From assembly GCA_003140935.1 (NCBI GenBank), contig PLLJ01000041.1:12212-76211 (forward strand): a stretch of 64,000 bases of DNA. The letters run 5' to 3'. Source of the DNA: Candidatus Omnitrophota bacterium (GTDB lineage Bacteria; Omnitrophota; Omnitrophia; Omnitrophales; Aquincolibacteriaceae). Of this stretch, positions 1 to 64,000 are shown piece by piece. The notes beneath the pieces are model-generated. The model ran no database searches and was not told where the DNA came from. It saw nothing but the letters and a program-made list of their open reading frames with translations. The position numbers were made by a program, and so were the translations under genes. Positions within the stretch are counted from its first letter, which is position 1; every line of letters begins with the position of its first letter.

Positions 1-1216
1 ATCTTCCCTCATTTAATATATATTCTCTCCAAAAATCCACCCCGCATCTTTCGATCAGCATATCGTTCAATCCCGTATTAGGTTTCGCAATGGCCTTGCA
101 GACCTGGATAAAATCGAGTTTTAGTTTTTTTGCAAAATTTATCGTTTCTAAAATACTCTCCCGCGTGTCAGAGGGATTACCCACCATAAAGAAACCTAGC
201 GTTTCTATGCCGTATTTGTGCGTCATTTTTATTGCCTGTGCTATCTGATGCGTTTCGATGCCTTTATTAATGCTTTTTAGCACTTCCGGAGAAACGGATT
301 CTATCCCGTAGTATATCCGCCTGCAGCCAGCCCGTGCTGCTTTTTCCAGAATCTCTTCATCCACCACATCCACTCTAGATCTGCAAGACCACTCTACCTT
401 AATGCCGCGCCTTATAATCTCTTCGCATAATTTTATGGATCTTTCCTTATTCACAAAAAATGTAGCATCAAAAAAATCGATCTCCCGAACGTTGAATTTC
501 CGATAGCACTCTTCAATTTCATCTCCAACATTCTCAACGGATCGCTCGCCATAGAACAGTCTTGATATAGCGCAAAATTTACACTTATAAGGACATCCTC
601 TCGACGTAAGTATCACGGTATAATTTTTCCGCTGAGATGTAAAAGAAGAATATAAATGATTGGGCAGCAAGTGCCTTGCAGGAAAGGGGTAAAGGTTAAA
701 GTCCGCACCTTCTCCCTCGGGAGGATTTAAAATAATCTCCCCATGATTCTTATAGACCAACCCTTTTATATCATCGATGGTCTTATTATTTTCTAAAGCC
801 GAAATAAGTTGCGGCAAAGAATCAATCGCATCTCCCACGATCCCATAGTCAAAACATCCATGGGTTAATGATTCCTTGGGATACAAGGTGACATTAATCC
901 CCCCCACCACAATCTTGGTTTCCAGGCCTTCTTTAATAAAACTTGCCCATTCAACAACTCTATGGAACCAATAACTATCCGCTCTAAAACCTACCATGTC
1001 AGGAGAGAATTCCCGTAAAACCGACAAGGTTTTTTCTTTAGAAAGCTTGAGCGCATTGGCGTCAACAATAATAACCTCATGCCCCGCTTTCTCAAGAATC
1101 GCGCCGACATAAGCTAAAATGATGGGAGGGGCCAAACAAAATTCTTCGTCAACGACCCTGAGATTCTCAGAAAAACCCCTGTGCCCAAACGGGCAATGAA
1201 CTAAAGCGACTTTCAT
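1..1216 (-). CDS. B12-binding-domain radical SAM enzyme (class B), C-terminally truncated by the window edge
   Basis: Reverse-strand ATG at 1216..1214 with an AAGG ribosome-binding site upstream. Translation begins MKVALVHCPFGHRGF..., a B12-binding-type N-terminal domain. The radical SAM motif CPYKCKFC (CxxxCxxC) lies around nt 590-640. The frame stays open to position 1. It is absent from the ORF track because its stop lies outside the window. Confidence 0.8.
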   Translation of the reverse strand, partial: MKVALVHCPFGHRGFSENLRVVDEEFCLAPPIILAYVGAILEKAGHEVIIVDANALKLSKEKTLSVLREFSPDMVGFRADSYWFHRVVEWASFIKEGLETKIVVGGINVTLYPKESLTHGCFDYGIVGDAIDSLPQLISALENNKTIDDIKGLVYKNHGEIILNPPEGEGADFNLYPFPARHLLPNHLYSSFTSQRKNYTVILTSRGCPYKCKFCAISRLFYGERSVENVGDEIEECYRKFNVREIDFFDATFFVNKERSIKLCEEIIRRGIKVEWSCRSRVDVVDEEILEKAARAGCRRIYYGIESVSPEVLKSINKGIETHQIAQAIKMTHKYGIETLGFFMVGNPSDTRESILETINFAKKLKLDFIQVCKAIAKPNTGLNDMLIERCGVDFWREYILNEGR

Positions 1217-1237
1217 TTTCCAGCCTTATCTAAACGA

Positions 1238-1513
1238 CTATTTGAATCGACCAGCATTCCGAATATCTCCTCTGCCATGTCTAGTGAGCATGCTCGCTGA
1301 AACGTATGCATCACATAAAAATCCCGGGGCAAATCCATGATGCGCTGTATCGACGCGCAAAACATCCTTCTGCTGCCCGATGCTTAAAGTGGCATCGAGA
1401 TAATTGTATCTCTGTGCTCCGCCAGAAAAAAATGGGGGTGAGATGGGATATTGTTTTAAGATATTTGAGATTTCCTCTAGTGAAAACCTTTTTCGCTGAC
1501 CCGCAAAATGCAT
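1238..1513 (-). CDS. Candidate 91-aa small protein between the two radical SAM genes (possible precursor peptide or recognition-element partner)
   Basis: The ATG at 1513 is preceded by GGTGGGGG 11 nt upstream. The frame is open for 91 codons and ends 22 nt before the B12-rSAM start codon. Same strand as both radical SAM genes. No recognisable domain, and this genome's weak codon bias gives no help. Confidence 0.2.
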   Translation of the reverse strand: MHFAGQRKRFSLEEISNILKQYPISPPFFSGGAQRYNYLDATLSIGQQKDVLRVDTAHHGFAPGFLCDAYVSASMLTRHGRGDIRNAGRFK

Positions 1514-1629
1514 CGGCCGGCAAGCCCCCACCGCGCCGCGACTGGTATTCTTTTATTAAATAGTTTCGCTTTTTGCGAGCGAACCTAAAGCTTGCCCCCA
1601 TTTTTGATTTTCATTTTTCTCTCGGGATA

Positions 1630-2631
1630 TTACGGCGCGCTACTGTGATGAAGCGAGTTGTACTGCAATGCATCCGCAATGCTGCTAACATTAAGCTTGG
1701 AAATCATATTTATTTCCACAAAAGCACTGCACCAACAATCGCGACAATTCGGCGAAGTCAATCCCTCGAAACAGCACTTCAAGCCCTTCTTTAAAATATT
1801 AGGTGGATTTTCCTCTTTCGCAAACCGTGGACAAGGGAAGATGTTCCCCCCGGAATCAATGCGAACTATGATCTTTCCCGCCATGCAGTTTATTTGAGTC
1901 TTGTTAGGCCAGTTATATAAATGCTTTAGCCCAGCCATTGAGTTACCGATAGAATTTTTTCTCTTTTTTAAATCCATCAATAATAAAACTGCTCGCCTAT
2001 AACCATCGACATCCGGAGAGATTGGATTCATTTCCTTCCCGTATAATATCGTCTTGGTAGCAGGCTGAAAATATACTTTCGAATCAAATTTTTTCCCACA
2101 ATCTAAAAGATGATTGACACTTTCTAAGTCGAGCGAATTCAGCGTGGCAGATATCGATATGGGAATACGCTTATCCTTCGCCGTTTTTATTGCCTCAATG
2201 GTTTTCTCGTACGAACCCCGGCCGCGAATACGGTCATGGACCTCCTCGGGACCGTCAAGGCTGAGCGTAACTCCATCTAATTTATTAATCTTATCGATTT
2301 TCTCTGGAAATAGAATGCCGTTCGTGGAAAGAAAAACCGCAAGCCCGCGAGAATGCGTGTGGTTCATTATATCCACCATATCCTCTCGCAACAAGGGCTC
2401 ACCTCCAGTAAATTTTATCAGCCTTGTCCCTAAGTTTTTTAATGAATCTATGATGTCCATCACCTGACCAGTGGACAGCTCGGGTGATTTAGTGCGCCCT
2501 GCGCTACAATGCAGACAACTCAAGTTACAACGCTCAGTTATGAACCAGCTCACCAAAAGAGGGCTTCGTTTGTTAAACAACAACGCTTTTAAGAATGAAC
2601 TTCCTAAAAATATCTTCGCCCTAAAATCCAT
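1630..2631 (-). CDS. Radical SAM enzyme with C-terminal SPASM/twitch domain
   Basis: N-terminal CNLSCLHC (CxxxCxxC). The C-terminus carries seven Cys (CMAGK...FPCP...CC...C..C.C), typical of SPASM auxiliary clusters. The ATG at 2631 is preceded by GTGAGGAAAAAA (an AGGA ribosome-binding site). The ORF-track start at 2643 is an upstream GTG. Confidence 0.85.
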   Translation of the reverse strand: MDFRAKIFLGSSFLKALLFNKRSPLLVSWFITERCNLSCLHCSAGRTKSPELSTGQVMDIIDSLKNLGTRLIKFTGGEPLLREDMVDIMNHTHSRGLAVFLSTNGILFPEKIDKINKLDGVTLSLDGPEEVHDRIRGRGSYEKTIEAIKTAKDKRIPISISATLNSLDLESVNHLLDCGKKFDSKVYFQPATKTILYGKEMNPISPDVDGYRRAVLLLMDLKKRKNSIGNSMAGLKHLYNWPNKTQINCMAGKIIVRIDSGGNIFPCPRFAKEENPPNILKKGLKCCFEGLTSPNCRDCWCSAFVEINMISKLNVSSIADALQYNSLHHSSAP

Positions 2632-3059
2632 TTTTTTCCTCACAAACCTTTTTGGGCATATATTCCTTCAAACTTAACGTTACGCCTTCACAAATCGGTC
2701 ACATCCAGCCCTTTTTCCCTTGCTGGAAGTCGACCGCTCTTATAATTTAAGAATAATCTGTTCCGATTTAAATCTTTACCTTGCCATCTTTTGCCCCTTT
2801 CTGTTGCCAGAAGTCTATCACAACAGCTGGCTCAGTTTTCGGGGACTAGGTTAGTCCTATGATCTTCCCAGCAATGACCCGTTTTTATTTCAAAAAACAA
2901 TCGGTCCTTGGCTGATTGCTTTTTTGTTTTAGGTGGATTTCTACCAAAATGATAGCACTTTTCCTGAGTTCACCCCCTGGCCAAGCAAGTTTCAGAATCA
3001 GCGGGACACCCCCGTGGAGTAGCCTAGTTTCAACGTGGGGAAATGGGAGGAAAAGCGAA

Positions 3060-3464
3060 CTAACGTTTCCAAACGACCTGTTCGATCTTGGTCTGGAGAT
3101 TGGTAAGATCGAAAGGCTTTTCAATGAAGCCGCTGATCTCTTCTCGAGCAAAAAGAGGCTGCATCACTGCCCCGGCCCCCGTAAGCATAATAACCGGGAT
3201 GCTACGAATGCGTGCCTGCTCGTGAGAATTCCTATGATTGTAAGAGCGGATCCCGCGAAGACAGGCCAATCCGCCCTCACCTCCCGGAATGCAAATATCA
3301 AGAAGTACGCAATCGGGTGCCCCTTTTTCTATTTTCTGGAATCCTTCGAGGACAGTATGTGCGATTAAGACCTTGTAACCCAATTGCTCGAATTTTTCTT
3401 TGACGATCTGACAGATATCGTCTTCATCATCTATGATCAGTAAGCACTTTTGTTTCTCTGCCAT
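3060..3464 (-). CDS. Stand-alone response regulator receiver (CheY-like REC domain)
   Basis: The conserved DD pair (LLIIDDEDD), the phospho-acceptor Asp (VLLDICIPG), a Thr (IMLTG) and a Lys (EKPF) are all present. 134 aa with no output domain. Confidence 0.85.
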   Translation of the reverse strand: MAEKQKCLLIIDDEDDICQIVKEKFEQLGYKVLIAHTVLEGFQKIEKGAPDCVLLDICIPGGEGGLACLRGIRSYNHRNSHEQARIRSIPVIMLTGAGAVMQPLFAREEISGFIEKPFDLTNLQTKIEQVVWKR

Positions 3465-3553
3465 TTTAACTCGCTACAATTTAATTTTCTCAATGATTGT
3501 CAATAAGTACCCTTCGACAGCAACCAACACGGGCATTTTATTACTTGTTCTAT

Positions 3554-3763
3554 TCAATATCCATAAAATTTTTGAGCATTTCCCTCTCTTCTAGCATCAA
3601 GAATCCGCTGCATTATTCTATCGACTAGCTTGATGCATTGGATTAGTGAAATTTTCTGCTTGATAAGCTTCGCCCTCCATTTACTCAAAAATCCTACGGG
3701 AATAAAAGCGACCTTCCAAGGCAAGAGTTTCCTGATGACGCATTCGAAAACAATGACGGCCAT
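3554..3763 (-). CDS. Hypothetical 69-aa ORF (doubtful)
   Basis: ATG ORF from the track. No ribosome-binding site (the upstream sequence is C-rich) and no recognisable domain. It sits inside a 785-bp region with a weak coding signal. Confidence 0.12.
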   Translation of the reverse strand: MAVIVFECVIRKLLPWKVAFIPVGFLSKWRAKLIKQKISLIQCIKLVDRIMQRILDARREGNAQKFYGY

Positions 3764-4249
3764 TAGACTAAAATAAGGGGTGGATCAAATCTAATAGAAT
3801 ACCGGAGGTAATCAATAGTAGATCCGAAGCCCCTCATGATTTGTGACAGCATAATGTTGATAGTGCCATGTTAATGAACCCATGCAGCCGATGGAGTGTC
3901 TTAATCGTAGATTTTATGGACAGAGCGGTCAAAGATGGATAGACTTTGCCAATCTCAAGGATAAAGTCGGAGATGTTGAGGCCGGGGGGTTCAGTTCCTA
4001 TCTCCTTGCAAAAAGCGGAACTTTGAATTCCGTTGCGTTACCGAAAACTCTGAGTCTTCAGCCATCCATTTCATCAAGACCATAGTTCGAAAAGTGACAG
4101 CGTAAAGAGATGAACCGTCTTATTCCGATCAATAAAATCTCAGACATTCCGGCAAAGCACAGAGCAACGCCGATAGGACGCCTCTTGGATTACCAAAACC
4201 TGGGTCGCCCGTTCAAATCCTATTTTCAGGCGCAACTTCTCATAGGTAT

Positions 4250-5521
4250 GTGAATGGACGGCCGGCTTTTCCTATTGAAGGAATAAAACCCGTGAAAAAA
4301 CCCATAGCCCCTAGCGAAAAAACATTGTTGTCTCGAGTTGAGATCCTGAACCAGCGGATCCAGGAAGCCAAAAAATACGACCTCTATCCTTACATGCATT
4401 CTTCGGATGCCGTGGAGGGAGTTCATGTCACGGTCCACGGCCGCCCTATGCTCCAATTCGCCTCTTATTCCTACCTCGATCTCTTAGGCCATCCCAAAAT
4501 CAACACCGCGGCTAAAAACGCCATCGATGAATTCGGAACGGGAACACATGGTGTTCGCTTCCTTGCGGGAACTACCCGGGTCCATTTGGAACTTGAAAAA
4601 AAGATCGCCTCTTTCAAAAAAACGGAAGCAGCCGTTGCCATCGCTTCGGGTTATGGAGCAAATTTTGGGACGATCTCTTCCCTGATGGGACGCCATGATG
4701 TGGTTATTTCCGACAAGATCAACCACGCCAGCATTGTCGACGGATGCATCTTGTCACGGGCCCAATTTGTTCGATTTGACCATAATGATATGGCCGCACT
4801 TGAAAGGGCACTCGACAGCACATCCGCCAAGGGAGGAGTTAAACTCGTAGTCGCGGACGCCGTCTTCAGCATGGATGGTGACATCATCAACCTTCCCGAA
4901 GTCATCAGGCTTTGCCGCAAATTCAAAGCCCTTCTGATGATCGATGAGGCACATTCCCTAGGCGTCCTCGGGAAAAAAGGCCACGGGATCGAGGAACATT
5001 TCGGGATCGATCCAGCGGAAGGTCTTATTGATATCAAAATGGGCACGTTGAGCAAGACCATCCCGAGCATCGGCGGCTACATCGCCGGAAGCACCCAGCT
5101 TGTCAATTATCTAAGACACTCTATACGGCCCTTTATTTTTTCGGCAGCAATTCCTCCCCCTGCAGCCGCTGCGGCTAAGACCGCCTTCGAAGTCATCGAA
5201 GACGAGCCGTGGCGCGTAGAAAAACTTCACAAGAACGCGGACTATTTCCTTAAAACCCTCCAAACCCGGGGATTCGACACGCTCAAGAGCCAAACAGCGA
5301 TCGTTCCGATCATTATCGGAGACGAAGCCAAAGCCTTGGAAATGACGCGTCTCGCAAGAAATGAAGGGATCTTCATCGTGCCAATCCTGCCTCCTGCGGT
5401 ACAGCCCAACACGACCCGGATCCGCGCAACCGTTACCGCGGGCCATTCGCTTCAGGAAATCGATCGCGCGATCAATACGTTCGAAAAGATCGCGAAATCA
5501 CTCAGCATCATACGCTCCTGA
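4250..5521 (+). CDS. PLP-dependent alpha-oxoamine synthase family enzyme (serine palmitoyltransferase / 8-amino-7-oxononanoate synthase / KBL-like)
   Basis: The class II aminotransferase fold runs the full length. The PLP-lysine region GTLSKT and DEAHS are present. N-terminal similarity to SPT/KBL (YPYM...HGRPMLQFASYSYLDLL). The start is a GTG at 4250 in the track, so the exact start is uncertain. Confidence 0.85.
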   Translation: MNGRPAFPIEGIKPVKKPIAPSEKTLLSRVEILNQRIQEAKKYDLYPYMHSSDAVEGVHVTVHGRPMLQFASYSYLDLLGHPKINTAAKNAIDEFGTGTHGVRFLAGTTRVHLELEKKIASFKKTEAAVAIASGYGANFGTISSLMGRHDVVISDKINHASIVDGCILSRAQFVRFDHNDMAALERALDSTSAKGGVKLVVADAVFSMDGDIINLPEVIRLCRKFKALLMIDEAHSLGVLGKKGHGIEEHFGIDPAEGLIDIKMGTLSKTIPSIGGYIAGSTQLVNYLRHSIRPFIFSAAIPPPAAAAAKTAFEVIEDEPWRVEKLHKNADYFLKTLQTRGFDTLKSQTAIVPIIIGDEAKALEMTRLARNEGIFIVPILPPAVQPNTTRIRATVTAGHSLQEIDRAINTFEKIAKSLSIIRS

Positions 5522-5756
5522 TCAAAGAGGCCCGGACCCAAAAATCTTTTTTTCTTTTTCCTGAGAAGTAAAAAGCATTGTCAGATTGATCGACTCTTTG
5601 GAGTACGCCTATCCCAAATTGCTCCGCATCGAACTCGTCCGCCCCTAGGATGCTCCCCGCCGATCCTTTCCGTCTCAGGAAAATGCTTGCAAATTCAACC
5701 TACATCGGTAAACTTCACCCCATACCCGCAATCAAATTCCCCATACAAAAGGAGTC

Positions 5757-7547
5757 ATGTTAATGGCAACGCCACTTGAACGATGGGTAGAGGAACAAGC
5801 AAAGCTAACCCAACCTTCCAAGATCTACTGGTGTGACGGCACGGAAGCGGAAGCTAAAAAGTTGATCAAGATCGGTATGAAAGAAGAAACGATCAACGGT
5901 CATCCCGTTTTCCAAAAATTGAACGACAAACATTGGCCGAACGCCTATTACCATCGGTCTCATCCCAATGACGTTGCTCGCACCGAGCAGCTGACTTTTG
6001 TATGTCATCCGGCCAAAGAGACCGCGGGTCCGAACAATAACTGGATGGATCCAAAAGAAGCCAAAACAAAAATGACGGCACTTTTCGACGGCTGCATGAA
6101 GGGCCGCACCATGTACGTCATGCCTTACATGATGGGTCATCCCAAATCCCCTTACGCGAAGGCTTGTGTCCAGATTACGGACAACAGTTATGTCGCCGTC
6201 AGCATGCGCATCATGACCCGCATGGGAAAAGAAGCTCTCGACCGTATCGGAAGTTCTGAGAATTTTGTCCGCGGCCTCCATTCCGTCGGAGATCTCCATC
6301 CCGAACGCCGTTTTATCATACACTTCCCACAAGAAAATCTTGTCTGGAGTTTCGGCTCGGGCTATGGTGGCAATGCCTTACTGGGGAAAAAATGCTTCGC
6401 CCTCCGGATCGCTTCCTGCATGGGGCAAAAAGAAGGCTGGCTCGCCGAGCACATGCTTATCATGGGGGTCGAAGATCCGAAGGGCCAAGTCACTTACATC
6501 GCAGCGGCCTTCCCCTCAGCCTGCGGTAAAACCAATCTCGCGCTCATGCAATCCGCTTTACCGGGCTATAAGGTCTGGACTTTGGGCGATGATATCGCAT
6601 GGCTTAACATCGGCCCGGACGGGCGACTTTATGCCATTAATCCCGAAGCCGGATTTTTCGGCGTTGCGCCGGGAACGTCGCTTAAAACAAATCCGAAAAT
6701 GATCGAGACGCTGAAGAATAAGAAATTCTTCCCGACTCTTTACACCAATACCGCGATTGACAATGACACGAATGAACCCTGGTGGGAAGGCCTGGATGGT
6801 GCTGTCCCCAAGAGCGTCACGGACTGGCAGGGCAACGCTTGGGATCCTTCCAAGGGAACCAAGGCCGCTCACGCCAATTCCAGGTTCACGGTGTCGATCC
6901 TGAACTGCCCCACGCTTTCCAAGGAATTCGACAACCCCCAAGGCGTTCCGATCTCCGCGATCATTGTGGGAGGGCGTCGCAGCAAGCTGATCCCTCTCGT
7001 CATGGAGGCTTTTAACTGGCAGCACGGTGTTTTTCTCGGCACCCGCACTGGTTCTGAGACCACGGCCGCGGCCGCACATCAGCTCGGAGTCCTGCGCCGC
7101 GATCCTATGGCCATGCTCCCTTTTTGCGGTTATAACATGGGCGACTATTTTGCCCACTGGCTCAATGTCGGAAAGAAGCTTAAAAATCCGCCCAAAATCT
7201 TCTCCGTCAATTGGTTCCGCACCGATGAAACCAGCAAATTCATGTGGCCAGGTTTCGGCGACAACATCCGCGTGATCAAGTGGATCATCGACAGGGTCCA
7301 GGGCAAGGTTGTCGCGAAAGAAACCGCTCTCGGTCTTCTTCCGGATCTGAAAGACCTCGATCTTTCGGGGCTCAATATCCCCCGCGAGACCGTGGATAAG
7401 CTTTTCTCGATCGATCCACCGGAATGGACGGGCGAGCTACAGGATATCGAGAAATATCTTTCACAGTTCGGCTCGCGCACTCCGGAAGCGATCTGGGAAG
7501 AATACCGGTCCCTTGCAGAAAAACTGGGACAATCCGTTTCGAAGTAA
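5757..7547 (+). CDS. pckG: Phosphoenolpyruvate carboxykinase (GTP)
   Basis: 596 aa. GTP-PEPCK signatures SGYGGNALLGKKCFALRIAS and the kinase-1a motif AAAFPSACGKTN. Ribosome-binding site AAGGAG 5 nt before the ATG. Confidence 0.95.
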   Translation: MLMATPLERWVEEQAKLTQPSKIYWCDGTEAEAKKLIKIGMKEETINGHPVFQKLNDKHWPNAYYHRSHPNDVARTEQLTFVCHPAKETAGPNNNWMDPKEAKTKMTALFDGCMKGRTMYVMPYMMGHPKSPYAKACVQITDNSYVAVSMRIMTRMGKEALDRIGSSENFVRGLHSVGDLHPERRFIIHFPQENLVWSFGSGYGGNALLGKKCFALRIASCMGQKEGWLAEHMLIMGVEDPKGQVTYIAAAFPSACGKTNLALMQSALPGYKVWTLGDDIAWLNIGPDGRLYAINPEAGFFGVAPGTSLKTNPKMIETLKNKKFFPTLYTNTAIDNDTNEPWWEGLDGAVPKSVTDWQGNAWDPSKGTKAAHANSRFTVSILNCPTLSKEFDNPQGVPISAIIVGGRRSKLIPLVMEAFNWQHGVFLGTRTGSETTAAAAHQLGVLRRDPMAMLPFCGYNMGDYFAHWLNVGKKLKNPPKIFSVNWFRTDETSKFMWPGFGDNIRVIKWIIDRVQGKVVAKETALGLLPDLKDLDLSGLNIPRETVDKLFSIDPPEWTGELQDIEKYLSQFGSRTPEAIWEEYRSLAEKLGQSVSK

Positions 7548-7562
7548 GGATATCTTCAAAAA

Positions 7563-7600
7563 AAGGCAGGCCGCTTGATCACAAGCCGCCTGCCTTTTTT
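7563..7600. terminator. Bidirectional rho-independent terminator between convergent pckG and metH
   Basis: A GC-rich inverted repeat, GGCAGGCCGC...GCCGCCTGCC, is flanked by an A-tract upstream and a T6 run downstream (AAAAAGGCAGG...CCTGCCTTTTTT). Confidence 0.6.
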
Positions 7601-7606
7601 ATCTGT

Positions 7607-10600
7607 TTAAGCGCTGAAGTACTTTGCTTGCGGATGATGGACGATGATGGCTGAGGTGGATTGCTCCGGCGCCATCTGGAAGGTCTCACTCAGACTGATC
7701 CCGATCTTTTCCGCCGGAAGAACATGGAAAAGTTTTTTCTGATCCTCAAGATTCGGACATGCCGGATATCCGAAGCTGTAACGCGACCCCTGATACCCCT
7801 GCCGGAAGATCTCATCTTTGGTGCGTTTGTCCCGTTGATCGATCCCGAGATCGCGACGGATCAGAAGATGCGTGTACTCGGCCAGAGCCTCAGCAGCCTC
7901 CACGGAAAGTCCATGAAGATAAAGATATTCCGCATATTTATTCGCCTTAAAAAGTTTTTTCTCCACCTCACTGGCACGCTTACCCACGGTCACCGCATGG
8001 AAAGCCACAATATCAGTCTCCCCTCCCTTCGGTCTGAAAAAATCCGCAATGCACTGATAAGGCTCCCGTGATTGCCGGGGAAATGTGAACCGGGTCAATT
8101 CATTCTGAGCGGACCCATCCAACACGACCAGGTCATTCCCCTCGGAATAACACTTGTAGAAGCCATAGATGACCTTCGGCTCCAAGATCTTCTCACGGAC
8201 CGTTTGCGCCTTGAATCGTTCGAAAATGGGTTCCACATTCTCCTGAAGATAAAGTTCGAATTCGCGCGGAGTTCTGTCCCCTTGCTTAAATTGCCACTGG
8301 GCCCGGTAAAGCGCGATCTTGTTGATCCAGGGGAATACCTCTTGCATCCGGAGATTCTTGAGAATCCGGTAGCCAAAAAACGGAGGCTTGGGTATGGGGT
8401 TATCGCGATGAACGTGAAACGATGGCCCCTTTATGACATGCACGGCACTCGAAAGTGGCGGAACAGCTTTGGGCGGCGGAGCAGGCGGAACCGGAATAAC
8501 CGGCGTGGAGGTTTTAGCCTCCTGCTTTTCCGGAGCCGAACCCTGCTTGATCCTTTCCATGATCTTGAGACCGGAAAAGGCGTCGCGCCCATAATGAACC
8601 GGTCCCTGATAGGCCTGCGCGAGGTCACGCTCTACGTAACGCTCCGTGAGCGCCGCACCGCCACAGATCACCGGCAACTTGATCCCGCGCCGGCTCATTT
8701 CCTCAAGGTCCTCTTTCATGACGAGCGTTGATTTCACTAAAAGTCCCGAAAGCCCGATCGCATCCGCACGATTCTCGATCGCCGCTTTCATGATCGCCTC
8801 AACCGGCTGCTTGATCCCGATATTGAAAACCTTATAGCCGTTATTGGTGAGAATGATGTCGACCAAATTCTTCCCAATGTCATGAACATCACCCTTGACG
8901 GTCGCCAGGACGATACGTCCCCGCTCCTGGCCCTCCGATTTATCCATGAACTGCTCCAAATAGGCCACGGCTTTTTTCATAACCTCCGCCGACTGAAGCA
9001 CAAAAGGAAGCTGCATCTTCCCCGCGCCAAAAAGTTCTCCGACCACTTTCATACCCTCCAGCAAAAGCTCATTGATGATCTCTAGCGGTTTGTATTTTTT
9101 AAGAGCTTCGTCCAGGTCCGCGGCAAGATCATCGGAACTACCGTCAAGAATATGATTTTTCAGGATCTCCTCAACCGTGCCGGCCTTTTCGCGAGGCTTC
9201 TCAGCCATTCCCTGTTTGCCAGAAAAATGCGCAATGTATTCCTGCAAAGGGTCTTTACCGTCGATCCACTTGTTATGCAGCAATCTCTTTGCGATCTCAA
9301 GATCGTCCGCTGCGATCTTGAAGATCGGCACGATCTTTTGGGCATGAACGATCGCGGCATCAAGTCCCGCCTCCACACATTCATGCAGATAAACGCTGTT
9401 CAACACCTGCCGGGCATGCGGCGCAAGACCAAAAGAAATATTGCTGATCCCGAGGATCGTATGGACATCGGGCAGTTCTCTCTTAAGGCGGCGAATGGCC
9501 GCTATGGTTTCGGGCGCCGCGTTGCGGAACTCCTCACTGCCACTCCCAACGGTGAAAGTCAGCAGATCGAAGAAAAGATCTTCCGGCCGGATGCCGTACT
9601 GCTGAGTCACGATCTGATAAATGCGCTTGGCAACACGAAGCTTTTCCTCACGCGTTTTCGCCATGCCTTTTTCATCGATCGTCAAAGCCACTAAGGCGGC
9701 ACCGTATTTTTTCGCCATGGGACAGATCCTGCGTAACCGTTCACCGCCATCCTCGAGGTTGATCGAGTTGATGACGGGCTTTCCCGCGACATGCTTCAGG
9801 GCCTCCTCGATCACCGCATATTCCGTTGAATCGATCATCACCGGAACGGTGACATGCTGGTTGAAACGGCTGATCACTTCGCTCATATCTTTTTTTTCAT
9901 CGCGCCCGACATACGCCACGCAAAGATCCACGAGATGTGCGCCTTCTTTTACGGCCTCGCGCGCCACATTGACGATCGCGTCATAATCTTCGCGCTCAAG
10001 AAGCTGCTTGAATTTTTTACTGCCGTTGGCGTTCGCCTGCTCGCCTACCAGAAGCGGCGGGGGTTTTTGCGCATAGGGAGAGATCCCGTAAAGGCTTGCG
10101 CAAGCGGGTTCATGTTTGGGCGTCCGTTTTTTGGGAATGCATTTCCCCACGCGATCTACGACGGCTTTTAAGTGTTCGGGCGTCGTACCGCAGCAACCTC
10201 CCACGATCGAAACACCGAATTCTTTGACAAAACGTTCGTGGAAATCCGCAAGTTCCGTGGGGGTCAAATGATAATGAGCCGCGCCGCCGACATTCTCCGG
10301 AAGTCCGGCATTCGGTAAAACCGAAATATGTTTGACGGAATTTTCACAAAGCGTGCGAACGTGTTCAACCATTTCGGCGGGACCTGTCGCGCAATTCATC
10401 CCGATCACATCCACCGGGAACATCTCGAGCGTAGCGATCACCGCATGAATGTCTGTTCCAAGCAGCATCGTGCCCGTAGGCTCAAGAGTGACCTGGGCCA
10501 TGAGCGGCAACCGACGGCCCGTCTCTTTAAAATATTCCACCGCGGCAATAATAGCGATCTTGGTTTGAAGCAGGTCTTGGCAGGTTTCAATGAGCAGTCC

Positions 10601-11059
10601 GTCCACCCCTCCTGAGATGAGCCCCTTATACTGCTCTTTGTAGCATTCCTTGAGTTCATTAAAGCCGATATGCCCAAGAGATGGAAGCTTGGTCCCGGGA
10701 CCGACAGCGCCCATGACAAATCGCGGATGATCCGGCGAGGAGTATTTTTGGGCGAGCGCTTTGGCAAGATGCGCCGCTTTTTCGTTCAGCTCAACCACGC
10801 GGTCTTCTAAACCGTACTCCGCAAGCACCATACGATTCGAGCCGAACGAGTCGGTTTCGATCACATCGCAACCTGCCTTCAGAAAACTTTCGTGGACGCT
10901 CTGAATGGCGTCGGGCTTCGTGATGACCAAATATTCATTACAGCCGTCCTTGCCTCCGAAATCCTGGGAAGTAAGACCGAGGGTCTGGAGATTTGTGCCC
11001 AATGCCCCGTCAAACACAAGGACCTTCTCATTAAGCCGTTTCAGGAATGGATGTGTCAT
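7607..11059 (-). CDS. metH: Cobalamin-dependent methionine synthase
   Basis: 1150 aa. Homocysteine-binding, pterin-binding, B12-binding (GDVHDIGKNLV) and AdoMet reactivation domains appear in the canonical order. Confidence 0.95.
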   Translation of the reverse strand: MTHPFLKRLNEKVLVFDGALGTNLQTLGLTSQDFGGKDGCNEYLVITKPDAIQSVHESFLKAGCDVIETDSFGSNRMVLAEYGLEDRVVELNEKAAHLAKALAQKYSSPDHPRFVMGAVGPGTKLPSLGHIGFNELKECYKEQYKGLISGGVDGLLIETCQDLLQTKIAIIAAVEYFKETGRRLPLMAQVTLEPTGTMLLGTDIHAVIATLEMFPVDVIGMNCATGPAEMVEHVRTLCENSVKHISVLPNAGLPENVGGAAHYHLTPTELADFHERFVKEFGVSIVGGCCGTTPEHLKAVVDRVGKCIPKKRTPKHEPACASLYGISPYAQKPPPLLVGEQANANGSKKFKQLLEREDYDAIVNVAREAVKEGAHLVDLCVAYVGRDEKKDMSEVISRFNQHVTVPVMIDSTEYAVIEEALKHVAGKPVINSINLEDGGERLRRICPMAKKYGAALVALTIDEKGMAKTREEKLRVAKRIYQIVTQQYGIRPEDLFFDLLTFTVGSGSEEFRNAAPETIAAIRRLKRELPDVHTILGISNISFGLAPHARQVLNSVYLHECVEAGLDAAIVHAQKIVPIFKIAADDLEIAKRLLHNKWIDGKDPLQEYIAHFSGKQGMAEKPREKAGTVEEILKNHILDGSSDDLAADLDEALKKYKPLEIINELLLEGMKVVGELFGAGKMQLPFVLQSAEVMKKAVAYLEQFMDKSEGQERGRIVLATVKGDVHDIGKNLVDIILTNNGYKVFNIGIKQPVEAIMKAAIENRADAIGLSGLLVKSTLVMKEDLEEMSRRGIKLPVICGGAALTERYVERDLAQAYQGPVHYGRDAFSGLKIMERIKQGSAPEKQEAKTSTPVIPVPPAPPPKAVPPLSSAVHVIKGPSFHVHRDNPIPKPPFFGYRILKNLRMQEVFPWINKIALYRAQWQFKQGDRTPREFELYLQENVEPIFERFKAQTVREKILEPKVIYGFYKCYSEGNDLVVLDGSAQNELTRFTFPRQSREPYQCIADFFRPKGGETDIVAFHAVTVGKRASEVEKKLFKANKYAEYLYLHGLSVEAAEALAEYTHLLIRRDLGIDQRDKRTKDEIFRQGYQGSRYSFGYPACPNLEDQKKLFHVLPAEKIGISLSETFQMAPEQSTSAIIVHHPQAKYFSA

Positions 11060-11151
11060 AAGCCAGGTATTTTATCACAACTTTTGAAATTTAAACGAGT
11101 TTCGTCTTTATATGGACATGATAAACTGCTGAAAATCCTGTGTGGGATGCC

Positions 11152-12666
11152 CTAAAGGCGGGAAAAATGGGCTCGAACGGCTTCAGCGGTTTTTGGGTCG
11201 ATCCCTGGAACATCAAGAAGCTTTGCGATACTGGCATGACGGATCTCCTCTATGGAATTAAAATGCCGGAGAAGGAGACGCTTCCGCTTCTCACCCATAC
11301 CCGGGATGTCATCTAAAACAGAACGCTGCAGGGCCTTTGTCCTAAGCTGGCGGTGATACGTGATCGCAAACCGGTGCGCTTCATCCCGAACCTTTTTTAG
11401 AAGGTAGAGGGCCGGAGAATCTGATGCAAAAACAAGCGGCGCATGAAACTTCGGTGAGTGGATCCACTCGAACTGTTTGGCGATAGCAATAAGATCGATC
11501 GTTCCCATCCCCTCCTGAACAAGCACCCGGACCGCAGTATTAAGATGCCCCTTGCCACCATCGATTATAATAAGATCCGGCATGAAGTCTTCCCGGCCTT
11601 CCTGGATACCGCGAAGCATGCGTCTCAAGGCCTCCGCCATCATAGCGTAATCATTGATCCCGGAAACACCTCGGATCTTGTAGCGCCGGTACCCGAACTT
11701 GTCCGGAAGTTCCCGGTAAAAGCTCACCTTCGATGCCACGGCCTGATCTCCCTGCACGTTCGAGACGTCAAAACAAACGATGCGCTCGGGGATCCTCTCG
11801 AGCTTCAGCTTCTGTTTCAGTTCCATCGTCGCCGAAAGCGAGATGCCTTGTCCCGGATTCTTTGGAAAGAAGCGTTTTTTGCGGAGTTTTGAAAGAGCAT
11901 CGATCTGCTCTTTAAAAAATTGAGCATCCTCAAATCGCAACTCCCGACTGGCCTTCTCCATCCTGTCATTGAGATATTGAGCAAAGCTTTTTTTGCCTCC
12001 CCCAAGAAAACGTTTCACTTCATCGATCAGACGATCATATTCCGGCTTCACCTCCGGCTTGATGCACGGGGCAATGCACTGCCCGATATGATGGTAAAGA
12101 CACGCGACCCTAGGAAGCACCTGACATTTCCGGATCGGAAAAAGATCGTTGATCAAATTCACGGCTTGATGCAGAAGCTTCGCGTCGGTATAGGGACCGT
12201 AATAGATCGCCCGCTTGTCGGTCTTTTGACGCGTGACGCAGATCCTCGGAAATTTTTCTCGTGTGATCTTAAGCAGGGGGAAACTTTTATCGTCTTTGAG
12301 GTCCTGATTGTAACGGGGTTGGTGCTTATGGATCAGATGCGCCTCGAGAAGCAACGCATCCACTTCCGTTGGAGTGTCGATATGATCGATCGCCCGTACC
12401 TTCTGCATCAGGATCGCGATCTTGGGGATCGGCGATGGAACTTTGAAATACGAAAGCACCCTCTTGCGAAGTGACTTGGCCTTACCGATATAGAGGATCT
12501 CTCCCCGCTCGTCGCGCATCAGATAAATACCGGGCATCAGGGGGAGTTTCCCTGCAACAGAGCGGAGACGTTGAAAGGCATCGGTTGGCGGATGGCGGCG
12601 GGCGCTTGGTTTTTCGTCATCCTTCATCTTGGTTTCAACCGTCATCCGGCATCCTCCTTCCGTCAT
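11152..12666 (-). CDS. uvrC: Excinuclease ABC subunit C
   Basis: GIY-YIG motif (GIYLMRDERGEILYIGKAKSLRKR), the RNase H-like endonuclease region, and a C-terminal (HhH)2 (IPGMGEKRKRLLLRHF). The start among the N-terminal Met codons is uncertain. Confidence 0.9.
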   Translation of the reverse strand: MTEGGCRMTVETKMKDDEKPSARRHPPTDAFQRLRSVAGKLPLMPGIYLMRDERGEILYIGKAKSLRKRVLSYFKVPSPIPKIAILMQKVRAIDHIDTPTEVDALLLEAHLIHKHQPRYNQDLKDDKSFPLLKITREKFPRICVTRQKTDKRAIYYGPYTDAKLLHQAVNLINDLFPIRKCQVLPRVACLYHHIGQCIAPCIKPEVKPEYDRLIDEVKRFLGGGKKSFAQYLNDRMEKASRELRFEDAQFFKEQIDALSKLRKKRFFPKNPGQGISLSATMELKQKLKLERIPERIVCFDVSNVQGDQAVASKVSFYRELPDKFGYRRYKIRGVSGINDYAMMAEALRRMLRGIQEGREDFMPDLIIIDGGKGHLNTAVRVLVQEGMGTIDLIAIAKQFEWIHSPKFHAPLVFASDSPALYLLKKVRDEAHRFAITYHRQLRTKALQRSVLDDIPGMGEKRKRLLLRHFNSIEEIRHASIAKLLDVPGIDPKTAEAVRAHFSRL

Positions 12667-12672
12667 TCTGAT

Positions 12673-14269
12673 TTATGTTCCGTCCATCAGATTTTCGGCA
12701 TCGATCGGGTTGGTGACCGGTTTCCGCTTTTTCCGGAACCAAGCCCAAGCCTCCTTGGCTTCCGGAACATGGCACGCGAGACACAGACCCAGATAAGCGA
12801 GCGTGGCGACGGCAATGCTGCCGAATACCTGAATAATCTGCATTCGAGACCCTTGCCCCGGTATCCAGTACCTGAAAAATTCGAGACTGTAGTGAACGAT
12901 CACGCCCATCACGAGGGATGCGAGCAGGATACGCAAAAAGGAAGCGCCGATTTCGCGGAACGGGAATTCCCCGACCTTTTTGGGATAAAAATAGATCAAC
13001 TGTCCGAACTGAATAATGCCGGCAATCGAGGTCGCGACCGCCAACCCCGCCTCTTTGAAAGGAACCATCAGGATCAGGTTCAGGACTATGTTCGAAATGA
13101 GAGCGAAGATCGAGGTCCTCATCGGGGTTTTGGAATCCTGAGCAGCGTAGTAGCCGCTATTCATGATTTTCTGTCCTGCGAACGCAAAAAGGCCGATCGT
13201 GAACCCCAAAAGAACGGCGGCACTGCGCGCGGTCGAAACGGCATCAAATTCGCCGCGTTCAAAAAGCACCCGGATGATGGGCTCCCGAAGCACGATCAGT
13301 CCAACCGATGATGGGATGATGATGAAAAAAATGCTCCGGAGCGCGAACGAAAGCGTTTTTCGGGACGCTTCTTTTTCTCCCCGAGCGATCTGTTGGGCAA
13401 GCATCGGAAGTAGCGCGGTCCCCATGGCCAAAGCAAATATCCCGAGCGGAAATTGCATGAGGCGGTTCCCGTACCAGAGACTGGAATTCGCGCCGGGACC
13501 GATGAGCATACCCAGCGTCATATCCACGGTGATATTGATCTGAACCACTGCGAAACTCAGCACCACCGGTAATAAGAGCCGCCATGTCTTTTTTAGACCT
13601 TCATAACCGGTGTCCCAGACCCATCGGAACTTGAAACCGATCTTACGAAGCGGCGGTAACTCAACCGCCACATGCAAAAAACCGCCGAAAAGAATGGCGT
13701 AGGAAAGCCAGCTGATCTTCGCAAGATAATCATGCCCCATCCAGGATGGCACCCAAAGTACCGCGCTGATCCATACAAGATCGAGGATCGCAGTCGCCAT
13801 GGCTGGAGCAAAAAAATGTCGGTGGCTGTTCAGGACCCCCATTCCGAGCGCATAGAGCGACAAAAACCAGAGGTAAGGGAAAAGAATGCGCGAAAGCTCC
13901 AGAGTCAGCATCACAGTCGGGGAATGAAAACCAATCTTAAGGAGGATATGGAGAATACCTTCGACAGCCAGAATGAAGGCAAAAAGTGAAAGGCTCAGGA
14001 AACTGAATGTGATGTTGGCAAAGCGGAACGCCTCCTGAGGCCCCTGTTTTTCTCCGATCTCATTATAGACCGGGATGAAAGCGCTTGTGAGCCCACCTTC
14101 GCCCACAATACGGCGGAAAAGGTTCGGAAGCATAAAGGCATAAAGAAAGGCGTCATATTGCCAGTTCGTCCCGAAGCTTTTGGCGCTCACGATATCCCGG
14201 ATCAGCCCTAAAATACGGCTGATAAGAGTCATAGCTGCCACCACCACGGCCGCTTTCACAAGATGATGC
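12673..14269 (-). CDS. murJ: Lipid II flippase MurJ/MviN
   Basis: Multi-TM protein whose N-terminus aligns with E. coli MurJ (VKAAVVVAAMTLISRILGLIRD versus SLAAVSSMTMFSRVLGFARD). I place the start at the GTG at 14269. The ORF track's 613-aa extension to 14514 would run antisense through rpsT. Confidence 0.8.
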
Positions 14270-14362
14270 TTTCCGCTCTTCTGCGCGGGGGGATGCGGAT
14301 TGACAGAACGGGGACCCTGTGTTACATTGTCGCCTCTTTTTTCACCCAAAGGAGTCATCGAA

Positions 14363-14626
14363 ATGCCCAATATTCGTTCTGCTGCAAAACGTATTCGAAG
14401 CGATGCAAAAAAACGTGCAAAGAACATGGCCGTTCTTTCTGAGCTGAAATCCCTCAGTAAAAAACTGGCCCAACTCTCCTCCGAGCCCGAAAAGGCCAAA
14501 ACACTGGCCGCCACGCTGGTGGCCCGTTATGACCACGCGGTCAGCAAAGGTGTGATCCCGCGCGGTCGTGCGGACCGGAGAAAATCCCGCATCGCGCTTT
14601 TCCTCGCCAAGATCAAGAAAAAGTAA
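14363..14626 (+). CDS. rpsT: 30S ribosomal protein S20
   Basis: MPNIRSAAKRIRSDAKKRAKN... is characteristic of S20. Ribosome-binding site AAAGGAG 7 nt upstream of the ATG at 14363. Confidence 0.9.
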   Translation: MPNIRSAAKRIRSDAKKRAKNMAVLSELKSLSKKLAQLSSEPEKAKTLAATLVARYDHAVSKGVIPRGRADRRKSRIALFLAKIKKK

Positions 14627-14651
14627 GACTTCCCGAATTTCCTCTTTCAAA

Positions 14652-14684
14652 GCCGGGTTTTAGTTCCGAACAAAACCCGGGTTT
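14652..14684. terminator. Putative bidirectional terminator hairpin between convergent rpsT and holA
   Basis: Inverted repeat CCGGGTTTT...AAAACCCGG with a 9-bp stem, followed by GTTT. The T-tract is short. Confidence 0.35.
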
Positions 14685-14694
14685 GAATAGGTCA

Positions 14695-15717
14695 TCACAA
14701 AGCGCTATATTCCAAGAGCCAGGCTTCCAACCCCGGAATGCCTTCAAGTTGACCGCTCTTGGCCTTCCGGTCGATCTGATAGAGCGCCTCTATGGCTGAT
14801 TCTAAGCGCTCAACAGGAAATTTCCTCAACGCGCTCAAACGGGCCGGAGACATCCGGAGCCTGGAGCCGACTTCGCGTTCGGAAACTCCCGATGATAAAA
14901 GCATGGCCGCCTGCCATAATTGCCGGAGCTGCCAATGCAGAATCCCGAGGAGAGAAAAAAGATCCGCCTCATAAAATTCCGTCAGGTCGCGAAAAACCTT
15001 AAGAACTCTCGCCGGATCACGGTCCACCAGAGCATTCGTAAGTTTAAAAACATCCATCTCCGTCCAGTTTTCCTCGAACCGGTTAACCATGTCTTCATCG
15101 ATCTCTTGCAGGTCGCCAGAAAACTGCACGAGTCTCTCAAGCATGGTATCCAGGAACATCATCGCATCTCCGCACATAGCAAGGATCCGAGCCTTGGCGC
15201 CGGAAGACATGGCCTTGTGATATTGCTTGAGTTTTTGCTGGATGAATATCGCACCTGCTCCCCGGGCTTCGTCCCTCGCCAAAAGGATCAGCTGCCCTTT
15301 GGCCTTCATGAGTTTTTGAAGCTCCGAAGCACCTTTGAGATCATCGGATTCCAGGATCAGGGTAGTTTTGGTCGCAGGTTTTCCGAGATAAGCGGCCAGG
15401 ACTTCAAGATCAGGCTCCTTCAGAAATCCTGCTCCCTGCGCATAAATGACCTGTCCCGATGATAAGAACGGAAGAGTCCTTGCAGCGGCTAAAACGGTTT
15501 CAAGAGGCGTTTCTTCCAGATCGAATGTTTGCTGAGCGAGAGGCTCTCCCGCTTTTTTTTCGATCTCAGAAACGAGAACCTTGGCCTTTTGGGTTCTAAG
15601 GAAGGGGTCACCGACAATAAGGAAGACTTCTGTTCTCAAAGGAACCGTCCGGGGAAAAGGATCACCAGTCTTCGACAATGCGATCCGCAATATTATAGGC
15701 GAGATTACGGACGGCAT
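14695..15717 (-). CDS. holA: DNA polymerase III delta subunit
   Basis: Length and sequence pattern fit HolA. The conserved lptE-holA synteny supports the call. The start is ambiguous: the ATG at 15717 and the track's start at 15738 both overlap the 3' end of lptE, and a TTG just after the lptE stop is an alternative. Confidence 0.8.
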   Translation of the reverse strand: MPSVISPIILRIALSKTGDPFPRTVPLRTEVFLIVGDPFLRTQKAKVLVSEIEKKAGEPLAQQTFDLEETPLETVLAAARTLPFLSSGQVIYAQGAGFLKEPDLEVLAAYLGKPATKTTLILESDDLKGASELQKLMKAKGQLILLARDEARGAGAIFIQQKLKQYHKAMSSGAKARILAMCGDAMMFLDTMLERLVQFSGDLQEIDEDMVNRFEENWTEMDVFKLTNALVDRDPARVLKVFRDLTEFYEADLFSLLGILHWQLRQLWQAAMLLSSGVSEREVGSRLRMSPARLSALRKFPVERLESAIEALYQIDRKAKSGQLEGIPGLEAWLLEYSAL

Positions 15718-16189
15718 CCACGGATGCCTTCTGCTCACCGATTGATGTAGCGGTAGTCACATAGTACTCCGTACTTCCCGAAAAATTCGGTTCCTCCCAG
15801 ATCAGATCTCCCGTCTTCGCGTCCACAAGCTTCAACCTGACAACCATAAAAAGACGGTACTGCGACACACCCTCCAAGGAGGTGAACCGAAGTCCCTCTT
15901 GCTCCAAAGACATTAGATCTGTTTTTAGAATCGTGTCGGCTTTCTTCTGTTCCACGACTTTCAAAGTGCCGTCCATCTGGAGCCGCTGGATCACCGCATT
16001 GGTGATATCCATCTCAAGCCCGGGCTGATAAGCGTAAATACTCTCGGGATCGAGCTTATTCTTTACCGTCTCAACATAGATCGTTTTCATATTCCTCGGT
16101 AACACCGTATGACGTGTGTAACCGCACCCGCTAAACGCCCACACCGCTACTAAACCCCAAACTCCCACCCATCGCATATTTTTCATCAT
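15662..16189 (-). CDS. lptE: LPS-assembly lipoprotein LptE-like
   Basis: Signal peptide plus a lipobox, MMKNMRWVGVWGLVAVWAFSGC. About 175 aa and located immediately upstream of holA, as in E. coli leuS-lptE-holA. The start is one of the internal Met codons. Confidence 0.65.
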   Translation of the reverse strand: MMKNMRWVGVWGLVAVWAFSGCGYTRHTVLPRNMKTIYVETVKNKLDPESIYAYQPGLEMDITNAVIQRLQMDGTLKVVEQKKADTILKTDLMSLEQEGLRFTSLEGVSQYRLFMVVRLKLVDAKTGDLIWEEPNFSGSTEYYVTTATSIGEQKASVDAVRNLAYNIADRIVEDW

Positions 16190-16202
16190 GAGTCCCCGTT
16201 GA

Positions 16203-19190
16203 TCACTTGCTACTAAAACGTTCTTTTTCCGTGGAAAGAAAATCATGCCGCGTGGCCAGATCCGAAAGACGCTGTCCGATGCGGGCCTTTTCAGTCTCGA
16301 TATCCTGCTGCATCGCCTTGGAGGTCACGGTCGGTATCACTTTATCGGCCTCCGTGATCCGTTTTTCAAGGATCGACCTCTCCTGCTGTTCCATAACAAG
16401 TTCTTCACCGATCACACTGGCGAGTTCCGCTTTCACTTTTTTGAAGTCTTTATATCTCTTGGCGCCTTCGGCGTCCGTTGGGACTTCTTCCTTGTCCGCA
16501 ACTCCAAGCGCAAGTCCTTGTTCACGGGCATAAATACTGTAAGAAATCTCGAGCTGCTCCCGGAGGTTCATAGCATCTTCCCGGAGTTGTTTCTCATCCG
16601 GGACCAATTCGGCTTTTTCCTTTTTTCCCGCGTCTGTTGCTGTAACCGTAGAATTACTAGGAGGGGTCACCGGCGTTTTTTCCTTGATCACGGCCTCCGT
16701 AGCCTCCAGTTCGGCTTTAAACCGGTCAAGCTCCTTGGTTTGATTGTCCAATCGATTCAGAAGGACATCTTTTCTGTCTTTTCTGGGCACGACGCGGCGC
16801 GAGCTCTGAACCGCCTCCTCGATAAAGGTGTACGGTACCTTAACGTATGAAGCGCGGAACTTCATACCTCCTCCAAGCGATGCTTTCGCGTTCAAAATTT
16901 CGAGCTCTTTTTCAAGCTTGTCGATCTCCTCAGCCTGCGCTTGGATCATGAGACTTTCCAGCTCGATCCCCTGCTGGATTTTTTTTGCTTTTGTATCAGA
17001 GGCCGGCTTCTTCGCGGCATCGGTCAAAGTAACATCCTTGTTCGGAAGCCCAAAAATGAATGCCTTGGCAAGATAGGCGGTACCGGTGACCGGTTTAGCA
17101 AGAGTCTTCAAAACTCCCTCTCTTTTTTCCTGAGGGTTCAACGTCTCATCTAATTCGGCAAGAAGCTTTCCCTTGTCCTTTTGACGATCTTGAATGTCCT
17201 GATAACGTTTGCGGAGTTCCTTTTCCGTACTTTTGATCTCCTTACGGAGTTTACGCGCATCGACATCCTTTTGCTCATCAAGAGATTTCATCATGGCCTG
17301 CTGTTCCTTCAAAGCCAGCTCCTTGTCAAAAGCGGTGCTAAGAGTTTCGACGATATCCTGTTGGGCCTTGACCTGCTCCATAAGATGCATTTTCAACTCA
17401 AGCAATTCTTCGATGCTCTTCTTTTGAAGATCGCCCGTCCCGCCGGTAAACGGATTGATAGCCTGCTTTTGAGCCGTTTGATTTTCGATCATTGCCTCAA
17501 GTTCCTGTTCGGCGGATTTTCCAAAGTGTTTTTCGTAGAGCGCCATTTTCTCGTCCAACTTGGCCTCAAGAGCTTCTATTTCATTCTTTCGTGCCAAAAG
17601 TTTTGGATCGGTCGGCTTGCCGAAATCTTTTTTCTCGACGCCACGCAAACGCTTTCGTTTCAGGCCGCTTTCGGAACGCTCAGGCGTCAGCAAGGCCTGC
17701 AGCTCACTATACCGCTTGTAGAGCTTCTCTTTCTTTTCGAGAAGCTCCTTTTTCTTCCGGGAAAGCTTATAAAGTTCTTTTTCGTCCATCTGCTGGATTT
17801 TTTGCAACGGAGTCTCGGGCTTTCCCACGAACGGGATCAGATTTTCATAGAACTTCGTTTCCGAAATCCCTAGCTCTGCGCGCCAGGATTCAAGACGGCT
17901 CTTTTCCTCGGCAAGCGCATCGCGCTCGGCCTCAAGAGACCCTCGCCAACGATCCATGGCCTTTTGGAATTCGGGAGATGTATTATTCTTGAAGCGTTTT
18001 TTCTTACGCTCGAGCTCTTTGAACTTTTCATTCAGTTCCTGTTCGCGACGCTTCAGGTCTTGTTTACGTCGATTTAAACTCTCGGATTTGTTCTTATCGA
18101 TCGCCTTGATACGCTTCTGCAGCTGAGCGATCTCCTTTTTAAGTTGTTCCCGTTCGGCCTTCTGACCCGGCCCCAGCGCCTGGTATTTCGCCTTCAACGC
18201 CCCTAACTCTTTCTGTAATTCCTCAGCCTTGGCATTAAGATATTTCACAGGCTCCTGCAATGAATTCATTTTTTCCGCGGCTTTCTGACCCCAACTCGTA
18301 TTCGGATAGCGTTTCGCGGTGTCGCGGTAATAGATCAGCGCGCTTGTAACATAATTATCCTTCTCGTAATAGAGGCCGATCCGATAGTTCTTCTCAGCAT
18401 TGAGCTCATCCACTTCCCGGCTGATCTTTTCGGCTTCTCCGGCTTCTTCGGACCCCGGATATCGTTTGAGATAGCTCTGTGCCTGACGAGCCGCTTCTTC
18501 GAGCGCATTTTGGTCACGCGTCTGGCTTGAAGACTTCGCATAAGAAACCTCGGCCATCCGAAGACGAGCCTGCCGAACCAGGTTGCTTTTCGGGTATTGA
18601 TCGATCAAATTTTGGTAGGCTTCCAGTGAATCATCAAAACGCCCGGACTTTTGGTAGGCAACCCCGAGATCAAACTGTGCCTTGTCCCCGAATGCTCCAT
18701 AAGGCGCCGCCGCCACGATCTGTTTGAACACTTCAATGGCCAGCGGTAATGATGGGCGGATATCGAGCCCCAGGAGCTTTCCTTTTTTCCCGGAAAGAAA
18801 CATCGTCCCAATTTGATACTCGCGCTCGATCACTTCTTCAAAACGCTCGCTCTGGGGATAGGCTTTTATCAGAGCTTGATAGGCCTTGTGAGCTTCCACA
18901 AAATCGCCGGTCTCTTCCAAAATAGTCCCCAGTCGATATTGCGATTCAGGAGCCACCCGGGATTTGGGATACTGCTTGAGAACTATTTTAAATTGTTCGG
19001 CCGCTTTATCGAGCTTTTTCTCTTTATAAAGATCGAGGGCATTATCGAAGATATCATCGGCACCGCTTTGAGTCTCGGATTGGGTATTGACGAACTTCCC
19101 CTGCTCGGGAGACCAGACCCAATCCGCAAAGGCGAAAGAGTGCGGGAGAAGCAGTATAAAAATGAGGGCAAAAACCTTCGAGATTTTCAT
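16203..19190 (-). CDS. Secreted TPR-repeat protein with a very long K/E-rich coiled-coil region (995 aa)
   Basis: Signal peptide MKISKVFALIFILLLPHSFAFA. YbgF-like TPR repeats occupy roughly the first 300 aa, followed by several hundred residues of heptad-like K/E/R/Q-rich sequence (LQKRIKAIDKNKSESLNRRKQDLKRREQELNEKFKELERKKKRFK). Confidence 0.8.
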   Translation of the reverse strand: MKISKVFALIFILLLPHSFAFADWVWSPEQGKFVNTQSETQSGADDIFDNALDLYKEKKLDKAAEQFKIVLKQYPKSRVAPESQYRLGTILEETGDFVEAHKAYQALIKAYPQSERFEEVIEREYQIGTMFLSGKKGKLLGLDIRPSLPLAIEVFKQIVAAAPYGAFGDKAQFDLGVAYQKSGRFDDSLEAYQNLIDQYPKSNLVRQARLRMAEVSYAKSSSQTRDQNALEEAARQAQSYLKRYPGSEEAGEAEKISREVDELNAEKNYRIGLYYEKDNYVTSALIYYRDTAKRYPNTSWGQKAAEKMNSLQEPVKYLNAKAEELQKELGALKAKYQALGPGQKAEREQLKKEIAQLQKRIKAIDKNKSESLNRRKQDLKRREQELNEKFKELERKKKRFKNNTSPEFQKAMDRWRGSLEAERDALAEEKSRLESWRAELGISETKFYENLIPFVGKPETPLQKIQQMDEKELYKLSRKKKELLEKKEKLYKRYSELQALLTPERSESGLKRKRLRGVEKKDFGKPTDPKLLARKNEIEALEAKLDEKMALYEKHFGKSAEQELEAMIENQTAQKQAINPFTGGTGDLQKKSIEELLELKMHLMEQVKAQQDIVETLSTAFDKELALKEQQAMMKSLDEQKDVDARKLRKEIKSTEKELRKRYQDIQDRQKDKGKLLAELDETLNPQEKREGVLKTLAKPVTGTAYLAKAFIFGLPNKDVTLTDAAKKPASDTKAKKIQQGIELESLMIQAQAEEIDKLEKELEILNAKASLGGGMKFRASYVKVPYTFIEEAVQSSRRVVPRKDRKDVLLNRLDNQTKELDRFKAELEATEAVIKEKTPVTPPSNSTVTATDAGKKEKAELVPDEKQLREDAMNLREQLEISYSIYAREQGLALGVADKEEVPTDAEGAKRYKDFKKVKAELASVIGEELVMEQQERSILEKRITEADKVIPTVTSKAMQQDIETEKARIGQRLSDLATRHDFLSTEKERFSSK

Positions 19191-19284
19191 AAGTCGTTTA
19201 CAAACTTCAGGTTAGGAAAATTTGCGAGGGGTTACTATATCATGGGCTAAGAAAAATTGTCAATAGAAATGACCCAAAAACAGC

Positions 19285-21591
19285 TCACAGATACGAATAA
19301 ACGCCCAAAGGTCCTTTCAGGAACGACGCCAGTTCAAGTCGGGGACCATTTTTCCTGAAGCATAGCGCGCCCGTATATCTCAAGGCAAGACATGGAACGT
19401 GGCGAGAAGCAAAATACGTCATAAGCTCCTGCTGTAAGTCCGGAAAAACAATAAGTAACGGCCGGACTTGTTCTACCCAATCTTGAGCTTCGACCGGAAT
19501 TCCATTCCCTAACGCCGGTAAAAAAACCGCGTGGACCTCATCAGCGTCCTCATGCTCCCGGAGCAGTTCCCTGAAGAGTCCGGGGTCCCATTGTGAGATG
19601 AAGAGAATACGCCAAGGACCGGACTGGATCAGCAAAGCGGCACCCTTTTCTGACTCTGCAACGATCCGTATTTTCTCTTTCCCCATCAACACCTCGTCTC
19701 CCTGCTGAAAATTCCTAGCTTTTCGGCCTAATTGACGGAGATTTTTATGAAATTCATCAGGCCCATAAAGGGATGAGGCAGGACAAAGGAGATAACGGGC
19801 TGGAAAATCTCTCAAGACAGGCAGGAGACCTCCCGTATGCTTTTTGGAAAGATCGGAGAACAGTATCCCTTCTAGTCGTTGAATTCCCTGGTTCCTTAGG
19901 AAGGGAGCAATCAGCCACTCACCCTGGTCGGATGGAAAACTCCTTCCAGTGTTAAGAAGCCAGTAAGCTTCGTTCGAAAAGCGCGCGCACACGATCTGGT
20001 TCCTGCCACTCGCAAGCATAGTAAGCTCAAACTCTTTTCCTTCCGACTTGATAAAAAAAATCACTGAAAAACTTATCCAACAACCGATCAGGCAGGTCAT
20101 AAGAAAGCGTTTTCCATGAAAAGCCTTTTTATGGAAAAACAGAATCATCCCCATGCTTGCGTAATACCCTGTAAGTAGACCGAGGGACGGTCGCTCGAGG
20201 AACCAATACCCCCATCGCCACGTGGAAAGATATTGGACCCAGAAAAGCCCGATCCCGAGGATCCAAGAAGACATTTTGATCAAAAGCAAGTTCAGGAAGG
20301 GCACGCCGCTGAAGATCAGCGCAAAAAGCGTGCTGAAAAGCGCCGCATCAAAAAGAGGAATCGCGGCAAGATTCGCAAAGATACTGATGGGTGAGAAAAT
20401 ATTGAAATGATAAAGAACAATGGGGAAAGTCCCAAAAAGCACCGAAAGGCTCGAGCCCAAAGACAGGGTCCCGGCGTTGAACCGCGATATGAGCGGCAAG
20501 ACCAGCATGAGCGAAAAAACACAAAGGAAGGAAAGTTGAAATCCGATATTCCAAAAGCTCTTGGGATTCCAGAGAAGAAGGACAAAAATAGCAAAGCAGA
20601 GCGCGTTCAAGAGATTAGCCGGACGTCCCAGGAGGGCTCCGGACAGGACCAATATGGAGGCGCATCCCGCGCGCTGAACCGGGATCCCGGCGCCCGCAAG
20701 CCCAACGTAGACGATCACGATCAGGATCGTCAGAAATGCGGTCTTGCGATACCCGAATCCTGAAAAAAGAAACATCAGATAAAAAGTCCCCGCGATCATC
20801 GTGATATTAAGTCCGCTGATCGCGAGCAAATGGATCGTCCCGGTCTTCATGAACTGGCTCCGCACTTCGGACGCCACATCGCTCCTCAACCCAAGCACCA
20901 GGGCCTTCAAGATCGCGGCCTCAGGTACCGTATAAAGCTTGTTGATCAACGCGGCCAAGCTGCGTCGAATTTCCGCCAATACCCGGGCAGGTAAAAACCT
21001 TGGCCCCACGCGCACGACACTAACACTTTTATGTCCGATCGCCTGGAAGAGGGCCTGAATGTTTTGTTGAGCTAAAAAGCTCCTATAATCGAATTCGCCC
21101 GGGTTCAAAACCTGTTTGGGGATGCTTAACTCGCCGAAAATCCGGAGTGTGTCGCCGACTTTAGGAACAACGGATGACTGCAGCAAACAGGTTTGGACAT
21201 TTCCTTTGACCTTGAAAATTTTGCGGCGCCCGTTTTCCTTTTTTGTGATCGAATTCACGGAAAGAACAAAGGAGACGGTCTTCCTTTTCCCGCGCGTCTT
21301 TATCTCCGGCAAGGAATCAACAACCCCTTTGAGCGACACGCGTTCAATCCCTGCAAAGTTCTGGACCGCATTCACCGGAACATAAGCATCAAGACGCGCC
21401 CAAAGAACTCCTGAGAATCCCATGAGAAGTACAAAAAGTGCCAAAAAGCACCTTTTTCCGCGCAAGAACCACAATAGAACGATCCCTGCGAGAAGTCCGC
21501 ATTCGAGCCAGGAGAAAGGAATATTCCAATACTTTTCTGTCACGATCCCCAGCGAAAACCCCGTTGAAATCCATAAAAATGGCCGTCTCAT
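19285..21591 (-). CDS. comEC: DNA internalisation competence protein ComEC/Rec2
   Basis: 768 aa. N-terminal DUF4131-like TM region, the ComEC integral membrane domain, and a C-terminal metallo-beta-lactamase-like domain. Confidence 0.85.
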   Translation of the reverse strand: MRRPFLWISTGFSLGIVTEKYWNIPFSWLECGLLAGIVLLWFLRGKRCFLALFVLLMGFSGVLWARLDAYVPVNAVQNFAGIERVSLKGVVDSLPEIKTRGKRKTVSFVLSVNSITKKENGRRKIFKVKGNVQTCLLQSSVVPKVGDTLRIFGELSIPKQVLNPGEFDYRSFLAQQNIQALFQAIGHKSVSVVRVGPRFLPARVLAEIRRSLAALINKLYTVPEAAILKALVLGLRSDVASEVRSQFMKTGTIHLLAISGLNITMIAGTFYLMFLFSGFGYRKTAFLTILIVIVYVGLAGAGIPVQRAGCASILVLSGALLGRPANLLNALCFAIFVLLLWNPKSFWNIGFQLSFLCVFSLMLVLPLISRFNAGTLSLGSSLSVLFGTFPIVLYHFNIFSPISIFANLAAIPLFDAALFSTLFALIFSGVPFLNLLLIKMSSWILGIGLFWVQYLSTWRWGYWFLERPSLGLLTGYYASMGMILFFHKKAFHGKRFLMTCLIGCWISFSVIFFIKSEGKEFELTMLASGRNQIVCARFSNEAYWLLNTGRSFPSDQGEWLIAPFLRNQGIQRLEGILFSDLSKKHTGGLLPVLRDFPARYLLCPASSLYGPDEFHKNLRQLGRKARNFQQGDEVLMGKEKIRIVAESEKGAALLIQSGPWRILFISQWDPGLFRELLREHEDADEVHAVFLPALGNGIPVEAQDWVEQVRPLLIVFPDLQQELMTYFASRHVPCLALRYTGALCFRKNGPRLELASFLKGPLGVYSYL

Positions 21592-21737
21592 ATTTGGTTA
21601 TTATATAATATAAAATTGATTTTTCTGAACTTTTATTTTCGAAAATTCCCCTTTCCCATAACAAAAGCTCCTGCAGATCTAATGAACGCGGAAGAAAAAA
21701 GTATCCGGAGAGGACCAGCTACATACCCCTTGCTTTA

Positions 21738-21833
21738 TTAGGCTAGATGCCAATACCGAAAAGCAATAACCAGGGCGAGGACTAAAAGGAGGACGAGAAG
21801 AAGGGTATTTTGATATTTAGAAAAGGACGGCAT
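21738..21833 (-). CDS. Candidate 31-aa single-TM micro-protein (MPSFSKYQNTLLLVLLLVLALVIAFRYWHLA)
   Basis: The ATG at 21833 lies 15 nt after the gspB-like stop codon and is preceded by AGGAGA. The core is strongly hydrophobic and the C-terminus ends with R..H. Not in the ORF track because it is under 60 aa. Confidence 0.25.
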   Translation of the reverse strand: MPSFSKYQNTLLLVLLLVLALVIAFRYWHLA

Positions 21834-21848
21834 TCGTGAACGGATCTC

Positions 21849-22328
21849 CTACATCGTCAGAATAATCTCTTTACCCTGGACATCCAAGCGGACTTGGCCC
21901 TCTCCGATCGCCGTAACAACAGCTCTGTTGTTAAGCACGTCCCCAACACCCACAAGTCGATTGTTGATCACTGCAATAGCCTTGCCGCTAACATTCGTGA
22001 TACCGGTAAGCCGGTAGATATACCCGGAGACAATCTTTACCGGAACCTGTGTCACCCCCCCAGGCACAGCTTTGGAGGGCGTAACATTTTTGTTGTGGAT
22101 CCTAAGATAGCAAAGTCCGGTGACAAGACACACCGAGAGTAGCGCCAAAAAAACTCTCCAATACAACTTTCGTCGCTTGGCATAGGATTGCTGGACCTGG
22201 ATGAGCTCCTGTTCAAGAGCAGCCCCCGTCGGATCACGTTCATATGTCCTCGAAGTCGAAGAGGGATTCGTAGTTCTCGTCTCTTGCATGCGCTTTGTTT
22301 TTTCCAACGCTTGTTGAATGAGACTCAT
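21849..22328 (-). CDS. GspB/ExeB-like bitopic membrane protein (partner of the ExeA-like ATPase)
   Basis: 159 aa with a cytoplasmic N-terminus, one TM helix (YWRVFLALLSVCLVTGLCYL) and a periplasmic beta-rich C-terminal domain. Its start overlaps the stop of the upstream ExeA-like gene by 4 nt. Confidence 0.6.
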   Translation of the reverse strand: MSLIQQALEKTKRMQETRTTNPSSTSRTYERDPTGAALEQELIQVQQSYAKRRKLYWRVFLALLSVCLVTGLCYLRIHNKNVTPSKAVPGGVTQVPVKIVSGYIYRLTGITNVSGKAIAVINNRLVGVGDVLNNRAVVTAIGEGQVRLDVQGKEIILTM

Positions 22329-23164
22329 ACGCTTGCTCCCTGGAGATCAGCTTCGGCACATTCCACTAGCAGCGGATCGATCACAAAAACACTTCGGGTA
22401 TAGGCAGCGAGCAGGGCCCGGTCTGCCAACATATTAATGACTCTTGGGATTCCTGCGGAAATTTCATAGATGCGTTGCATAGCTCCGGCGGTAAAAAAAT
22501 TCTCGCTTGCCCCCGCCACATTCAAACGGTGCGCGATATACTGTTTTACTTCTTCCAGGCTCAGTTCCGGCAAGTGACAGTGTACGGTGATGCGTTGCCG
22601 GAGTTGCTTAAGGTCCGGACGCTTAAGAAGGTCTTTCAGCTCCGGCTGCCCCATAAGAATGATCTGCAAAAGCTTTTGCGTCGTGGTCTCGAGATTCGAA
22701 AGAAGGCGGATCTGCTCCAAAGCCCGCGGTGGGAGGAGCTGCGCCTCATCGAGGATCAGCACCGCGTTAAATCCCTTGGCGCTTTCTTCAAGAAGAAAAC
22801 GGTTCAAACAATCAAAATAATCTTTGCGCCGTTTCAACTTGGGTTTCAACCCGAAATCTTCGACGATCCCCTGCAAAAGCTCCAGCTCGGAAAGCTTGGG
22901 ATTGAAGATCAGCGAGCTATGGACATTCTCGCCCAGCTGCTGAAGAAACATACGCGAAAGCGTCGTCTTCCCAGCACCGATCTCGCCGGTGATCTGGATG
23001 AATCCAGAGCGCCGGTTCACGCCGTAGGTCATCGCGGCCAGCGCAGCCTGATGATGGTGGCTCAGATAGACAAAACGTGGGTCCGGCGTCATATTAAAAG
23101 GGGGTTCTCTCAATCCAAAAAAAGCTTCGTACATATTCTTTCCTTTCCTGGAATCGCTTGGCAC
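22325..23164 (-). CDS. ExeA/GspA/MshM-like AAA+ ATPase
   Basis: Walker A GEIGAGKTT and the Walker B region ILDEAQ. 279 aa, consistent with the ExeA family N-terminal ATPase domain. Confidence 0.85.
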   Translation of the reverse strand: MPSDSRKGKNMYEAFFGLREPPFNMTPDPRFVYLSHHHQAALAAMTYGVNRRSGFIQITGEIGAGKTTLSRMFLQQLGENVHSSLIFNPKLSELELLQGIVEDFGLKPKLKRRKDYFDCLNRFLLEESAKGFNAVLILDEAQLLPPRALEQIRLLSNLETTTQKLLQIILMGQPELKDLLKRPDLKQLRQRITVHCHLPELSLEEVKQYIAHRLNVAGASENFFTAGAMQRIYEISAGIPRVINMLADRALLAAYTRSVFVIDPLLVECAEADLQGASV

Positions 23165-23213
23165 ATCCTTTTAAATAACGGCAAAAAAGAACACCGCTAA
23201 AGAAGAACCATCC

Positions 23214-25259
23214 CTAACCGCGGGAGAACGTCATCTCCAAGACACGGCCGTCTTTGCGCGCAACGTGAATGTTGAGCGGATGGCGGCCCTCCTTCGAATA
23301 AACCGTCACTTCCCCGCTCATCAGATCGCGGACGGTCATCTTCCCTTTGATCTTGTCAAGCGCCGGAAGATAGATCGCGGCGCTCTTATCTTCATTTCCG
23401 TTATTGACCACCACGAGAAAATAATGTCTGCCCCGGCTAAAAAGCGCCGTTTTGATATCCCGTGTCATTGAATTACTGACCAGCGGTGTTTTGAGAGAGT
23501 TCAAAACCCCGAGCACTAAATTCGGCGTCGGCTCCATCCCCAAGTGTATGATCTTTCCTTTGCCGACTTTTTTAATGTATCCGACCGTCTGTTTCCCGTA
23601 GGTCCCGAGATCCGCTTGGATCTTTTCACATCCCTTTGCCTTAAAAACATAAACCGAACTATTGACCGCGATCGGCGCGACACCCTTGCCGAGCGTTAAT
23701 GTAAATTGCCGTTTGAACTCAAAAAGAGTGCGCTCCGGCTCTTCAAATCCAATCACTTGATACGGTTTAAAATCGTTGTCTTTGCGCGGAAAGGACCGGA
23801 ACGCCACCAAAGTTCCGCCTTCCTCCACGTAACGTCGCAAATTCTGATGCGCGGTCTTCTCAAGCCACTGATTGCCAGAATAAAAGACTACTTTTTTCTG
23901 TGGAAGTTTGCAACGGGGATCGCATACGTCATAATCCACATCCCCTTGATAAAGCGCAGTAAGAATGGGGCTGTTATGCGTAAGCGTCCGGGCCGCGTAC
24001 TGAAGCGGATTGAAGGTAACGCCGATCTCGGTTAGTTTCTTAAGCGAGGTCGGCTTTAACTGCTTAAAAACGGAAACAATCTGTTTAAAAACATCATAAA
24101 GTTCGCCGCGCACCCGACCCCATTCGTTGATCGGCGACATGTACCAGTTATCACGATTGACAAGCATGTACCAATTCCACCCTTTGACCCCCGCAAGCAG
24201 CGCGGAAAAACAGATCATCCGGTAATGGTTGGGCGTGAGCACGCTGGTTTCATAATGGCGGCCGTGCCAGATGCCCGACTGGAATTCCGCGATGAACGGG
24301 AGCTTAGAAACACTCGCGAGATAACGGATCTTGTCGCAAAACTTACGATGCTCAAACTCATCTTCTTTGAGTTCGTTGGAAGGATAGAGATCCAACCCGA
24401 CTCCGTCCGCGACTTCCTGGAAATCAGCCCAGTCGTGCGCATAAAAGAATGGATAGGTGTTCAAGTAGATCGGAATATCGACCCCAAGATCGCGATACAT
24501 CTGGATGCTTCTCTTCGCAACCTCCTTGGAATACCCATACTTGAATTTGAAATAATCAAGATGCCGCTTAAGCTCCTTATCCCCCTTCAGCGGAAGCCCC
24601 GTTTCGTGAGCAAGCATGGTCGCGATAAAAGGCGATGCTTCCAGGAAAGACGCGTAATTCGTGCCCCAGCATTCGTTCAAGGCGGGAAGATCCCCCTTGT
24701 AAAGATCGCGCATGAAATCCTGGAAAAGTCCTGGCTTTTCCGAAAGTCCGTACTGATGTCCGAATATGTCCGGCCATGGATCAATCTCATTATCCGCCTG
24801 AAGCATCAGGATATGACCGTTCTTGCGTGATGCCAGATAAGGCATGAAGATCTTGCCTGCTTGTTTCAAATATTCCTTGGCGTAGGACAGGAACTTGGGA
24901 TGCAGGCGATGATATTTGTAGGCATAATCAGGAACGCCGTCCCGCGGCCATTCGCTGTAAATATAGGGCCCCGGCCTGAGGATAAGCCAGAAATTTTCTT
25001 TGCGGGTCAATTCGAGAAATGCTTTGAGGCTGCGGGCCGCATCGGTCTTGCCGGTGAAATCAAAATGGCCCCGCTTATACTCGTGAAAATCCCAGGGGAC
25101 ATACGTGGAGATGGTCTCAAGGCCCATTTCCCTGACGCGGTGAAGGGTTTCACGCCAATAATTGGGATTGAGACGCCAGTAATGGACTTCGCCGGAAATG
25201 AGCGGCACTTCTTTCTTCCCGACAAAGATCTTTTGGTCCTTGATCTCGACTTTAGGCAT
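23214..25259 (-). CDS. Glycoside hydrolase family 35-like beta-galactosidase (cytoplasmic)
   Basis: [40 protein letters not shown] matches the GH35 N-terminal TIM-barrel signature (YVPWNxHE). The acid/base region QADNEI is present. I place the start at the ATG at 25259 (MPKVEIKDQ), which overlaps the last codons of leuS by 8 nt. The track's N-terminal extension MNTRASKSS... is probably spurious. Confidence 0.8.
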
Positions 25260-27711
25260 CCGCCACCACAAGGTTGATCGTGCGCCCCGGAACGATGATG
25301 ACCTTTTTGACTGTCTTCCCCACAAGGAGCTCTTTGACGCGCGGGTGTTCAAGAGACATCTGTTTCATCGCGTCTTCGCTCTGACCATGAGAAACGACCA
25401 TTTTCGCACGCACTTTACCCCCCACCAGAATGGCCATCTCGGTCTGATCCTCGACGAGATACTTTTCATCATACTCGGGCCATTTTTCATAAGCAAGCGT
25501 CTTGGTATGACCCAAACGCTGCCACAGCTCTTCCGCCACGTGAGGTGCAAGGGGCGCCAAGAGAAGCAGGAACTTCTCCAGAACTTCCCTCGCGTGGTCT
25601 TGTCCCTGTGCTATTTCGTTCATAAAGATCATCAAGGCCGAGATCGCCGTGTTGAATCGCAACCCCTCCATATCTTCCGTCACCTTTTTGATCGTCTTGT
25701 GGAGTGTCTTCAATTCGACGGCATTGGGCACGCGCGGAACGATGCTCGCATGAAGTCTTTCGTCCTTATCGAGAAAAAGCCTCCACACTTTCCCGAGAAA
25801 TCTGTAGACACCTTCCACGCCGGAATTTGCCCATGGCTTTGTCATTTCCAAAGGTCCCATGAACATTTCGTAAAGCCGGAGACTGTCGGCGCCGTACTGC
25901 GCGATCATCTCATCGGGATTGACCACGTTGCCGCGCGACTTGGACATCTTCTGGCTATCTTCGCCGAGGATCATGCCCTGGTTGGTAAGCCTCTGGAACG
26001 GTTCGGGAGTAGAAACAACGCCCATGTCATAAAGCACCTTGTGCCAGAACCTTGAATAAAGCAGATGAAGTACCGCGTGTTCCGCGCCGCCGACATAAAG
26101 ATCCACATTCATCCAGTATTTTTCTTTTCGAGGATCGACCGGGGCCTTCGTGTTTTTCGGATCAAGATAGCGAAGATAATACCAGCACGAACCCGCCCAT
26201 TGAGGCATGGTGTTCGTTTCGCGCGTGGCTGGGCCGCCACATTTCGAACATTTGCAATGGAGCCAATCCTTGGCTTTGGCAAGCGGCGGTTCGGCATTCC
26301 CGGTCGGTGTGTAATCTTTCATTTCCGGAAGGCAGAGCGGCAACTCACTTTCGGGAATAAGGACAGGACCGCATTTCGCACAATGCACAACCGGGATCGG
26401 CTCACCCCAGTAGCGCTGACGGCTGAAGAGCCAGTCACGGAGTTTGTACTGGACCGCTTCTTTGCCAATCCTCCGTTCCTCAAGCCACTTCGTGATTTTC
26501 TTTTTCGCTTCTGGTGTGGAAAGCCCGGTGATGAGCCCGGAATTCACGCAGAGACCGTCTCCCTCGAATCCTAATGATTCCTTTCCTGCCGGCGCCTGAA
26601 CCACCACCTCCACCGGAAGCTTGTAAGCTTTGGCGAATTCAAGATCACGCGTATCATGGCCCGGCACGGCCATAATAGCACCCGTCCCGTATCCCATAAG
26701 CACATAATCCGCGATCCACACCGGGATCTTCTTATCATTCACGGGATTGATCGCATAAGCGCCCGTAAAAACGCCTGTTTTCTCTTTGGCAAGGTCGGTG
26801 CGATCAAGATCGGATTTATGTGTCGCGGTGGCCACATAAGCCCGTACGGCCTTCTTCTGGGCCAACGTCGTGATCTTTGCCACCATGGAGTGTTCCGGCG
26901 CTAAAACCATATACGTTGCTCCGAAAAGAGTGTCCGGCCGCGTCGTGAAAACACGAATGACGCCGGTGCTTTTTTCTAATCTGAAATCGACTTCCGCGCC
27001 AACGGACTTCCCGATCCAGTTACGCTGCATCTCCTTGATGGATTCGGACCAATCCAAAAGATCCAGATCTTTTAAAAGACGCTCGGCATAGGCCGTGATC
27101 TTGAGGATCCATTGTCGAAGCGGACGGCGGTAGACATCCTTATGGCCTTTGCGCTCACAGGTGCCGTTCGCGTCCACTTCTTCGTTCGCGAGAACGGTCT
27201 TGCAGCCATCGCACCACCACACCGGGATCTCGGATTCATAGGCCAAACCTTTTTCAAAAAGTTTCATGAATATCCATTGAGTCCAGCGGAAATAATCGGG
27301 ATCCGTCGTATCGATCTCGCGTTCCCAGTCATAACTAAAACCGACCTGGCGGATCTGGCGTTTGAAGGTCTGGATATTCTTCTGGGTGGTCTCGCGAGGA
27401 TGCGTACCGGTCTCGATGGCGTATTGCTCGGCGGGAAGTCCGAACGCGTCCCAACCCATGGGATGCAAAACATTGAACCCGCGCATGCGTTTATAACGAC
27501 TGACAATATCGGTCGCAGTATAACCTTCGAGATGGCCCACATGGAGGCCGGAACCGGAAGGATAGGGAAACATGTCGAGAACGTAATATTTTGGTTTTTC
27601 TCCCCCGGGATCGCCGGGGTCAGGAGACCGGAAGGTTTGGTGATCGGCCCAGTAGGTCTGCCATTTTTTTTCGATCACGTCGAAAGGATATGCTTTAAAG
27701 CCGCTGGCCAT
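25252..27711 (-). CDS. leuS: Leucyl-tRNA synthetase
   Basis: 819 aa. HIGH motif (HVGHLEGY), KMSKS (KMSKSRGN), and the CP1 editing domain. Ribosome-binding site AGGAGA 9 nt upstream. Confidence 0.95.
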
Positions 27712-27740
27712 GAACGGGCTATCTCCTAGAAATGAATCAA

Positions 27741-27825
27741 TGCGGAGAGAGAGAGTCGAACTCTCATGGTATTGCTACCGCTGGATTTTGAGTCCAGTGC
27801 GTCTGCCAGTTCCGCCATCCCCGCA
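27741..27825 (-). tRNA. tRNA-Leu(CAA), class II with a long variable arm
   Basis: Hand-folded. Acceptor GCGGGGA/TCTCCGC with one G-U pair. Anticodon stem CTGGA/TCCAG, loop CTCAAAA, anticodon CAA. A 15-nt variable arm with a GGTA/TACC stem. T arm GAGAG-TTCGACT-CTCTC. Discriminator A; CCA not encoded. It produces the MAELADALDSKS artefact ORF in the track. Confidence 0.85.
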
Positions 27826-27828
27826 AAA
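27786..27828. repeat. 43-bp perfect direct repeat, copy A (the 5' 39 nt of tRNA-Leu plus 4 nt of its upstream flank)
   Basis: TTTTGAGTCCAGTGCGTCTGCCAGTTCCGCCATCCCCGCAAAA is identical to 36552..36594. Confidence 0.9.
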
Positions 27829-28313
27829 GCTATAACTGCATCAATTATAATGACTTGCAGAATATTCGAATTCCGTCTTATTCTCTGAGTATCCTGCCTT
27901 GTGTCCACTTTTGTGTCTATTTTTTTCTTTTATGTCCTAGAACATTGTCCAACACACCCACAACTTTTTTGCTTGCTCAAATGGCTGCAACGCATGACCA
28001 CCTGAATCGACGCCTGCCCTAGAAGTCTCGAAACAGCCACAAGATCAACTTCGTTCATTACTAAATGAGAAGCGAAGATGCGGCCATCCTCAACCTTCGC
28101 CTACTCTAACGCAACCTCAAATGCTTCTCGATGGTACGAGGAGAAGATATTAGGCGAGTCCGGCCCTTTTTTCAATAACAGAATCAGATTTAATCAGATT
28201 TTTACACACGACAGTTATAAGGAGAGACGAGGCCCGCGTTAGCGAATGTCGTAATTGATGGTAAAAGCGACAATGGGTAAGACGCTTTCAACACGTCCTG
28301 ATGAAATAGGACA

Positions 28314-29162
28314 TCAAGGACTTGATCTTTCCGTCGTGGATTTGTGATGCTTTTGTTCGATCCGATCGATAGCCAGCAGGATCCCGAACAAGATCGCCTC
28401 GGGTCGCGGAGGACAGCCCGGTATGTACACGTCGATTGGCAGTATGTTAGCTGCGCCGCCCGCACTCGCATAGCTAGTGCCGGCAACACCGCCGGAGCAT
28501 GCGCACGCACCAACCGCAATAACTACCCGCGGTTCAGCGATAGCCTCAAAAGTACGGCGAGCTGCCAGTTCAAGATTACGCGTGACGCACCCTGTGACAA
28601 TGACACCGTCTGCATGACGCGGAGAAGCCACAAAATCTATACAGAGACGACGGATGTCATAATGCGGAGCCAAAAGAGCATTGAGCTCCCAGTCACACGC
28701 ATTGCATGAACCTGTGTCCAAGTGACGCAAATGGAGCGAGTCCTTAAATATATTGTAAATGCGCGTATTGATGCGGTCGACCACTGTTGTTTGATCTACA
28801 AGCTCAAGGGGAATTTCAGCCACCCTTCCCTGGGCATCACGGCTATATTGAATCAGCAGATCCTTGCGCAGTCGACCGGAAAGCTCAAATTCCCGATTCA
28901 TTCGAAGAGCCCCTCCACGAGCCTTGTCCGCGCAACGCCCGCAGAAAATGCATCGCGCAAGATCGATCGTATAGACCCCCGAGAGCCCATCCCGGGTGAT
29001 GGCCCCCGTCGGGCATACCGAGGCTGGTGGCAGATCGGAAAAAAGACATCCCGTCCGCGGCTCCGGGACACCCCGAAAACGTTCGGGCGGGTCGGTGCGG
29101 ACGGCGGGATAGCGTGTCGTCACCACCCCCTGGCGTAAACCTTTGATCAGATTTCGTAACAT
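28314..29162 (-). CDS. Fused NuoI-like 4Fe-4S ferredoxin and NuoB-like small subunit of a group-4 [NiFe]-hydrogenase (HyfH-HyfI / HycF-HycG fusion)
   Basis: N-terminal ITxRYP motif (VVTTRYPAVR) and CIFCGRCADKA...CP, as in NuoI/HycF. The C-terminal half carries the NuoB/HycG cluster-ligand motifs TGSCNACDWE, GACACSGG and IPGCPPRPE. Confidence 0.85.
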   Translation of the reverse strand: MLRNLIKGLRQGVVTTRYPAVRTDPPERFRGVPEPRTGCLFSDLPPASVCPTGAITRDGLSGVYTIDLARCIFCGRCADKARGGALRMNREFELSGRLRKDLLIQYSRDAQGRVAEIPLELVDQTTVVDRINTRIYNIFKDSLHLRHLDTGSCNACDWELNALLAPHYDIRRLCIDFVASPRHADGVIVTGCVTRNLELAARRTFEAIAEPRVVIAVGACACSGGVAGTSYASAGGAANILPIDVYIPGCPPRPEAILFGILLAIDRIEQKHHKSTTERSSP

Positions 29163-29199
29163 TCGCTACCTCTCTGTTTCGGCATTCCCTGTTCTGCGT

Positions 29200-30834
29200 C
29201 TAGCGATCGCAACAAGCATAGCAGAGCTCAAAACTTTTATTCACCAACGGAAAATCGGGAATGATCGCATTTAAGGCCGCATACGGTACGGCCGGCCAGT
29301 TGGCATAACTGGCGGAACGCACATGATAGCGGTCCACACATCCGTTCCCGTCGGTGCGCAGCCAGTGAATGGACGCGCCGCGCGGCGACTCCACCGCGGA
29401 CAGCCCGATCCTCCAGGGCGGCAGGACTTCGGGAAGCGGGAGAAAAAAAGGGCCCGGCGGCAACTTCTTGGCCAGGAGCTGAAGGAGCCGTATGGATTCA
29501 AACGCTTCGGCCACCCGTACTTTGACGCGGGACTGAACATCCCCCGAAGATTTTGTCACCACCTGTGGGAGGACGGCCCCCGGCATGGCATAGCCCGCGT
29601 GGGGGTGGTCCCGGCGCGCATCCCGATCGATCCCGCTGGCGCGGGCCGTCACCCCCGTCACTCCCAGATCTTTTGCGATCTGAGCGGATAAAGTGCCGGT
29701 GCAATCCATGCGGTCCATCACCGAGGAGTTGTACGAAAAGCTCGTCATGAGTTCCTCAAGCTGTTTGCCGAGGGTGGCGGTGATCGTAGAAACCGCCGCC
29801 ATTTGCTGCGCGGTAAAATCGTAACGGACCCCGCCGGGAAACACCATGCCGCGCAAAAAACGGTTTCCCGTCAGCCGTTCGTTTTCCCGCTGGAGCTCTT
29901 CCTTGAGACGCGCCCCCGCCGAGGTTCCCCAGTGATAACCGACGCCCGCACAAATCGCGCCGATGTCTCCCACATGGTTATAGAGCCGCTCCAATTCCAG
30001 GGCGAGGGTCCGGAGACACTGGGCGCGCGGCGGGACCGTCACGCCGGCGATCTGTTCGACGGCTTCGGAAAAAGCAAGAGCGTTCGCGACCGAACAGGCA
30101 CCGCATAAACGCTCGGCCAGGTAAAAGGCCTCATCGAGGGGAAGGCCTTCCGCCCGCTTTTCAAGTCCCCGGTGAGCGTAGAACAGCCGCGCATCGAGGT
30201 GAAGCACGGTCTCCCCCACGGAGCTGAATCGGAAATGACCCGGCTCAATGATGCCCGCATGGATCGGACCCACGGGGATCTCCATGACCCCTTCTCCCTC
30301 GATCATCAGGTGGGGAAATTCCACCGCGGATAGTTTTTCGGGCCGCATTTTCGGATCGAAATCTTTACGCAACGGATAGAGCCCCGGAGGCCAACCATCG
30401 TGTAAGACCAATGATCGCGGATCGGGATGCCCCTCGGGATCGATGCCCAACATGTCCCGCATCTCCCGTTCGTGCCAATTGGCCGCCGGCACCAGCGACG
30501 TGATCGAAGGCACCCGGGGATTTCCCGGATCCAAAGAGACCCGAAGCGTCACAAAGAGATCCGCGAGCGGGCCCTTGAGAGGGCTTGCCGGCTCGAAAAT
30601 GTAGCGGACCTTAAAGTCGCCGTCGGCCTCTCGCCGTTCATCGGTCGCAACGATGATCGCCAGCCCCATGCCAAGATCGTTTATTAGGGCACCCACCGCG
30701 GCTAAGAGATCCTCCTTTTGTTGAAGGCGTACAGTGAGGTCCTGCGATCGGGGGCCCGTCAGAAAAGCGGCGCGATCCCCCATCCGGCCACTGAGCAGTT
30801 TCTGGATGCTTTTGGCTGACAGCCTAGTGCCCAA
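29200..30834 (-). CDS. Group-4 [NiFe]-hydrogenase large subunit with N-terminal NuoC-like domain (HycE/HyfG-like)
   Basis: The NuoC signature WHEREMRDMLGI is present. N-terminal Ni-binding pair RLCGACS and C-terminal ELCYACCDR (CxxC). 544 aa. Confidence 0.85.
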   Translation of the reverse strand: MGTRLSAKSIQKLLSGRMGDRAAFLTGPRSQDLTVRLQQKEDLLAAVGALINDLGMGLAIIVATDERREADGDFKVRYIFEPASPLKGPLADLFVTLRVSLDPGNPRVPSITSLVPAANWHEREMRDMLGIDPEGHPDPRSLVLHDGWPPGLYPLRKDFDPKMRPEKLSAVEFPHLMIEGEGVMEIPVGPIHAGIIEPGHFRFSSVGETVLHLDARLFYAHRGLEKRAEGLPLDEAFYLAERLCGACSVANALAFSEAVEQIAGVTVPPRAQCLRTLALELERLYNHVGDIGAICAGVGYHWGTSAGARLKEELQRENERLTGNRFLRGMVFPGGVRYDFTAQQMAAVSTITATLGKQLEELMTSFSYNSSVMDRMDCTGTLSAQIAKDLGVTGVTARASGIDRDARRDHPHAGYAMPGAVLPQVVTKSSGDVQSRVKVRVAEAFESIRLLQLLAKKLPPGPFFLPLPEVLPPWRIGLSAVESPRGASIHWLRTDGNGCVDRYHVRSASYANWPAVPYAALNAIIPDFPLVNKSFELCYACCDR

Positions 30835-32290
30835 GGGTTACCTCCACAGCGCGGGTAAAAATAGTATCAAGCACCGGAGGGATCATAAGCCCCAGCCCGA
30901 TCATGACAACCACCAGCAGCGACATGGCCAGCACTCCGGAAGCGGGTTCCCCACCGCGGGGCACGGCCGGATCCGGTTCGCCGAACGCCATTTTACCGGC
31001 GTGGTGGATGAGCCCGGCAAAGATGGCGATCACCATCAGAAGAAAAATAGCGATTGCGACAAAGTAGCCTCCCGCAAGACCGGCTTTGAGCACGAGCAGT
31101 TCGCTCACAAAGATGGAGAACGGCGGCGTGCCGGCCAGAGAAAAGGCCCCCAACATGAGGAACGTTCCGGCATAGGGAGCGGCGCGGATAAATCCCCGGA
31201 TCTTGTCCATCGTGTGGGTTTTGTACCGGTCGATGGCATCCCCCGCCACAAAAAAAACCAGCGCCTTGGTCACCCCGTGATTGATAACATGAAACAAGGC
31301 AGCGTAGGTTCCCAAAGGGCCGCCGATCCCGAGGCCCAGGGCGATGATGCCCACGTGTTCTACGCTGTGGTAACCCAGCAGGCGTTTGAAATTTTGCTGA
31401 GTCAGAATAAAGGGTGTTGCGACCACGATCGAGATGATCCCGAATAATAAAAGCAGATGCCCTGAAAATCCGGGGCCGCAGGCACCGATGGCGATCGTGT
31501 GAAAGCGGATGATACCGAACAAAGCACACTTAATCAGCGCGCCCGACAACAACGCCGACACCGGCGTCGGCGCCTGGCTGTGGGCATCGGGTAGCCACAT
31601 ATGCATGGGTGCAAGGCCAGCCTTGGTGCCGTACCCGATCATGATGAAAATAAATCCGATCCGCACGATGTTCGGGTCGAGTCGGGATGCCATCGAAGCG
31701 ATGGTTGTGAAGTTCATGGCCCCCTCGGATGCCCCAGCGTGCGCAGCCGCGGCATATACCAACACCGTACCGAACAGGCCAAATGAAATACCGATCGTGG
31801 TAACAATGATGTACTTCCACGCCGCCTCAAGGCCGTTGCTGTCGAGGCGAAAACCGACCAGGAGTGCCGAGGTGATGGTCGTGGCCTCCATGGTGATCCA
31901 CAGCAAGCCCAAGTTGTCAGCGAGCACCGTGATCAGCATGGTGGCGATAAAGACCTGGGTGAGGGCGAAGTATTTCGAAAGGCGGTGTTCAGCCATACCC
32001 CCGCTGGCGACCTCACGACGCATCCAACCGACGGTGTAAATGGCGGTGGTCACGCTGAGCAAGGCAATCAAACCGAGAAATACCACGGTCACAGCATCCG
32101 CGGAAAATGTTTTTACCGCTCGCAATGGCCCGGCATGCATAACCGCCTGCGCAACAGCCCAGACTAGCATAACGATCGTTGAAGTGCTTACGATGTCGAG
32201 CAGGTTCAACAGACGGCGGTCCTTGACCCCCAGCATCGCTAGGCCAACAACGGTCGGAACTAGCGGCAGTATCCATAATAAAGAAGACAT
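30824..32290 (-). CDS. NuoM/NuoN/MrpD-type antiporter-like membrane subunit (HyfD/HyfF-like)
   Basis: 488-aa polytopic protein with the conserved NuoL/M/N-family core (..LWLPDAH.., ..GI.R..IA..G..). Confidence 0.8.
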   Translation of the reverse strand: MSSLLWILPLVPTVVGLAMLGVKDRRLLNLLDIVSTSTIVMLVWAVAQAVMHAGPLRAVKTFSADAVTVVFLGLIALLSVTTAIYTVGWMRREVASGGMAEHRLSKYFALTQVFIATMLITVLADNLGLLWITMEATTITSALLVGFRLDSNGLEAAWKYIIVTTIGISFGLFGTVLVYAAAAHAGASEGAMNFTTIASMASRLDPNIVRIGFIFIMIGYGTKAGLAPMHMWLPDAHSQAPTPVSALLSGALIKCALFGIIRFHTIAIGACGPGFSGHLLLLFGIISIVVATPFILTQQNFKRLLGYHSVEHVGIIALGLGIGGPLGTYAALFHVINHGVTKALVFFVAGDAIDRYKTHTMDKIRGFIRAAPYAGTFLMLGAFSLAGTPPFSIFVSELLVLKAGLAGGYFVAIAIFLLMVIAIFAGLIHHAGKMAFGEPDPAVPRGGEPASGVLAMSLLVVVMIGLGLMIPPVLDTIFTRAVEVTLGH

Positions 32291-32295
32291 CCGTG

Positions 32296-32952
32296 TTATC
32301 CTTTCAGCTCATCCAAGTCGGCAATGTCAGAACCGATGCTTGATTTGACGCGAAGAATGATCACTCCCATCACCAGCGCGGCAAGGATCACGTCGAGGGT
32401 GACTCCAATCTCAATGATGAGCGGCATGCCTTGGCTGATCGCCATAGCCGTAAAAAAGATCCCGTTCTCGGCAGCAAACAATCCGACCATCTGCATCAGG
32501 GCCGTACGCCGAGACATCATGACCAAAATACCGATGAGCATGAGCGCGATCCCAATCGGAAGGGCATTTCCGGTAATGACCTGCTTGAGCAAGACGAGAG
32601 ATGATGACAGGTAAAACGCAAGCATGACAATGGCCGCGGCAATGGCAAGCGTCGTCGTAACCGGGATAAGCGGATCGATCTTATGATGGATCCGCATGCG
32701 GTGGATGACCCGCAACAGCAGCCAGGGCAACACGAGGACTTTGACCACGAGTGTCAAGCCAGCGATGACCCACAGATCGGTGTTGTGAGTGGCTGCGCCA
32801 AGCACCGCACCGGCAAGAGCGATGAAGATCGACTGAACGGCCATCGTATAAATAGCCCGGTAAAGGTCTCCTGCCTCCAGAATAATGATCATCGTAATGA
32901 GCAGAAACGCTCCGATAATGTCGATGAGGTGTGTTGCCAGTTCTAAACTCAT
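32296..32952 (-). CDS. Small hydrophobic hydrogenase membrane subunit (HyfE-like)
   Basis: 218-aa multi-TM protein whose size and position match HyfE of Hyf-type operons. No soluble domain. Confidence 0.55.
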   Translation of the reverse strand: MSLELATHLIDIIGAFLLITMIIILEAGDLYRAIYTMAVQSIFIALAGAVLGAATHNTDLWVIAGLTLVVKVLVLPWLLLRVIHRMRIHHKIDPLIPVTTTLAIAAAIVMLAFYLSSSLVLLKQVITGNALPIGIALMLIGILVMMSRRTALMQMVGLFAAENGIFFTAMAISQGMPLIIEIGVTLDVILAALVMGVIILRVKSSIGSDIADLDELKG

Positions 32953-33926
32953 AGAAGCCTCAACGCAACCGCCAGAAAAGAGCTTAACAAACTAATGCTA
33001 AGGAACTGTGGAAGGTTAAAAAAACGCAGTTTCGCGTATGTAGATTCGACAATCGCTAAAAAGACCGATAGCGCCAAAGTTCCCAAAATAAAAGCGCCTA
33101 GTCCCATTACCAGCGCTTGAGGATTCGTGTTTGCAGCTTTCCACGGAAAGAATAGCGCCTGCACAAAAGCGATGAGGACGATCTGTTTGATGTGATGGGC
33201 AAGGACCAGACAGCCGAATCCGGGGCCCGAGTGTTCGAGCAGCATCCCTTCGTGTAGCATGGTGAGTTCTAGATGAGTATCCGGATTATCGACGGGAATA
33301 CGGCCCGTTTCGGCTAACAACAAAATAAGCATCGCGAAAAGAGCCAGGAGGTCGGCAGCCCCGAACGATCCGCGCATCCCTACCGGATGACCCGCGATCA
33401 CCCTCAGATCGGTGGTCCCCGCCACGATCGCGACCGAGAATATCACCAGGATCAACGCCGGCTCCACCAATGTGGCCACGGTCATTTCGCGAGACGCCCC
33501 CATGCCGCCAAAGGCTCCGCCCGCGTCGAGAGCCGCAATGGCCGTCAGGAATCGCGCCAGGGCAAACCAGCCCGCCAGCAAAAGAGCATCCCCGAGAGGC
33601 AACAGCGCCGCATGTCCGGCCGTAACGGGGGCAAAAAAGACAGGGACCAAGGTTGCCGCGGCACAGGTGGCCCCCAGGACGAGTACCGGCACCACGCGAA
33701 AAAATGAGCCGGAGGTGTCGGACTGGACCGTGCCTTTGCGCAGAAGTTTTAGGAGATCGCGGTAAGGCTGGAGGATCCCGGCACCGCGACGGCATTGTAA
33801 GCGGGCCTTCATTTTCTGGATCAAGCCCGTCACCAACGGTCCGAGCAACACCAGAAGGACCACCTGGATAAGAGGCAATATCCATCGAGTCAGCGTTTGG
33901 TCCACCTTACCCCCTTCCGAATACAA
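32949..33926 (-). CDS. NuoH-like membrane subunit (HycD/HyfC-like)
   Basis: 325-aa polytopic protein. Length and hydrophobicity pattern fit formate hydrogenlyase subunit 4/NuoH. It overlaps both neighbours by 4-20 nt. Confidence 0.75.
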   Translation of the reverse strand: MYSEGGKVDQTLTRWILPLIQVVLLVLLGPLVTGLIQKMKARLQCRRGAGILQPYRDLLKLLRKGTVQSDTSGSFFRVVPVLVLGATCAAATLVPVFFAPVTAGHAALLPLGDALLLAGWFALARFLTAIAALDAGGAFGGMGASREMTVATLVEPALILVIFSVAIVAGTTDLRVIAGHPVGMRGSFGAADLLALFAMLILLLAETGRIPVDNPDTHLELTMLHEGMLLEHSGPGFGCLVLAHHIKQIVLIAFVQALFFPWKAANTNPQALVMGLGAFILGTLALSVFLAIVESTYAKLRFFNLPQFLSISLLSSFLAVALRLL

Positions 33927-35973
33927 GCAAAGTGACCAGCAACGTGATCAGGACAAATCCGATGTAATCATGGATGCGGCCCGTGCTGCGCTGGCGAATG
34001 GCGTTCGCAACGCGCGTCACGCCGGCCTGAACGTGATTATAAAAATGGACGAGAGCCAGGTCGACTACGTCACTTTGCCAGTGGAGCTGGCTTAACACGT
34101 AGGGTGTCGACCCGGTTTTCTTGCGAACGGTCCGTTTCGGTTGGTAAAGTAAGGCGAAAATGAAACGCAACGGTTTGGCGAACGCTGTGGCGGTGTAGTC
34201 GAACCGGCTTTGAGGGGCCATCCCGCATGTCCAGGTCGGTTCCCGGCGACGTGCGAGGGCGCGCGGCCAAACAACTATCCCCCAGGCCACCAGGGCCACG
34301 GCGCCGAACAACACGGCCGCTGCCGTCATCGACACGGCGGTCCCCGTCCCGGGATTCGCGCTTGCCAACAACACCAGGGGACCGCGGGCCGTGATCAGTT
34401 GGCTGGGACCGACACCCCCCAAAAGCCTCATGACAGGAGAGTCCAGCAAAACCATGGCATACCCGGGCATGATCCCGATCATCACGCATACCGTCGCCAG
34501 CAAAACCATCCCCGCCAACATACTCGGAGCCCCTTCAACAGCCTCTGCAGCGTGGGTAGAACGGGGTCGCCCCAGAAAAGTCACCCCAAAAGCCTTCACA
34601 AAACAAGCGGCTGCCAGCCCGCCGGTCAGAGCGAGAGCCGCAGCGACGGCGATCACGACCAACCCACTTCCGCTGCGCAGATACGCGCTGGCCAGGATCA
34701 GAGTCTGAAAGGTCATCCATTCGCTGACAAATCCATTGAGCGGCGGCAGGGCCGAGATTGCGACCGCGCCGATCAGAAAGAGCCATGCTGTCCACGGCAT
34801 GCGTCGCGCGAGTCCGCCGAGTTCCTCCATGTTCAGGATATGGGTGGCCGTTTGAACGACGCCGGCACAAAGGAATAAAAGCCCTTTGAACGCGGCATGG
34901 TTGAGCGTGTGCAGGAGAGCCGCCGCCAACCCGAGCGCGGCAAGTGCATCGGCCGCACCCCCGCGGTGTGTCAAAAGCATGGCCATACCCACGCCCATCA
35001 GGATGATGCCTACGTTCTCAACGCTGTGAAACGCCAGCAACCTTTTAAGATCGTGCTGCTGAAGCGCATAAAGGACGCCGATGATGGCTGAGATCGCGCC
35101 GAGCACCAGGACGATCCATCCCCACGAGGGAGGGAGGGGCCCGGTCGCGGGGGCTAATAGATCCAAACCGAGACGCAATATTCCATAGATCGCTACTTTG
35201 AGCATCACCCCCGACATCAGAGCCGAGGCATGACTAGGCGCGGCGGGGTGCGCCTGAGGAAGCCAGATGTGAAGCGGGACAATGCCGGCCTTGGCCCCAA
35301 GTCCTACGAGCGCAAGAAAAAAAAGGACGGACCGTTCGGTTCCGGACAGCGCCGCGGCCGCTGTCCGCATCGCAGCGAAATCAAAACTCCCGGCATGGAC
35401 CGCCAGCGTCAAAAAGACAACCATCAGCAGTGCCGTTCCTGCGTGCGCCATGATCATGTAGATCAAACCGGCGCGAGTATTGCTTTTTTTCCCTTCGGAT
35501 ACGACTAAGACATAACTCGCCAGCGTCATTCCTTCCCATGCCAGAAGAAAAGTCATCGCGTCGCCCGCGCACAGGACAAGAGCCATCGAAGCGACAAAAA
35601 TATTGATCCCCAGGACTTCCACCGCAGGGGATGAGCCGGAGTGCGCCTTGAGGTACGCCGGACCGTAAATCGCTGCCGCGATCGTGACGATCGAGACGAC
35701 CAACAGAAAAAATGCGCTGAGTCCGTCTAAGGTAAGCACTAAATTCGCGAAGGGAAAAAGATGCGGAAGTTCAACGTGTATTGCAGTCTGCAGCGCGCCG
35801 CCGGTCAGTCGTTGGATCGCCAGAGCCAGCCCGGCCAACGCGCCAATGAGCAAGGCAACGTGACCCAGAACACGGGTCGCATTCCCCCACCGGCTTCCCA
35901 AAATCGATACGGCCGCACCCGCGCCATACGCCCCCAACATGATCCATAACCCACCGATTGACATCTCGCTCAA
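33907..35973 (-). CDS. NuoL-like membrane subunit (HyfB-like), first gene of the hydrogenase operon
   Basis: 688 aa. The N-terminal architecture is colinear with E. coli HyfB/NuoL (..LSAFFLLVVSIVTIAAAIYGPAYL.., ..FLLAWEGMTLASY..). Confidence 0.85.
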   Translation of the reverse strand: MSEMSIGGLWIMLGAYGAGAAVSILGSRWGNATRVLGHVALLIGALAGLALAIQRLTGGALQTAIHVELPHLFPFANLVLTLDGLSAFFLLVVSIVTIAAAIYGPAYLKAHSGSSPAVEVLGINIFVASMALVLCAGDAMTFLLAWEGMTLASYVLVVSEGKKSNTRAGLIYMIMAHAGTALLMVVFLTLAVHAGSFDFAAMRTAAAALSGTERSVLFFLALVGLGAKAGIVPLHIWLPQAHPAAPSHASALMSGVMLKVAIYGILRLGLDLLAPATGPLPPSWGWIVLVLGAISAIIGVLYALQQHDLKRLLAFHSVENVGIILMGVGMAMLLTHRGGAADALAALGLAAALLHTLNHAAFKGLLFLCAGVVQTATHILNMEELGGLARRMPWTAWLFLIGAVAISALPPLNGFVSEWMTFQTLILASAYLRSGSGLVVIAVAAALALTGGLAAACFVKAFGVTFLGRPRSTHAAEAVEGAPSMLAGMVLLATVCVMIGIMPGYAMVLLDSPVMRLLGGVGPSQLITARGPLVLLASANPGTGTAVSMTAAAVLFGAVALVAWGIVVWPRALARRREPTWTCGMAPQSRFDYTATAFAKPLRFIFALLYQPKRTVRKKTGSTPYVLSQLHWQSDVVDLALVHFYNHVQAGVTRVANAIRQRSTGRIHDYIGFVLITLLVTLLVFGRG

Positions 35974-36551
35974 TAGGCCCTCTTTTCAATGTCCTTTTTT
36001 TATTATAGTCGGGAAAATAGCTAAAATCATCATAGAATTAGGCGGAGAGAAAAACTATATCATTCTGGTATTTTTATACGAATGTCGCTTTAGATTGGAA
36101 AAACGACATTTAAATAGGCGGTTTTACTCGATATTGAAGCTCGCGGTTTATGACCTTTCATGGTGGGGCCAATCAGAATGATACTAAAAATGATAAGAAT
36201 GAAACGAGGGTGGGAGTTTAGTTTTTGAGGGATAAAAAATAAAAAGCTGGTGTCCGAAAAATGTCCAGAATGCAGCTCATTTTATCAAAAACAATGCAGC
36301 CGCATAAAACGGGTAAAAGGTGGAAATCCTTGAATTTAAGTACCCGCTTCTGTGTTTACTTCGCCCGTTGGTTCTATAACCGAAATCCAACATGAATCCC
36401 CTTGTGACCATTTTGTGTCTATTTTAGCGCTGAATAAGCCTTATGTGAGGTCAAGAGAGGTCAGCACAGAACAAATCAAAAAAGATATTTTGCAGAGGAG
36501 AAATGATGTAAATGAAGGAAGCACAAGAGGTTTGCAAAAAAAGGCGGACGC

Positions 36552-36594
36552 TTTTTGAGTCCAGTGCGTCTGCCAGTTCCGCCATCCCCGCAAA
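36552..36594. repeat. 43-bp perfect direct repeat, copy B: an orphan 5'-half fragment of tRNA-Leu(CAA), possibly an att remnant or pseudo-tRNA
   Basis: Identical to 27786..27828. The sequence diverges immediately on both sides. It has no anticodon-stem 3' strand, variable arm or T-arm, so it cannot be a functional tRNA. Confidence 0.9.
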
Positions 36595-36686
36595 ATTCAA
36601 CACAGAGCCACGAGTTCCATACCTTGAGCCGCTGGCATATCGGGCCCATACGACACCCCTACAGTCAAGACTCATAGCTGAAAGAA

Positions 36687-36762
<76 letters not shown>

Positions 36763-36880
36763 ACGATATTAAGGAACAAAGACTTCTTCCGATTTTCCTG
36801 TCTTCACTCAGGTTCTGAAAGCGCAAGAGGCGGTATTCTACTTAAGATACTGTGGATTTACAAGAAAAGGGTTCCGAAGT

Positions 36881-37222
36881 TTAAAAGAAAGTCTCGGGCT
36901 TGAGAGGCAATTCATTTTGCTGCCCGGGTACCACAGAAAAGAGAACATCCCAAACGCCGCAGCCAAGCCTTGTCACGGCACGGAATGTTCCGTCGACAAA
37001 GCCTGCCATATCCCGGAAAACACGGGGGTTACCATCTGTTTTTTGATCATAGCGGCTGATGGTCGAAGGGATCTCCCAAGGGAAACTTACTATGTTCTTA
37101 AGCCCTCGTGGAAACGCCTGCCCCAACTGGGTGAAATATCCAGGCTCCTCGGCCGCATAAACGGGAGAAAATGACACGCAAAACAGCAGCGCGAACACGA
37201 GGCCGATCATTCTGATTTTCAC
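36881..37222 (-). CDS. Small secreted protein, paralog 1 of a two-member family in this window
   Basis: GTG start with GGAGG 5 nt upstream. Signal peptide MKIRMIGLVFALLFCVSFSPVYAAEE. Shares AEE..F(P/G)RGL(K/E)N(I/V)V..P.EIP.TI... and a C-terminal G(V/C).(D/E)V..F..P block with 54050..54403. Confidence 0.6.
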   Translation of the reverse strand: MKIRMIGLVFALLFCVSFSPVYAAEEPGYFTQLGQAFPRGLKNIVSFPWEIPSTISRYDQKTDGNPRVFRDMAGFVDGTFRAVTRLGCGVWDVLFSVVPGQQNELPLKPETFF

Positions 37223-37342
37223 AACACCCTCCGGATGCTTTGGGATCTTCTTGGGAATCCAAACATATTTAAAGTTTTTAAGCTCGCTAGCCGATGCTTT
37301 TTATGCGCAACAAAGATTAGCAACCGTTAACAAGAGGCGCCC

Positions 37343-37534
37343 ATGAAATCAGCTTATAACTGTCCCGCTTGCCAATGGTCCGGCAGTGAAGCTAGCTTCG
37401 TCACTAAGATCCTCTCGATCATGTACCGTCCCAAACATGATAATATCCAGGCTTTTAAGCAGATCAAATGCCCCAAATGTCATAATCTTGTGACGATCAT
37501 CTTCGAAACACTTGATGGGACTATCGTAAAATAG
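37343..37534 (+). CDS. Small zinc-ribbon protein (63 aa)
   Basis: Two CxxC pairs (CPAC...CPKC). Ribosome-binding site AAGAGG 8 nt upstream of the ATG. Confidence 0.5.
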   Translation: MKSAYNCPACQWSGSEASFVTKILSIMYRPKHDNIQAFKQIKCPKCHNLVTIIFETLDGTIVK

Positions 37535-37638
37535 CGCTTTTTGTCATCCTTGGACGCTTTTGTCGGAGAGCCACTCTGGATTCCCGCTGCCGAGGACAAA
37601 ATACAGCCACTCCTTAACTCGCCCCCTTCCGCAGGGTC

Positions 37639-38412
37639 TTAACGCAAGCATCCGAAATGCGCCAACCGAATCCCGAGATGGTCGACATACCTGCGTAGTT
37701 CTTTCAGACTGAAAAGCTGATACTCCCTCTCTCGCGGGATCGTAAGTGAACTGATGGAGCAAAGCTCATCGTCCACCCACCCTGGATGGCACATGATCTC
37801 GCTTGTTCCCTCCGGAAGCGTGAACAGCAAATGCCTCAACACTTCTTCCGTCCAGAACGTGTGAGGGTCCAGATTTCCATAAAAATGGTCGGTGGTCTTA
37901 AGATCTTTATGCGCGCTCCTAATATCCGGTTCGGTCAAAAGCCGCGTCCAACGGACCGGAAGATCATGTTTTTGAGCGACTGCCGCCAGCGCCTCCAGGA
38001 ACGGTCTAAAATCGTGCATATGATGATGAACATCCACATGGGTCGGCAATCGCTTGAAGACCTTTTCGAATTTCAGGAGCTGCGCTTTGAACTCTTCTAG
38101 GATCTCGGAAACAGGCGGCAATTTTTTTTCGGAATACTGTTCCTTTTTCTTGAAACGTCCGTCCTTCTGAAGGAGAGATCTCACAAGCTCCGGCTTGGCC
38201 ACAGGCTTTCCAAGGGTCACGTTCATATGAAGCCCGATCCCGAGTTTTTTCCTGCTCAGAAGCTCCCGGACTACGCCCGGTCCCACCGGAAGATTGATCA
38301 AAAAGGTCGTACTGGTCACGATTCCGTTCTCGTGGGCTTTCAAAATGGCTGACGTGACCTGGGAGGTTAAATTGCAGTCATCCGCGTTGATGATGAGCAT
38401 CTTTTGTTTCAT
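37639..38412 (-). CDS. ChbG/YdjC/HpnK-family carbohydrate deacetylase
   Basis: The N-terminal MLIINADDCNLT matches the YdjC family hallmark (IINADDFG). 257 aa. Confidence 0.8.
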   Translation of the reverse strand: MKQKMLIINADDCNLTSQVTSAILKAHENGIVTSTTFLINLPVGPGVVRELLSRKKLGIGLHMNVTLGKPVAKPELVRSLLQKDGRFKKKEQYSEKKLPPVSEILEEFKAQLLKFEKVFKRLPTHVDVHHHMHDFRPFLEALAAVAQKHDLPVRWTRLLTEPDIRSAHKDLKTTDHFYGNLDPHTFWTEEVLRHLLFTLPEGTSEIMCHPGWVDDELCSISSLTIPREREYQLFSLKELRRYVDHLGIRLAHFGCLR

Positions 38413-38428
38413 TTGATATCTCTTTTGT

Positions 38429-38812
38429 CTAGGGAACCACGATCACAACGGTCGCAATCGCATATTCACGTTCGTGTGCAACCGACAACTCGATCTGAGC
38501 TTGTACCGGGATATGAAACTCCTTGCGACTCTTTGAGCTCAAGGCGATATACGGTTTCCCGGTCGCTTCGCGCCTGACCTCAATCTCTGAAAGGCGTCTG
38601 TTTTTTTTGGGACGGACCTTCAGAGCCTTCAGAACCGCTTCCTTTGCAGCAAGGCGGGCCGCGTAATGCTCGAATTTCATGCGTTTAGAGCCGCAATAGG
38701 CCTGTTCGGCGGCGGTAAAAACGCGATCCAGAAAGGCCTTCCCTGAAGTCCGATCGATCATTCGTTCCATCCGCTCGACCTTGACCAGATCGATGCCCTG
38801 AAGGATTCTCAA
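38429..38812 (-). CDS. acpS: Holo-[acyl-carrier-protein] synthase
   Basis: 127 aa. GIDLVKVERM... and AAKEAVLKAL are colinear with E. coli AcpS (GTDIVEIARI, AVKEAAAKAF). Confidence 0.85.
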   Translation of the reverse strand: MRILQGIDLVKVERMERMIDRTSGKAFLDRVFTAAEQAYCGSKRMKFEHYAARLAAKEAVLKALKVRPKKNRRLSEIEVRREATGKPYIALSSKSRKEFHIPVQAQIELSVAHEREYAIATVVIVVP

Positions 38813-38822
38813 AATAGCCGCC

Positions 38823-39131
38823 CTAAGAAGACACCGTGGTGCGCAAAAACCAATACGCCAATGCCGCGATGATCAGAACGGAGATAATGTAAAAATTATT
38901 GAAACGCCAAAAATCCCACAACCGTTGCCAGAAGTAACCGGAAGCCCTGCCTTTTTTTTTCTTGAGCAGAACGTCATACTTAAGGCCAAGAACTTCTTCT
39001 TTCCGGAAGCGGATGTACACGCCGCCGATCTTGTAGGCGTGCAGGACTTCATCCCGAATGAACTGTTCGATCACTTGTTGTTCAACCTCGAGGAAGTTCT
39101 TCACCTCGTCGAGCGTCAGCATGTTATTCAT
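38823..39131 (-). CDS. Membrane-anchored excisionase/MerR-type HTH protein (102 aa)
   Basis: The N-terminal LTLDEVKNFLEVEQQVIEQFIRDEVLHAYKIGGVYIRFRKEEV matches the excisionase-family HTH pattern (LT..E.A..L.VS...Y.L...G.LPA.KIGG.WR....DL). A C-terminal TM helix FYIISVLIIAALAYWFL follows. Confidence 0.6.
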   Translation of the reverse strand: MNNMLTLDEVKNFLEVEQQVIEQFIRDEVLHAYKIGGVYIRFRKEEVLGLKYDVLLKKKKGRASGYFWQRLWDFWRFNNFYIISVLIIAALAYWFLRTTVSS

Positions 39132-39207
39132 AGTAATATCAGCCGCCTAACTGAAAAGCATGCGCATGGTTTGCCACAGAAAAAACACCCCAAGCAAAAC
39201 AGGGGTT

Positions 39208-39741
39208 TTAGACCGAGGCCTTCTCTCGTTGGATCCACTGATCCACTTCGGCCTTGGTAAAGATCCAGTGACCATTGTCAAAACGCGCCGGGATCTTCTT
39301 AGAATGAGCCCACTCTTCAATAATGCGAGCCTCAACCTCCAAATACTGCGCTACATCCTTCAGCGTCAAAAAAACATCCGATCCGTCTGAAGTGCTCACA
39401 CCTTGCATAGTCACGAGGCCTTGAAGGATCGCACCATCTCCGATGCTCAAACGTGGGGTGGTAAGATTCCCTTTGAGAGTTGCCGTTCCAAGAATGGAAA
39501 GACTTTGAGTTGCGATAACATCCCCGGAAACTTTCCCGGCAATAACGATATTGTCGCCGTGGATATTCGCGCTGACCTTGGCATTCTCACCGATCGTAAG
39601 ATTGCCGCGCGTGTCAAGCTTGCCCTCAAAACTTCCATTGATGCGCAAATTCACGGGATCCTTGAAGGAAATCGTGCCCTGCATGCTCGCGTCAACATCG
39701 AGGATCTTCTCCTGGATATCTTCCTTCTTTTTATTGGCCAT
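39208..39741 (-). CDS. Bactofilin-domain protein fused to a C-terminal excisionase-type HTH domain
   Basis: Residues 20-125 form a bactofilin beta-helix repeat pattern (ISFKDPVNLRINGSFEGKLDTRGNLTIGENAKVSANIHGDNIVIAGKVSGDVIATQSLSILGTATLKGNLTTPRLSIGDGAILQGLV). The C-terminal FLTLKDVAQYLEVEARIIEEWAHSKKIPARFDNGHWIFTKAEVDQWI is paralogous to the HTH of 38823..39131. Confidence 0.75.
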   Translation of the reverse strand: MANKKKEDIQEKILDVDASMQGTISFKDPVNLRINGSFEGKLDTRGNLTIGENAKVSANIHGDNIVIAGKVSGDVIATQSLSILGTATLKGNLTTPRLSIGDGAILQGLVTMQGVSTSDGSDVFLTLKDVAQYLEVEARIIEEWAHSKKIPARFDNGHWIFTKAEVDQWIQREKASV

Positions 39742-39868
39742 GGTCGTTCTCCTTTGGAGACATTGTGGGGTATAGAAGCTAACTTATTATTATCGTTTTA
39801 GGGGGCATTGTCAATGGAAGTGACCGCCATCGTCACCCAATGCAGGGAGATTGCCCGGAAGGACCGTT

Positions 39869-40405
39869 TTAGACCCGATGCAAAGCCAAAGACAATTCGG
39901 CGAGACCCGCGATTTCCTGTGACGTCAGGCGAGTGCTCTGCAAAAAACTCCTCGGGGAAATATGAACGCAGGAGGGCTTCTCTCCATCTTGGGTCAGGCT
40001 GAGGACAGGCATGGAAGAAGGGATCCACTTACATATTCGGGCACCAACTTTTTCCCGATCCGTACCCAAAAGCCCGGCATACTCAAAAAAACTCAGGCGA
40101 TCACTGAAGCCGTTCATCCTGATGATCTGTTGCCGGTCCAATTCTGGATAGAAAAGATAGAGCGTTGCATCGTTAGGCATCAGCACCCAAAGCTTTTTGA
40201 TTTCCTGCTGCAATTCATCCACGGAATAATCCCGCATTGACCGGTAAAAAATACGTGCCCAGACCTGTGCATCCTCGCTCTTAAAAAGAAACGGGGTGCC
40301 ATTCGTATCCTCGAGGATCACTTTGTCTGCGTGAAGTTCCTGGATCGACAGGCGGATCAACTGAAAAATCTCCTGACGGGTCACGCGCTCTTGGATCGCG
40401 ATCAT
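39869..40405 (-). CDS. Hypothetical protein (178 aa), third gene of the ParA-like operon
   Basis: The ATG at 40405 forms an ATGA overlap with the stop of the upstream gene. No recognisable domain. The track's start at 40429 would add 8 aa. Confidence 0.5.
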   Translation of the reverse strand: MIAIQERVTRQEIFQLIRLSIQELHADKVILEDTNGTPFLFKSEDAQVWARIFYRSMRDYSVDELQQEIKKLWVLMPNDATLYLFYPELDRQQIIRMNGFSDRLSFFEYAGLLGTDREKVGARICKWIPSSMPVLSLTQDGEKPSCVHISPRSFLQSTRLTSQEIAGLAELSLALHRV

Positions 40406-41217
40406 CGCGACACCTCGGCCAGAGCACACACCGGCGTTTTTCTTTCCAAGGATTCAATCCAATCAGCCAACAGGTACTTCTGAAGACTGGGTTTTGCGTT
40501 CCAATGCTGATATTTCAACGGTTCTGTATGAAGGGCCGCAGAAAAATGTCGCGCAGGATCCGCAAGATCTATCCACCCTAACCATCCAAGATCAACATCA
40601 AGATGTGTGGACACAAAACTTGAAAACCGATCGAAGACCACCGCCCCCTTGGCCTCCTCTGCTCTTCCGGACAAGGTGACGTAAAATTCAAGTTGCGGGT
40701 TCAACGCCAGCCCAACCTTCATCATTTTGTAACCTTCCGTTAGAGATTCGGCCGTGGGTTTTAACAAAAGAACCCATTTGTCCAGCAGAGAGATCACCTT
40801 CTCAAAGTGAAGCAGGTGACGATACTCGAAATCCAGGAAAATATCCCGGCTCTGGAGCACTCCTTCAGACCGAGGCAAAGAAGGCCCGCTGACAAGATCA
40901 TGAAGCTCATCCCAATAAAGGCAATACCGCACGAGATGGTCCCCGAACGATTCTGACAGGCCGTCCCCGAAGCCCGAAGGAGCCTTGACCTTGCGCGATA
41001 GAACGCTGAGAAGAGAACAGGCTCGCTCCGGAGATGCGACCTGCGAAGCAAAGAACGTATTCAAGAGAAGCGAATCACCATCACAATCGGGGCTCGAAAC
41101 ACCCAGCGCTTGAACTTCGGGAGAACGACGGACCGGGACGTCTTCGGGAACTGTACCGAAGAGAGGCGAAATGTCTTTTAATCCGCGAACGAGCTTTTTG
41201 GAATCATCCATGATCAA
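40402..41217 (-). CDS. Hypothetical protein (271 aa), second gene of the ParA-like operon and a candidate partner/adaptor of the ATPase
   Basis: The ORF overlaps the ParA-like stop by 4 nt, suggesting translational coupling. No recognisable domain. Soluble, acidic and predicted alpha/beta. Confidence 0.55.
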   Translation of the reverse strand: MIMDDSKKLVRGLKDISPLFGTVPEDVPVRRSPEVQALGVSSPDCDGDSLLLNTFFASQVASPERACSLLSVLSRKVKAPSGFGDGLSESFGDHLVRYCLYWDELHDLVSGPSLPRSEGVLQSRDIFLDFEYRHLLHFEKVISLLDKWVLLLKPTAESLTEGYKMMKVGLALNPQLEFYVTLSGRAEEAKGAVVFDRFSSFVSTHLDVDLGWLGWIDLADPARHFSAALHTEPLKYQHWNAKPSLQKYLLADWIESLERKTPVCALAEVSR

Positions 41218-42329
41218 GCAAACTCCATGTAAGAGTCAATGCCTCCATAGGCATTTTCTTTCTGCGCGGGCTGATGGGGATCCACCTGCCACTCTCCATC
41301 CACAATGAACTTGTAGCGAAACGTCTTGAGCTCCACCGAAATGACCTTCTGCCAAAGTCCGTCTTGATCACGGCGAATGAGCGGCTCAGGAACCCAATGA
41401 TTGAAATCCCCGGCGATTTCTACCGAGGACGCTGTCTTACTCAAAAACTGAAAAAGGATCCCATCCGAGATCATACGCGGCCCGAAATGATTTTTAAAAA
41501 TCTGCTCCCATCCGAGTTCTTTTTCCGGAAGCCTCCGGTTCCAATCCCGCTCCAAATATTCGACTGCAAGATTCAAATAATCCTGAAAGGCCGTCGATTG
41601 GGCCGCATACTGAACAATACTCTGTCCCGCAGCCGCCGCTTCCTTCAGACTCACATGTTCATGAATAATCGTCGTGAAAAGCCGGTCCTGAAAATGAGCT
41701 TTCACTTCGTCATAGATCTCATGAGAAAAATTAACCTGGGAATTGAAGAGCGTCAAAAGCGCATGAACGGCAAGAGGCGTTTCCCGGCTCCGATTCACAA
41801 CCTGGAAAGTTTCAGAAATTTTCGCAAGTCCGTGAAGTGAAAAAAATGACGGCTCAACCGGAACCACGACTTCATCAGCCGCATGGAGAGCATTCCAAGT
41901 GAGAATCCCGAGATTCGGGGGGCAATCAAGAACTACAAAGTCATAATGGCGCTGATCTTCATCGATCCGGGTCAGAAGATCCCGAAGTCTGAGATGGTAA
42001 TTAGGCACAAACCCGAATTCTTCCTCAAGGGCATTCAGGCTGGCATTGCAGGGAATGAGATCATAATCCGGCTTCAGGTTCCGGATAACTTGAGAGAAAG
42101 GAGGTGCTATCTGCTGAAGCGGACTTAAAAGATCATAAAGAGTCGACATCCCCTTCTGCGTCTTGACCCCCAACCCGATCGTGGAATGCCCCTGCGGGTC
42201 CAAGTCGATCACGAGAACTTTCTTTTGAAGAAAATTCAGACATGCCGAAAAATTGATGCTGGTTGTGGTCTTTCCACACCCACCTTTTTGATTGGCAATG
42301 GCAATAATTCTCAAAAAGTCGGCCTCCAT
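41214..42329 (-). CDS. ParA/MinD-family P-loop ATPase fused to a C-terminal AMPK-beta-type glycogen-binding domain (CBM48)
   Basis: Deviant Walker A IAIANQKGGCGKTT near the N-terminus. The ParA fold spans about 260 aa. The C-terminal approximately 90 aa, AGDFNHWVPEPLIRRDQDGLWQKVISVELKTFRYKFIVDGEWQVDPHQPAQKENAYGGIDSYMEF, is colinear with the human AMPK beta1 GBD (GSFNNW...HQYKFFVDGQWTHDPSEP...GTVNNII). Confidence 0.85.
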   Translation of the reverse strand: MEADFLRIIAIANQKGGCGKTTTSINFSACLNFLQKKVLVIDLDPQGHSTIGLGVKTQKGMSTLYDLLSPLQQIAPPFSQVIRNLKPDYDLIPCNASLNALEEEFGFVPNYHLRLRDLLTRIDEDQRHYDFVVLDCPPNLGILTWNALHAADEVVVPVEPSFFSLHGLAKISETFQVVNRSRETPLAVHALLTLFNSQVNFSHEIYDEVKAHFQDRLFTTIIHEHVSLKEAAAAGQSIVQYAAQSTAFQDYLNLAVEYLERDWNRRLPEKELGWEQIFKNHFGPRMISDGILFQFLSKTASSVEIAGDFNHWVPEPLIRRDQDGLWQKVISVELKTFRYKFIVDGEWQVDPHQPAQKENAYGGIDSYMEFA

Positions 42330-42511
42330 AAGTTAAATTACCTGTTATCAATGTAACGGCTTCACTTAGTAAAGCTTTATAGTAATGAAGTCACACTGGA
42401 AGAGATTAAAATGCTCTGGAAAAAAACGGTGGGTAGAACAAAAAAAAGGAACTGCTTTATTAAAATCTATTGGTATGAAGGGTTTATCGGACGGAGAAAA
42501 TCAGGAACCGT

Positions 42512-43465
42512 TCAGTGCTTCTCGAACATAAGAAGCCTCTCGATCGGGACCACCCCTTTAATGTCCCCGGCTCGATCGGTCACAACGGCATAGGATTGGC
42601 GTTTTTTCTGGAGTGTCAGGAAAGCTTTCTCCAGGGAGGTGTCCTCCGAAATAAAAATGGGAGCTCGGAGAAAATCATGGAGCCCTTGAGCGTTCTCTTC
42701 CTCCCATAGGATATCGAAGACGTAGACCATCCCCATCACAATGGACGGTATTTCCTCGTAAACGAGCATCATTCGGACGTGGGTCTCACGTGCGATTTGT
42801 TTGACATCCTCGATCTTGCTGTGAATATCCACCATCGGCACCTTCCCCACCGGGATCATCACCGAGGAAACCTGAATCCGTTCAAAGTCAAGGATGGTGT
42901 GGATCAGTTTCTCTTCCTGAGGACCCACAATGCCTCTCTGGGTGCTTTCATCGATGAGTGAACGGAATTCCTCCTCATTGACGAAGATATCCCGGACCTC
43001 ACCCTGTTGAAAAGATGGCCAGAAAAAATTCAGCGCCTTGAAGAACAGGATGATGGGCCCATACAGAATCGCCTTGAGGACTTTCAGCCAGAATGTTTGC
43101 CCCAATAAGAAAGAAATCGCGTTCAAACGGCCGTAATCTTTGGGGACCATCTCCGCAAAAATGATCAAGATCGGGGCGATCGCCAGCATCACGGCCCATT
43201 CGCTGTTCCATCCGAAATATTCTTTAAAAATGTAAGTCGCGATCGAGATCGCCATGACATTCGCTGTGTTATTCCCGATCAGGATCGCGGTCAGGAAATA
43301 ATTGGGATGCTGATGAAGCTGCATGATGAATCTGGCTTTTTTATCTCCGGCATCGGCCATTTCGCGAAGCCTCAGTTTGTTCGCCGAAACAAAAGCCATC
43401 TCGGTCCCCGAAAAGAGCGCCGAAGCCACCAGAGACAAGAAAAACAGGGCGAGGAGGCCTATCAT
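42512..43465 (-). CDS. CNNM/HlyC/CorC-family membrane protein (DUF21 plus CBS pair, no CorC_HlyC domain)
   Basis: The N-terminal DUF21 TM region contains LFSGTEMAFVSANKLRL. A CBS pair follows. 317 aa. Confidence 0.8.
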   Translation of the reverse strand: MIGLLALFFLSLVASALFSGTEMAFVSANKLRLREMADAGDKKARFIMQLHQHPNYFLTAILIGNNTANVMAISIATYIFKEYFGWNSEWAVMLAIAPILIIFAEMVPKDYGRLNAISFLLGQTFWLKVLKAILYGPIILFFKALNFFWPSFQQGEVRDIFVNEEEFRSLIDESTQRGIVGPQEEKLIHTILDFERIQVSSVMIPVGKVPMVDIHSKIEDVKQIARETHVRMMLVYEEIPSIVMGMVYVFDILWEEENAQGLHDFLRAPIFISEDTSLEKAFLTLQKKRQSYAVVTDRAGDIKGVVPIERLLMFEKH

Positions 43466-44697
43466 GACTTCCTCCGGATCATGACCTGGTGGATACGCTG
43501 ACGGATCATATCCTGGATCACAAAATCGAATTGTTCCGTTTTTAAAACCGCACCTTTGGCGGGAACCACTCCCATTTTTTCAAAAAGATAGCCCCCCAGC
43601 GTCGTGGCCTCCTCCGCCATCAGATGCGAGGAGAAAAAATTATTGAACTCCGAAAGACTGATTTTTCCCTCCACTAAATAAAGATCTTCGCCCAAACGCC
43701 TGATAGGATTCTCGACCTTGGCATATTCATCGTAAAACTCTCCGAATATTTCCTCCAGAATATCTTCCTGCGTCACCACCCCGGCCGTCCCGCCGAACTC
43801 ATCCACGCAGATCGCGAAACGTTCATTTTTGCTTCGGAATGTTTCCAGAAGATCATCGATGCGTTTGCTTTCCGGCACAAAAAGCGGCTCCTGCATTACT
43901 TGCTTGACGTCGGGAAGCGGCTCCTGCAAAAGATAGTTCTGCGATTCAACAACTCCCAGAACATGATCGATCGAGCTCTGGAAAACCGGCAAACGCGTGA
44001 AGTGAAATTTCCGGATAAGCTCCTCATGCTTCTTTGAAGACTCCTCGATATCCAAGCCGATCAAATCCGTCCGCGGCGTCATGATGTCTTTGACCGGCCG
44101 TTCCCCCAGCTCCAAAAGCTTTTGGATCATATGACGTTCCTGTCCGCCCAAAATCCCCTCTTCTTCTCCGATCTTCACAAGCACCTTGAGTTCTTTTTCA
44201 GAGATCATGTCCGATTGATCGATCTTTTCATGAACAAGAAAGGACAAAATGTGATCGGTGGCAAAGCGCATCAAGATCCTGAAGGGAGCGAACAACACCG
44301 CGAAGAACTGGAGCGGCAGGGACACTAGCAAGGCCATTCTGATCCGAGACCGGACCGCCAGGATCTTGGGGAGCATCTCACAGAAAACAATAAGGAAAAT
44401 AGTAAAGGCTGTCATGATCATGCCGAGTCGCGCATGCCCAAAAACATTGAGAACAATCAGTGTCACCATGGCTGTCGCCAGTGAACTCACCGCCAAATTG
44501 CCGATCAGGACCGTCCCGAGAGTCTTGCGTGGCGTTTGTAGATTCTCAAAGATTAATTTTGAGAGATGCGGGTACTGTTCCTTAAGCTTGCGTTTATCCA
44601 ACTTGGAAAGTGAGAAAAGAGCCGTTTCGGACGCGGAAAAGAAAAAAGAAAGTATGAAGAGCGCTCCCAAAATAACCCAATCTAAAGTTGTGTTCAT
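43462..44697 (-). CDS. CNNM/HlyC/CorC-family membrane protein (DUF21, CBS pair, C-terminal CorC_HlyC domain)
   Basis: FSASETALFSLSKLDKRKL (DUF21), a CBS pair and a C-terminal transporter-associated domain. 411 aa. Paralog of the adjacent gene, overlapping it by 4 nt. Confidence 0.85.
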   Translation of the reverse strand: MNTTLDWVILGALFILSFFFSASETALFSLSKLDKRKLKEQYPHLSKLIFENLQTPRKTLGTVLIGNLAVSSLATAMVTLIVLNVFGHARLGMIMTAFTIFLIVFCEMLPKILAVRSRIRMALLVSLPLQFFAVLFAPFRILMRFATDHILSFLVHEKIDQSDMISEKELKVLVKIGEEEGILGGQERHMIQKLLELGERPVKDIMTPRTDLIGLDIEESSKKHEELIRKFHFTRLPVFQSSIDHVLGVVESQNYLLQEPLPDVKQVMQEPLFVPESKRIDDLLETFRSKNERFAICVDEFGGTAGVVTQEDILEEIFGEFYDEYAKVENPIRRLGEDLYLVEGKISLSEFNNFFSSHLMAEEATTLGGYLFEKMGVVPAKGAVLKTEQFDFVIQDMIRQRIHQVMIRRKS

Positions 44698-44700
44698 GTT

Positions 44701-45279
44701 CTAGTTTTTCCGGTAGAGCGCACGCGCGTGAATGAACTGAAGAACCTTCGGAGGCATGTGCTCATCCACATTCCTTCCTTGTTGGATAGCCTCACGGATC
44801 CCGGAGGCAGAGATCGGACATAAAGGCATCTGAATCCGTTCGACACGAGCGCCTTCGAATGCGCAAATTTCACCGGCACCCCGCTTCGCTACAAGGAACT
44901 GGACCTTTTTCTTGAGTTCAGCGACGCGATGCCAGGTATCGATCCCTTCGAACGCGTCTTTCCCAAGGATCAAAAAAAATGTGCCGTTGGGATATTTTTT
45001 TTGAAATTCATCAAGAGTATCACAGGTATAGGAAATGCCCTTTCTCACGAGTTCGCAATCCGAAGCCTCAAGGAAAGGTTCGCCTTGGAGGGCTAGACGG
45101 ACCATTTCGTAGCGATCCGCGGCAGATGCGCGAGAAAGAAATTCCTGTTTATGGGGAGGCTGATAGGCTGGAACAAAAATGACTTTATCGAGCGAGAATT
45201 GAGCCAGGGCATTTTGAGCAAGCTGTAAATGCCCGCGGTGGATAGGATCGAAAGTCCCTCCCAAAATACCGATCTTCAT
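44701..45279 (-). CDS. nadD: Nicotinate-nucleotide adenylyltransferase
   Basis: MKIGILGGTFDPIHRGHL is the (H/T)xGH nucleotidyltransferase motif. 192 aa. Confidence 0.9.
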   Translation of the reverse strand: MKIGILGGTFDPIHRGHLQLAQNALAQFSLDKVIFVPAYQPPHKQEFLSRASAADRYEMVRLALQGEPFLEASDCELVRKGISYTCDTLDEFQKKYPNGTFFLILGKDAFEGIDTWHRVAELKKKVQFLVAKRGAGEICAFEGARVERIQMPLCPISASGIREAIQQGRNVDEHMPPKVLQFIHARALYRKN

Positions 45280-45294
45280 GCGGAAAGACCGCTT

Positions 45295-46551
45295 TTAAGA
45301 GCGTATATGGCCATTCCCTTCCACGATGTATTTGTATGACGTGAGCCCCTCCAACCCCATCGGACCTCGGGCATGAATCTTGTCGGTCGAAATACCGATC
45401 TCCGCACCGAACCCATACTCGAATCCGTCGGAAAAACGGGTCGAGGCATTGACCATCACGGACGAAGAATCAACTTTTGTCTGAAAGATTTTGGCCGCAT
45501 TTTTGTCTTGGGTCACGATCGCGTCCGTATGATGGGAACCATAAGTTTCAATATGTCGGATCGCTTCCTCCAGATCCTTGACGACACGTACTGCGAGGAT
45601 CTTTTCCAGGAATTCATGCCCGAAGTCGGCCGCCTTCGCGCGCTTCGCCCAGGGGATCAGGTGGCAGGTCACGCTATCACCACGGACCTCGCACCCTCCT
45701 TTTCTCAGAAGATCGCCGACGATCGGTAAGAATTTCCCGGTGATGCTTTGATGCACCAAAAGAGTCTCCATCGCATTACAAACCCCCGGACGCTGCAGCT
45801 TGGCATTCAGCGTGATCGCAACGGCTTTCTTGAGATCCGCTTTTTTATCGACATAGACATGGCAGATCCCTTGATAGTGTTTGATCACTGGAACACGCGA
45901 CTTTTCCACGACCCGCCGGATCAGTTTTTCCCCGCCGCGCGGGATCACGAGATCAATCCGGCCCTCCTGCGCCAGAAGAAAATCAAGGGCGGCATAATCG
46001 GTTGTTGTCACAAGATTCACGTGGAAAGGTGAAAGACCGTATCGTTTGAGAGACTCTTTGAAGATCGACACGAGCGCACGATTAGAAGCCATCGCCTCAC
46101 GTCCGCCGCGAAGGACCGCCACATTCGAACTTTTAAGACAAAGCGCCGCGCATTCCACAGTCACATTCGGACGGGACTCATAGATCATCAGGATAACACC
46201 AAGCGGAACGGTCACTTTTTGGAGCCTGAGACCGTTTGGTCTCGTCCACCGCGCTTGCACGCGACCGATCGGATCTTTGAGACGAGCCACAGCACGAACG
46301 CCTGCCGCCATGGCCCTGACACGCCCTTCATTGAGCGTCAATCGATCGATCATGGCGGAAGAAAGCCCACACTCTTTGGCCCTCCTAAGATCTTTATGGT
46401 TCTCGGCCACAAGCCATTTCGCCTTTTTTGCGATCCGAGAAGCAATATCAAAAAGTAGCTTTTTCTTAAAAACCGGGGGTTCTTGTCCGGCATGAGATGC
46501 CGCCTGTCGGGCACCCACCAGCACTCCCTCCAATTCGCGTTTCCAATTCAT
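45295..46551 (-). CDS. proA: Gamma-glutamyl phosphate reductase
   Basis: 418-aa aldehyde dehydrogenase-fold protein immediately downstream of proB, with 4-nt overlap. Confidence 0.9.
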   Translation of the reverse strand: MNWKRELEGVLVGARQAASHAGQEPPVFKKKLLFDIASRIAKKAKWLVAENHKDLRRAKECGLSSAMIDRLTLNEGRVRAMAAGVRAVARLKDPIGRVQARWTRPNGLRLQKVTVPLGVILMIYESRPNVTVECAALCLKSSNVAVLRGGREAMASNRALVSIFKESLKRYGLSPFHVNLVTTTDYAALDFLLAQEGRIDLVIPRGGEKLIRRVVEKSRVPVIKHYQGICHVYVDKKADLKKAVAITLNAKLQRPGVCNAMETLLVHQSITGKFLPIVGDLLRKGGCEVRGDSVTCHLIPWAKRAKAADFGHEFLEKILAVRVVKDLEEAIRHIETYGSHHTDAIVTQDKNAAKIFQTKVDSSSVMVNASTRFSDGFEYGFGAEIGISTDKIHARGPMGLEGLTSYKYIVEGNGHIRS

Positions 46552-47687
46552 CGTTCGCTCCAGATCACAAGATCGTTGCGATGGATCACCTCATCACATG
46601 ACTTTCTGCCCAAGATCGCTTGAATTTCACCGGTCCGTTTGCCCGCAATACGGCTAAGATCACGGTTATTGTAGCGCACCACTCCGCGGCCAAAGATCTT
46701 TCCGTCCGGCATCTCGAGTTCCACGACCCGCCCTGCCTCGAAATTCCCCTGGACCTTCACGATTCCTCCGGGCAACAAACTCTTTTTCGCAAGTAACGCC
46801 TGATAAGCCCCGCCGTCGACTACGATACTGCCGCTCCGGACCGCTGAGAATGCGATCCACTTGCATCTCATGTTCTTTTTGACGCCGGAGGTGATAAATA
46901 AAGTCCCGACATCTTTCCCGTCAACGATCTCTTGAAGAACATGCGGCCGGTGGCCATTCACGATCAGGAAAGGGATCCCGAGACGCATTGCCACCTGCGC
47001 AGCTTTAAGCTTTGCACGCATCCCGCCAACGGTCTCTTCCCTTTTTTGATCTGCCAAATGCAACATAAGTTTATTGTCGATCTCATCTTCGGAAGTGACC
47101 TCCCGCACGCGCGTTCCGTCCTTCAGGAGAAACCCTTCCGCATCCGAAAGATTGATCAGGAGGTCCGCGCCCACGAGTTGTGCCACATGGACAGAAAGAA
47201 TGTCGTTGTCCCCAAAAGCGATCTCCTCGACGGCCACGGTATCGTTCTCGTTAACAATCGGAAGAATATTGAGCTTTAAAAGTGTTTCGAGGGTATTGCG
47301 AGCGCAGAGAAACCTCTTGCGATCCTCAAGCCCGTCGCGTGTTAAAAGTAGCTGAGCCGTGTGCACCTTTTTCTTAGCAAAAAAGCTCTCATAGGCATGC
47401 ATGAGCTTCCCCTGCCCGATGGCAGCACAAGCCTGAAGTTCAGCCATGGCTTTCGGTCGCTTTTTAAAGCCGCAACTTTTCATCCCAAGGGCAATCGCAC
47501 CGGAACTCACTAAGACCGGCCGCCGGCCTTTCTTGATGAGGGCATAGATCTCTTGGCAGACACGGGCATGTTCATTATCGGAAAAACTTTCCCCGCGGGT
47601 TTTGAGGATACTCGTGCCGATCTTGATAACGATTTTTTGAGCGTGCTGGAGGCGATCAGACATGGTCTTCGTTCTCGATCCTCTCAT
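46548..47687 (-). CDS. proB: Glutamate 5-kinase
   Basis: An amino-acid kinase domain (KIVIKIGTSIL) plus a C-terminal PUA domain. 379 aa. Confidence 0.9.
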   Translation of the reverse strand: MRGSRTKTMSDRLQHAQKIVIKIGTSILKTRGESFSDNEHARVCQEIYALIKKGRRPVLVSSGAIALGMKSCGFKKRPKAMAELQACAAIGQGKLMHAYESFFAKKKVHTAQLLLTRDGLEDRKRFLCARNTLETLLKLNILPIVNENDTVAVEEIAFGDNDILSVHVAQLVGADLLINLSDAEGFLLKDGTRVREVTSEDEIDNKLMLHLADQKREETVGGMRAKLKAAQVAMRLGIPFLIVNGHRPHVLQEIVDGKDVGTLFITSGVKKNMRCKWIAFSAVRSGSIVVDGGAYQALLAKKSLLPGGIVKVQGNFEAGRVVELEMPDGKIFGRGVVRYNNRDLSRIAGKRTGEIQAILGRKSCDEVIHRNDLVIWSER

Positions 47688-48627
47688 GGATGAACTTCAT
47701 AAGAGATTCTACCCCTTCTCCGGTTTTCACTGAAATCAAAAAATAGATCTGTCCCGAGCTCTGGAGTTCCTCCTGGATCTTCCCGATATCGTGCCCCAGA
47801 TCGATTTTATTGACCACGACCACGCTCGGGATCTGCCGGTAGGCTGCATCATGCTCATAAACGATCCTTTGCAGGACGCTCAAACCTTCGATGGCAGTTG
47901 AGGAAAATTTCAGGGTCGCGTCGATCATGAATACGATCAGCTTGGCACGTGCCAAGTGTCTTAAAAAGTCGGTCCCCAACCCTCTCCCGTCCGTAGAACC
48001 TTCAAAAATGGACGGCAGCTCGCAGAAATTGATCTGTTTATAGTCATCGTAAGGATGAACGCCCAACACCGGACTGCGCGTCGCGAAGGGATAATCCTTA
48101 CCTTCCACGGGAGCACGCGTCAAAAGATGCAGTAAGGAGGATTTTCCGGAACTGGGGAGCCCCACGAGAAAGACGTCTGCCATGATTCGGAATTCCACAT
48201 CGATCTCGAGTTTTTCGCCTTCTTCACCGGGAGTCGCCGTCTTGTCGCCGATATTCCCGGACCCACCCCGGCCCCCGCGAGCCACGATCACTTCCTCACC
48301 CTCGAGATAAAGATCCCGGATCGCAAGATGATTTTCTCGGCGATAGATCGAAGTCCCGATGGGAACCAACACAATCAGGTCCGCTCCTTTGCTTCCACGT
48401 TTGTTATCACTGCTACCGTGTTCTCCGGACTGGGCGTCCAAATGCTGCTTCAACCGGAGACGATCAAGACCCGGAGCGTTATGCGAAGCGCGAAAGATCA
48501 CACTCCCGCCGTCGCCGCCGTCGGCGCCGTTAGGCACTTTCTTGTGATCCTTGCGGTGGTTATAACTTTCACAGCCTTTGCCGCCACGCCCGCCCTGGAT
48601 TTTTAGATGAATTTTATCCACTAACAT
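47656..48627 (-). CDS. obg: GTPase Obg/CgtA
   Basis: The N-terminal Obg fold (MLVDKIHLKIQGGRGGKGCESYNHRK...GGDGGSVIF) is followed by a GTPase domain carrying GLPSSGKSSL and DxxG motifs. Confidence 0.9.
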   Translation of the reverse strand: MLVDKIHLKIQGGRGGKGCESYNHRKDHKKVPNGADGGDGGSVIFRASHNAPGLDRLRLKQHLDAQSGEHGSSDNKRGSKGADLIVLVPIGTSIYRRENHLAIRDLYLEGEEVIVARGGRGGSGNIGDKTATPGEEGEKLEIDVEFRIMADVFLVGLPSSGKSSLLHLLTRAPVEGKDYPFATRSPVLGVHPYDDYKQINFCELPSIFEGSTDGRGLGTDFLRHLARAKLIVFMIDATLKFSSTAIEGLSVLQRIVYEHDAAYRQIPSVVVVNKIDLGHDIGKIQEELQSSGQIYFLISVKTGEGVESLMKFIHERIENEDHV

Positions 48628-48703
48628 AGAAGTCCTTTAAAATAGAAAAGGCCAAAAAGCTTAGGACCGCTTTTTAGCCTTTTCGAACTTGATTGGAATT
48701 GGA

Positions 48704-48946
48704 TTAACTCGGAATGATATGGACAGATCGGTTCGCCCGGAACTCCACGATCCCAGCTCGCTTTGCGAAAAGAGTGTAGTCGGTGCCGATCCCGACAAAA
48801 TTCCCAGGATGGTACCGGGTCCCACGCTGACGGACAATAATACTGCCTGCGGTGACCTTCTGCCCACCATAGGCTTTTACGCCTAAGCGTTTGGAATTGG
48901 AATCTCTTCCGTTTGTTGTACTGCCCTGACTTTTTGTATGTGCCAT
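48704..48946 (-). CDS. rpmA: 50S ribosomal protein L27
   Basis: [24 protein letters not shown]... is canonical for L27. Confidence 0.95.
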
Positions 48947-48967
48947 GTTTTCCTCTGAGAAATATGA

Positions 48968-49291
48968 TTAGCTGACTTTAATCTCTTTGACAAGCAACTT
49001 GAGCAGATCCTGCCGATGCCCTTGTTTACGCCGGGATGACTTTCGCTTGCGCATCCGGTAATGAACCAACTTGGGGCCCCGAAACTCCCCGAGATTTTCA
49101 CAAACGACCTTGGCCCCTGCGATCACCGGAGTCCCAACCTTCACTTGGCCTCCGTCCTGAACGAGCATCACCTGGTCTAAAATCACCTCTTTTTGGCCCT
49201 CGGCCACATCCATCAACTCAACTTCGATCACCTGCTGGGGTGCTACCCAATACTGCTTGGAACCCGTCTCAACAATGGCATACTTTTCCAT
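48968..49291 (-). CDS. rplU: 50S ribosomal protein L21
   Basis: MEKYAIVETGSKQYWV... is canonical for L21. It is the first gene of the rplU-rpmA-obg array. Confidence 0.9.
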   Translation of the reverse strand: MEKYAIVETGSKQYWVAPQQVIEVELMDVAEGQKEVILDQVMLVQDGGQVKVGTPVIAGAKVVCENLGEFRGPKLVHYRMRKRKSSRRKQGHRQDLLKLLVKEIKVS

Positions 49292-49432
49292 GAAATGACT
49301 CCTTTGACTGTAAGAGAGCGCATATCTTATGGGAATTCACCAGGCCTGTCAATCCTTTTTAAAAACGCTTAACTTATTGGGACATAAAGGGTTAGATAAT
49401 TTTTGGCGAGTGTGTCAAAAATCCTGGACCGA

Positions 49433-50260
49433 TTAAGCAACCCCTTTTTTCAAATCGTTCAGCGACCAATCGAAGGCGGGATATTCGATCTTGTAGTTGG
49501 CTTCTTGCAGATAGGCTTCTTTAGCCTCATCCTCGAGATAATACGCCAAAAAAGAGAGTACCGCGTTATCGTCCGCGGAAAACTTGCCGCGAGGTTCCGG
49601 GGTCCCGAAATTTAGTTTAAAATCCTTTCCATACCATTTGAAGATCTTCGAAATCCTGATCTTTTTCCGACCCGGGGTAATATCTACATAGACCGGATCT
49701 GTCACGAATTTCCTCGTTAAGAGAAAAAGCTGCCCCTCCACCTTGGGGCCCGTGAATGCCTCACGCATCAACTTGGGACCGCCCCGGGCCGCCATAGAAA
49801 GCGCCAGATGGAGCTTCTCGTCACGATAGACCCCGATCAGATTGTTCAACCGGATATCGTTTAGACTGTACTGTCTTTGATTCATAATTTTCTTGCCGAA
49901 ATGAAATGATGCGATATCCCAAAAACTCGGGATTTTTTGAACGGAAGTCACGGGATAATTCTCGACCACGAGATTGATCAATAAAGCGTGATACACATTG
50001 ATCCAGAACGCCAAAGTCTCTTCCCGCGGCCACGATGCCAGTTCCCTTTCGTCCACCGCCATCAAAACCGCCAGAGAATCATTCAGCTCCTTCGGATCCT
50101 TCTTGATCGATTGATAATCTACCTCGCCCCTTTCGTTCACATTTTTTTTGAGGAAGGCATCCCATGCTGAATAATCAAAAGCTGTCGCCGCGTGAAGCCC
50201 TGTGGGAAAAATTAAAAGCAGGAAAAAAACTGTGAGGAATATTTTTTTTTGAAGCGTCAT
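49433..50260 (-). CDS. Secreted DUF547-domain protein
   Basis: Signal peptide MTLQKKIFLTVFFLLLIFPTGLHA. The DUF547 core FWINVYHALLINLVV is present. Confidence 0.7.
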   Translation of the reverse strand: MTLQKKIFLTVFFLLLIFPTGLHAATAFDYSAWDAFLKKNVNERGEVDYQSIKKDPKELNDSLAVLMAVDERELASWPREETLAFWINVYHALLINLVVENYPVTSVQKIPSFWDIASFHFGKKIMNQRQYSLNDIRLNNLIGVYRDEKLHLALSMAARGGPKLMREAFTGPKVEGQLFLLTRKFVTDPVYVDITPGRKKIRISKIFKWYGKDFKLNFGTPEPRGKFSADDNAVLSFLAYYLEDEAKEAYLQEANYKIEYPAFDWSLNDLKKGVA

Positions 50261-50272
50261 GAGTCCATAACC

Positions 50273-50602
50273 CTAGAAACGGATGCCATGCTGCTTAAGG
50301 AAAACCTGATCATCATCGTTAAGTTCGCATTTAAGCTCTCCCGACCTAAGGTATTCGCCCATAACCCCTTCTTCGAACATTCCTTCGATCTCGTCGAGAT
50401 CTTCCGGAGAAAGCGGCGACATGTTCAGGAAAAAAATATTTACGTCCGGGCTCTTGTCTTTCATATCTTTAAAGAATTTCAATATCTCCGTGGGGCTCTT
50501 CCCCTCCATCGGATATTGGCTCATGATCTTTTTCAGTAGGTGCATCAGCTGTTTCATGTTCTGCTCAAATTCTTTGTCGAAACTCATAGGCACTCCCTTC
50601 AA
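50273..50602 (-). CDS. Hypothetical acidic protein (109 aa)
   Basis: Track ORF with no recognisable domain. It lies 12 nt downstream of the DUF547 gene on the same strand. Confidence 0.4.
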   Translation of the reverse strand: MKGVPMSFDKEFEQNMKQLMHLLKKIMSQYPMEGKSPTEILKFFKDMKDKSPDVNIFFLNMSPLSPEDLDEIEGMFEEGVMGEYLRSGELKCELNDDDQVFLKQHGIRF

Positions 50603-50625
50603 ATAAAATGATAAGAACGCTCGAT

Positions 50626-51552
50626 CTAATTATGGTCGTTTAAAAAATCCTGGGCAGCCAAGGCCGCAGCGCAACCTTCGCCACAAGCCGAAACCAACTG
50701 CCGTACTGCCCCTTTGCGCACTTCCCCCGCTGCGAAAACTCCAGGCACGGAAGTTGCAAGTGAGTCATCGGTCACGATGTATCCTTTTTCATCCAGAGTC
50801 ACAAAATCTTTTAGAAAGCCGCTATTGGGATCGTGCCCGATAAATACAAAAACACCGTCTACCAAGATCTTTTGCATCTCACCTGTTTTCACATTTTTCA
50901 AAAGAACGGCTTCCACTTTCCGGCTGCCTTCAATTCTATCAACAACGGTATCCCAAATAAAGCTTATCTTGGGATTCGCTTTGGCGCGTTCTTGAAGAAT
51001 CGGACTCGCACGCAATTTGTCGCGGCGATGAACGATGATCACACGCTCGGCAAACCGCGTCAAAAAAACCCCCTCCTGAAGTGCGGAATCTCCACCCCCA
51101 ACCGCGATGATCTTTTTGCCTTTAAAGAAGGCCCCATCGCAGGTTGCGCAATAAGAAACACCCTTGCCTGTGAGTTCCTTTTCGTTGGGAACCCCGATCA
51201 TGCGAAACGAGGCGCCCATCGCAAGGATAACGGCCCGCGCGACGTAACTTGCTTCAGCGCTTGCAACTTCAAAAACATTCCCTTTCCGCGAAAGATTTTT
51301 TACTTCTTCGTAAATAATTTGAGTGCCGTATCGGATAGCTTGGGCTTCCATTCTCTGGGCAATCTCGGATCCCAGGATACCTTCCGTAAAACCGGGATAA
51401 TTCTCCACCAAATCGGTGGAGGCAATTTGCCCTCCCGAAACAAGTTTTTCAAAAAGTACCGTGGAAAGTTTGGCGCGTGAGGCATAGAGGGCGGCGGTCA
51501 ACCCTGCTCCGCCGCCACCGATAATCATCACATCATGGATCTTTTTTTCCAT
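50626..51552 (-). CDS. trxB: Thioredoxin reductase
   Basis: FAD-binding motif GGGGAG (IIGGGGAGLTAA), the redox-active CATCDG, and the NADPH-binding motif GGGDSA. Confidence 0.9.
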   Translation of the reverse strand: MEKKIHDVMIIGGGGAGLTAALYASRAKLSTVLFEKLVSGGQIASTDLVENYPGFTEGILGSEIAQRMEAQAIRYGTQIIYEEVKNLSRKGNVFEVASAEASYVARAVILAMGASFRMIGVPNEKELTGKGVSYCATCDGAFFKGKKIIAVGGGDSALQEGVFLTRFAERVIIVHRRDKLRASPILQERAKANPKISFIWDTVVDRIEGSRKVEAVLLKNVKTGEMQKILVDGVFVFIGHDPNSGFLKDFVTLDEKGYIVTDDSLATSVPGVFAAGEVRKGAVRQLVSACGEGCAAALAAQDFLNDHN

Positions 51553-51554
51553 AC

Positions 51555-51980
51555 CTAGACCTCGTAAACGCTCGCCGTTTTCAATATCTCTTCATCTGCA
51601 AAAACAGGCACCTGCGCGCGTAACGCGATCGCCACACTATCGGAAGGCCGGGAATCGATCACCACCTCTTGACCATTTTCCTTGAGGATATACAGTTTGG
51701 CATGAAAGGTATTGTTTTCTAGCTTGTCGATCACGACCTTCTGAAGTTTGCCGCCAAGCTCCTGGACGATCTTGAGCATCAGATCATGAGTCATCGGTCG
51801 CGGCGGTTTGACGTTGCCCAATTTCAATTTGATGGCATGGATCTCCGGCAACCCGATCACCACGGGAAGAAACCGTTTCCCGTCTTTTTCCCGGAAAACC
51901 ACGAGTTGCTCATGCCGGTTCTCATCGACCTTGATCTTGCTCAAGACCATTTCAATCATCGATGGCCTCGGGACGGACAT
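51555..51980 (-). CDS. Bifunctional nuclease (BFN/DUF151) domain protein
   Basis: 141 aa. The DUF151 pattern ...LPVVIGLPEIHAIKLKL...RPMTHDLM... is present. Confidence 0.7.
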   Translation of the reverse strand: MSVPRPSMIEMVLSKIKVDENRHEQLVVFREKDGKRFLPVVIGLPEIHAIKLKLGNVKPPRPMTHDLMLKIVQELGGKLQKVVIDKLENNTFHAKLYILKENGQEVVIDSRPSDSVAIALRAQVPVFADEEILKTASVYEV

Positions 51981-53523
51981 GGGACGTGTGGAATGCAGAG
52001 GCGTCTGGAGAACTTGTGTGTTTACGTTGTTCCAAAACAGGACCTTCGTGTTTTGTTTTCTCGGCTAAATGCCGCTGGACCTGCTTCGCTTCGATCACTT
52101 CGCGCTCGATCGTTTCCTGTTCGGCCAAGAGCTTCCGCATATCCTCCTCACGGTCGCGAATCTCGGCTTCGATCTTCTCCTGCTCTTTGACCACCTGTTT
52201 CAAGCGCGCCTCTTTGGACACGAGTTGTTCATGGAACTGGGCCTTTTTCTGCACCGTCTCACGCTGATCCAGTTCGGCATAAAGCTCACGGATCTGCTTA
52301 CGGGCATTTTCCAGATCCATCTCCCGGGCCTCGAGCTGTGCGAGACGCACTTGCCAGGACTTTTGCTGGTCTTCGAAAGATACCCGAATCTGCCGAATCT
52401 CTTTTTCAAATTCAGAAGATTTCTGCTCCCATCGTTTGGCCTGCTGGGTCTGGAGTTCTAATTCCTGGATCAGGCGGGTTTCGCTCGACTGGACGATCCT
52501 CTTGCCTTCTTCGAGATTTTTGATCTTCGCGTGGAGCCCCTCCACCAGGGTTTTTTGATTCTCGAGTTCTCTCCGGAACTGAGCGGTCTGGCTTTCCCAT
52601 TCGCGACGCGCCTGTTCCTGCTCGTCCTTGGCACGCTGGAGATCATTCTTCACGGCATGAAAACTTTTGAGGAGCATCTGCTTCTCTTGCAGCAGCTCTT
52701 TATGGGTCAGATCACGCTCTTCGATCTGCTTGAGCAACTCTTCGGCCTTATGATCTTCGGAACCCAGCTTTTCTTCAAAATACTGGCGTGTCTGGCGAAA
52801 CTCCTCGCGAAGAAGCTCATATTTTTCCTCAGCGTGATTCACCAAGGCCTGCAATTCCTGGGCCTCTTTTTCTTTCTGCTTTGTTGCGGCCTCGTGAACC
52901 TTCACCATTCTTTCTTTTTCCGAAACTTCTACCTGCGCCTTTTCAAGCGCCTTGCGAAGCTGGCTCACGCTCTCCTTTAGCCCTACGCTCTCTTTTAAAA
53001 GTTTTTCACGTTCTTCCTCAAGGATGCTTCGAAAATGACGGCCGTTCTGATGGGCCATGCCATTTCCCAAAGGGGCGCGCTCACCACGCTCCGAAGAAAC
53101 CCCCTCGGCCTGGACCCAGGATCGGATCTCCTGGATCGCTTCGCTGTGGTCAAGCTTTTCGGTCTCATTTTTTTTGGATGATACTGCCGGAGATTCTGTC
53201 GGATGAAGGAATGCGAGATTGGGCGGTGTGGGCCATACGGTCCGATAACATCGTCGTTTCAAAAAACCGTCATTACTGATCACGATATCCGTTTGAGCAC
53301 TTTGAAAATATTGCTTTACCTGAAGCGCCGTCGCATACAAAAGATTGTCCATAAGAATGATGGGGGTGTTTTGTACGAGGTCGAGCGCTTCGTTCATGGG
53401 AAGTTGAAACGCCTTGGCGATCTCACGCGCGATTTTGTTGCGTTCCAGCTCGCTCTGGAGGGGGTTGAGGACCACGAACCAGTCCTGCCCGCCTTGCTGA
53501 ACTTTTCTAGTGCCTGTAAGCAT
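51952..53523 (-). CDS. Long coiled-coil protein with a small N-terminal globular domain (523 aa)
   Basis: About 350 residues are E/K/Q/R-rich heptad sequence. An N-terminal domain of about 100 aa is of unknown type. The 3' end overlaps the BFN gene by 29 nt. Confidence 0.6.
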   Translation of the reverse strand: MLTGTRKVQQGGQDWFVVLNPLQSELERNKIAREIAKAFQLPMNEALDLVQNTPIILMDNLLYATALQVKQYFQSAQTDIVISNDGFLKRRCYRTVWPTPPNLAFLHPTESPAVSSKKNETEKLDHSEAIQEIRSWVQAEGVSSERGERAPLGNGMAHQNGRHFRSILEEEREKLLKESVGLKESVSQLRKALEKAQVEVSEKERMVKVHEAATKQKEKEAQELQALVNHAEEKYELLREEFRQTRQYFEEKLGSEDHKAEELLKQIEERDLTHKELLQEKQMLLKSFHAVKNDLQRAKDEQEQARREWESQTAQFRRELENQKTLVEGLHAKIKNLEEGKRIVQSSETRLIQELELQTQQAKRWEQKSSEFEKEIRQIRVSFEDQQKSWQVRLAQLEAREMDLENARKQIRELYAELDQRETVQKKAQFHEQLVSKEARLKQVVKEQEKIEAEIRDREEDMRKLLAEQETIEREVIEAKQVQRHLAEKTKHEGPVLEQRKHTSSPDASAFHTSHVRPEAIDD

Positions 53524-53593
53524 GCCAACCCTTGGAAATTTTCAATTTTAGAGAAAAGGATATTGCGTCATGAGGCCTAAATTCCTGTTCGCT

Positions 53594-53935
53594 TTAGAAC
53601 GTAATCCGTTCGGCGATCTCATGGATCACCGGAATCTCCCACCGCTCTCTCATCAGCACCTTCACGATCCCGATAAGCGAAAGAATCCCGAACACTACGA
53701 AGGACAAAGTAAATACAAGATCCCCGAACACAGGAACAACCTTCAAGATCGCCGCAGCCAATTCAAGGATAAAAAGCACCAGGGCTTGCTTTCCGTGAAA
53801 AAGCGCGAACTTGTTCTCTTTCTTGAGCGCAAGCGGCACAAAACAAAGAAAACTCAAATAGCCGATCGCTGCAAAAAACTGTGCATCCTGTGCCTCCGGG
53901 TCCTTGGGCACAACAACTTTTTCATTCTTAGTCAT
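53594..53935 (-). CDS. DUF4870-family small membrane protein
   Basis: 113 aa. The motif FHGKQALVLFI lies between TM helices. Confidence 0.6.
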   Translation of the reverse strand: MTKNEKVVVPKDPEAQDAQFFAAIGYLSFLCFVPLALKKENKFALFHGKQALVLFILELAAAILKVVPVFGDLVFTLSFVVFGILSLIGIVKVLMRERWEIPVIHEIAERITF

Positions 53936-54049
53936 CGTTTCTCCTTCGTTTAGACGAATGCAGCATTATAGAAAGACCTGCGTACAATCGTCAAGGCGCA
54001 ATCCTGAAAATTGATGCGGCAGCTGCGCCCGCAAAAACCCTCAACCGCT

Positions 54050-54403
54050 TCACGCAACCGCGGGTTTCGCTTCGTGGCAAACCCTAGGGATCGTCCGTTC
54101 CATCGGAATAAAAAAACTTCCCACTTCGCATACACCGATATACATCCTGCGCAACATGTAGACAGTCCCCATGCCCAGTCCCGGGAAAAATCCAGAACCG
54201 CCCTGGTCCTTCATATCCGCATGGATCGTGCACGGAATTTCGGCAGGGCTGGTCACGACATTCTCAAGCCCGCGACCAAACTTAGTCCCGATCCCATACA
54301 TATAATCTCCCACCGTCTCCTCGGCCAACGCAAAAGGCACCAAAAGCACCGTCAGCGCGAGCAACAGGGTGGATATTCTTAGCCACATAAAAGATCCTTT
54401 CAT
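54050..54403 (-). CDS. Small secreted protein, paralog 2, last gene of the mla array
   Basis: The start MKGSFMWLRISTLLLALTVLLVPFALAEE lies at the ATG at 54403, which overlaps the mlaD stop. Homologous to 36881..37222 (AEE...FGRGLENVVTSPAEIPCTI). Confidence 0.55.
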   Translation of the reverse strand: MKGSFMWLRISTLLLALTVLLVPFALAEETVGDYMYGIGTKFGRGLENVVTSPAEIPCTIHADMKDQGGSGFFPGLGMGTVYMLRRMYIGVCEVGSFFIPMERTIPRVCHEAKPAVA

Positions 54404-55035
54404 TAACCTTTGCGGACCAAACGCCAAGGATGCATTTTCAGTTCTGCGGTCATATCCCGAAGATTCGCCGTCACCTCATGAAGATTACCGATGCTCTTGG
54501 AGATCTCCTCTTTATTCCCGCCCACCACATCATTCATGGTTTTCAATAATGGATTAAGGTCCTCGGTCATTTTCGAAACCTCGTCCGCTAAAAGATTCAT
54601 CTTGCGGATCAAAACGTGCATCGGGATCGGGTCCACGCCTTCGATCACCTTACCGGTTGCCATAGGCGGAGCATCTTTTGAACCCACAGAGATCTCGATG
54701 AACTTCTCCCCCATCATCCCGAGGGTATCAATGTAAGCAACGCTATCGGCGCGGACATAGGCGTCCTTGGAAACTTTGATCGTCACCAGGACCGGCCTCG
54801 GTTGTCCCGGAAGGATCTGGATACCATCCACCTTACCGACCTCGCGGCCTGCGTAATAAACGGGGGCGCTATCGCTTAAGCCGCTCAGGTATCCGAACTG
54901 CACCTTCCATTCGTTAGCCCCTTTCTTGAAATAGCCTCCGACCACGAACGTCATGACCAGAAGCACCACGAGCGCGACCAGCACAAAAAATCCGGATTTG
55001 ATCTCGGATGACGAATAAGTATTTGATGAATCCAT
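54403..55035 (-). CDS. mlaD: MCE-domain protein MlaD
   Basis: An N-terminal TM anchor followed by an MCE domain (YYAGREVGKVDGIQIL...). 210 aa. Confidence 0.8.
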   Translation of the reverse strand: MDSSNTYSSSEIKSGFFVLVALVVLLVMTFVVGGYFKKGANEWKVQFGYLSGLSDSAPVYYAGREVGKVDGIQILPGQPRPVLVTIKVSKDAYVRADSVAYIDTLGMMGEKFIEISVGSKDAPPMATGKVIEGVDPIPMHVLIRKMNLLADEVSKMTEDLNPLLKTMNDVVGGNKEEISKSIGNLHEVTANLRDMTAELKMHPWRLVRKG

Positions 55036-55059
55036 CTTTTCCTCCTCTGGAAACGATTC

Positions 55060-55866
55060 TTAAGTGGAAAGAAGCCCTTTTAAATAAGCTTCGCTCGTTT
55101 GTTTGAACGGGATGACACCTTCAGACTCCCCATGAATGAACTGTTGAACATAGGAATCCTTTGAATTCTTGATCTCATCGGCAGTGCCAACTTGCAGGAC
55201 CTTGCCCTTATGAAGGACGATGATCTGGTCCGCGATTCGGAACGCACTTTTCATTTCATGCGACACCACTACCGACGTGATATTGAGCTTTTTGCTAAGG
55301 TCCAGGATCAAGCGATCGATCATGCTCGCCGTGATCGGATCCAAGCCCGCGCCCGGTTCGTCATAGAAGACGATCTTCGGATCCAGCGCGATCGCGCGCG
55401 CGAGCGCCACGCGTTTTTTCATACCGCCCGAGATTTGATGGGGCATGAAGTCTTCAAAGCCCGTCAGCCCCACAAGCTCCAATTTCACACGGACAATGAT
55501 ACGGATGATCTCAGGAGAAAGGTCCGTGTGTTCTTTGAGCGGCACGGCAACGTTCTCGCCAACGGTCATCGAATTAAAAAGGGCTGACCCTTGAAAAAGC
55601 ATGCCGAACTTTCGTCTCACATTATTCATCTCTTTTTCGCTGAGGCCCACGATATTGGCTCCATCCACCAGGATCTCGCCGGAAGTCGGCTGATGCAAGG
55701 CGATGAGATGTCTCAAGAAGGTTGTTTTGCCACATCCCGAGCCGCCCATGATGACCGTGATCTGGCCGCGTGGGATCTCGACGTTGATCCCGTTCAGCAC
55801 CGTAAGGTCCCCGAAACGTTTAATGAGATTCCTGACTTCGATAACGCATGGTTCGGATTCGCTCAT
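55060..55866 (-). CDS. mlaF: ABC transporter ATP-binding protein MlaF
   Basis: Walker A GGSGCGKTT, the ABC signature ISGGMKKRVALARA, and Walker B IVFYDEP. Confidence 0.9.
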   Translation of the reverse strand: MSESEPCVIEVRNLIKRFGDLTVLNGINVEIPRGQITVIMGGSGCGKTTFLRHLIALHQPTSGEILVDGANIVGLSEKEMNNVRRKFGMLFQGSALFNSMTVGENVAVPLKEHTDLSPEIIRIIVRVKLELVGLTGFEDFMPHQISGGMKKRVALARAIALDPKIVFYDEPGAGLDPITASMIDRLILDLSKKLNITSVVVSHEMKSAFRIADQIIVLHKGKVLQVGTADEIKNSKDSYVQQFIHGESEGVIPFKQTSEAYLKGLLST

Positions 55867-55873
55867 ATGTTCC

Positions 55874-56674
55874 TCAAGTGGGCAAGGCGTAATAAATGAC
55901 CGCCGTCGCCAGACAGTCCACTACAATGATCAGCACGATCGAGATCACGACGGCTTGCGTCGTGGCTTTTCCTACCGCATCGGCACCGCCTGACACGGAA
56001 AGTCCCTGATGACAGCTCACCAGCGCGATCAAGATGCTGAAGATAAAACTTTTCAGGAGCCCGGTGTAGATGTCTTTGAGACAAAGAGCCTCAATACTCT
56101 TGGCAATATAAAGACTGGAATTGATCCCAAGCCCCGTCGTCCCGATCGCCCAACCGCCGATCATCCCCACGATATCCACGATAACGGTCAAGCACGGAAG
56201 CATCAAGGCCAGCGCGAGGACACGAGGCGCGACAAGATACCGTATCGGATTAATACCCATTGTGATAAGCGCATCTACCTCTTCCTGTACCATCATGGTC
56301 CCGATCTCTGCGGCCATGCGCGCGCCGATCCGGCCGGAGATTACGATCGCTGCGATCAGAGGCCCCAATTCGCGGGCCATCGCAACGCATACAAGACTTC
56401 CCGTGTACATGAGGGCCCCAAAAGTCTTCAGGGAATACGCCGCTTGTAAGGCCAGAACGGTCCCGACCGAAGCCCCCACGAGAGAAACAATCGCCGTCGA
56501 ATCAATACCGATCAAAACCATCTGACGGAAAAGAACTTCCCGGGGGATAACCTTCCTCTTGAAAAAAGACGAGAGTGTATAACCGACGACCGCCGATCCG
56601 AGATTCCACAAACGGGCAACACCCGACAAAATAAAAAATATCGACTGTCCGGTCTTTCCCGCAAATTCCTTCAT
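55874..56674 (-). CDS. mlaE: ABC transporter permease MlaE
   Basis: Starting at Met77 of the track ORF (MKEFAGKTG...) gives 267 aa, matching MlaE. The upstream 76 codons of the track ORF are R/S-rich and probably not translated. Confidence 0.85.
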   Translation of the reverse strand: MKEFAGKTGQSIFFILSGVARLWNLGSAVVGYTLSSFFKRKVIPREVLFRQMVLIGIDSTAIVSLVGASVGTVLALQAAYSLKTFGALMYTGSLVCVAMARELGPLIAAIVISGRIGARMAAEIGTMMVQEEVDALITMGINPIRYLVAPRVLALALMLPCLTVIVDIVGMIGGWAIGTTGLGINSSLYIAKSIEALCLKDIYTGLLKSFIFSILIALVSCHQGLSVSGGADAVGKATTQAVVISIVLIIVVDCLATAVIYYALPT

Positions 56675-56699
56675 AAGACTATATTCCTTAAATATGCGT

Positions 56700-57044
56700 T
56701 CAGGCTTTGGCGCCCAGGCACTTTTCCGCTTCCGCGACAGTCGAAGTGATCTCAAAAATACTATCGAGCTTGGCGATCTCAAAAACGCCACGGACCGTGG
56801 GTGTAAGCGCCGCAAGAATGAGACGGCCCTGATAGCGTTTAGCCTTTTGGAATGCTTCGACAAAGGTCGCGATACCGGAACTGTCCATATAGTCCACACC
56901 ACTCAGGTTCACGAGGATCTTGGAAGCTTGTTTCACGGTCAATTCCGTCAATTTTTCGCGAAGCTCGGGTGAAGAATGGTAATCCAATTCCCCTGAAAGC
57001 TCCAGCACATGGATGTCTCCTTGATTTGTCGATTGTATTTTCAT
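56700..57044 (-). CDS. STAS-domain anti-sigma factor antagonist (SpoIIAA/RsbV-like)
   Basis: 114 aa. Conserved VDYMDSSGIATF carries the phosphorylatable Ser in its DSSG context. Confidence 0.85.
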   Translation of the reverse strand: MKIQSTNQGDIHVLELSGELDYHSSPELREKLTELTVKQASKILVNLSGVDYMDSSGIATFVEAFQKAKRYQGRLILAALTPTVRGVFEIAKLDSIFEITSTVAEAEKCLGAKA

Positions 57045-57060
57045 AGTTCACCTTTCTCTT

Positions 57061-57465
57061 TCAAATTTTATTCTTGCGCTTGATCAAACGAAGCCGATTC
57101 CCGCCCGAGCCCTGACCCTCATAGATCATCTCGTCCATGATCGTCCTGATAAAATGAACTCCCAGACCCCCCGGTTTTTGACGCGGAAGTTCCGGCGGCG
57201 GCACTTGGGTCGGATCGAATTTCTTGCCCCAATCCTCCAGCACGATCTCGATCCTGTCGTCAGCTGCCACAACCGAGACCGTCATTTTACCTGGCCCGCC
57301 CTGATAAGCATGACGAATAATGTTAGTTAAAGCCTCATCGACCGCCAAGAGGATCTCCTCTGTGGTCTTTTTTTTCCACCCGGCATGGCTCAGGATCTGG
57401 CGGAGTTCTTTCCGGAAAGGTGAAAGAACCTCGGAGGATGCGTTCAGTTCAAATCTTTTTTCCAC
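57061..57465 (-). CDS. Anti-sigma regulatory serine kinase (SpoIIAB/RsbW-like HATPase_c)
   Basis: 134 aa. N-box EALTNIIRHAY and G-boxes (GKMTV..., PGGLGVHFI). Confidence 0.8.
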   Translation of the reverse strand: MEKRFELNASSEVLSPFRKELRQILSHAGWKKKTTEEILLAVDEALTNIIRHAYQGGPGKMTVSVVAADDRIEIVLEDWGKKFDPTQVPPPELPRQKPGGLGVHFIRTIMDEMIYEGQGSGGNRLRLIKRKNKI

Positions 57466-58115
57466 TCAACCCCCTGCTGGAGGAGCTCCCGGAGAATAGT
57501 GCGAGAAGAAAAAGTCCTTCGCGATCTTTCTTTTGCGAAGCATATCTGAAGGTAACGCGCGACAATATCAACCTCCAGATTGACTTCGGAACCCACCCGC
57601 TTGATGCCAAGGGTCGTGACTTGAAGTGTATGCGGGATCACGGCAATTTGAAATACCTTTCCGCAAACCTTCTGCACCGTCAAACTGATCCCGTCGCAAG
57701 CAACCGACCCCTTATCTGCAAGAAGCGCGATTATATCCTTCGAGGCCGTCAGGAACAAGGTCGTATTCTTCTTCCTTTTTTCGATCTTTACGATCGTACC
57801 CCGACCATCAATATGTCCGGTCACGAAATGACCCCCGAGCCCATCCCCGATCTTCAGAGACCTTTCAAGGTTTACGCGACCTCTTCGTTCCAGCATTCCT
57901 AACGTGGTCGCTTCCAAGGTTTGACGCACCACATCCACTTCAAAACCGTTCGGATTAACGCGAACCGCGGTCAGACACACCCCGGACACTGCAATGCTGT
58001 CCCCGATCTTCAGACCTTTCTCTTTTTTCTGAAACCGGAACCCGAACCGGACCTGGCCGCCCCACTCTTCTTTCTTTACAACGATGCCTTGATTTTCAAC
58101 AATGCCTGTAAACAT
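57444..58115 (-). CDS. ribE: Riboflavin synthase alpha subunit
   Basis: MFTGIVENQG... starts a duplicated lumazine-binding fold. 223 aa. Confidence 0.9.
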   Translation of the reverse strand: MFTGIVENQGIVVKKEEWGGQVRFGFRFQKKEKGLKIGDSIAVSGVCLTAVRVNPNGFEVDVVRQTLEATTLGMLERRGRVNLERSLKIGDGLGGHFVTGHIDGRGTIVKIEKRKKNTTLFLTASKDIIALLADKGSVACDGISLTVQKVCGKVFQIAVIPHTLQVTTLGIKRVGSEVNLEVDIVARYLQICFAKERSRRTFSSRTILRELLQQGVEWKKDLN

Positions 58116-58127
58116 GATCTTTCCGCC

Positions 58128-59243
58128 CTATTTTTTGTGAAATGTGCCTTCAAAAATCCAATCATCGCCTGAACGCGTCATTTTAACCGTCTTGAACAAA
58201 AACGCCTGATCCGGGGTCTTCACGCCAAGACCTTCCACGGAAGTCTTGGCAGCACGACCGCCAAAGATCTTCGGTGCGAGGATCCAAAAAGCGCGGTCCA
58301 CGCATCCCGCCTCCAGAAAGGACCAGGCCAATTCCCCTCCGCCCTCAACTAAAAGCTTGGTCACACCCAGTAACGCGAGTTTTCTAAGAAGCTCACGAAC
58401 CTCGATCCTGCCGTGTTTTTCTTTAACGGGCAAAAGCATCAACGTTCCTTTTTGAGCTTCTGCTTTTTTAACGATCTTCTTCAGATCTTTTTCCGGGAAT
58501 ACGAGGATCGTGAGCCGGCTGTCTTCAAAGATACGCGCTTTTGAGGACCAACCTCGCGCGGAGATCATCACGATCTTCCATGGTTTTCCGGCAGCGAGCG
58601 AACGTGAATTTTTCGGAACTGTGAGCCGGGGATCATCCTGATAGAACGTATTCTTCCCTACCAAAATCGCCTCGTGACTTGCCCGAAGCTTGTGGACAAA
58701 TTCACGTGAAGGGGGCGAAGAGATCCAACGGGAAAGGCCCTCCCGCGTCGCGATCTTGCCATCCAGGGTCTGCGCCATCTTAAGCGTCACAAACGAACGT
58801 TTTTCGGTCATATATTTAAAAAATCCCTCGTTTTGCCTGCGAACTTCATCTTCCAAGATACCGATCTTGACGGCAATTCCCTGCTCGCGAAGAAAGCGGA
58901 CACCTTTGCCACGATTCGAGGGATTGGGATCCAGACAACCGATCACAACCTTTTTGATCCCTTTTTCTTTGATATGCGGAGCACAGGGCGGGGTTTTCTG
59001 CCAGGTCGCACAAGGTTCCAGGGTCACGTAAAGTGTGGCGCCCCGAGCCTTCTTGCCGGCCTTGGCCAAAGCATTGGGTTCGGCGTGTGGCCCGCCAAAT
59101 TTCTCATGAAAACCGGAACCCACGAGCTTCCCTCTGGAAACAACGCAGGCCCCCACCATGGGATTGGGGCTGACACTGAAACGTCCTCTCTCCGCCAAAG
59201 CAAGAGCTCGTTTCATCCAAACTTCATGCGGCGGAAGGGTCAT
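58128..59243 (-). CDS. ribD: Bifunctional diaminohydroxyphosphoribosylaminopyrimidine deaminase / 5-amino-6-(5-phosphoribosylamino)uracil reductase
   Basis: A CMP/dCMP deaminase zinc motif (HAEPNAL...CATWQK region) is followed by a C-terminal reductase domain. 371 aa. Confidence 0.9.
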   Translation of the reverse strand: MTLPPHEVWMKRALALAERGRFSVSPNPMVGACVVSRGKLVGSGFHEKFGGPHAEPNALAKAGKKARGATLYVTLEPCATWQKTPPCAPHIKEKGIKKVVIGCLDPNPSNRGKGVRFLREQGIAVKIGILEDEVRRQNEGFFKYMTEKRSFVTLKMAQTLDGKIATREGLSRWISSPPSREFVHKLRASHEAILVGKNTFYQDDPRLTVPKNSRSLAAGKPWKIVMISARGWSSKARIFEDSRLTILVFPEKDLKKIVKKAEAQKGTLMLLPVKEKHGRIEVRELLRKLALLGVTKLLVEGGGELAWSFLEAGCVDRAFWILAPKIFGGRAAKTSVEGLGVKTPDQAFLFKTVKMTRSGDDWIFEGTFHKK

Positions 59244-59673
59244 GATCCTTGGGGCTTTTGGGCTTTTCGGTGTGGTTGATCTTATCGAGGATGCCGTTAA
59301 CGAATTTCCCGGATTCTTCTTGTGAAAATTTCTTCGCCAGGTTCACGGCTTCATTAAGGGTCACTTTAGGCGGCACATCAGCCAGATAAAGCAGTTCGTA
59401 GGTCGCGAATCGCATGATGTTACGATCGATCATGGCCATCCGGGATAGTTCCCAGTTGTCCGCATAACGCTCAACGACCTTGTCGATCTCCGCTTGATGT
59501 TCCACCGTCCCGAGAGCGAGCTTCTCCGCAAAATCCCGAACATCCTCGGGAAAAACCTCGTCCTGCTGAGACCAGAATTTCTTCAGGATCTCCGGCATGG
59601 GCTCCGGGTTCATCTCGTACTGATAGAGGATTTGAAGTGCGCATTCCCGCGCCTGAGTTCTTTTGCGAAGCAT
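59224..59673 (-). CDS. nusB: Transcription antitermination factor NusB
   Basis: 149 aa. ARECALQILYQYEMN is typical of NusB. It sits inside the rib operon. Confidence 0.9.
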   Translation of the reverse strand: MLRKRTQARECALQILYQYEMNPEPMPEILKKFWSQQDEVFPEDVRDFAEKLALGTVEHQAEIDKVVERYADNWELSRMAMIDRNIMRFATYELLYLADVPPKVTLNEAVNLAKKFSQEESGKFVNGILDKINHTEKPKSPKDHDPSAA

Positions 59674-59706
59674 TTTTTGCCTTTGATTTATCCTAAGATG
59701 AAAATG

Positions 59707-60210
59707 CTATTTCGTTCTTTTTCGAGCCCTAATGCTTTTTGCCTTTTGGGATAATTGTTCGTCAAGACTTGCTATCTCAAGCGCCGCCAAGGCTGCCTGT
59801 TCGCCTTTATTGCCGTGCTTCAATCCCGCCCGGTCGATGGCTTGTTCCAGATTATCGACCGTGATCACTCCGGTCGCGATCGGTGTCCCCGTCTCGAGCG
59901 CCACTTGATCGATCCCGCGTGTCAGTTCATTCGACACACATTCGAAATGGTAAGTCCCTCCGCGGATCACGCAGCTAAGCGCGATCACGACGTCGCAATG
60001 CGTCTGGGTCTTCAGTTTTTTGCAGAAGAACGGGACTTCCAGGCCGCCCGGTACCCAGACAATCTTGATGTTTTTTTCCGGTACCCCGGCTTTGCGCAGG
60101 GTCGTCACGGCTCCTTCCAGCAAGCGATCGGTGATGTACTGATTAAACCGCGAAACAACAATCCCGAATTTTTTATTCTCGGCGATGATCTTTCCATGGT
60201 AAGTCTTCAT
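59707..60210 (-). CDS. ribH: 6,7-dimethyl-8-ribityllumazine synthase
   Basis: 167 aa. KFGIVVSRFNQYITDRLLEGA is typical of the family. Confidence 0.9.
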   Translation of the reverse strand: MKTYHGKIIAENKKFGIVVSRFNQYITDRLLEGAVTTLRKAGVPEKNIKIVWVPGGLEVPFFCKKLKTQTHCDVVIALSCVIRGGTYHFECVSNELTRGIDQVALETGTPIATGVITVDNLEQAIDRAGLKHGNKGEQAALAALEIASLDEQLSQKAKSIRARKRTK

Positions 60211-61421
60211 GAATTCGGCCCCGTGTCAAAAAGATGACCGAGTTTATCTTTTTTGGTTTGTATATACTTCGCGCTCACAGGATGCGGAGACATGATGATC
60301 GGAAGACGCTCCACGACCTGCAGTCCATAGCCTTCCAACCCTACGATCTTGCGAGGATTATTCGTCATGAGGCGAAGTTTTGAAAGCCCGAGATCATGGA
60401 GGATCTGAGCGCCGATCCCGTAATCCCGGAGATCCGGCTTAAACCCGAGCGCTTCATTCGCTTGAACCGTATCAAGCCCGTGCTTATCTTGAAGCTCGTA
60501 AGCCTTGATCTTATTGGCCAACCCGATCCCACGGCCTTCCTGACGCATGTAAAGGATCACGCCGGAACCTTCCTGTTGGATCATTTTCATAGCTGTGACA
60601 AGCTGTTCCTGGCAATCACAGCGTAAAGAGCTTAAGACCTCCCCCGTAAAACATTCCGAGTGCACGCGCACCAGCGCCGGCTTATCGCCGATCTGCCCCT
60701 GAATAAGTGCAACATGTTGAGCTCCGTCAAGGAGCGACTCATAGATCTGGATAGTCCAGGTCCCGAACTTCGTCGGAAGCTTGGCTTCGCTCACTTTTTT
60801 GACCAGCTTATCTTTTTGGGTGCGGTGGGCAATAAGATCACGGATCGTTCCGATCTTGAGTCCATGTGTTTTGGCAAATTCCAGAAGATCGGAAAGTCGC
60901 GCCATTTTGCCGTCATCATTCACGATCTCGCAGATCACCGCAGCCGGAGGAAGTCCGGCGGCCTGCACCAGGTCCACCGCCGCTTCGGTATGCCCGGCGC
61001 GACGCAACACGCCTCCCTGCTTTGCTTTCAACGGAAAGATATGCCCAGGGATCACAAAATCCTCACGTTGGATCTTAGAGTCCGCTAGTAGCTCGATCGT
61101 ACGGTTGCGATCATAAGCCGAGATCCCCGTTGTGATGCCGGTCTTCGCGTCTACCGATACGGTAAACGCCGTTTTCATAGGATCCTCGGGATTGGGATTC
61201 ATCTGGTCGAGCCCGAGAGCTTGAATGCGGTCAGCCGTCATGGGAACACAGATAAGCCCCCGCGCGAACTTCATCATAAAATTGACCATCTCAGGCGTCG
61301 TCTTGGACGCTGCAAAAACAATGTCCCCCTCGTTCTCGCGGGTCTCATCATCGGTCATGATGACCATGCGACCCTCGCGGATATCCTGAATGATCTCTTC
61401 GGTCGTATTCAATGGCTTCAT
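60207..61421 (-). CDS. ribBA: Bifunctional 3,4-dihydroxy-2-butanone-4-phosphate synthase / GTP cyclohydrolase II
   Basis: 404 aa. The N-terminal DHBP synthase domain is followed by a GTP cyclohydrolase II domain with Cys ligands (CDCQ...). Confidence 0.9.
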   Translation of the reverse strand: MKPLNTTEEIIQDIREGRMVIMTDDETRENEGDIVFAASKTTPEMVNFMMKFARGLICVPMTADRIQALGLDQMNPNPEDPMKTAFTVSVDAKTGITTGISAYDRNRTIELLADSKIQREDFVIPGHIFPLKAKQGGVLRRAGHTEAAVDLVQAAGLPPAAVICEIVNDDGKMARLSDLLEFAKTHGLKIGTIRDLIAHRTQKDKLVKKVSEAKLPTKFGTWTIQIYESLLDGAQHVALIQGQIGDKPALVRVHSECFTGEVLSSLRCDCQEQLVTAMKMIQQEGSGVILYMRQEGRGIGLANKIKAYELQDKHGLDTVQANEALGFKPDLRDYGIGAQILHDLGLSKLRLMTNNPRKIVGLEGYGLQVVERLPIIMSPHPVSAKYIQTKKDKLGHLFDTGPNS

Positions 61422-61777
61422 AATGTCTCCGGCTCACAAAAAAAACGTGAAGGTATGCTAACAACAACCTCTTTTTTTGTCAAAACTTGTTTTCCTAAGT
61501 CATTCATTGCATTAAAGTTACGCGCCTTGACAGAAGATGCCCGTGAGGTTACATTTGCATGGTAGGGCATAATAACTAATTTCTTTGACAATGAGGAGTG
61601 GCGGCGGAACGAACCAGGTTCCGTAGCCATTTCTTACAAAAGCCCCAGCGTGAGCAAAAGAGCCACAGCCTAGAGGGTTTCGCCTGACGAGCAATAAGCT
61701 CTTTTATTTTATAATGTTGCTAGAGAAAGCGGAATTCTCGAACTCACAGTTGGGGCTTTTTTTTGTCCGCAACATCC

Positions 61778-62644
61778 CTAAGCGGGCTTATTAGTCTTTG
61801 CTCTCAGGAAAGGTGCCAGTTGATCCAAGGCGTCCATGATATTGACAGGGACGGCCAACACAACCGTATTCGAAGCTGTAGGCCCCAAACCATCGATCGT
61901 CTGTAGAGTCCTGAGCTGCATGGCTCCGGGACTCTCCGCCATAGTCTTGGCCGCGAGAGCGAGATTCGCCGCAGCATCGCGATCGCCTTCGGCCTTCGTG
62001 ATCGTCGCACGTTTTTCCCGCTCGGCAGAGGCTTGACGGGACATCATTTTCTTGAGATCTTCGGGCATGTCGATGTCCTGGATCCGGATGCCGGTCACTT
62101 CAAGGCCCCAGGCTTCCGTGTCTTTTTCCACATTCGCCTCGATCTTCTTCCCGATCTCTTCGCGCTCCGTGAGAAGCTGATCCAGCGTCATTTGTCCGAT
62201 CACATCGCGAAGCGAAGTCTGCGAATATTGTGAGATCGCGTAACGGTAATCCTGAACTTTAATGATCGCGTTCGAGGGATCATCAACTTTAAAAAAGATA
62301 ACGCCATTGATCTTCACGGGGACATTATCCCGGGTGATGACCTGCTGCGAAGGGATGTCCATCGTTAGGACGCGCATATCGATCTTCCGGACTTCTTCAA
62401 TGACCGGAATGATAAAAAAAAGACCCGGTCCCGCGATCCGGCTGAATTTTCCAAGCTTGAACACAACGCCCTTTTCCCATTGCACCGCCATCTGGACCCC
62501 CGAGGCAATGACCATAGAAATAAAGAACCAGACCATGCCAAGAAAGGCCCCAAGGCCCTGGTTCGCCATAAAAATAGGCGCGCCTATAAAAAACCCGACA
62601 ATGAGAAGCGCGAAAAAAATAAGTCCTGAGATCGGATTATTCAT
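61778..62644 (-). CDS. SPFH/band-7 (stomatin/prohibitin-like) membrane protein
   Basis: The ATG at 62644 has GGAGG 5 nt upstream. An N-terminal TM helix (ISGLIFFALLIVGFFIGAPIF) precedes the SPFH domain (VITRDNVPVKINGVIFFKV...). The track's upstream extension lacks a ribosome-binding site. Confidence 0.8.
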   Translation of the reverse strand: MNNPISGLIFFALLIVGFFIGAPIFMANQGLGAFLGMVWFFISMVIASGVQMAVQWEKGVVFKLGKFSRIAGPGLFFIIPVIEEVRKIDMRVLTMDIPSQQVITRDNVPVKINGVIFFKVDDPSNAIIKVQDYRYAISQYSQTSLRDVIGQMTLDQLLTEREEIGKKIEANVEKDTEAWGLEVTGIRIQDIDMPEDLKKMMSRQASAEREKRATITKAEGDRDAAANLALAAKTMAESPGAMQLRTLQTIDGLGPTASNTVVLAVPVNIMDALDQLAPFLRAKTNKPA

Positions 62645-62814
62645 GGAAGACCTCCGTGTTGGGGTTGCAAAGTCCCGGGAGCCCGCGGGACGGAGTGATG
62701 GCTCAATACTCTTCAGGGATTCGACCAAATCGTTGAAACCAGGTTCTTGCTCCATAAAACGGTGCCCTTTGTTCGGGAACAAACAATTGGGCAGATTCTA
62801 ACCTCGGGCTGGGA

Positions 62815-64000
62815 TTATTGCAAGCCGCCGATCTCCAACTGCAGGTCGCCTACCGTACCACTTGCGCTTGCAACAGAATACTGGTCCACAACGAATTTAA
62901 TGGACTTAACATGGCTGAGATCGACCCGTCCCGCCGCCAAGGACGCCAAGAATTTGTAATAACCCGATGACACGATATCCGTGTTCGATGTGGTGTAGGT
63001 ATTCCCGTGAACATCTTCGATCTCGATCTTCACATTCTTGGCAACAGACGAGGTCGCATTGATCCCAAAGATCAGAGGGACCGCAGAAAGATTAACGCTG
63101 CTGCCGTTATGGTTGGGATCAAAGTTCAGGACAATTCCCGCAAAAGCATTGGCGTTTGTCAGATCGAAATGAAGTTGAAAGAAATTCGTTCCAAAAATGT
63201 GTTGTAGCGTGCTGTTTGAAGAGGAGCTTCCAAGTTGCGCCACACCGCTGACCGACGCGCTGTTCACAGGTAGAACTGTGACAGCGGGCGAACCTGGTTG
63301 GGCCGTAAAACCGACCACGGGTGCAGATGGCACGTGCTGGAAGTCGATTGCTTGGATCGTGAAATCTCCCGTCGCATCCCCCCCTTCCTGAGCGTCCACC
63401 ACAAGATCGATCTCTTGAACATTGGCAAGAGCCGCTTGATTCGGAAGATCGACCACAAGGCGCGCGAATTTCGCCCCTTGCTCAAGCGCTACCGTCGTCT
63501 GATAAAGTAACAGACCGGCACCGTCCTTGAGCTCAATACGCACAAACTGAGGAGAATCTACGGCCGAATAGTTCAGGATAAGCTGATTCGCTTGAGCATT
63601 ATAGGGCTGGCTCAACTTCCAGAAATGCCCGCCATCCACCCCTTGCAAGTCGGTATAAGCAAGACGAACACCATAAATCAATGTGGTTTCGGGAGGTGTC
63701 GGAGGTTTCGTAACCGGAGGAATGGTATGAATATAGTTAATAGCCCCTTCGGACGCGATGTGGCCAAAAACCGCCAATGAACGATCCGGAAACTCAGGAG
63801 TATTAGGCAATCCAGAACCGGTCCGATCAATAGCCATTTGCTGGCTCATATGATCATAAAGTTGATTATAATTATCTTCCATTCCGCGATTTCGAAGATA
63901 GGTCGTAAAATCATCCGGCCCGTTCCCCGCAAGACCCAGAACCATGGATGCCACATCGATCCCGATAAAGCGATTGTTGATCTCGGAACCGGATCGGGCG
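62815..64000 (-). CDS. Hypothetical S/T/G/N-rich, beta-rich protein; the 5' end runs beyond the window
   Basis: The reading frame stays open from the track's GTG start at 63954 up to the window edge at 64000, so the true start is probably outside the window. No recognisable domain. Repetitive small-residue composition suggests a surface or secreted beta-structure protein. Confidence 0.5.
   Translation of the reverse strand, partial: ARSGSEINNRFIGIDVASMVLGLAGNGPDDFTTYLRNRGMEDNYNQLYDHMSQQMAIDRTGSGLPNTPEFPDRSLAVFGHIASEGAINYIHTIPPVTKPPTPPETTLIYGVRLAYTDLQGVDGGHFWKLSQPYNAQANQLILNYSAVDSPQFVRIELKDGAGLLLYQTTVALEQGAKFARLVVDLPNQAALANVQEIDLVVDAQEGGDATGDFTIQAIDFQHVPSAPVVGFTAQPGSPAVTVLPVNSASVSGVAQLGSSSSNSTLQHIFGTNFFQLHFDLTNANAFAGIVLNFDPNHNGSSVNLSAVPLIFGINATSSVAKNVKIEIEDVHGNTYTTSNTDIVSSGYYKFLASLAAGRVDLSHVKSIKFVVDQYSVASASGTVGDLQLEIGGLQ

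Follow-up and report, generated by a model that had tools for sequence, protein, structure and literature searches.

How did a hydrogenase operon come to lie between two tRNA genes in an Omnitrophota genome, bracketed by an intact tRNA-Leu and a copy of the 5′ half of that gene? The sequence that we analysed, called here the window, is a stretch of 64,000 nt from a metagenome, assigned to a Candidatus Omnitrophota bacterium (GCA_003140935.1, PLLJ01000041.1:12212-76211). We propose, with a probability of about 0.85, that the 8.7-kb interval is what remains, now immobile, of an integrative element of the tyrosine-integrase kind, which was probably conjugative and entered tRNA-Leu(CAA) with reversed polarity. 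A preliminary description had already interpreted the locus as the insertion of an element carrying the 5′ part of the tRNA; empty sites, polarity, composition and an integrase stub support this interpretation.

The repeat, the two tRNA genes and the empty sites

A repeat search of the window found a direct repeat of 43 nt, identical at 43/43 positions, whose identity breaks off sharply at either side. The perfect repeat and its abrupt limits had been described correctly; only the second copy, previously placed at 36552-36594, had to be moved by 1 nt. The features of the locus are:

25252-27711, minus strand: leuS, leucyl-tRNA synthetase (Pfam tRNA-synt_1, editing domain, Anticodon_1)
27741-27824, minus strand: intact tRNA-Leu(CAA), attR side (Rfam RF00005, 53.9 bits; also ARAGORN)
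27786-27828, minus strand: right copy of the 43-nt direct repeat (repeat search, 100% identity)
36553-36595, minus strand: left copy of the 43-nt repeat, attL side, with tRNA positions 1-39 at 36553-36591 (repeat search)
36592-36689, minus strand: native tRNA-Ala-to-tRNA-Leu spacer (ortholog of the spacer in the empty site L104)
36690-36762, minus strand: tRNA-Ala(GGC) (Rfam, ARAGORN)

Since Rfam sets tRNA-Leu(CAA) at 27741-27824 (the ARAGORN call has one more base at either end), the repeat consists of 4 leader nt plus tRNA positions 1-39, as first described, and ends at the 3′ edge of the anticodon loop. Rfam and ARAGORN also confirmed the reported arrangement, with the intact tRNA-Leu on the leuS side, leuS beginning 29 nt downstream of it, and the fragment 98 nt downstream of tRNA-Ala(GGC).

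Could the repeat be an artefact of assembly or binning that joins unrelated contigs? The source is metagenomic, and the repeat is precisely where short-k Logan contigs stop: L094 has a length of 8784 nt, and L004 begins inside the tRNA. However, three independent assemblies (projects L001, L002 and L003) contain both copies and cross both junctions with identical sequence, and the junction flanks are orthologous to the native spacer and to an integrase gene, which makes the chance of an artefact negligible.

In at least nine related Omnitrophota loci (L007/L100, L008/L101, L010/L106, L011, L015, L104, L105, L107 and L108; LeuS 75-90% identical), tRNA-Ala adjoins tRNA-Leu-leuS with nothing inserted and the hydrogenase absent, within a conserved order o177-o102-o127-YdjC-exo113-tRNA-Ala-tRNA-Leu-leuS-GH35. 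This is the ancestral order that had been predicted, and the insertion is therefore lineage-specific. The comparison with related genomes suggested earlier even yielded two empty sites, L104 and L107, in which both tRNA genes are 100% identical to those of the window; the intact tRNA-Leu is also identical to that of L102 and L097. By leuS dS, L104 is the closest relative. Within the species itself all contigs carry the island, and no excised or empty form was seen among them.

Polarity of the insertion and the integrase stub

The spacer that precedes the fragment (98 nt) and the native Ala-Leu spacer of L104 align over their whole length with a score of 64, a value reached by 0/1000 shuffles (15 ± 2.4). 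For the 98 nt in front of the intact tRNA, the match is to the 3′ end of the L102 integrase gene, with a score of 102 (0/1000 shuffles). No cross-matches were found: the 98 nt before the intact tRNA do not match the native spacers, and neither junction flank matches across. Judged from these alignments, which bear out the earlier proposal that the element carried the 5′ part of the tRNA, the left copy of the repeat is the native tRNA-Leu 5′ half, displaced with its native flank, and the leader and positions 1-39 of the intact gene derive from the element.

The preliminary description had reported no integrase, and this was wrong: the 3′ third of a tyrosine-integrase gene, now decayed, flanks the intact tRNA. 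In L102 the homologue is intact and encodes 376 aa; 16 nt lie between its stop codon and an identical tRNA-Leu, which leuS follows. Used as a tblastn query, this integrase matched the window at 28163..27948 (residues 262-339, 59% identity, E 1.7e-21) and at 27888..27844 (residues 362-376); the first match excludes a stub unrelated to integrases. The element arms contain:

27841-28210, minus strand: tyrosine-integrase pseudogene, 3′-terminal third (tblastn with the intact L102 integrase, DNA alignment)
27897-27923, minus strand: diverged copy of a conserved 26-27-nt motif in the integrase 3′ end (motif comparison)
36049-36552, minus strand: Y flank, the element-side arm by the tRNA fragment, 38.3% GC (composition)
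36400-36425, minus strand: second copy of the 26-nt motif, 100% identical to the L102 integrase 3′ end

The stub ends with a TGA codon (27841-27843), likewise 16 nt ahead of tRNA-Leu. By DNA alignment with the L102 gene it has suffered deletions of 18 nt and 8 nt, and its catalytic Tyr and His are replaced by Cys and Gln. Integrase loss, proposed earlier, was correct in substance, except that a recognisable stub remains at 27841-28210; by tblastn, the 64-kb window contains no functional integrase. The X flank (27829-28262) has 42.9% GC, so both ends are AT-rich as reported. Within the motif at 27897..27923, two GACAC-type repeats stand at a spacing of about 11 nt, and a promoter-like TGGACA-16-GAGAAT site (27907..27880) overlaps the motif. 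We detected no coding homology in the Y flank (36049-36552), and none of any kind around the second motif copy.

The direct repeat is long enough to serve homologous recombination, and the window lacks a functional integrase. A RecA-dependent (Campbell-type) integration of a circular DNA via a chance 43-nt homology to the tRNA, or a remnant of local duplication or deletion, would need no site-specific recombinase. However, the repeat begins exactly 4 nt ahead of the mature 5′ end and stops exactly where the anticodon loop has its edge; an integrase pseudogene lies directly against it, and in six other contexts intact homologues of this integrase are found in precisely the same place. We consider such an origin very improbable.

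Site-specific insertion, in which the integrase presumably acted as the catalyst, would have proceeded as follows. The element would bring an attP made of the 3′ end of its integrase gene, 16 nt of leader and positions 1-39 of the tRNA, and would integrate into tRNA-Leu(CAA), the crossover falling within the anticodon loop or close to it. The functional tRNA would then combine the 5′ half of the element with the chromosomal 3′ half, and the native 5′ half would be stranded beside tRNA-Ala. Most of the element would later have been lost, including the 5′ two-thirds of int and Xis-like genes, and the intact foreign six-gene operon now stands between both arms. In such a case, transcription of tRNA-Leu, and possibly of leuS, presumably starts at a promoter in the int stub or runs on from the hydrogenase operon; the stub may persist since tRNA-Leu expression depends on it.

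The 43-nt fragment carries zero substitutions although the adjoining integrase gene has decayed, which requires a recent event or gene conversion. The int stubs of the window, L097 and L098 start at like codons (about 224-262), and could stem from one old shared truncation and not from independent decay.

Tyrosine-integrase elements of reversed polarity that target tRNA genes were reportedly described by Zhao and Williams in 2002 (J Bacteriol 184:859), and the anticodon-loop class of tRNA-gene islands and prophages is said to go back to Williams 2002. With the classical islands and prophages the window shares a tyrosine integrase gene by the intact tRNA, a direct repeat that is a tRNA fragment, an anticodon-loop crossover, a foreign composition and empty sites in related genomes; however, the duplicated part of the tRNA is the 3′ one in classical elements and the 5′ one in the window. 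No clear dyad core site was found, because the 3′ strand of the anticodon stem is not mirrored in the element arm by the fragment. Integration in a tRNA 5′ region is a rare, documented event (PMC6563490, citing Zhao and Williams 2002). As in archaeal CalSub-E1 (PMC6563490), recombination involved the tRNA 5′ region and a 5′ fragment lies at the far end, and in both cases the element must supply the tRNA 5′ half and its promoter. The window differs in its host phylum, Omnitrophota, in the decay of its copy and in the hydrogenase operon that this copy carries. The Omnitrophota integrases differ from these systems in having ORFs that end 6-16 nt before the tRNA or overlap it, and in their three tRNA targets.

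The hydrogenase module and its borders

The preliminary description had listed six genes, all for hydrogenase subunits, and profile searches agreed:

28243-28272, minus strand: right copy of a 30-nt hairpin-type direct repeat, module boundary (pattern search)
28263-36048, minus strand: hydrogenase module proper, 7786 nt (gapless match to L086, 93.4% identity)
28314-29162, minus strand: ferredoxin/small-subunit fusion (Pfam Oxidored_q6)
29200-30834, minus strand: large subunit, NuoC-NuoD-type (Cys motifs, HycE match)
30824-32290, minus strand: HyfF-like (profile searches)
32296-32952, minus strand: HyfE-like (profile searches)
32949-33905, minus strand: HyfC/NuoH-like (profile searches)
33907-35964, minus strand: HyfB-like (profile searches)
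36079-36108, minus strand: left copy of the 30-nt hairpin-type direct repeat (repeat and pattern search, folding)

Pfam matches in the island are Oxidored_q6, NADHdh and two Proton_antipo_M, and the NCBIfam model for hydrogenase-4 subunit B scored 670 bits against a cut-off of 667. The large subunit has both Cys pairs, RLCGACS and ELCYACCDR*, with the Ni-Fe ligand motifs CGAC and CYACCDR, and its best PDB match is E. coli HycE (7z0s_E, E 2e-95). By these signatures the operon encodes an intact group-4 membrane-bound [NiFe]-hydrogenase of Hyf/formate-hydrogenlyase type. It shares with the E. coli formate hydrogenlyase (7z0s) the HyfB, HyfC, HyfE and HyfF subunits, the NuoC-NuoD-type large subunit and the NuoB-type small subunit, but its ferredoxin and small subunit are fused, and the Arg of CxxCxDR is the last residue of its large subunit, which leaves no C-terminal extension for cleavage. 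The island contains no genes for formate dehydrogenase, Hyp proteins or a protease; the linked formate dehydrogenase H and HycB-type electron-transfer subunit that would mark formate hydrogenlyase (group 4a) proper are absent from it.

The composition of the module is foreign, as the comparison suggested in the preliminary description brought out: its GC content is 57.7% (50.0% in the rest of the window) and its tetranucleotide distance 0.313, against 0.106 ± 0.016. Only one homologue of more than 78% identity was found in 5.8 billion proteins, despite more than 10 congeners sampled. It belongs to L086, which shares only 28263-36048 at 93.4%, at a different locus and between unrelated flanks. 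Between the two modules dS is 0.14-0.30 and dN/dS 0.08-0.18, values that point to purifying selection on the operon; for leuS against the nearest species, dS is 0.65-1.2.

Under vertical inheritance at this locus, the relatives would have lost the hydrogenase by deletion between the 43-nt repeats. Such recombination would restore a perfect empty site, and L086, as one other lineage with the module at 93%, could be read in this sense. This explanation is nevertheless improbable: module GC and tetranucleotides are far beyond the host range, the module dS is much lower than the leuS dS to any congener (at least 0.65), the L086 copy lies elsewhere, L104, nearest by leuS dS, is empty, and the next homologues (at most 78% identity) include MAGs labelled Victivallales and another Omnitrophota.

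Since L086 has the module in another context, the module is separable from the element ends, and because it occurs there without the element arms, it may not have travelled on this element. Insertion could instead have occurred in two steps, the element first decaying until about 0.9 kb was left as a scar, made up of fragment, Y arm, hairpin, integrase stub and tRNA, and the module entering later through a separate recombination at a hairpin site, with the tRNA att sites uninvolved. This has somewhat less than an even chance. Indeed, the 30-nt hairpin repeat brackets the module, its copies lying on the homology boundaries or close to them; the window has 2 occurrences of the pattern CGAATGTCG-N-CGACA against 0.01 expected, and the left copy folds well (hairpin z = -5.4). 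The same hairpin is present twice in L086, and the right copy in the window resembles a hybrid of the first half of the L086 hairpin and the second half of the left copy. Scars or stubs at the site in other genomes, and one with other cargo before a similar stub, fit the same view. However, just one internal deletion would bring an element with cargo to the same end state, the left hairpin lies 31 nt outside the L086 homology boundary, no integron-type core sites were seen, and we know of no recombinase or mechanism for such hairpins.

Relatives of the integrase and the parent element

In L177-L179 and in L181/L182, an intact integrase gene reads into the 5′ end of tRNA-Leu(CAA), with gaps of 6 nt and 9 nt, respectively; in L180 it overlaps tRNA-Met, and in L184/L185 tRNA-Leu(TAG). 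HTH_17 Xis-like genes lie upstream of every intact integrase with upstream sequence, and in L184 VirB4/TraC, CagX and TrbI genes also lie upstream; the L184/L185 integrase with these type IV secretion neighbours is 49% identical. Because the intact homologues are preceded by Xis-like genes, and in one instance by genes for type IV secretion, the parent of the window remnant was probably an integrative conjugative element (ICE), although the island itself contains only the six hydrogenase genes and none for type IV secretion, a coupling protein or a relaxase.

CIMEs are cis-mobilisable elements from ICEs of the ICESt1/ICESt3 family of Streptococcus thermophilus. Like a CIME, the window has an island flanked by attL and attR without functional recombination or conjugation modules, probably derived from an ICE by deletion: both att sites are kept and the integration and conjugation modules are lost. 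Moreover, its integrase has relatives in an element that carries VirB4, VirB9 and VirB10 genes. In contrast to the streptococcal CIMEs, to which it has no sequence relationship, its P arm is partly decayed.

A broader and doubtful suggestion is that a lineage of Omnitrophota ICE integrases has specialised for tRNA 5′ halves, with the tRNA promoter and the GACAC-type tandem repeats, as putative integrase-binding repeats, in the last ~100 nt of int, so that the host depends on the element and its cargo is trans-mobilisable. The 5′-half repeat as a family property is based on the window alone and on the constant int-to-tRNA orientation, no intact family member having been recovered with both ends. 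Dependence on the integrase tail for an essential tRNA, and perhaps for leuS, would account for int stubs at decayed islands in several species. If so, hydrogenase cargo flanked by att sites might stay mobilisable in trans by incoming relatives.

The gain of a hydrogenase via a mobile element is clear here but not unprecedented. The locus gives a junction-by-junction record of how an uncultured Omnitrophota lineage gained an energy-converting hydrogenase, and this bears on metabolism inferred from MAGs of 'dark matter' phyla, since a trait of this kind can be confined to a strain or a species. It also adds a bacterial integrase lineage found consistently at the tRNA 5′ side, a rare arrangement; tools designed for 3′-fragment repeats may overlook such insertions. 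With elements of standard polarity next door in tRNA-Ala (L003/L093 and L103), and reversed polarity in tRNA-Leu, the pair of tRNA genes is a two-sided hotspot. Small scars and stubs were also observed at the tRNA-Leu site in L098, L022 and L021, and L097 carries a different cargo at the same site, in front of a similar int stub.

Repeat of the tRNA-Leu 5' half and the empty site in relatives

What lies between tRNA-Ala and leuS is a CIME-like remnant, immobilised and flanked by att sites, of a tRNA-Leu integrative element with reversed polarity; it carries a Hyf-type hydrogenase operon gained by horizontal transfer. It is a further case of a kind already known but rare; a passage of PMC6563490, citing Zhao and Williams 2002, describes integration in the 5' region of tRNA genes as known, yet "considerably less frequent" than in the 3' region. 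The following features delimit it:

25252-27711, leuS, beginning 29 nt past the intact tRNA-Leu
27741-27824, minus strand, intact tRNA-Leu(CAA)
27786-27828 and 36553-36595, perfect 43-nt direct repeat
36690-36762, minus strand, tRNA-Ala(GGC)

Read in the direction of the tRNA, the repeat consists of 4 leader nt (TTTT) and tRNA positions 1-39, ends at the final base of the anticodon loop and is followed by no similarity on either side. The preliminary description had reported this repeat correctly, with its second copy placed one base off. The repeat is not an artefact. Both copies are found in each of three independent assemblies of the organism (L001, L002 and L003), which rules out the assembly error that had been envisaged, and short-k Logan contigs end exactly at the repeat, as is expected of a genuine 43-nt duplication. 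The fragment beside tRNA-Ala carries 0 substitutions in 43 nt, which implies a recent event, gene conversion or a kept att-site function. At the junction of this fragment with the adjacent element arm, Y (36049-36552), we considered an intrinsic terminator. There is a GGCGGA/UCCGCC stem with U7 behind it, but its fold is no better than that of shuffled sequences (z = -1.18), and a terminator scanner made no call at the junction, leaving this function a weak possibility. Searched against Rfam, the window and seven loci returned no families except tRNAs.

LeuS assigns the organism to Candidatus Omnitrophota, and we compared the locus with relatives whose LeuS is 75-90% identical to that of the window. 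No hydrogenase lies between tRNA-Ala and tRNA-Leu in L007/L100, L008/L101, L010/L106, L011, L015, L104, L105, L107 and L108. The order conserved at these empty sites is o177, o102, o127, YdjC, a 113-aa exosortase-associated protein, tRNA-Ala, tRNA-Leu, leuS and a GH35-type glycosidase, with a gap of 16-230 nt between the two tRNAs. The ancestral order proposed earlier, tRNA-Ala followed by tRNA-Leu and leuS, was thus recovered, including in L104 and L107, where both tRNAs are 100% identical to those of the window; L104 is the nearest relative by leuS synonymous divergence (dS 0.65). The insertion is lineage-specific. In two related species (L007/L099/L100:9714-9885 and L010/L106:9645-9892) the tRNA pair is flipped as one block with respect to leuS and the genes upstream; the layout of L181/L182 is inverted in a similar way, and there an element lies 5' of tRNA-Leu.

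Polarity of the insertion and the adjacent integrase stub

The 98-nt spacer from tRNA-Ala to the fragment can be aligned over its whole length with the final 94 nt of the native Ala-Leu spacer of L104 (score 64; shuffles 15 +/- 2.4, 0/1000 reaching the score). The 98 nt that precede the intact tRNA matched no native spacer and align with the corresponding 98 nt before tRNA-Leu in L102, a relative with an intact integrase (score 102, 0/1000 shuffles). These alignments show the fragment beside tRNA-Ala to be the native 5' half, displaced, and the working tRNA-Leu to have an imported 5' half and leader. The suggestion that the element supplied the 5' part of the tRNA therefore holds, the attL spacer being L104-like and the attR leader L102-like, and the island has the usual arrangement of tRNA islands in mirror image.

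The preliminary description had found no integrase, but the dead 3' third of such a gene remains in X, the arm beside the intact tRNA (27829-28262). In L102 (LeuS 88%), a tyrosine integrase gene is intact upstream of an identical tRNA-Leu: it encodes 376 aa with Int_N and Phage_integrase domains, has its stop codon 16 nt before the tRNA and follows two HTH_17 (Xis/AlpA-like) genes. By tblastn, the encoded integrase matches the window at 28163..27948 (residues 262-339, 59% identity, E 1.7e-21) and again at 27888..27844 (residues 362-376), and the nucleotide alignment extends from about 28210 to the tRNA. The stub lacks 18 nt, and with them the conserved ASLHSLR stretch directly ahead of HTFASH; it also has a frameshifting 8-nt deletion, a Cys in place of the active-site Tyr, and LLGQ instead of LLGH. 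The 64-kb window has no other detectable relative of the L102 integrase.

In every homologue of the L102 integrase, the gene reads into a tRNA 5' end:

Homologues of the L102 integrase and the adjacent tRNA
L177, L178, L179: 74% identity; tRNA-Leu(CAA) 6 nt past the stop, then leuS
L181, L182: 54% identity; tRNA-Leu(CAA) 9 nt past the stop
L180: 74% identity; integrase ORF overlapping tRNA-Met(CAT)
L184, L185: 49% identity; integrase ORF overlapping tRNA-Leu(TAG)
L110: 55% identity; tRNA-Leu(CAA), with broken 5' fragments between integrase and tRNA

HTH_17 genes precede every intact integrase for which upstream sequence exists; L184/L185 also have VirB4/TraC-, CagX- and TrbI-type genes, and L186 (integrase 75% identity) has a PC4/OEP/glycosyltransferase block in common with L184. 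Judging by this gene content, the island's parent was probably an integrative conjugative element. In L177, L181 and L110, the 10 kb upstream of the integrase contain no convincing tRNA 5' fragment that would mark attL; a 17-nt match in L181, within coding sequence, is probably due to chance. Scanning IMG/VR with the integrase gave no close relative.

Both arms contain a short motif from the integrase 3' end:

36400-36425, in Y, 26-nt block 100% identical to the L102 integrase 3' end, without surrounding homology
27897-27923, in X, diverged copy of the same motif

The block consists of two GACAC-type repeats spaced by about 11 nt. The divergent integrases of L110 and L181 keep GGACAC-N5-GGACAC here, though the two repeats stand in different reading frames, suggesting a function at the DNA level. 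The motif could be a candidate arm-type integrase binding site, present on both arms, or part of a putative tRNA promoter, given its overlap with TGGACA-16-GAGAAT at 27907..27880. Transcription of tRNA-Leu may start within the stub (around 27870) or at the TATAAT at 27846-27851, or may reach the gene from the hydrogenase operon by read-through. Arm sites resembling the octamer GGTGTCCA are not enriched in the window (36 matches vs 34 expected). A tandem array with a second integrase stub in Y was also rejected: outside the 26-nt motif, 355/500 and 45/100 shuffles reach the score. Past the motif, one 26-nt stretch is marginal (16/500 shuffles).

The hydrogenase module and its arrival

Six genes make up the module (28263-36048):

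33907-35964, minus strand, HyfB-like (NCBIfam hydrogenase-4 subunit B, 670 bits against a cut-off of 667)
32949-33905, minus strand, HyfC/NuoH-like
32296-32952, minus strand, HyfE-like
30824-32290, minus strand, HyfF-like
29200-30834, minus strand, NuoC-NuoD-type large subunit
28314-29162, minus strand, ferredoxin/NuoB-type small-subunit fusion (282 aa)

Both pairs of Ni-Fe ligands (RLCGACS and ELCYACCDR-stop) are retained in the large subunit, whose best solved relative is HycE of the E. coli formate hydrogenlyase (7z0s_E, E 2e-95). The C-terminus of the large subunit is exactly the Arg of the CxxCxDR motif, so that no maturation protease would be needed; the operon is unaccompanied by hyp, protease or formate dehydrogenase genes.

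The composition check proposed in the preliminary description gave a deviation for the module. The GC content of the module is 57.7% vs 50.0% in the rest of the window, where equal-sized stretches have 50.4 +/- 1.0 (maximum 52.6), and its tetranucleotide distance is 0.313 vs 0.106 +/- 0.016 (maximum 0.161). Among 5.8 billion proteins, with >10 congeneric species sampled, the large subunit has a single relative above 78% identity, P0002 at 95%; among the next matches, which stand in unrelated contexts, are MAGs labelled Victivallales and a further Omnitrophota. P0002 is encoded on L086, which matches the window without gaps from 36048 to 28263 at 93.4% identity. The flanks of L086 differ from those of the window on both sides, with DUF4325, wHTH and TauE genes and no tRNA downstream, and gave no DNA match to the window or any locus retrieved; arms X and Y lie outside the shared module. 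All six genes are intact in both loci (dS 0.14-0.30, dN/dS 0.08-0.18), whereas leuS dS is 0.65-1.2 against every sampled congener, including L098 from the same sample (3300014839) as L086, which indicates that the module changed genomic context far more recently than the species diverged. Judged from these comparisons, the module is foreign, functional-looking and separable from the element ends. The site-specific insertion proposed at first is supported, corrected on two points: an integrase stub is present, and the module can be separated from those ends.

A 30-nt hairpin-type direct repeat brackets the module:

28243-28272 and 36079-36108, form (A)ATGTCGYTTTT...AAAGCGACAT(T)

The pattern occurs twice in the 64-kb window (0.01 expected) and nowhere else in it. 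The right copy resembles a hybrid of the L086 terminator hairpin and the left copy of the window; L086 has the hairpin after the module (7895-7925) and another copy 1.9 kb downstream (9740-9805). These observations fit a separate insertion of the module at the hairpin, into an already decayed scar, which we regard as a real possibility at somewhat below even odds. A single deletion within a cargo-bearing element fits them equally well; we rate it only slightly higher, at just under even odds. The hairpin repeat may be a terminator family travelling with foreign DNA, or a recombination site.

Other occupants of the tRNA-Ala/tRNA-Leu site

A different 3.4-kb insertion occupies the same site in L097 and L006, which are of one species (L097:6500-9885). 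It encodes an acyltransferase-3 and a PMT-like glycosyltransferase and ends in an integrase stub (residues 224-280); at its left end, the tRNA-Leu fragment is no longer detectable. L098 has an integrase stub and a near-full-length tRNA-Leu pseudogene of the window type, followed by a functional L015-type tRNA-Leu (L098:570-650). The stubs of the window, L097 and L098 begin at similar codons (about 224-262), and one truncation shared by ancestry is conceivable.

Broken or duplicated tRNA-Leu 5' pieces lie just upstream of the intact gene in L110:9500-9700, L013:1-125, L022:465-560 and L098:570-650, some of them split by GC-rich hairpin insertions; the L013 duplication, located at the end of a contig, is possibly an assembly artefact. 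The spacers around the two tRNAs also contain a recurrent element, roughly 100-170 nt long, in L008:9800-9995, L015:9650-9840, L022:280-440 and 596-745, and L097:6520-6600. Its layout is GAAGGGAGCACTTG, a hairpin, GGCCGACC and GGCGCC, often ending in a copy of a tRNA 3' end. It has no Rfam match and could represent either att scars or a small family of repeats.

In one strain of the window's species (L003:1-1030 and L093:1-1900, LeuS 100%), a different element, which encodes a 204-aa tyrosine recombinase and the toxin-antitoxin pair Phd/ParE, stands in place of the 5' part of tRNA-Ala, and a tRNA-Ala 3' fragment (about positions 31-73) is left beside the tRNA-Leu fragment. An island of >9.6 kb (SWIM, Fic, DDE transposase, SIR2-like; L103:1-9552) ends in the same Ala 32-73 fragment. 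These loci indicate that standard-polarity elements use tRNA-Ala and reversed-polarity ones the adjacent tRNA-Leu, and comparison of L003/L093 with the window indicates that the tRNA-Ala element is polymorphic within the species. Near its att end (L003:760-860), this unrelated element has GGACAC/GTGTCC repeats about 11 nt apart (GGTGTCCATTAGGTGTCCA, GGTGTCCAAAATTGGACACC), which resemble those of the tRNA-Leu integrase tails (window 27897-27923 and 36400-36425).

Follow-up and report, generated by a model that had tools for sequence, protein, structure and literature searches.

A ParA-type ATPase joined to a CBM48 glycogen-binding module, and its conserved partner genes: a possible system for placing glycogen granules in bacteria

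Background

Can a bacterial ParA-type ATPase be joined directly to a store of glycogen, and what would such a protein do? The question is raised by a locus in a 64,000-nucleotide stretch of DNA from an Omnitrophota bacterium (the window, in whose positions all coordinates are given), where a ParA-type gene that ends in a putative glycogen-binding module is followed by two short genes. ParA/MinD ATPases are a general bacterial means of intracellular placement without motors, with chromosomes, plasmids, carboxysomes, chemoreceptor arrays, flagella and the divisome as known cargos. Glycogen is the most common bacterial carbon store and is, to our knowledge, not an established cargo of these ATPases, and no description of a ParA-CBM48 fusion was found in literature searches on ParA with CBM48 or glycogen.

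Results

Gene layout

The five open reading frames of the locus were all found on the minus strand at the positions given by the original prediction, and all features described below lie on that strand. The ParA-CBM48 gene (gene 1) occupies 41214..42314 and encodes 366 aa when read from TTG 42314, the mechanical open reading frame from ATG 42329 giving 371 aa. Since homologues are 366 aa long and begin with MR(I/V)IAI, and a GGAGG is located 8 nt upstream of the TTG, the TTG is the likelier start; the open reading frame 41214..42329 originally assigned to this gene does exist, but the gene itself probably begins at 42314. The partner gene (gene 2, 40402..41217) encodes 269 aa from ATG 41211, which is used by gene callers and homologues, or 271 aa from TTG 41217, and gene 3 (39869..40405) encodes 178 aa from ATG 40405. 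Overlaps of 4 nt of the ATGA type had been proposed for both junctions. Such an overlap is found between ATG 40405 and the stop of gene 2, whereas between genes 1 and 2 either TTG 41217 overlaps the stop (TTGA) or translation starts at ATG 41211, 2 nt past it. The three genes form one co-transcribed, translationally coupled unit, which is kept together in relatives.

The ATPase and its C-terminal module

The ATPase domain of gene 1 (41544..42314), recognised by its Walker motifs and its solved Soj relatives, matches Pfam AAA_31 (3.2e-48, 164.5 bits, cut-off 27) and CbiA (1.8e-16, 60.6 bits, cut-off 25.4). It carries a deviant Walker A (NQKGGCGKTT), a Walker A' (DLDPQG) and a Walker B (VVLDCPP), and residues K15, G16, G17, K20, T21, D42, D44 and D135 are invariant in both the Omnitrophota and the cross-phylum alignments. 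Judged by these motifs and profiles, gene 1 belongs to the ParA/MinD (deviant Walker A, SIMIBI) ATPases, and the complete ParA-type ATPase first claimed for it is thereby confirmed. The closest solved structures are chromosomal-type ParA/Soj proteins, namely 8ray (5e-49), Thermus thermophilus Soj (1wcv, 4e-40) and Helicobacter pylori Soj (6iub, 5e-34). At the position of Soj Arg189 the window protein has Gln (LFNSQV, versus MFDSRA in the 8ray ParA), and Gln or Glu is found throughout its subclade, while Arg is present in 35 of the 41 other members of the family whose sequences could be parsed. We take R189 of Bacillus subtilis Soj to be a non-specific DNA-binding arginine, so that nucleoid binding by the window protein is uncertain.

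The C-terminal module (41217..41486), delimited by Pfam profiles and by the match to the AMPK beta1 structure, scores above the curated thresholds of both AMPK1_CBM (3.3e-10, 40.4 bits, cut-off 26.8) and CBM_48 (1.3e-6, 29.1 bits, cut-off 22.4), as the original assignment to this family required. Among solved structures, the C-terminal 105 aa are closest to the glycogen-binding domains of AMPK beta1 and beta2 (1z0m and 4yef, E about 3e-6 to 4e-6), and the alignment with them, which pairs GDFNHW with GSFNNW and YKFIVDGEWQVDP with YKFFVDGQWTHDP, reproduces exactly the residue-by-residue alignment proposed before. The equivalents of AMPK beta1 W100, K126 and W133, which in the 1Z0M/1Z0N structures presumably stack on or hydrogen-bond the sugar, are W312, K340 and W347 (371-aa numbering). 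None of the three varies among 25 sequences from Omnitrophota, and a set of 20 sequences drawn from several phyla likewise shows no change at either Trp, with the Lys at least 90% conserved. AMPK L146 and N150 correspond to Tyr and Asp according to a manual mapping extended by eye past the end of the alignment. By profile and contact residues, therefore, the C-terminal domain is classified as a glycogen-binding module of the CBM48/AMPK-beta type. The end-to-end architecture recurs in hundreds of independent contigs, so that the fusion is neither a product of chance nor an assembly artefact.

The partner proteins

No Pfam or NCBIfam match was obtained for the product of gene 2, which had been described as domain-less. 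This description was wrong, since the protein is a degenerate, Walker-A-less member of the FlhG/FleN/MinD fold, with FlhG and FleN as its nearest folds. The Walker A pattern G....GK[ST] occurs in none of 24 gene 2 family members, whose consensus at the P-loop position is VSSPDxxGDS, and the protein is for this reason filed as a pseudo-ATPase and not as a member of MinD/FlhG. A relic P-loop of the same pattern is kept in 4 of 39 cross-phylum partner ORFs, which indicates descent from a real ATPase. Near its N-terminus the protein has a peptide, KKLVRGLKDISPLF (41158..41199), in which L9, R11, G12, L13, D15, S17 and F20 are invariant in the gene 2 family. In many phyla the gene that follows ParA-CBM48 begins with a related motif, RGL[EASK][DE][IV]SH[LIV]F, which is kept even where the partner is otherwise different; the peptide is thus a candidate for contacting the ParA domain or stimulating its ATPase.

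In the product of gene 3, whose length of 178 aa is conserved among homologues, residues 1-130 make up a small alpha/beta domain, which a variable linker connects to a C-terminal helix with the conserved sequence RLTxxEIAGLxELSLAL. Neither it nor the gene 2 product is an ordinary ParB or MinE, an identity that had been considered for the two downstream proteins. In other phyla the third-gene family shows a resemblance to the C-terminal nuclease fold of NucS; the 178-aa protein is no more than a putative relative of that family and a candidate for the PD-(D/E)xK/NucS-like fold. The domains of the two partners are found fused in one protein in some loci (pseudo-MinD and third-gene domains in L070 and L075), and the N-terminal motif is joined directly to the third-gene domain in others (L025, L033, L039 and L059). 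Tepidisphaerales are a group in which one protein unites the MinD-fold domain with the NucS-like family.

Distribution and gene neighbourhoods

The three genes are kept in Omnitrophota at 56-81% identity, with the same sizes and overlaps, and the gene order was thus found to be conserved in relatives. In Myxococcota, at 36% identity, ParA-CBM48 is likewise followed by two unnamed genes, and the fusion accompanied by a partner with the N-terminal peptide was found in Myxococcota, Desulfobacterota, Gemmatimonadota, Rokubacteria, Acidobacteriota, Planctomycetota and Gammaproteobacteria. Overall, the fusion with conserved unnamed partners is present in at least 10 bacterial phyla, and the deviant Walker A and CBM48 are combined in 133 of the best 150 representatives of clusters at 50% identity, a count that sets the number of such clusters at 133 or more.

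In 14 loci of a sister clade, whose partner is a different, Lys-rich beta-barrel protein, the second gene upstream of ParA-CBM48 encodes a GH57 alpha-glucan enzyme. Of the 69 Pfam families with matches in the window, 25 were inspected and included no glycogen gene, and none was seen adjoining the three genes in the window's own clade (clade 1). Omnitrophota metagenome-assembled genomes have been inferred to encode glycogen synthesis (PMC8542988). In three clade-1 relatives the three genes lie directly upstream of a CT398-like gene, mraZ, rsmH and ftsI, a synteny with the dcw cluster that is absent from the window, from locus L003 and from the loci outside Omnitrophota. No flagellar gene was found near the three genes.

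Discussion

A possible role in the placement of glycogen granules

The reading that we prefer, and to which we give a little less than an even chance, is that the three genes encode a ParA/MinD-type module of spatial organisation that tethers or distributes cytoplasmic granules of alpha-glucan (glycogen), with the dead MinD-fold protein as a regulator. The CBM48 module would anchor the ATPase on glycogen particles, and ATP-bound ParA dimers would bind a surface, which may be the nucleoid in most members, where the equivalent of Soj Arg189 is kept, and a different one in the window's subclade with its Gln or Glu, so that granules would be tethered or spread out. The N-terminal peptide of the partner could then stimulate ATP hydrolysis, in the manner of the peptides of ParB, MinE, McdB and PomX, and the ATPase would be released and recycled, so that granules would be spread through the cell and passed on to both daughters. 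A regulator or adaptor complex would be formed by the dead MinD-fold domain together with the 178-aa protein, and the cargo would be held by the ATPase, where classical systems use an adaptor.

Several lines of evidence lead to this reading: domain calls above curated thresholds and AMPK-beta domains as the top solved relatives of the C-terminus; the Trp/Lys/Trp set and the recurrence of the fusion among the cluster representatives; the conservation of the three genes, of the partner fold and of its N-terminal motif, with domain fusions in other loci; and the GH57 neighbour of the sister clade together with the glycogen synthesis inferred for Omnitrophota. The granule-positioning role originally suggested for the ATPase thus gains from the conserved unit, the contact residues and the GH57 genes, and loses the bactofilin scaffold, as well as the domain-less label of the 271-aa protein. 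Some observations speak against it. No glycogen gene was seen beside the three genes in the window's own clade, the GH57 link being confined to a sister clade with a different partner; a cargo-binding domain on the ATPase misfits the textbook diffusion-ratchet scheme; the window protein has Gln at the Arg189 position; and the place upstream of mraZ and ftsI in three relatives would suit a role in cell division equally well.

Such a role is part of an alternative that we consider rather unlikely, in which CBM48 is a sensor or landmark, as in AMPK, and the ATPase and the pseudo-MinD control another process according to the state of the carbon store or the position of granules, for instance the placement of the division site (cf. 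MipZ, PomZ and MinD) or chromosome segregation. It would account for the dcw neighbours of the clade-1 relatives, for the partner's nearest folds FlhG and FleN being regulators and not cargo adaptors, and for the similarity of the ATPase to chromosomal Soj, and the NucS-like family of other phyla might, by analogy, bind DNA. However, the dcw synteny is restricted as described, no division protein is conserved beside the system across phyla, and the GH57 neighbourhood points to glucan metabolism and not to division. It can also be the case, though we find it improbable, that the module is a protein-protein interaction domain or binds another polymer, the cargo being unrelated and recognised by the partners. 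The lack of glycogen genes in the families seen in the window and in the clade-1 neighbourhoods, the Tyr and Asp replacing L146 and N150 in the manual mapping, and the two extra partner domains of unknown ligand are consistent with this, but pure protein binding would not explain the conservation of the three sugar-contact equivalents across at least 10 phyla, and the 14 GH57 loci also argue against it. Least probable by far is an ordinary chromosome- or plasmid-partition ParA with an incidental C-terminal extension. The best relatives of the ATPase domain are indeed chromosomal ParA/Soj, and some sources annotate the gene as a chromosome partitioning protein, but no ParB (ParBc/HTH) gene adjoins gene 1 in any locus examined, the protein scores 110.7 bits on the NCBIfam equivalog ParA_partition, where the cut-off is 180, the window consists of housekeeping DNA of a chromosome (leuS, metH, rib, nusB, proBA) and not of a plasmid, and CBM48 and its linker are under strong purifying selection in the Omnitrophota alignment.

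Extending the granule reading to the whole family, we tentatively propose, as something possible rather than probable, a widespread and so far unrecognised ParA-based system for glycogen granules, spanning the phyla and clusters counted above, in which the ATPase is joined to its cargo by CBM48 and has as its regulator a dead MinD-fold protein with the short conserved peptide at its N-terminus, in many cases accompanied by a degenerate protein of nuclease fold. If this is true, the fusion would extend the known cargos by a new class and represent a variant mechanism, in which the ATPase and not an adaptor holds the cargo, and two families without a Pfam model would be defined, the pseudo-MinD with its RGLxDxSHLF peptide and the NucS-like partner. 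Concrete, testable hypotheses of interaction follow from the domain fusions and from the conservation of the peptide motif, and the presence of the system in Myxococcota, Planctomycetota, Gemmatimonadota and Gammaproteobacteria implies that a tractable host may exist.

Comparison with known systems

The arrangement is similar to McdA/McdB in that a small, poorly conserved partner gene lies directly downstream of that for a ParA-type ATPase and the cargo is presumably a large body in the cytoplasm and not DNA. However, McdB binds the cargo and McdA the nucleoid, whereas here CBM48 is on the ATPase, and the partner is a dead MinD-fold protein where McdB is intrinsically disordered or coiled-coil. 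McdA is, as far as is known, without the signature lysine, and gene 1 has the classical KGGCGKT. With ParA/Soj-ParB/Spo0J-parS the likeness is in the ATPase domain, most similar to Soj-type ParAs, and we regard the partner's basic N-terminal RGL peptide as reminiscent of the ParB peptide LG(R/K)GLxAL(L/F) that presumably stimulates Soj; the differences are the lack of a ParB fold, HTH or parS, the score below the equivalog cut-off, the added CBM48 and the Gln at the Arg189 position. FlhG and FleN, unlike the partner, are active as ATPases; they have a deviant Walker A, and a helix at the C-terminus targets them to the membrane. In the partner the P-loop is replaced by SSPDxxGDS. AMPK beta and plant PTST (Protein Targeting to Starch) share the AMPK1_CBM/CBM48 module family and the W/K/W residues, and PTST is, as the product of gene 1 would be, a protein that brings something to an alpha-glucan particle by means of a non-catalytic CBM48, but there it is a kinase scaffold or coiled coil that bears the module, and here a ParA ATPase in a bacterial host. 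Papers on PTST appear under the AMPK1_CBM term (e.g. PMC6322578). Finally, the BacNOP-PadC-ParA and PomXYZ systems of Myxococcus have ParA-like ATPases that are regulated or sequestered by partners other than ParB. The N-terminal peptide of PomX stimulates PomZ. No PadC-like adaptor with a ParB domain is found here, and the partners are unrelated in sequence.

The adjoining bactofilin gene

A further likeness to BacNOP-PadC-ParA is the bactofilin gene next to the three genes in the window (39208..39741), which follows, as predicted, after a gap of 127 bp and matches both Bactofilin (3.3e-23, 82.2 bits) and HTH_17 (1.3e-10) above threshold. It differs in being a separate transcription unit, with a near-consensus promoter of its own (11/12) and a hairpin that resembles a terminator, and in not being conserved with the system: no species but the window's own has it at this place, which in relatives at 76-81% identity is taken by the CT398-like zinc-ribbon gene and the cell-division cluster with mraZ, and a bactofilin ORF lies near the fusion in one of about 85 other loci (L070). 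The bactofilin-HTH was therefore rejected as a part of the ParA-CBM48 system, and with it the scaffold role once proposed. The last gene (38823..39131) had been described as a paralogous HTH protein with a transmembrane anchor; its HTH_17 match (23.5 bits) falls below the 27-bit cut-off, but a hydrophobic C-terminal segment is visible in the 102-aa product.

The ParA-CBM48 fusion and its gene array

The five open reading frames that the original prediction had placed on the minus strand between 38823 and 42329 were borne out. The first of them encodes an ATPase that a conserved linker joins to a C-terminal CBM48/AMPK1_CBM module. The N-terminal part is, as judged from its sequence, a full ParA-type ATPase (Pfam AAA_31, 3.2e-48; deviant Walker A NQKGGCGKTT). 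The C-terminal part had been read as CBM48/AMPK1_CBM, and both Pfam models indeed match it above their curated cut-offs. Homologues of this protein are 366 aa long, and translation of the window gene probably starts at the TTG at 42314, which has a GGAGG ahead of it, rather than at the ATG at 42329.

Genes 1 to 3 (the fusion, a partner protein and a 178-aa protein) are tightly coupled, with gene 2 either overlapping the ParA stop codon through TTGA or starting 2 nt past it, and with an ATGA overlap between genes 2 and 3. The expected conservation of gene order was found, as the trio appears with the same sizes and overlaps in Omnitrophota contigs whose ParA-CBM48 proteins are 81, 76, 70 and 58% identical, and the upstream synteny obg-proB-proA-nadD-CNNM-CNNM is also kept in those relatives. 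The closest proteins are named as Candidatus Omnitrophota, which assigns the window to an uncultured member of that group, and contigs of the window's own species are present in public metagenomes. Around the five reading frames lie proB, proA, nadD, two CNNM/CBS transporter genes, leuS, metH, rib genes, nusB and murJ, and a plasmid or phage origin was dropped because the DNA is chromosomal and of housekeeping type. The region 28000..36800, over genes for Mrp/hydrogenase-4-like membrane subunits, has a G+C content of 0.55-0.60 versus 0.47-0.50 downstream, and a tRNA-Ala(GGC) gene (36687..36762, minus strand) lies at the G+C boundary.

Gene 2 (269 or 271 aa) has no match in Pfam or NCBIfam, and it had been considered domain-less. 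This label did not hold, since the profile of its family (24 members) matches FlhG in the PDB (E 0.0026). The motif VSSPDxxGDS stands where the P-loop would be, G....GK[ST] is present in none of the 24 members, and gene 2 is predicted to be a dead MinD-fold protein. Conservation is highest in the N-terminal peptide KKLxRGLKDISPLF, which has seven invariant positions and falls in a low-confidence, helix-prone part of the predicted structure. Gene 3 encodes 178 aa, as do its homologues; in its product a variable linker separates a compact alpha/beta domain from the C-terminal helix RLTxxEIAGLxELSLAL, which is conserved.

Distribution of the fusion and its partners

HMMER was run exhaustively against 1.8 billion cluster representatives. 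Among the best 150 matches were 133 proteins with both an N-terminal deviant Walker A and CBM48 (33-56% identity, 337-698 aa), the named carriers including Myxococcota, Nitrospirota and Candidatus Glassbacteria. The second-ranked match, P0362 from Candidatus Epulopiscium viviparus (WP_305767917.1), is a protein of 1812 aa with about 18 CBM48-like stretches and without a ParA domain. When one genome of each GTDB species was scanned, there were 80 full-length fusion matches, all in MAGs, from Myxococcota, Omnitrophota, Planctomycetota (Pirellulales, Phycisphaerae and Tepidisphaerales), Desulfobacterota, Gemmatimonadota, Rokubacteria, Acidobacteriota, Zixibacteria, Eisenbacteria, Auribacter, Margulisbacteria and Gammaproteobacteria.

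Partners were surveyed by HMM iteration on all stop-to-stop ORFs of the fetched loci. At roughly 30 loci a MinD-like protein lacking Walker A is encoded immediately downstream of ParA-CBM48, and one such partner gave a sub-threshold match to CbiA (E 1.6e-3). The N-terminal motif of these cross-phylum partners is RGL[EASK][DE][IV]SH[LIV]F(LS), the Myxococcota version being DL[GSA][DE]VLHYF. The pattern G....GK[ST] has been lost in 35 of 39 partners, and a P-loop-like GKGxxGKT (e.g. GKGVRGKT) is kept in the other four (L071:8047-8946, L021:3333-4274, L026:3764-4693 and L060:1123-2085), which indicates that the partner family derives from a real ATPase. The retained P-loops look like a snapshot, at the sequence level, of an ATPase decaying to a pseudo-ATPase.

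A third-gene family with a NucS-like IDLLAVDxxG signature occurs in 27 fetched loci, and one member matches Pfam NucS_C below threshold (E 2e-3). Attempts to show its homology to the 178-aa protein of the window failed, as HMM iteration reached close relatives only and the hhalign probability was under 5%; the two are alike only in their collinear position and in a similar size, fold class and C-terminal L(S/T)xEE motif. The MinD-like part is missing in Gemmatimonadota, Rokubacteria and Acidobacteriota, where the N-terminal peptide is joined straight to the third-gene domain. Tepidisphaerales have the MinD-like and third-gene domains in a single protein. These fusions imply that the components are functionally tied, and that the peptide is the constant element, as would be expected of an ATPase-contacting motif.

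A possible link to alpha-glucan metabolism

A sister clade of 22 loci (type B), from Omnitrophota and MAGs labelled Planctomycetales, has ParA-CBM48 in a different array, in the order Alginate_exp-type porin, GH57, a 188-aa membrane/beta-sandwich protein, ParA-CBM48 and a protein of 130-170 aa. Type B loci include L023, L028, L029, L031, L032, L034-L036 (e.g. L034:3358-8561), L040, L041, L043, L045, L053, L057, L058 and L076. The GH57 enzyme (about 520 aa; E 1e-61 to 1e-67) was found in 14 of the 22, and GH57 is the commonest Pfam family among the flanking ORFs of that batch (10/126). In the 130-170-aa protein a Lys-rich N-terminal tail accompanies a small beta-barrel starting with G.ITHYFPHV. 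The THYF of this small protein resembles the SHLF/LHYF core of the partner peptide of the other kind of locus (type A).

Omnitrophota MAGs have been reported to encode glycogen synthesis (PMC8542988). Among the 25 Pfam families displayed of the 69 matched in the window, there was no glycogen gene. PGM_PMM genes near Myxococcota loci were discounted as a glycogen link, since their products, at about 450 aa, might just as well be GlmM, and the loci are close relatives of one another.

Possible role of the trio

As far as can be judged from sequence, the data fit a system of the ParA/MinD type that organises glycogen granules. CBM48 would anchor the ATPase on the glycogen particle, and the partner complex would regulate the ATPase through the short N-terminal peptide. 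Arg189 of Bacillus subtilis Soj is a residue of non-specific DNA binding; 41 other ParA-CBM48 proteins could be parsed at the equivalent position, and 35 of them have Arg there, so that the nucleoid is probably the surface for ATP-bound dimers in most family members. The equivalent position is Gln or Glu in the Omnitrophota subclade of the window (Gln in the window protein, within LFNSQV at about 41715..41732), and the nucleoid step is therefore uncertain there.

Three other readings were considered. The trio ATPase could be an ordinary partition ParA; its ATPase half is closest to chromosomal Soj-type ParAs (8ray, 5e-49; T. thermophilus Soj, 4e-40). It could also be a regulator of division or segregation that senses glycogen; past the trio, the Omnitrophota relatives carry a CT398-like zinc-ribbon gene and then mraZ-rsmH-ftsI, or an unrelated Dus gene. 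Lastly, CBM48 could have been re-used for another ligand. Glycogen as the ligand is favoured by the C-terminal 105 residues, whose best solved relatives are the AMPK beta1/beta2 glycogen-binding domains, and the match to them reproduces the alignment with AMPK-beta drawn earlier from the sequence. It is also favoured by the positions aligned to AMPK beta1 W100, K126 and W133, which contact the sugar in the cyclodextrin complex: 25 Omnitrophota sequences show no variation at any of the three, and among 20 sequences taken from several phyla the two Trp do not vary and at least 90% keep the Lys. As for the organiser of glycogen granules, targeted full-text searches of open-access papers and bioRxiv rendered no account of a ParA-CBM48 fusion or of ParA-dependent glycogen positioning. 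Existing annotations of the trio genes read only 'AAA family ATPase', 'chromosome partitioning protein' or 'hypothetical protein'.

The bactofilin-HTH neighbour

A gene for a bactofilin that ends in an excisionase-type HTH_17 domain (39208..39741, minus strand) follows the trio after a 127-bp gap. This gap contains a near-consensus sigma-70-type promoter-like site (39814..39786, minus strand; TTGACA, 17 nt, AATAAT; 11/12 positions), and a terminator-like hairpin lies at the end of the gene (39204..39188, minus strand), so that the bactofilin-HTH gene forms a transcription unit by itself. Next comes the gene for a paralogous HTH protein of 102 aa (38823..39131, minus strand), with an HTH below the Pfam threshold and a C-terminal TM segment. 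The bactofilin arrangement beside the trio is restricted to contigs of the window's own species, and a bactofilin is downstream of the trio in none of the Omnitrophota relatives at 58-81% identity. The proposal that the bactofilin is a scaffold of the ParA-CBM48 system was thus abandoned, given its own promoter and hairpin and its absence beside the trio in relatives, and a magnetosome or cytoskeleton link through it was ruled out by the same synteny and transcription-unit evidence.

In four related loci (L001, L002, L086 and L087; 58-81% identity, e.g. L087:8508-13101) the trio is followed directly by a CT398-like coiled-coil/zinc-ribbon gene and the division cluster mraZ-STAS-rsmH-ftsL-ftsI; the window has bactofilin-HTH, acpS and ydjC in place of the CT398-like/mraZ junction. 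A bactofilin predicted to bind DNA through HTH_17 may be of interest in itself.
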